From an uncultured Eubacteriales bacterium (lineage in GTDB: Bacteria > Bacillota > Clostridia > TANB77 > RGIG9151): a stretch of DNA of 12,451 bases. Shown here in pieces: positions 1 to 12,451 of the stretch; positions within the stretch are counted from its first letter, which is position 1, and every line of letters starts with the position of its first letter. The position numbers were made by a program, and so were the translations under genes. The notes under the pieces are model-generated. The model made no database searches, was not told the origin of the DNA, and saw nothing but the letters and a program-made list of their open reading frames with translations. The stretch is taken from assembly GCA_964478905.1 (NCBI GenBank), contig CAYZJZ010000028.1, positions 1-12,451 on the forward strand. The letters run 5' to 3'.

Positions 1-1
1 A

Positions 2-1105
<1,104 letters not shown>

Positions 1106-1133
1106 AATAAAACACTATGAGAGGAGTAAAAAA

Positions 1134-4100
1134 ATGTTTGAACTAAATAATTTTGATAGTATTAAAATTAGTCTTGCTTCACCGGAAAAAATAAGAGAAT
1201 GGTCAAAAGGTGAGGTTAAGAAACCTGAAACTATTAATTATAGAACATTAAAGCCTGAACGTGATGGCTTGTTCTGTGAAAAAATATTTGGACCTCAAAA
1301 AGACTGGGAATGTCATTGCGGAAAATATAAAAGAGTAAGATACAAAGGCATTGTATGTGACAGATGTGGTGTTGAGGTTACTAAATCTAAGGTTAGACGT
1401 GAGAGAATGGGGCATATTGAACTTGCTGCCCCGGTTTCACACATTTGGTATTTTAAAGGAATTCCAAGTCGTATGGGACTTATATTAGACCTTTCTCCAA
1501 GATCATTAGAAAAAGTATTGTACTTTGCTTCATACATCGTTATGGATGCAGGTGCAACGGCTCTTATGAAGAAACAAGTTTTAACTGAAAAAGAATATGC
1601 TGACGCTAAGGAACAATATGGTGCAAATGCATTTAGAGTTGGAATTGGTGCTGAAGCTATTCGTGAATTATTAAAGGAGATAGACTTAGAGTCTTTATCT
1701 AAAGAATTAAGAGAAGAAATGAACGCATCAAGCGGTCAAAAGAAAGTAAAGATTATAAAAAGACTTGAAGCTGTTGATTCGTTTAGATTATCAGGAAACC
1801 GTCCTGAATGGATGATTTTAGACGTTGTTCCTGTTATTCCGCCGGATCTTAGACCTATGGTTCAACTAGATGGTGGAAGATTTGCAACATCTGATTTAAA
1901 TGATTTATATAGAAGAGTTATAAACAGAAATAATCGTTTAAAGAGATTACTTGATTTAGGAGCTCCTGAAATTATAGTTAGAAACGAAAAGAGAATGTTA
2001 CAAGAAGCGGTAGACGCATTAATAGATAACGGTAGACGTGGACGTCCTGTTACAGGCCCTGGAAACCGTCCTCTAAAATCTTTATCTGACTTATTAAAAG
2101 GTAAGCAAGGTCGTTTTAGACAAAACTTACTAGGTAAACGTGTTGACTATTCAGGACGTTCTGTTATCGTTGTTGGTCCGGAACTAAAGATTTATCAGTG
2201 CGGTGTGCCAAGAGAAATGGCTATTGAATTGTTTAAACCATTTGTAATGAAAAGATTAGTTGAAAACGGAATGGCTCATAATATTAAGAGTGCAAAACGT
2301 ATGGTAGAACGTGTTAAGCCGGAAGTATGGGATATCTTAGAAGAAGTTATCAAAGAACATCCTGTAATGTTAAACCGTGCTCCAACACTTCATAGACTAG
2401 GTATTCAAGCGTTTGAACCGGTTTTAGTAGAAGGAAGAGCTTTAAAATTACATCCATTAGTTTGTACAGCTTTTAATGCTGACTTCGATGGTGACCAGAT
2501 GGCTATTCACCTTCCATTATCTGCTGAGGCTCAAGCTGAAACAAGATATTTAATGTTATCTGCTCATAACTTGTTAAAACCTCAAGACGGTAAACCGGTT
2601 ACAGTTCCTACACAGGATATGGTACTTGGTAGCTACTATTTAACATATGAAACAGGTATGAATGATGACAGAGTACCTTCATACTTAGTAGATGTTCCGG
2701 AAGACGAAAGATATGCAAAGGATGCTGACGGAAACTTTGTACTAGATGAAAACGGAAATAAGAAATTACTTCTAAAGGCTTTCTATGACAAAGATGAAGC
2801 GTTTGAAGCATATTCAGTTAACGCTATAAAGTTACAAGATCCTATCTTAGTAAGATTTACAAAGGAAATAGACGGAGTTAAGAAATCTAAAGTTGAAAAA
2901 ACAACAATGGGTAAGATTATATTTAATGAGTCTGTTCCTCAAGATATCGGATTTGTAGACAGAAGTATTCCTGAGAATGAATTTAGAATGGAAGTTGACT
3001 TCTTAGTTACAAAGAAAGAACTAGGAAAAATTATTGATAAGTGTATTAGAAAATACGGCTTTACTATTTCTGCCGATGTTGTAGATAAAATCAAGGCAAC
3101 AGGTTATAAGTACTCTACTCGTAGTGGTATTACTGTTGGTGTTGCAGATATGCAAATTCCGGGAGTAAAAGAACAACGTATTAAAGAGGCTGAAGCTAAG
3201 GTAGAAAACATAACAAAACAATATCAAAGAGGATTACTTTCCAACGAGGATAGAAGAAATTCTGTTATTTCAATTTGGGAAGATACAACAAAAGTTATTA
3301 CACAAGACTTGATGGATGGATTAGATAGATTAAATCCGGTTTATATGATGGCTCACTCAGGAGCCCGTGGTAATGTCAACCAGATTAGACAACTTGCCGG
3401 TATTCGTGGACTTATGGCGGATACATCAGGTAAAACAGTTGAAATTCCTATTAAATCAAACTTAAAAGAAGGACTTGATGTTCTAGAATACTTTATTTCT
3501 TCTCACGGATCTAGAAAAGGTCTTGCTGATACAGCTCTTCGTACTGCTGACTCTGGTTACTTAACAAGACGTCTTGTTGATGTCAGCCAAGATGTTATTA
3601 TTCGTGAAGAAGATTGTGGAACTGACAAGGGTATTTGGGTTGAAGACGTTACAGAAGGTAAGGAAATTATTGAACCGCTTTCTGAAAGACTTGTTGGTAG
3701 AACTGCAATCGGTGATGTAGTAAATCCTGAGACAAATGAAGTTATGGTTAAGGATGGAGAATTAATTACTGAAGCTCAAGCTAAGGCTATTGAGAAAGCA
3801 GGAATTAAGAAAGTATATATTCGTTCAACACTTACTTGTCATTCAAGACACGGTATTTGTGCTAAATGTTATGGTACTAACTTGGCAACAGGTAAACCTA
3901 TTAATATTGGTGAAGCAGTTGGTATTATTGCTGCTCAATCCATTGGTGAGCCTGGTACACAGCTTACGATGAGAACGTTCCATACAGGTGGTGTCGCTGC
4001 TGCCGGCGGTGATATTACACACGGTTTACCTCGTGTTGAGGAAATTTTTGAAGCTAGAAAGCCTAAGGGACTTGCTGTTATTACTGAAATTAAAGGTAAT

Positions 4101-4754
4101 GTTACAGTAAGTGACAACAAGAAAAAGCGTGAAGTTACAGTAACAGATCCGGACGGAGATGCAAAGACATATTTAATTCCTTTCGGTTCAAGATTAAAAG
4201 TTCGTGACGGAGACTATGTTGAAGCCGGAGATGAGTTAACAGAAGGTTCTGTAAACCCACACGATATTATTAGAATAAAGGGCGTTGACGGAGTTCAATT
4301 ATATATGCTTCGTGAAGTTCAAAAGGTTTATAGAATGCAAGGTGTTGATATCAATGATAAACACATCGAAGTAATTGTTCGTCAAATGCTTCGTAAGATT
4401 AAAATTGATGAAGCCGGAGATACAAACTTCTTACCTGGAATTTTGGTAGATATGTTTGAATTTGAAAGTGAAAACGAAAGAGTTGTAGCTGAAGGCGGAA
4501 CACCGGCTACCGGAAAACAAACATTACTTGGTATTACTAAAGCGGCTTTAACTACTGAATCTTTCTTATCAGCAGCATCATTCCAAGAAACAACAAGAGT
4601 TTTAACTGATGCAGCTATAAAAGGAAAAGTTGATCCATTAGTAGGACTTAAAGAAAACGTTATTATCGGTAAATTAATTCCTGCAGGAACAGGTATGTCA
4701 AGATATAAAGATATAAACATAAAAACAGTTAAAGATGACGAAATAATGGATTAA
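1134..4754 (+). CDS. rpoC: DNA-directed RNA polymerase subunit beta'
   Basis: The track ORF opens at 1089 inside rpoB. ATG 1134 ([24 protein letters not shown], the typical beta' N-terminus) sits 7 nt after GAGGAG (1121-1126). A Zn-binding [20 protein letters not shown] is present, as are the catalytic NADFDGDQM (2475-2501), the trigger-loop [10 protein letters not shown] and [17 protein letters not shown]. Stop TAA is at 4752-4754. Confidence 0.97.
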
Positions 4755-4784
4755 AAAAAGGTGGACTCAGGTCCACCTTTTTTA
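4753..4784. terminator. Bidirectional rho-independent terminator shared by rpoC (+) and the convergent small ORF (-)
   Basis: Perfect 7-bp GC-rich stem GGTGGAC (4760-4766) / GTCCACC (4771-4777) with a 4-nt loop TCAG. An A-run (4753-4759) precedes it and a T-run (4778-4783) follows, so a hairpin plus U-tract forms on both strands. The stop of the minus-strand ORF (4782-4784) overlaps the T-tract. Confidence 0.88.
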
Positions 4785-4943
4785 GTCTTTACATATAAAC
4801 GTTCCACAACAAGTTCCGTCAGATGTATGAGCTTTACCTGACATATTATTTACATCTAGTTGTTTTGCTGTACAAAAGTGATTATTCCAATATGTGCAAG
4901 TATCTACACTACAGTGAACCGGCATTTTATTTGGATTTCCCAT
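4782..4943 (-). CDS. Small cysteine-rich protein, DUF1540-like (53 aa); absent from the ORF track
   Basis: Hand translation of the minus strand gives MGNPNKMPVHCSVDTCTYWNNHFCTAKQLDVNNMSGKAHTSDGTCCGTFICKD*. GGAG (complement of 4953-4956) lies 9 nt upstream of ATG 4943-4941. An in-frame ATG at 4952-4950 abuts the SD and is less likely. The pattern C-x4-C-x7-C-x20-CC-x-TF matches my recollection of the DUF1540 (PF07561) signature of Firmicutes. The ORF ends in the bidirectional terminator. Confidence 0.72.
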   Translation of the reverse strand: MGNPNKMPVHCSVDTCTYWNNHFCTAKQLDVNNMSGKAHTSDGTCCGTFICKD

Positions 4944-4994
4944 ATAACTCATCTCCTTTTTCTTAGTTTGTACATTTTTTTATAAATATATGCT

Positions 4995-5059
4995 TAAGAT
5001 TCGTTACTATTAAGATATTGTCTTTTGTAAAACAATAAGATTCAATAGTAAATAAGATA
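4995..5059. repeat. Duplicated bipartite direct repeat (TAAGATTC-N8/9-TAAGATA, twice) in the divergent intergenic region; candidate operator
   Basis: TAAGATTC occurs at 4995-5002 and 5036-5043. TAAGATA occurs at 5011-5017 and 5053-5059. The intra-unit offset is 16-17 bp and the unit-to-unit offset is 41-42 bp. An 8-bp inverted repeat, TTACTATT (5004-5011) / AATAGTAA (5044-5051), is interleaved with them. Confidence 0.5.
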
Positions 5060-5081
5060 CAGTTAAAGTTTTATGGAAATA

Positions 5082-5109
5082 TTGACGAATATACACTTGG
5101 AAATATGTA
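5082..5109 (+). promoter_or_regulatory. Candidate sigma-A-type promoter for the NRPS gene
   Basis: TTGACG (5082-5087), a 16-nt spacer, then TATGTA (5104-5109). The -35 is good, but the -10 lacks the conserved final T, so this is weak. It lies about 15 nt upstream of the AAGGAGG RBS (5125-5131). Confidence 0.3.
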
Positions 5110-5139
5110 GTTTGTATCGAAACTAAGGAGGCAATGAAA

Positions 5140-8100
5140 ATGGATAAAAAAATGTATTTGTTATCACGTCCGCAAAAGACTATTTGGTATATGGAAAAGC
5201 TATACAAAGGCTCAGGAATGACCAATATTTGCGGTACTGTAAGATTTAAAGCAAAAGTTGATTTTGAATTGTTATATAAAGCGATTAATATTTTTGTCTC
5301 AAAAAATGATGCTATGCGTTTGAAAATTTTGGAAGATAATGGTGAACCATACCAATATGTAAAAGATTATCAAGAATATAAACCGAAATTTGTTGATTTT
5401 TCCGGTAAAACAAAAGAAGAATTTTACAGGTGGGAAGAGTATGAAAGTAGAAAACCGATAGATACTTCTGAAAACTTTTTGTTCGAATTTATTATGCTTA
5501 AATTTAGCGATAATGAAGGAGGATATTTTATAAAAGTTAATCATATAATAGGCGACGCTTGGAGTATTATGCAACTTGTAAGCGATGTAAAAGACATATA
5601 TTCTGAGTTAGTTTATGGCAATTTTAATGAATATGAAAAGCCTTCTTATTTAGATTTTGTAGATGCTGAAGAAGAATATTTTAATTCAAAACGTTATTCT
5701 AGCGATAAACAATATTGGGAAGAAAAATTAAAGGATTTTGAAGAAGTAACGGTACTAAAAGATAATGTAGGGGATAAAAGCTTTACTAAAGCTACGAGGA
5801 AGACATTTTTAGTTCCAGATAAATTAAGAAATAAGATGCTGTCTTTTTGTGATGAAAATAAAGTTTCCGAATATGCTTTATTTGTCGGAGCTATTGCGAT
5901 GTACATAAACAGAGTTAAAAATAAAGAAAATATAATTTTTGGAACGTCTTTGTTAAATAGAACAGGTGTAAAAGAAAAAGAAACCATAGGAATGTTTGCA
6001 AGTACTGCTGTGCCGCTTAAAGTTGATATTAAAGATGATGCTAATTTCGACACTTTTATAAAGCAAATTTCAAAGGAAATTTTGTCGGTATTAAGACACC
6101 AAAAATATCCGTATGATGAAATCTTAAAAATAGCTCAATGTGCTAATAAATCCACAGATAAGATATTTGATATAGTCCTTAATTACCAAAATGCAAAAGG
6201 AACAAAGGGCGTATTGGAGAAAGAAATTCCATATTCTACAAGGTGGAACTTTAATGGCGAACAAATAGAGTCTTTAATTATCAACATTAATGATAGAGAT
6301 AATGAAGGTAAATTGATAATAGATTATGATTTCTTAAATCATATGTTTTGTGATAAAGAAATTGAGTTTTTACATCAACATATTATAAATATTTTATGGC
6401 ATGCTTTAGATAATCCAAGTAAGTTGATTTCTAAACTTGAGATGCTTTCAGAAGATGAAAAAAATCAAATTTTATATGATTTTAATGATACAGAAGCTAG
6501 TTATAATGAAGAAATTACAATACATCAACTGTTTGAAGAAATGGCTAAAAAATATCCTGATAATATTGCTGTTAAATTTGAAGAAGAAAGTATTACATAT
6601 AAGGAATTAAATTATAGAGCAAACAGTCTAGCTAGGACTCTAAGAAAGTTGGGGTTAAAACGACAAGAGATTGTTACAGTTATTATGTATAAATCTATTA
6701 ACACAATAATTTCAACTTTGGCTATTTTAAAGGCTGGAGGAGCTTATTTACCGATTGATCCGGATTTTCCAAGTGACAGGAAAAAGTTTATGATTAGCGA
6801 TTGTAATTCTAAAATACTGCTTACAGAAAATACGTTAAAGGATAAAAACCCGTTTGATGGAAATGTAATTTGTTTGGATGATGAGAATGTATTTTGTGAG
6901 AATAAAGATAATTTAGAAAATATAAACGAACCAAGTGACTTATTGTATATAATTTACACGTCCGGGTCTACAGGAAATCCTAAAGGAGTTATGCTTGAAC
7001 ACAGGAATGTTGTAAGATTATTATTTAATAGTAAATTTGAATATGATTTTAACGAATCAGATATATGGACAATGTTCCATTCGTATTGTTTTGATTTTTC
7101 TGTATGGGAAATGTACGGAGCTTTATTATATGGAGGCAAACTTGTAATTATATCTAAAGAAACTTCAAAAGATTTGAATAAATTTGTGAAACTACTTAGA
7201 AAAGAGAAAGTTACGGTACTTAATCAAACTCCGGCTATGTTTTATAATGTTATTAATGAAGAACTGTTGTATGAAGATAGTTCACTAGATATAAGGTACG
7301 TAATCTTTGGTGGAGAAGCATTAAATCCAAGCAAATTAAAGCCTTTTAAAGATAAATATCCAAATTGTAAACTTATTAATATGTACGGAATAACTGAAAC
7401 CACAGTGCATGTTACATTTAAGGAGCTAACAGATGAAGATATAAAAATAGGAAAAAGCAATATAGGTAAGCCAATTCCAACTCTAAAAACATATATAATG
7501 GATAAAAATTTAAACCTTTTACCAGTTGGAATTCCGGGAGAAATTTGTGTTTCAGGTAGCGGAGTTGCCAGAGGTTATTTAAATCAAGTTGAGTTGACTA
7601 ATAAAAAATTTGTTGTAAATCCATATAATGCTAATGAAAGATTATACCGTTCCGGTGATTTGGGAAGATTTTACGCCAAGGGAGATATTGAATATTTAGG
7701 AAGAATAGATAATCAAGTAAAAGTAAGGGGCTTTAGAGTAGAAATAGGTGAAATTGAAAGAAACATTTTGAGTTTTGATGGAATAGAGGATACTGTTGTT
7801 GTTCCACGAAAAGATGAAAATGAAAAAAGTTATTTAGTAGCTTATATAGTATGTGAAAAAGAGATAAATATTCAAGAGTTAAAACTTCATTTACAGGATT
7901 TTATGCCTGTTTATATGGTACCATCTTATTTTGTTGTTATGGATAAATTGCCACTTACAGTAAACGGGAAAATAAATAGGAAAGAATTACCTGAACCTCA
8001 AAGAGAAATTGAAAATGATATTCCATTTGTTTCACCTAGAAATGAAACAGACGAAGCTTTGCAATTAGTTTTTTCAGAAGTATTAAAGATAGATAATATA

Positions 8101-9459
8101 GGAATAGATAATAATTTCTTTGATATGGGTGGAGATTCTTTGACAGTTATTCAAGCTTTAACAAAGTTATATAAATATAATTTTAAAATTACGGCAACAG
8201 ATTTTTATAAATATCCAACTATTAGACAACTAAGCGACAAGATAAATAATGAGGAAGAACAGGAAGAAGAAAATGAATTTTGTGAATATGCTAATGTTCC
8301 TCATTTAAATAAAACTGATAAGTTAACATTTAGAAAAATGGAAAATGTTTTAGTTACCGGTCCTACGGGATTTTTGGGTAGTCATATAGTAAAGAGTTTA
8401 TTAGATAATACAGATGCAAAAGTATACTGTTTAGTAAGAGGCAAGGATAGTCAAGAGTGTAAGGAGCGATTTGAAAAAATATTTAAATTCTATTTTAATG
8501 ATTTTAGCTATGAAAATAGAATTGAAATCGTAAAAGGCGATATTACTTTGCCTAATCTGGGAATAGAGCCTAAGTTATATGATATGCTTGGGAATTTGTT
8601 GGATAATATTATACATACTGCTGCTCTGGTTAAGTATTATGGAAAGTATTCTGAATTTGAGAAAATTAATATTGATGGAGTAAGAAATGTAATGACTTTT
8701 GCGAAAAACTATAACATAAAAATTAATCATATTTCTACTATTGGTATTTCCGGAAGTTACTTGGTTAGAAATAATATAAAATCTAAAGAACTCACAGAGC
8801 AAGACCTATTTGTTGGTCAAAATTATTCTGAAAATGCGTATGTTAAAACTAAATTTATAGCTGAAAATATGTTACTAAATGAAGTAAAAAATGGCTTAAA
8901 ATTAACTATATTTAGAATGGGTAACTTAACCGGAAGGTATGAAGACGGATATTTCCAAAGAAATGTAAATGACAATGCTTTTTATAATATATTGCGTTCT
9001 ATAATTGAACTAAAAAAAGTGTCTAGAGATATGGATGACGTTGAGGTAGAGCTTACACCTGTTGATATGGCTGCAAATTGTGTAGTTAATATTTCAAGAA
9101 CAAATGAGTGTGATTCTAGAATTTTTCATATAACGAATTATAAAGAACCTCATTTCGAAAAAATAAGAGATATGCTGGTAGAGCTTGGCTTTGAGATTAG
9201 TGTAGTAAGTAATGAAGAATTTAATAAATTTATAAAAGAAGTTTCTGAACGTGACGGAGAAAACGCTAGTCTTAGAGGAATAATTACAGATATAAACTCC
9301 GAAGGAAATTTAGATTACAATATACCGGTAAAAGCTACTGCTCATATTACAGAAGAATATCTTAAAATGTTAGGATTTTCTTGGCCGGATATAGAAATTG
9401 AATATATAAAGAAAATAGTGGATTATTTAAAAGGAATAGGCTATTTTTTGAATAAATAA
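5140..9459 (+). CDS. Single-module nonribosomal peptide synthetase, C-A(Thr)-T-R
   Basis: The ORF is 5134-9459. AAGGAGG (5125-5131) is only 2 nt from ATG 5134 and 8 nt from the in-frame ATG 5140, so 5140 is preferred; 5134 and 5152 are alternatives. All NRPS core motifs are present (see the domain features). Stop TAA is at 9457-9459. Confidence 0.95.
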   Translation: MDKKMYLLSRPQKTIWYMEKLYKGSGMTNICGTVRFKAKVDFELLYKAINIFVSKNDAMRLKILEDNGEPYQYVKDYQEYKPKFVDFSGKTKEEFYRWEEYESRKPIDTSENFLFEFIMLKFSDNEGGYFIKVNHIIGDAWSIMQLVSDVKDIYSELVYGNFNEYEKPSYLDFVDAEEEYFNSKRYSSDKQYWEEKLKDFEEVTVLKDNVGDKSFTKATRKTFLVPDKLRNKMLSFCDENKVSEYALFVGAIAMYINRVKNKENIIFGTSLLNRTGVKEKETIGMFASTAVPLKVDIKDDANFDTFIKQISKEILSVLRHQKYPYDEILKIAQCANKSTDKIFDIVLNYQNAKGTKGVLEKEIPYSTRWNFNGEQIESLIININDRDNEGKLIIDYDFLNHMFCDKEIEFLHQHIINILWHALDNPSKLISKLEMLSEDEKNQILYDFNDTEASYNEEITIHQLFEEMAKKYPDNIAVKFEEESITYKELNYRANSLARTLRKLGLKRQEIVTVIMYKSINTIISTLAILKAGGAYLPIDPDFPSDRKKFMISDCNSKILLTENTLKDKNPFDGNVICLDDENVFCENKDNLENINEPSDLLYIIYTSGSTGNPKGVMLEHRNVVRLLFNSKFEYDFNESDIWTMFHSYCFDFSVWEMYGALLYGGKLVIISKETSKDLNKFVKLLRKEKVTVLNQTPAMFYNVINEELLYEDSSLDIRYVIFGGEALNPSKLKPFKDKYPNCKLINMYGITETTVHVTFKELTDEDIKIGKSNIGKPIPTLKTYIMDKNLNLLPVGIPGEICVSGSGVARGYLNQVELTNKKFVVNPYNANERLYRSGDLGRFYAKGDIEYLGRIDNQVKVRGFRVEIGEIERNILSFDGIEDTVVVPRKDENEKSYLVAYIVCEKEINIQELKLHLQDFMPVYMVPSYFVVMDKLPLTVNGKINRKELPEPQREIENDIPFVSPRNETDEALQLVFSEVLKIDNIGIDNNFFDMGGDSLTVIQALTKLYKYNFKITATDFYKYPTIRQLSDKINNEEEQEEENEFCEYANVPHLNKTDKLTFRKMENVLVTGPTGFLGSHIVKSLLDNTDAKVYCLVRGKDSQECKERFEKIFKFYFNDFSYENRIEIVKGDITLPNLGIEPKLYDMLGNLLDNIIHTAALVKYYGKYSEFEKINIDGVRNVMTFAKNYNIKINHISTIGISGSYLVRNNIKSKELTEQDLFVGQNYSENAYVKTKFIAENMLLNEVKNGLKLTIFRMGNLTGRYEDGYFQRNVNDNAFYNILRSIIELKKVSRDMDDVEVELTPVDMAANCVVNISRTNECDSRIFHITNYKEPHFEKIRDMLVELGFEISVVSNEEFNKFIKEVSERDGENASLRGIITDINSEGNLDYNIPVKATAHITEEYLKMLGFSWPDIEIEYIKKIVDYLKGIGYFLNK
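5155..6435 (+). other. Condensation (C) domain, probable starter/lipoinitiation type
   Basis: C1 LSRPQKTIWY; C2 KNDAMRLKI; C3 VNHIIGDAWS (5539-5559, that is NHxxxDA rather than HHxxxDG); C4 YLDF; C5 IGMFASTAVPLK; C6 HQKYPY. Blocks KNDAMRLKILEDNGEPYQYV, LSFCDENKVS, NRTGVKEKETIGMFASTAVPLK and LRHQKYPY closely resemble my recollection of the N-terminal C domain of surfactin synthetase SrfAA. That comparison is from memory and is not a computed alignment. Confidence 0.8.
6514..7989 (+). other. Adenylation (A) domain, predicted threonine-specific
   Basis: A3 YTSGSTGNPKG (6955-6987); A4 FDFSVWE (7090-7110); A5 NMYGITET; A6 GEICVSGSGVARGY; A7 YRSGDLGR; A8 GRIDNQVKVRGFRVEIGEIE; A9 MPVYMVPS; A10 NGKINR (7963-7980). 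By-eye alignment to GrsA-PheA gives the pocket residues D235, F236, W239 (FDFSVW), N278 (VLNQTP), I299 and G301 (VIFGGE), M322 (NMYG), V330 and H331 (TTVHV) and K517. Together these read DFWNIGMVHK. Confidence 0.85.
8035..8250 (+). other. Thiolation / peptidyl carrier (T) domain
   Basis: FFDMGGDSL core, with the phosphopantetheinyl Ser codon at 8137-8139, followed by an acidic linker NNEEEQEEENE. Confidence 0.88.
8341..9456 (+). other. Terminal thioester reductase (R) domain, SDR fold
   Basis: NAD(P)H-binding VLVTGPTGFLGSH (TGxxGxxG, 8356-8379), HTAA, ISTIG, catalytic YVKTK (YxxxK, Tyr codon 8839-8841) and a C-terminal substrate-binding subdomain ending ...LGFSWPDIEIEYIKKIVDYL. Confidence 0.88.
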
Positions 9460-9473
9460 TACAAAAGAAAAGA

Positions 9474-11450
9474 GTGATAATTGTGAAAAAGAAGTCTGAT
9501 GCACTTGATATTATAAATGTTTATAATATTATAATTATTGTACTTGGAACGGTGTTTTATTTCCTATTACCAACTTTATTAAATTTTGCACCGGGTTCAT
9601 ATAATAGCTATTTTGAAACTCAGATAGATGCCGGAATGAATTATGTTGTTCAATTTGTTTTAGCTATATTTGCAGTTATTGTTATTGTAGATATTTTTGT
9701 GTGGTTTCAGTTTAAAGAGATTAAAGGATTGAATAAAATTACTGAAAATAGAGATAAAATAGTAAGAATTAAAACAAAGTGCTTTAGACTTCCTTTTCGA
9801 TTATATTTGTATGAGATAAGTATAATTCCGGTAATAATTGCAGCGGTTTTATGGATAACTAAGACGGAGATAGGGTTAATTGTAAAGATTACTGTATTAA
9901 TATTTTTGTTTGCCACAGTTCTTTCTATATGTGCATATATTTTTACTAAAAACAAAATGAAAAAACTTTTTAGTAGAATAAATAATTTTGAAATATGTGG
10001 AGGAAAATCTAATCTAAATTTATCTACTAAGACATTTCTCCAAATTTTTCCGCTTTTTTTAGTTATTGCTGTGTTTTTAGCGTTTTTAGGATATGCAAGA
10101 TTGGTATATGAAAAAGGTATAATAAGGTTTGAGGAAACAAAAACTAAATTATGTGAAAATATACCGGCAACTTTAGAAAGCGAAAAAGAATTAATTGACA
10201 GTATAAATAAAATATCTTTTTCTAATATTGAAAACGAAATATTTATAATAAAAAATGATGAAGTAATGTTTTATGAAGGTAGTCCACTAAGTAGTTTTTT
10301 CGTAAAATATGCAACAGTTTTAGGCAAAGAATATGATGGGCATTTATATGACTATTATGGTTCAGATATTCAAGGAACGGCGATATATAGAGAGATAGAA
10401 GATGTTAATTATATAGTTGGCGTAAAGTATAATTTAGCTTCAAGTGAGATAATATTAATTTTGGTTGAAAGTATTGTTTTTATGTTGATTTTATCGGCAT
10501 TTGTACTTGTGTTTTTATGTAAAGATATAGCTGATGATATTAGTATGGTAGGAAACTATTTATTCAAACTTTCTGAGCAATCAAGTATTGATTATAATAA
10601 GAAACTTCCTGTTACTTCTAATGACGAAATAGGGGAGCTTGTTATTGCTTTTAATAAAATCTTGGACTTAGAAAAGAACAATATAGAGACTATGACACGA
10701 AATCAAGAAATTTTGGTTGAACAGGAGCGTTTGTCGTCTTTAGGTCAATTAATCGGAGGTATTGCTCATAACTTAAAAACTCCGATAATGTCTATTTCCG
10801 GAGCTTTAGAAGGTATTGAAGACTTAATTAAAGAGTATGATGAATCTATTGAAGATAATCAAGTTACTAAAGAGGATCATCATCAAATTGCGGGAGAAAT
10901 GGCTGAATGGATAACTAAAATAAGACCGTATTTATCGTATATGACTGAAGTTATTGATGCGGTAAAAGGACAAGCCGTTTCTATGAACGCATCTACTGTT
11001 GGAGAGTTTTCAGCGGAGGAGCTTATCGCAAGGACCCAAATTTTAATGAAAAATGAGTTAAAAAGGCGTCATTGTAATTTGAATTTAGACCTAAATATAA
11101 GTGAAAATACCCATATAAAGGGTGAAATAAGTGCTATTGTTCAAGTTATGGATAATTTAATCATAAATGCAATGGATGCTTATGGAGAAAATGGTGGAAA
11201 TATAGATATTAAAGTTAGAGAGGATAGCGAAAAGATTTATATAGAAGTAGCTGACCTTGCAGGCGGAATAGCCGAAACTGTAAAAGATAAGTTATTTAAG
11301 GAAATGATAACTTCTAAAGGTAAAAACGGAACAGGGTTAGGACTTTATATGTGTTATTCTACTATTAAAGGTAAGTTCGATGGAGATATGTGGTTTGAAA
11401 GTAAAGAAGGTGTTGGAACAACTTTCCATATTGTACTTAATAGATTATAG
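9474..11450 (+). CDS. Membrane sensor histidine kinase (6 TM, extracytoplasmic loop, HAMP, HisKA, HATPase_c); no cognate response regulator in the window
   Basis: Non-ATG start: GTG 9474 or GTG 9483. The first ATG is codon 55, inside the predicted TM2, and the SD-like element is only weak (GAAAAGAG, 9466-9473). Hydrophobic segments fall at about aa 16-37, 56-79, 108-129, 133-157, 187-209 and 325-349, and the Lys/Arg-rich loops fit positive-inside topology. HAMP-like NDEIGELVIAFNKIL is present. The H-box is LGQLIGGIAHNLKTPI (His codon 10767-10769), the N-box DNLIINAMDA, G1 DLAGGI and G2 GTGLGLYM. Stop TAG is at 11448-11450. Confidence 0.9.
   Translation: MIIVKKKSDALDIINVYNIIIIVLGTVFYFLLPTLLNFAPGSYNSYFETQIDAGMNYVVQFVLAIFAVIVIVDIFVWFQFKEIKGLNKITENRDKIVRIKTKCFRLPFRLYLYEISIIPVIIAAVLWITKTEIGLIVKITVLIFLFATVLSICAYIFTKNKMKKLFSRINNFEICGGKSNLNLSTKTFLQIFPLFLVIAVFLAFLGYARLVYEKGIIRFEETKTKLCENIPATLESEKELIDSINKISFSNIENEIFIIKNDEVMFYEGSPLSSFFVKYATVLGKEYDGHLYDYYGSDIQGTAIYREIEDVNYIVGVKYNLASSEIILILVESIVFMLILSAFVLVFLCKDIADDISMVGNYLFKLSEQSSIDYNKKLPVTSNDEIGELVIAFNKILDLEKNNIETMTRNQEILVEQERLSSLGQLIGGIAHNLKTPIMSISGALEGIEDLIKEYDESIEDNQVTKEDHHQIAGEMAEWITKIRPYLSYMTEVIDAVKGQAVSMNASTVGEFSAEELIARTQILMKNELKRRHCNLNLDLNISENTHIKGEISAIVQVMDNLIINAMDAYGENGGNIDIKVREDSEKIYIEVADLAGGIAETVKDKLFKEMITSKGKNGTGLGLYMCYSTIKGKFDGDMWFESKEGVGTTFHIVLNRL
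10101..10445 (+). other. Predicted extracytoplasmic sensor loop of the kinase (about 115 aa between TM5 and TM6)
   Basis: The loop is flanked by hydrophobic helices and is mixed alpha/beta-looking (..IFIIKNDEVMFYEGS..GTAIYREIEDVNYIVGVKY..), which is compatible with a small PDC/Cache-like fold. The fold assignment is inference only. Confidence 0.45.
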
Positions 11451-11590
11451 AATTAGTTTTAGGATTGCATATGCAGTTTGCGGTAAAAGGTTAATAGAAC
11501 ACTTTGCTTTACCTCGTTTAATAAAAATATTTTTGTGGATATCATATTTTTGCCTTATTAGCATAAGCATATAAAAAAGGAGGGTAAAAA

Positions 11591-12451
11591 ATGAAAAAAA
11601 TACTTTTTACCGGTTCAGGTGTTGCACTTGTTACACCGTTTACAAATGACGGAATTAATTTTGATGTCCTAAAAGAGTTAATTGACTTTCATATTGAAAA
11701 TGAAACTGATGCAATTGTTGTTTGCGGAACTACTGGAGAACCTTCTACTATGACAGCGGAAGAATGGAAATCTGTTATAGATTTTACTGTAAAAAATGTT
11801 AATGGCCGTGTAACTGTAATTGCCGGAACTGGATCTAATGATACAAATGAAGCTGAAAGAAGAACAAAAGTTGCAAAGGAGCTAGGCGTGGACGGGGCTT
11901 TGGTTGTGACTCCATATTATAACAAAACTACACAACGAGGAATTATTGAGCATTATAAATGTATAAACGAAGTAGGTATTCCTGTTATAGTTTATAATGT
12001 GCCGTCTAGAACAGGTCTTAATATAAATTCAAAAACAGCTTATGAACTTTCAAAGTTAGAAAATATCGTTGGCATAAAAGAAGCGAGCGGAAATTTTTCA
12101 CAAATTGCTGAGATAGTTTCATTATGTGGCGATGAGTTACATATCTATTCCGGAAATGATGACCAAGTTTTACCTATACTTGCTTTAGGTGGGAAAGGGG
12201 TTATATCTGTTTCGGCGAATGTAATTCCGAACGATACTCACCTTATGGTAAAGAGCTTTTTTGATGGCGACATTGAAACAAGTAGAGAGTTACAGCTAAA
12301 GGCGATAGATTTAATTAATACTTTGTTTTTTGAAACTAATCCAATTCCGGTAAAAGAAGCAGTTCGCCAAATTGGTTTTGATGTTGGAAAGTGCAGGTTA
12401 CCGCTTATAGATGTAGATGAGAAAGGTCAATTAAAGATTTCAGAAGCTTTA
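11591..12451 (+). CDS. dapA: 4-hydroxy-tetrahydrodipicolinate synthase (3' end outside the window)
   Basis: It is absent from the ORF track because it runs off the window. AAGGAGGG (11577-11584) lies 6 nt before ATG 11591. The translation MKKILFTGSGVALVTPFTNDGINFD...VVCGTTGEPSTMT...TPYYNK...VYNVPSRTG...VGIKEASGN shows the DapA GTTGE, YN-P-RT and Schiff-base Lys (codon 12077-12079) motifs. The frame stays open to 12451. Confidence 0.95.
   Translation, partial: MKKILFTGSGVALVTPFTNDGINFDVLKELIDFHIENETDAIVVCGTTGEPSTMTAEEWKSVIDFTVKNVNGRVTVIAGTGSNDTNEAERRTKVAKELGVDGALVVTPYYNKTTQRGIIEHYKCINEVGIPVIVYNVPSRTGLNINSKTAYELSKLENIVGIKEASGNFSQIAEIVSLCGDELHIYSGNDDQVLPILALGGKGVISVSANVIPNDTHLMVKSFFDGDIETSRELQLKAIDLINTLFFETNPIPVKEAVRQIGFDVGKCRLPLIDVDEKGQLKISEAL

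Follow-up and report, generated by a model that had tools for sequence, protein, structure and literature searches.

What does a single-module NRPS encoded downstream of the RNA polymerase genes of a Clostridia-like bacterium produce, and does it act alone? In the window, i.e., the whole stretch of 12,451 nt that was analyzed, an intact open reading frame of 1,441 amino acids (positions 5134 to 9459, plus strand) encodes a C-A-T-R enzyme; the other genes are rpoB, rpoC, a small DUF1540 ORF, a histidine kinase gene, and dapA. The original prediction treated this NRPS as a stand-alone, one-gene pathway. That view was not sustained, because the kinase gene starts 14 nt past the NRPS stop codon and because NRPS-kinase pairing was found in all relatives examined. 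Rather, the NRPS gene opens a conserved cassette of two or three genes that is widespread and includes a membrane sensor kinase. We lean toward reading the NRPS and the following kinase as belonging together, the first as the synthase of a small-molecule signal and the second as its membrane receptor; the adjacent kinase would sense a putative N-acyl-threoninal or N-acyl-threoninol made by the NRPS.

The NRPS itself was largely as first described. Translation probably starts at the second ATG (position 5140), because a ribosome-binding site, AAGGAGG, ends at 5131 and because P0001, a 99% identical relative, is 1,439 amino acids long (the next nearest relatives, P0002 and P0003, are 91 and 80% identical). 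Pfam and NCBIfam placed the complete set of domains, with core motifs present, in this one ORF, and the C, A, and R features of a type I C-A-T-R module were all found. The condensation domain (positions 5149 to 6474, plus strand; residues 6 to 447; Pfam, 3.5e-76) is N-terminal and of the starter-position type. The adenylation domain (6532 to 7971, plus strand; residues 467 to 946) matched Pfam AMP-binding at residues 467 to 816 and AMP-binding_C at residues 873 to 946 (4.1e-92), and it matched TIGR01733 with 428 bits against a cutoff of 317. When the Stachelhaus positions were mapped by script (residues 654, 655, 658, 697, 724, 726, 750, 758, 759, and 946), the code was DFWNIGMVHK, the same as had been extracted by eye. 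This is exactly the canonical Thr code (Stachelhaus et al. 1999). Identical mapping in relatives returned DVWHFSLVDK (the EntF Ser code), DLTKIGEVGK (Asn), and Gly-, Val-, and Pro-like codes, and these textbook codes therefore support the choice of the ten positions. The thiolation (carrier) domain (8056 to 8238, plus strand; residues 975 to 1035; Pfam PP-binding, 3.9e-13) carries GGDSL with Ser1002; no PPTase gene lies in the window, but one was found upstream of a TE-terminated relative. The terminal thioester reductase domain (8344 to 9444, plus strand; residues 1071 to 1437) retains the predicted TGxxGxxG and YxxxK motifs intact as TGPTGFLG and YVKTK. It matched Pfam NAD_binding_4 at residues 1074 to 1316 (1.9e-49), and residues 1071 to 1437 scored 204.4 bits against TIGR01746 (NCBIfam), slightly under the cutoff of 213.35.

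Pfam searches of the ORFs in the 12,451 nt bore out the earlier statement that no second module, TE, PPTase, MbtH, or acyl ligase gene is present, and no carrier gene was found either. The host had been called an anaerobe-like Firmicute, and a Clostridia-like origin agrees with an RpoC 74 to 75% identical to those of Ruminiclostridium/Acetivibrio. Three assignments to other kinds of assembly line were rejected. A fragment of a larger assembly line is not consistent with rpoBC upstream, the kinase gene and dapA downstream, and the one-gene NRPS layout shared by relatives. MxcG of the myxochelin pathway has the same C-A-T-R order, and, within NCBIfam, the C-terminal part of the window NRPS matched the R domain of AusA (aureusimine) best. 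However, scores fell far under the equivalog cutoffs both for an MxcG-like aryl-capped siderophore module (NF038078; 597.5 bits against 2300) and for an AusA-like enzyme (NF047350; 835.1 bits against 2500), and partner genes, including those for an aryl carrier or DHB, are absent from the window. Moreover, AusA has two modules and the window NRPS only one, and the A-domain codes of MxcG and AusA specify Lys and Val/Tyr, respectively, instead of Thr.

The suggestion that the N-terminal C domain takes an acyl donor gained support. The window C domain was 46 to 51% identical to the N-terminal C domains of two-module relatives versus 22% to their internal C domains, and a fatty-acyl-CoA ligase gene adjoined the NRPS gene in 12 of 29 dereplicated relatives. 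Directly upstream of a 59% identical relative, the ligase was recognized by NCBIfam as a long-chain-fatty-acid-CoA ligase (510.8 bits; cutoff, 476); the ligases counted in the 12 loci were grouped with it by ORF clustering. An acyl-starter role is made more plausible by this likeness to N-terminal C domains and by the ligases beside the NRPSs of relatives. Against PDB chains the two C-domain types scored alike (LCL TycC6, 1.1e-20; starter 7c1h/7c1k, approximately 1e-19). It is improbable, in our estimation, that the C domain is instead idle or donorless and that free threoninal is released and dimerizes spontaneously to a bis(hydroxyethyl)pyrazine in a PvfC-like manner, as the original prediction had also considered. 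Consistent with such an idle domain, the C-domain motif is NHIIGDA, in which Asn replaces the first His of HHxxxDG, a substitution common to the window and the related loci L007 and L009, and the window lacks an acyl ligase and a carrier gene; however, the motif retains its second, catalytic His and its Asp, and many relatives have the adjoining ligase. Moreover, when the NRPSs of the window and L007 are compared, no domain is as well conserved as C (91%, versus 44 to 54% for A, T, and R), which argues for purifying selection on a working domain. Weighing against an acylated product, Guo et al. (2017) reportedly obtained nonacylated pyrazinones upon heterologous expression of several two-module relatives that share its N-terminal C domain. 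PvfC (A-T-R) of the Pseudomonas pvf system is likewise single module and reductase terminated; unlike the window NRPS, it is without a C domain, requires the extra tailoring enzymes PvfB and PvfD, and comes from a proteobacterial host. We know of no adjacent dedicated kinase receptor for PvfC. The pvf cluster is described as a signaling system, with PvfC products acting as signals (PMC10194917), which would also suit an idle C domain.

The neighboring kinase gene encodes 658 amino acids with six TM helices. The NRPS and kinase genes probably form a co-transcribed operon, because the gap between them is only 14 nt and free of any terminator. The variable sensor region (positions 9474 to 10520, plus strand; residues 1 to 349) had no match to a Pfam family. 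In an AlphaFold2 model (pLDDT, 78.5), it consists of five TM helices, an extracytoplasmic alpha/beta domain of approximately 90 to 115 amino acids (approximately residues 208 to 325), and then TM6; by sequence, the K/R-rich loops at residues 80 to 108 and 158 to 185 fall on the cytoplasmic side. With the full kinase model as the query, Foldseek returned mostly kinase-core matches and nothing on the sensor fold. A HAMP linker follows (10521 to 10685, plus strand; approximately residues 350 to 404), with a weak Pfam HAMP match at residues 373 to 396, and the sequence switches from variable to conserved at its end. The conserved kinase core (10686 to 11450, plus strand) comprises the DHp domain with His432 (HisKA, residues 423 to 460) and the ATPase domain (HATPase_c, residues 553 to 655). 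It was 93 to 96% identical to the cores from L009 and L007 and 54 to 59% identical to those of HisKA_7TM-type kinases in other NRPS cassettes, cores that have a REC-HD-GYP partner. In the window no REC gene was found, and dapA lies directly after the kinase gene.

On the left, the cassette is bounded by a hairpin (GGTGGAC-TCAG-GTCCACC; positions 4748 to 4788) lying between an A-run and a T-run. Its predicted fold of -22.4 kcal/mol (z = -5.8) was equaled by 0 of 200 shuffled sequences, and it is likely a bidirectional terminator for rpoC on the plus strand and for the DUF1540 gene on the minus strand. The latter gene (4782 to 4952, minus strand; 56 amino acids; Pfam, 6.9e-12) encodes a Cys-rich protein and is divergent from the NRPS gene. 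A 95% identical copy adjoins the NRPS in L009, whose remaining flanks differ, and other relatives are without one; its membership in the cassette is uncertain. When the window and seven loci were scanned with Rfam, the DNA upstream of the NRPS showed no riboswitch, of the c-di-GMP or any other class, and a promoter scan returned fewer sites than in shuffled sequence.

The linkage between NRPS and kinase was examined from both sides. From the NRPS side, relatives ranged from 80% down to approximately 42 to 47% identity and included one-module, N-methylating, two-module R-terminated, and two-module TE-terminated enzymes; a multi-TM kinase of 604 to 670 amino acids followed the NRPS in every relative whose context was read. 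In P0004 and P0047, both two-module relatives, a similar kinase and regulator stand beside the NRPS. From the kinase side, a metagenome scan was made with a kinase alignment as the query, and the best 80 of 468 relatives were used, with dereplication at 95%. Among these 80, a same-strand C-A-T-R NRPS lay directly upstream in 51 of 51 loci having enough upstream DNA (34 of 34 after dereplication), and a REC-HD_5 regulator with an intact HHE...GYP motif lay directly downstream of the kinase in 54 of 64 loci (35 of 43 dereplicated). The adjacent response regulator was missing in the window and its four closest relatives, so that the RpfC/RpfG-like arrangement, in which a REC-HD-GYP regulator is encoded with the kinase, is not seen in the window. 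The adjacency, shared orientation, and linkage across taxa that mark synthase-receptor pairs of the agr, comQXP, cqs, or rpf type are present in this putative synthase and receptor. The linkage spans two unrelated sensor architectures, one- and two-module NRPSs, and both R and TE release. A literature search, to whose reach Guo et al. 2017 did not belong, found no account of an NRPS-kinase cassette, and a 2026 quorum-sensing review mentions NRPSs for diketopiperazines only.

The sensor region of the kinase was found to vary with the A-domain code of the NRPS. Forty-six dereplicated kinases were compared at matched kinase-core identity. At core identities of 0.9 to 1.0, sensor identity was 0.88 when the A-domain codes matched versus 0.42 when they differed; the corresponding values were 0.82 versus 0.24 at core identities of 0.8 to 0.9 and 0.53 versus 0.26 at 0.7 to 0.8 (label permutation P value of approximately 5e-4, from a test that ignores phylogeny). 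Among pairs with core identities above 0.8, no discordant sensor/code pair was found. Individual pairs of loci indicated how this pattern may have arisen. In DNA, L044 and L093 are 99 to 100% identical as far as the NRPS start and once more from approximately kinase codon 370 on, whereas between these points, i.e., over the NRPS and the sensor, they are only 40 to 65% identical; at the protein level, the regulator and kinase core are 100% identical and the sensors 26%. Between the window and L007, C was 91% identical, A 44%, T 54%, R 45%, the sensor 52%, and the kinase core 96%, and the code changes from Thr to Ser. A kinase break of the same kind was seen in a second sensor class, in which L006 and L012 share genomic context and have regulators that are 96% identical. 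Across pairs, the right-hand change point fell at kinase residues 392 to 419 (the HAMP/DHp junction) in six and at residue 351 in one. As judged from these alignments, the NRPS, or its A-T-R part, is exchanged together with the kinase sensor as one block on a constant kinase core and regulator. The pherotype pattern, a sensor that co-varies with synthase specificity on a constant transmitter, is thus found, with the qualifications that the block is contiguous and that the test is without phylogeny.

Contiguity matters, since single recombination tracts could yield such co-variation without functional coupling when A-T-R adjoins the 5' end of the kinase gene, and the breakpoints may be simply where homology suffices for recombination. 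Under this explanation the kinase senses a cue unrelated to the NRPS (a nutrient, a host cue, or membrane stress) and the co-variation is hitchhiking by DNA adjacency. The variable block was one contiguous stretch in all pairs examined, the kinase core, being highly conserved, would naturally anchor recombination, and the window subclade is without the adjacent regulator, all of which would suit hitchhiking. We nonetheless regard it as the least probable of the readings considered here. The linkage was without exception among the 34 dereplicated loci from the best 80 of 468 kinases and in every NRPS-side context read, and it holds over unrelated sensor architectures, module numbers, and release types. 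Moreover, the left breakpoint varies, lying at the NRPS start in L044/L093 and at the C/A junction in the window/L007 pair, whereas on the right its position is constant, at the sensor/transmitter junction, and discordant pairs were absent above a core identity of 0.8.

Diversifying NRPS-plus-sensor alleles would likewise be produced by an arms race, and we therefore considered the possibility that the product, an N-acyl amino aldehyde, is mainly a reactive warhead against competitor or host proteases, with the kinase as a self-sensor for tolerance or production timing; the cassette would then be a weapon and not a means of communication. R-terminated NRPSs of gut Clostridia reportedly make (N-acyl) dipeptide aldehydes and pyrazinones; protease inhibition has been reported for the gut dipeptide aldehydes, and the role described for these NRPSs is, to our knowledge, host protease inhibition, not signaling. 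The window NRPS resembles these systems (Guo et al. 2017; ruminopeptin, Schneider and Balskus 2018) in its N-terminal C domain, terminal R domain, and Clostridia host. It is related to Clostridia two-module C-A-T-C-A-T-R enzymes, relatives matched by homology alone, with 46% identity between its C-A-T and their module 1. Unlike the two-module gut enzymes, however, its one module would give no dipeptide or pyrazinone by that route. An HtrA-like protease gene was also found divergently upstream in 43 loci, which would suit a warhead, but it sits in the constant flank, outside the variable block. TE-terminated relatives cannot make aldehydes, yet they retain the same kinase and regulator. Moreover, what the relatives encode as output is a c-di-GMP phosphodiesterase, i.e., a lifestyle switch and not an efflux or immunity function, and the cassette has no conserved gene for transport or immunity. 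A warhead is therefore unlikely, though less so than an idle C domain or hitchhiking.

We thus return to the signal-receptor reading, for which the following mechanism is proposed. The A domain, judging from the observed code, would activate L-Thr and load the carrier domain. The N-terminal C domain would N-acylate Thr with an acyl-CoA or acyl-ACP of primary metabolism, a step suggested because of the position of this domain and the fatty-acyl-CoA ligases carried by relatives. The R domain, whose motifs are observed, would release N-acyl-threoninal, which might be further reduced to N-acyl-threoninol. This amphiphilic product would exit the cell and be read by the six-TM and extracytoplasmic sensor of the co-transcribed kinase, as is suggested by the strict gene linkage and by the way in which the sensor varies along with the A-domain code. 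The kinase would then phosphorylate the REC-HD-GYP c-di-GMP phosphodiesterase that is encoded adjacently in most relatives; for the window, where this gene is absent, the partner would be encoded elsewhere or have been lost. Since the regulator is not a DNA-binding protein, the kinase and regulator probably do not serve as a pathway-specific switch of transcription.

Parts of this arrangement are familiar from known systems. In agr of Staphylococcus and comQXP of Bacillus, a signal gene likewise stands beside a multi-TM kinase receptor, and a hypervariable block of synthase specificity and sensor is set on a conserved core and regulator. There, AgrB or ComQ processes a ribosomal peptide into the signal, and the output is a DNA-binding regulator; the window NRPS would instead make an acylated, reduced amino acid, and the relatives have an HD-GYP phosphodiesterase as output. 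RpfF/RpfC/RpfG (DSF, Xanthomonas) similarly joins the synthase of a lipid-like signal to a multi-TM kinase and, as in the relatives, to a REC-HD-GYP c-di-GMP hydrolase, but RpfF is a crotonase-family synthase, RpfC is a hybrid with REC and HPt, the host is proteobacterial, and the window is without the HD-GYP regulator. With CqsA/CqsS and LuxM/LuxN of Vibrio and with the AHLs, the cassette would share an acylated, amino acid-derived amphiphile from one enzyme and an adjacent multi-TM kinase reader; indeed, the predicted N-acyl-threoninal or -threoninol would resemble an AHL in overall shape, with an acyl tail and a small, polar, amino acid-derived head. CqsA (a PLP-dependent acyltransferase) and LuxM belong to synthase families unrelated to NRPSs, and we know of no pherotype-like cassette swapping for either pair.

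The cassette family is widespread in anaerobic Firmicutes and human-gut metagenomes and is wired to c-di-GMP via the regulator in relatives. With the NRPS placed in an NRPS-kinase cassette, its likely role therefore moves from that of an orphan metabolite synthase to one half of a signal and receptor pair. More tentatively, and at somewhat short of an even chance, Clostridia, including abundant human-gut lineages, may use one- or two-module NRPSs with R or TE release to synthesize autoinducers, namely, acylated amino acid or dipeptide aldehydes, alcohols, or acids, which the adjacent multi-TM kinase would read and the REC-HD-GYP regulator would relay to c-di-GMP, with pherotypes arising by swaps of NRPS plus sensor. 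The natural allele swaps L044/L093 and window/L007 make the signal-receptor idea directly testable. Should the NRPS product indeed be read by the kinase, the cassette would be a nonribosomal counterpart of agr/com pherotype signaling, its products would constitute a new chemical class of Gram-positive quorum-sensing signal, and the A-domain codes (among them Thr, Ser, Asn, and Gly-like codes and several unassigned ones) would amount to programmable small-molecule "languages," with matched synthase/receptor pairs available for orthogonal synthetic signaling. It would also give the gut dipeptide-aldehyde NRPS family a native function and would recast R-terminated gut NRPSs, so far seen as sources of host protease inhibitors, as makers of possible cell-to-cell signals.

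The NRPS gene (5134-9459, + strand) encodes condensation, adenylation, thiolation, and thioester reductase domains (C-A-T-R) in a single ORF of 1441 aa. Pfam placed Condensation at residues 6-447, AMP-binding plus AMP-binding_C at residues 467-946, PP-binding at residues 975-1035, and NAD_binding_4 at residues 1074-1316, and the NCBIfam alignment placed the thioester-reductase domain at residues 1071-1437, in agreement with the original prediction. All of the catalytic motifs were found (NHIIGDA in C, GGDSL in T), including those that had been read in R as TGxxGxxG and YxxxK (TGPTGFLG and YVKTK). The C motif (5539-5559, residues 136-142) is NHIIGDA in the window and in the relative locus L007 and NHIISDA in L009; its first His is missing only in this subclade, and all other relatives have HHxxxD[AGS]. 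A script mapping the ten Stachelhaus positions returned DFWNIGMVHK, the canonical Thr code that had been extracted by eye. Since the same mapping recovered recognized codes in relatives, namely, DVWHFSLVDK (the EntF Ser code), DLTKIGEVGK (Asn), and Gly-, Val-, and Pro-like codes, the positions were correctly mapped. As had also been noted, the window holds no other NRPS gene or module and no TE, PPTase, MbtH, or ligase gene. The description of the NRPS as a stand-alone, one-gene system did not hold, because a histidine kinase gene (9474-11450, + strand, 658 aa) begins 14 nt past its end, an operon-like spacing, and the same pairing recurs across relatives. Both starts are uncertain: for the NRPS (5134-5142), the spacing of the ribosome-binding site points to the second ATG, at 5140, and for the kinase (9474-9485), GTG occurs at 9474 and 9483, with several relatives starting MKKK, as from 9483.

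Twelve NRPS relatives, with identities ranging from 80% to ~42-47%, were examined for their neighboring genes; these included one-module, methyltransferase-containing, two-module R-terminated, and two-module TE-terminated forms. All twelve had a multi-TM histidine kinase of 604-670 aa directly downstream on the same strand. For the reverse test, an alignment of nine NRPS-linked kinases was scanned against metagenome contigs, many of the matching ones labeled human gut metagenome, and the best 80 of 468 confirmed relatives were analyzed. Among these 80, linkage was strict: a C-A-T-R NRPS lay directly upstream of the kinase in 51/51 loci with at least 4.6 kb of upstream sequence (34/34 after 95% dereplication), and three further loci (L015, L020, and L071) had the gene order kinase-NRPS. 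In the same 80, a response regulator was directly downstream of the kinase in 54/64 loci (35/43 after dereplication). This regulator consists of REC and HD_5 with an intact HHE...GYP motif, and some copies add DUF3369. At L095, where the two-module NRPS relative is P0047 (217 member sequences), the kinase and the REC-HD-GYP regulator are separated by TraG/T4SS-like and DnaJ-like genes (17341-21163), and the cassette looks as if it was split by a mobile element.

The window itself (12.4 kb) begins with the 3' end of rpoB and a complete rpoC (within 1-4754, + strand). A strong hairpin at 4748-4788 (-22.4 kcal/mol; z = -5.8), lying between an A-run and a T-run, is a probable bidirectional terminator for rpoC and for the gene of a small, Cys-rich DUF1540 protein (4782-4952, - strand) that diverges from the NRPS; it was missing from the output of a consensus terminator scan. 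The genes expected 3' of rpoC are rpsL-rpsG-fusA; here, the cassette and then the start of dapA (from 11591) are found instead. G+C content was 0.35-0.39 in rpoBC (1-4754) versus 0.26-0.29 in the NRPS and kinase genes (5000-11450). RpoC shared 92% identity with uncultured sequences and 74-75% with its Ruminiclostridium and Acetivibrio counterparts, which places the host among the uncultured Clostridia. The window subclade (the window, L005, L007, L009, and L010) has no adjacent response regulator and occupies five different genomic contexts, with integrase genes adjoining L005 and L007, which suggests that its cassette was relocated or moved horizontally. A DUF1540 gene also diverges upstream of the L009 NRPS (288-449, - strand; 95% aa identity to the window copy). 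Since the remaining flanks of these two loci are unrelated, the mini-protein may travel with the cassette. At L005, a TwoAYGGAY RNA (Rfam RF01731; 48.5 bits versus a gathering score of 43) at 5166-5307, ~4.7 kb upstream of the NRPS, is unconnected with the cassette.

In the AlphaFold2 model of the kinase (pLDDT, 78.5), five TM helices, an extracytoplasmic alpha/beta domain (residues ~208-325), and a sixth TM helix are followed by HAMP, DHp (His432), and the ATPase domain, a topology with which the distribution of K/R-rich loops is consistent; the sensor region had no Pfam family match. A second group of NRPS-linked kinases carries an unrelated HisKA_7TM sensor, with or without PAS, on cores that are 54-59% identical to the window kinase core. 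Unrelated sensors on related cores indicate that the transmitter is one family with interchangeable sensors. The L096 locus (7114-18439) encodes a two-module, TE-terminated NRPS with Ser-Thr codes; a PPTase gene precedes it, and the same HisKA_7TM kinase and a REC-DUF3369-HD-GYP regulator follow it, so the kinase link is not restricted to reductive release.

Pairwise comparison of 46 dereplicated kinases, with pairs matched by kinase-core identity, revealed co-variation of the sensor with the A-domain code. At a core identity of 0.9-1.0, sensor identity was 0.88 when codes matched (at most one position different) versus 0.42 when they differed; the corresponding values were 0.82 versus 0.24 at 0.8-0.9 and 0.53 versus 0.26 at 0.7-0.8 (label permutation P value of ~5e-4, a statistic that ignores phylogeny). 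Individual pairs of loci exposed the block boundaries. In L044 and L093, DNA identity is 99-100% as far as the first codon of the NRPS and returns to this level at kinase codon ~370, staying there across the regulator, Tex, and ABC-F genes, whereas the entire NRPS and the kinase sensor are only 40-65% identical; their codes are DLTKIGEVGK and DIFQMAGIFK, and their regulators and kinase cores are 100% identical versus 26% for the sensors. L006 and L012, of the HisKA_7TM class, share a genomic context and have regulators 96% identical, one with a one-module and the other with a two-module NRPS, and they switch from variable to conserved at the equivalent kinase point. In six pairs, the switch lay where HAMP meets DHp (window residues 392-419). 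The window code is for Thr and the L007 code for Ser; identity between these two loci was 91% for C, 44% for A, 54% for T, 45% for R, 52% for the sensor, and 96% for the kinase core. Window positions 5134-6483 align with L007 6559-7908 (the C domain) and positions 6499-9456 with the remainder of the L007 NRPS, and nucleotide identity drops at ~6500 from 80-93% to 45-69%, a recombination mosaic inside the NRPS gene. L009, with the same Thr code, is evenly 77-86% identical to the window across the NRPS domains and 68% identical in the sensor. From these alignments, the hypervariable block comprises the specificity part of the synthase plus the adjacent sensor half of the kinase, inside a constant core, regulator, and flank. 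Because this block is contiguous on the DNA, hitch-hiking or homology-limited recombination could imitate functional coupling, which leaves room for a kinase whose ligand is something other than the NRPS product; we regard such a ligand as very unlikely.

The C domain of the window was 46-51% identical to N-terminal C domains of relatives versus 22% to internal C domains; against reference structures, LCL and starter types scored alike. In 12 of 29 dereplicated loci (from the best 80 of 468 kinase relatives), the NRPS has a separate AMP-binding gene as its neighbor, and the one beside a 59% identical NRPS relative scored 510.8 bits against the NCBIfam long-chain-fatty-acid-CoA ligase cutoff of 476. 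An acyl starter is supported by the closeness to N-terminal C domains, by strong conservation of the C domain where A-T-R was swapped, and by the acyl-CoA ligases beside many relatives. According to a review, some gut dipeptide aldehydes bear N-acyl tails (PMC8210680). If the C domain were instead idle, free threoninal would be released and give pyrazines, an outcome that we consider quite unlikely.

The window NRPS has homologs among the small R-terminated NRPSs of Clostridia and scored far below the NCBIfam equivalog thresholds for both MxcG and AusA; alone, it belongs to a known kind of enzyme, and the novelty lies in the cassette. In the agr and comQXP pherotype loci, a variable synthase-specificity part and kinase sensor half accompany a constant kinase core and regulator, the same block layout as in the NRPS-kinase cassette, and rpfF/rpfC/rpfG likewise unites a multi-TM kinase, a REC-HD-GYP regulator, and a synthase for a lipid-like signal. 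On the basis of this layout and logic, we hold with moderate confidence, as the most likely mechanism, that the NRPS makes an N-acyl-threoninal or -threoninol sensed by the neighboring kinase. The NRPS would be loaded with Thr, which the N-terminal C domain would acylate from a putative acyl donor; the R domain would then free N-acyl-threoninal, or N-acyl-threoninol via a second reduction. The amphiphilic product would be exported and bound by the kinase, which, in most relatives, would control c-di-GMP through the HD-GYP regulator.

Peptide aldehydes are protease inhibitors, and the product might instead be a protease-inhibitor warhead that the kinase self-senses, a reading that we judge unlikely. 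An HtrA-like protease gene (Trypsin_2 plus PDZ) diverges upstream of the NRPS in many gut-type loci (43 in all; at L044, 2578-3720, - strand); it is located in the constant flank, outside the variable block, and may be mere synteny.

Returning to the signal-and-receptor mechanism, we rate the cassette as a variant of known signal synthase-receptor cassettes. Full-text literature searches did not find an NRPS-kinase-HD-GYP cassette with pherotype-like allele swapping, and the cassette is absent from a 2026 quorum-sensing review. It matters in that it is widespread, human-gut lineages included, and its natural alleles are directly open to cross-activation testing.

Follow-up and report, generated by a model that had tools for sequence, protein, structure and literature searches.

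How a sensor histidine kinase encoded directly behind a non-ribosomal peptide synthetase (NRPS), with no regulator gene at its side, might be put to use by an uncultured Eubacteriales bacterium is the question raised by the stretch of DNA considered here (the window, 12,451 nt in all). The first-pass annotation of this locus regarded the kinase as an orphan that could form a producer/sensor unit with the NRPS. The features on which the argument draws are collected in Table 1, in which kinase residues are numbered from the GTG at 9474 (aa 1).

Table 1. Features of the NRPS–kinase locus, in window coordinates or, where marked aa, in residues of the encoded protein.
Feature	Position	Strand	Basis or remark
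DUF1540 Cys-rich gene, 53 aa, divergent from NRPS	4782..4943	-	translation; PF07561 in relatives
Intergenic region ahead of NRPS	4944..5133	+	RBS AAGGAGG before ATG 5134
Single-module NRPS, 1441 aa	5134..9459	+	Pfam, NCBIfam
NRPS C domain	aa 6-447		
NRPS A domain	aa 467-946		
NRPS T domain	aa 975-1035		
NRPS thioester reductase (R) domain	aa 1071-1437		
NRPS–kinase junction, 23 nt, with SD-like GAAAAGAGTGA, terminator-free	9460..9482	+	sequence, fold, relatives' alignment
Kinase ORF	9474-11450	+	next same-strand ORF after NRPS (ORF listing)
Sensor histidine kinase gene	9483..11450	+	655 aa from GTG 9483; 658 aa from 9474
Variable sensor half	9525..10505	+	hydropathy, AlphaFold model, co-variation with NRPS
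Kinase TM1-5	aa 18-36, 58-76, 110-128, 135-153, 188-206	+	hydropathy
Extracytoplasmic alpha/beta domain of kinase	aa 207-325	+	hydropathy, AlphaFold
Kinase TM6	aa 326-344	+	hydropathy
HAMP-like linker	10506..10703 (aa 345-410)	+	right edge of swapped block in related species pairs
Conserved kinase core, DHp and CA/ATP-binding domain	10704..11450	+	Pfam, invariant residues, fold
Codon of phospho-acceptor His432	10767-10769	+	DHp H-box

The two genes lie on the same strand, as the first-pass annotation had it; however, its gap of 14 nt, measured from the NRPS stop codon (TAA, 9457–9459) to the first GTG, is probably too short. In an alignment with the closest relatives, that GTG falls within the conserved SD-like stretch GAAAAGAGTGA, and it is the next in-frame GTG of the window, at 9483, with which the ATG of the three closest relatives aligns. 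Based on these two observations, translation most likely begins at the second GTG, which would widen the gap to 23 nt and shorten the protein to 655 aa. A GTG start is thereby retained, albeit at another position, and the SD, formerly described as weak, is better termed extended but degenerate. A terminator scan of the window returned no terminator-like site in or near the gap, where folding is weak (−8.9 kcal/mol; the stem is rich in A and U, and a U-tract is absent) in comparison with the strong rpoC terminator at 4754–4783 (−18.9 kcal/mol, z −6.4). Of the earlier statement that neither hairpin nor promoter-like element separates the genes, the first half holds as regards a terminator. Its second half is uninformative, as promoter-like matches in the AT-rich DNA of the window are rarer than in shuffled sequence (35 observed vs 44 expected), such that an internal promoter is neither indicated nor ruled out. 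We infer that NRPS and kinase are carried on one transcript, and the intergenic region ahead of the NRPS, which is the sole non-coding stretch upstream of both genes, is the presumed promoter/operator region of the operon. The divergent DUF1540 protein is 70–94 % identical at all loci with a kinase that is at least 62 % identical and has no match at other loci (tblastn), making its gene a cassette companion in the closest clade only. Downstream of the kinase, dapA follows from 11591 and, in agreement with the first description, the window contains no response regulator gene.

The kinase belongs to class I (HisKA type), with an H-box His within the DHp domain and recognizable N, G1, F and G2 boxes. 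HisKA and HATPase_c are its only Pfam domains, the latter matching at 65 bits and the former at 25.5 bits, slightly below the cut-off of 26.9; receiver and HPt domains are absent. Across 89 homologues there is no variation at His432 of the H-box or at N561/N565, D594/G598, F608 and G619/G621/G623, which belong to the N, G1, F and G2 boxes, and the fold of the core matches the cytoplasmic domains of ZraS, WalK, CpxA and HK853 (Foldseek). Although the Pfam HAMP profile is unmatched in the window kinase, PF00672 is recorded in many homologues, and the structural model predicts a helix-gap-helix arrangement at aa 324–457, over the HAMP-like linker. The AlphaFold pLDDT is 79.8 for the whole kinase and 88.0 for the loop domain. 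A fold search with the extracytoplasmic domain against the PDB gave no match at E <= 0.001; the weak matches were mainly to PAS/PDC-like periplasmic sensor domains of kinases (CpxA, CzcS and CqsR).

The NRPS matches an MxcG-like architecture in NCBIfam (E 4.5e-179), and its C3, A3/A8/A10, T-domain Ser and R-domain GxxGxxG/YxxxK motifs are intact, with C3 reading NHIIGDA vs the family consensus HH[LI]IxD[AG]. Based on Stachelhaus codes read by alignment to the GrsA segment, the A domain carries DFWNIGMVH, the code for threonine. From the C-A-T-R order with reductive release, an aldehyde or alcohol product is predicted; an N-acyl amino aldehyde or alcohol fits a single module of this kind better than does the pyrazine entertained in the first-pass annotation. 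The sole PPTase found in the 96.5 % complete MAG is AcpS-type and an Sfp-type enzyme was not found, which makes T-domain activation a presumption and counts against a working synthetase; no gene for an acyl donor is present in the window. The G+C content is 28–29 % for the NRPS, 26 % for the sensor, 32.8 % for the kinase core and 32.0 % for the genome. While the low values over the NRPS–sensor block fit the cassette boundary, they are not counted as evidence of transfer, since membrane segments are AT-rich anyway.

Across species, the two genes stay paired. In species representatives, each from a different species, a homologous kinase directly adjoins a C-A-T-R NRPS at 78 of 78 informative loci. 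The pairing persists down to 36 % kinase identity, occurs in both gene orders, and mostly has stop-to-start gaps of −26 to +60 nt; the flanking genes are unrelated among the loci. Lack of synteny in related genomes had been named beforehand as the sign of a chance adjacency, and the pair is kept at every informative locus amid these unrelated flanks. At least 583 matching stretches occur among species-representative genomes. Judging from this synteny, the window kinase is part of a gene unit conserved over hundreds of Clostridia species. Apparent in-frame fusions of NRPS and kinase at two loci (L065 and L080) were rejected, stop codons being present in both.

The same loci point to a partner for the kinase. 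Of 70 informative loci, 61 (87 %) have a REC-(DUF3369)-HD-GYP regulator next to the kinase; the other nine lack this neighbour, and so does the window locus. The window's genome (G000) encodes a single REC-DUF3369-HD-GYP protein, on contig C34, which is 59 % identical to a kinase-adjacent regulator, and four relatives without an adjacent regulator have one orthologue each elsewhere (96, 94, 75 and 71 % identity). The C34 protein consists of REC, DUF3369 and HD_5/HD domains, has no DNA-binding output domain, and retains the HD, HHExxDGxGYP and RxY[K/R] motifs in a comparison with the RpfG-like families of bioRxiv 10.1101/2021.11.05.467447; its extra, GAF-like DUF3369 domain gives it the ‘RpfY’ architecture described there. 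Relative to the closest relatives, kinase core (93–94 %) and regulator (94–96 %) are conserved in step. As read from these comparisons, the regulator has been relocated to another locus in the window's clade. With a partner candidate on C34 whose counterparts are kinase-adjacent in most other species, the kinase is an orphan by position only. Hence, the ‘orphan’ label does not survive in its full sense, whereas the suggestion of a regulator encoded elsewhere is borne out, the candidate being an HD-GYP protein instead of the OmpR- or NarL-type regulator that was envisaged. The genome further encodes one GGDEF protein, two HD-GYP proteins, two PilZ proteins and four c-di-GMP-I riboswitches, the last located on contigs C148, C157, C22 and C94; none of these four matches of a genome-wide riboswitch search is on the window's contig. 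Additionally, none of the genome's three Spo0A-like regulators, two of them of Spo0A type and one carrying a divergent Spo0A_C domain, is encoded next to a kinase.

What the kinase may sense is suggested by how it varies. A-domain codes differ by species, with threonine in the window and serine, asparagine, Gly-like and other codes elsewhere, and sensor identity follows A-domain identity when kinase-core identity is held constant (partial Mantel, r 0.86, p 0.0005), whereas the converse test, kinase vs A domain given the sensor, yields r 0.00. In five pairs of related species, flanks that are 78–99 % identical in DNA enclose an unalignable tract, which begins with the NRPS and extends to kinase aa ~365–395. 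The kinase core is 88–100 % identical in related species whose upstream NRPS–sensor block is unalignable, and the closest relatives to which the window's own core is so similar include one with a swapped cassette, L009. L009 and L029 are alike in the C domain (92 %) and in the kinase core (100 %) but have diverged in the A (42 %), T (52 %) and R (42 %) domains and in the sensor (about 50 %). Close relatives have a variable block that spans putative signal synthesis and the sensor half, beside a conserved core and regulator. By this evidence, the synthetase and the sensing half of the kinase are exchanged as one among relatives, a pattern also seen in self-signal/receptor systems, and their co-variation lends indirect support to the producer/sensor unit proposed at the outset. 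Loci in which the kinase precedes the NRPS (L025, L036 and L119–L123) are all Ser-type, have only ~70 % DNA identity and exhibit no clean swaps. As a weak hint among them, L120 and L121 share sensor and A-domain similarity that is absent from L123 despite equal kinase cores.

The reading favoured here, to which we would give somewhat better than an even chance, is that the NRPS product is the cue for the kinase, whose output feeds into c-di-GMP turnover. The system would be a three-part Clostridia module comprising a reductase-terminated one-module NRPS, a six-TM kinase with a HAMP-like linker and a REC-DUF3369-HD-GYP regulator, with the kinase translated 23 nt downstream of the NRPS, presumably off the same mRNA. 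The NRPS would load threonine, N-acylate it via its N-terminal C domain and release an N-acyl-threonine aldehyde or alcohol by reduction. Co-variation suggests that this lipid-like product acts on the variable membrane/extracytoplasmic half of the kinase, and synteny in other species that the kinase core phosphorylates the HD-GYP regulator. Phosphorylation would then alter c-di-GMP hydrolysis, with the riboswitches and PilZ proteins, parts that are present in the genome, as the putative readout. Such a loop may serve cell-to-cell signalling or autocrine feedback. More tentatively, and at clearly less than even odds, Clostridia, among them many gut, rumen and organohalide-respiring species, may use non-ribosomal signalling with private variants, whereby each NRPS variant (Thr, Ser, Asn, Gly-like and others) yields its own N-acyl amino aldehyde or alcohol, recognized by none but the matching sensor half, and new variants arise from swaps of NRPS plus sensor, or of A pocket plus sensor, on a fixed core/HD-GYP backbone that sets c-di-GMP.

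The main rival to product sensing, rather unlikely but of real weight, is that the genes belong together without being ligand maker and receptor. The kinase would sense some other membrane or external cue and set c-di-GMP, the NRPS would be co-expressed (making, e.g., a protease-inhibiting aldehyde or an envelope lipid), and the joint swaps would be hitch-hiking. Kinase sensor halves are generally quick to evolve, and here they outpace the cores even in pairs with the same code (L012/L030, 70 % vs 92 %). Furthermore, a DNA-level comparison of six pairs shows a single unbroken swapped tract in five of them, and the left edge of the tract varies, coinciding with the start of the NRPS in most pairs but with the C/A boundary in L009. 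In most swapped pairs the variable tract runs up to the kinase core, where strong conservation first sets in, so that joint replacement could mirror the sites open to crossover instead of functional matching. However, in Dehalobacter the A pocket (aa ~660–830) and the sensor (aa 1–350, about 67 %) have diverged as two separate patches, the pocket codes being DILQMGMVW vs DIAQLTLIW with two genomes for each type, and the ~550 residues between them, T-R included, are about 80–100 % identical except for two short dips. This is the sole case that breaks the linkage and counts as one evolutionary event. Likewise, the code differs in just one of 24 pairs with conserved T-R, and it is this pair whose sensors are least alike (66 % identity vs 77–97 %); an adjacency kept over hundreds of species in both orders exceeds what co-expression needs.

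Two other explanations are weaker. Improbably, the direction might be reversed, with the kinase/HD-GYP pair or c-di-GMP controlling an NRPS whose product has no signalling role; the c-di-GMP machinery of the genome would suit this, as would the first-pass alternative of a cue that controls production. Yet the regulator lacks a DNA-binding output, the riboswitch search gave no c-di-GMP match on the contig of the window, a kinase co-transcribed downstream of the NRPS could not be its primary switch, and the tracking of A-domain type by the sensor is left unexplained. Far less probable still is a chance adjacency of an ordinary orphan, e.g. a Clostridia-type sporulation kinase acting on Spo0A; although Spo0A-type regulators without a neighbouring kinase exist in the genome and the window kinase has no regulator beside it, the invariable NRPS neighbour, the predominance of a REC-HD-GYP neighbour and the parallel conservation of core and regulator all argue otherwise, and both the sporulation-kinase and the chance-adjacency readings were rejected on synteny.

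The product-sensing module would have counterparts in several known systems. In the Rpf/DSF system of Xanthomonas, the synthase RpfF is accompanied by the sensor kinase RpfC and the REC-HD-GYP regulator RpfG. The likeness lies in a signal synthase clustered with a multi-TM sensor kinase and partnered by a receiver-HD-GYP phosphodiesterase and, as proposed here, in a lipid-like self-made molecule read as c-di-GMP turnover. However, the synthase here is a C-A-T-R NRPS instead of a crotonase, the receiver and HPt domains of RpfC are missing from the kinase, a plain HisKA protein, the regulator bears the extra DUF3369 domain and is at another locus, and the host lineage is Clostridia. Pherotype quorum sensing in Firmicutes, i.e. 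agrBDCA of staphylococci and comQXPA of Bacillus subtilis, has the same pattern of a hypervariable block made of signal gene and kinase sensor half, flanked by conserved core and regulator, with variants in close relatives. In those systems the signal is a processed ribosomal peptide and the output a DNA-binding regulator, whereas here the signal would be non-ribosomal and the output a c-di-GMP phosphodiesterase, with variant specificity as a prediction. MxcG-type NRPSs and the reductase-terminated NRPSs of gut Clostridia, the latter reportedly described by Guo and colleagues in Cell in 2017, share the C-A-T-R order and reductive release. These enzymes are described from siderophore or protease-inhibitor pathways, and no report was found in which they are accompanied by a kinase and HD-GYP regulator of their own. 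In Vfm quorum sensing of Dickeya, groups with different signal analogues are set apart by polymorphic adenylation specificity in the signal-biosynthesis genes, and transduction is by a two-component system (Hugouvieux-Cotte-Pattat et al. 2022, PMC9306890), a combination that the window module would share. However, Vfm is a cluster of 26 genes in a Gram-negative plant pathogen and acts through a DNA-binding regulator, and its linked polymorphism is in the ABC permease VfmG as opposed to the kinase sensor (PMC9306890). In the literature searched, no description of an NRPS-kinase-HD-GYP module was found.

For annotation, ‘orphan’ kinases of this family may be assigned to a REC-DUF3369-HD-GYP partner even when it is encoded elsewhere. 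The module is amenable to testing, as the cultured Dehalobacter restrictus DSM 9455 carries it and natural variant pairs exist, namely Thr (window and L029) vs Ser (L009) types here and the two types in Dehalobacter, type A in DSM 9455 and type B in strain 4CP. If the kinase does read the NRPS product, anaerobic Firmicutes would possess a widespread form of chemical signalling that is new to the literature searched, and a secondary-metabolite enzyme would be tied directly to c-di-GMP. A sizeable group of ‘cryptic’ NRPS genes with one module, from gut and rumen bacteria, would thereby acquire a function, and there would be a reason why a 4.3-kb NRPS is retained in a reduced genome of 1.3 Mb.

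The window is one entire contig (C28) of a MAG of 1.31 Mb that is 96.5 % complete. A first-pass annotation had placed a histidine kinase directly downstream of a non-ribosomal peptide synthetase (NRPS), without an intervening hairpin and followed by dapA, and this arrangement stands; the junction folds weakly and no terminator-like site was found there. Its start for the kinase (GTG 9474, after a 14 nt gap) is, on the other hand, revised; in an alignment with the three closest relatives, that codon sits within a conserved SD-like GAAAAGAGTGA and the relatives' ATG lies opposite GTG 9483, so the start is now placed at 9483, with a gap of 23 nt. We infer that the two genes are co-transcribed. 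The rpoC terminator overlaps the stop of the convergent DUF1540 gene, which accompanies the NRPS–kinase pair in the closest clade only.

Features of the window, in gene order, and of other contigs of the same genome
Feature	Location	Strand	Description
rpoB', rpoC	start of window
Terminator	4754-4783		after rpoC; bidirectional (A-run, stem, T-run), strong (-18.9 kcal/mol, z -6.4)
DUF1540 gene	4782-4943	-	53 aa, Cys-rich; between terminator and NRPS
NRPS	5134-9459 (stop TAA 9457-9459)	+	1441 aa; C, A, T and thioester reductase (R) domains
C-domain active-site motif	5539-5559		within NRPS
Kinase ORF	9474-11450		658 aa; HisKA and HATPase_c domains
dapA	downstream of kinase ORF		last gene
Spo0A-type/Spo0A_C proteins	C1 29013-29753; C49 5393-6160; C38 2471-3157
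c-di-GMP-I riboswitches	C148:2288-2371; C157:2369-2453; C22:13355-13439; C94:561-650		77-84 bits
AcpS-type PPTase	C13:14561-14905		124 aa
AgrC/ComD-like (HPK10-type) kinase fragment	C189:49-861		270 aa; contig of 1.8 kb

Relatives were sought in one genome per species, where at least 583 stretches encode them, and the best 80 loci were analysed. Among these, the NRPS directly adjoins the kinase in 78 of 78 informative loci, mostly at a stop-to-start distance of -26 to +60 nt, which rules out chance adjacency and gives a positive outcome to the neighbourhood comparison proposed in the first-pass annotation. Homologues with 70, 62, 47 and 40 % kinase identity each adjoin a C-A-T-R NRPS, with differing flanking genes and in both gene orders. 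The NRPS and kinase very probably constitute one functional unit. In the family of Dehalobacter, three loci (L178, L179 and L180) have shorter kinases (614–632 aa), again preceded by a C-A-T-R NRPS, here of a different type; only their core aligns (63–73 % identity), the sensors being unalignable.

Hydropathy and an AlphaFold model (pLDDT 79.8) place five N-terminal TM helices before an extracytoplasmic alpha/beta domain, a sixth TM helix, a HAMP-like linker, a DHp helix carrying His432, and a CA domain. The kinase core (DHp and CA) structurally matches ZraS, WalK, CpxA and HK853, and its catalytic residues are invariant at all positions across 89 homologues. The extracytoplasmic domain is predicted to span ~118 aa (aa 207–325, counted from GTG 9474); modelled alone (pLDDT 88), it weakly resembles mainly PAS/PDC-like periplasmic kinase sensor domains, and no structural match reaches E ≤ 0.001.

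The Stachelhaus code of the window NRPS, DFWNIGMVH, indicates Thr; codes at other loci indicate Ser, Asn or a Gly-like residue, or are among several without assignment. When regions are compared separately, conservation is far higher in the kinase core than in the sensor half (the six TM helices and the extracytoplasmic domain), which varies in step with the NRPS. Across 72 loci, sensor identity correlates with A-domain identity once kinase-core identity is controlled for (partial Mantel r 0.86, p 0.0005), and the correlation of core with A domain given sensor is r 0.00. Where cores are at least 88 % identical, sensor identity is 68–97 % for the same code and 23–52 % for different codes. In five species pairs with flanks at 78–99 % DNA identity, all alignability is lost between the start of the NRPS and kinase aa ~365–395. 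Within the window's clade, loci L009 and L029 are 92 % identical in the C domain and 100 % in the kinase core; the A-T portion of L009 is Ser-type, 75–82 % identical to those of L012 and L030, and its R domain and sensor are diverged. The G+C content of the variable block, 26–29 %, is lower than that of the kinase core and genome (32–33 %).

Contiguous swapped tracts do not separate a functional match of sensor to synthetase from mere hitch-hiking by linkage, and both were weighed using two other kinds of locus. Loci in which the kinase core lies between sensor and NRPS were all of one type and too diverged to discriminate between the two. Dehalobacter has two types, one coded DILQMGMVW (L038 and the D. 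restrictus DSM 9455 chromosome, L175) and one coded DIAQLTLIW (strain 4CP and one other genome; L040, L176), whose divergence forms two discrete patches, one in the A-domain pocket (aa ~660–830, 44–78 % identity) and one in the sensor (aa 1–350, ~67 %). NRPS aa 1–650 and the kinase core are 90–100 % identical between them, and the T-R stretch is mostly 80–100 % identical, with two short dips. Of 24 pairs with conserved T-R, the code differs in the Dehalobacter pair alone, whose sensors are also the least identical. Since this two-patch change represents one evolutionary event, it is supportive of a functional match rather than decisive. Synteny and the tracking of NRPS type by the sensor half lend support to the producer/sensor unit earlier proposed, and it is somewhat more probable than not that the NRPS product is what the kinase responds to.

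The NRPS motifs are intact, the C-domain active site reading NHIIGDA versus the family consensus HH[LI]IxD[AG]; substitution of the first His is confined to some family members. No Sfp-type PPTase to activate the carrier domain was found in the 96.5 %-complete genome, the sole PPTase found being AcpS-type. The window contains no acyl-donor gene, and four homologues of an acyl-CoA/acyl-AMP-ligase-like gene lie elsewhere in the genome. Such a gene adjoins the NRPS in 28 of 80 loci (L042–L104), ~200–400 nt upstream and divergent in nearly all 28; an ACP gene is present as well at L025 and L045, and a PPTase gene at L025, L038, L040 and L049. The ligase's occurrence beside the NRPS in many species, together with these additions, fits an N-acylated product.

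The first-pass annotation proposed a search for a regulator elsewhere in the genome, of OmpR or NarL type; the probable partner does lie elsewhere and is of another type. A receiver-HD-GYP gene adjoins the kinase in 61 of 70 informative loci, and loci of the window's nearest clade (kinase identity ≥52 %) have no such gene beside the kinase. A single REC-DUF3369-HD-GYP protein is encoded in the window's genome; its gene lies on contig C34, and it shares 59 % identity with a kinase-adjacent counterpart. Four relatives each have one orthologue away from the kinase (96, 94, 75 and 71 % identity), flanked by housekeeping genes in the one relative examined (L111). This regulator is probably the kinase's partner. 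It retains the HD, HHExxDGxGYP and RxY[K/R] motifs; its architecture is that of the 'RpfY' family, whose member VCA0210 hydrolyses c-di-GMP (bioRxiv 10.1101/2021.11.05.467447). The genome further encodes one GGDEF protein, a second HD-GYP protein, two PilZ proteins and four strong c-di-GMP-I riboswitches, and a c-di-GMP output is therefore plausible. One riboswitch lies upstream of a gene for a secreted protein carrying an HExxH zincin motif, another upstream of one for a signal-peptide protein with acidic repeats, an arrangement reminiscent of surface proteins and proteases under riboswitch control in other Clostridia. The remaining two-component genes comprise two pairs of OmpR type, a NarL-type regulator whose contig is 2.4 kb long, and two Spo0A-type proteins plus one more whose Spo0A_C domain is divergent; no kinase lies beside any of these three Spo0A-like proteins. 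A second, peptide-type signalling system may also be present, and an AgrC/ComD-like kinase fragment was observed.

The module of NRPS, kinase and HD-GYP regulator resembles Rpf/DSF in logic (a synthase, a multi-TM kinase and a REC-HD-GYP protein) and agr and comQXPA in its pattern of polymorphism. Among non-ribosomal systems, the closest precedent is Vfm of Dickeya, where polymorphic A domains are linked to a permease, not to the kinase (PMC9306890). The module belongs to none of these systems, and no description of it was found in the literature searched by NRPS, kinase, regulator or host lineage. Cultured Dehalobacter, which carries the full module in two allelic types, offers a usable experimental system.
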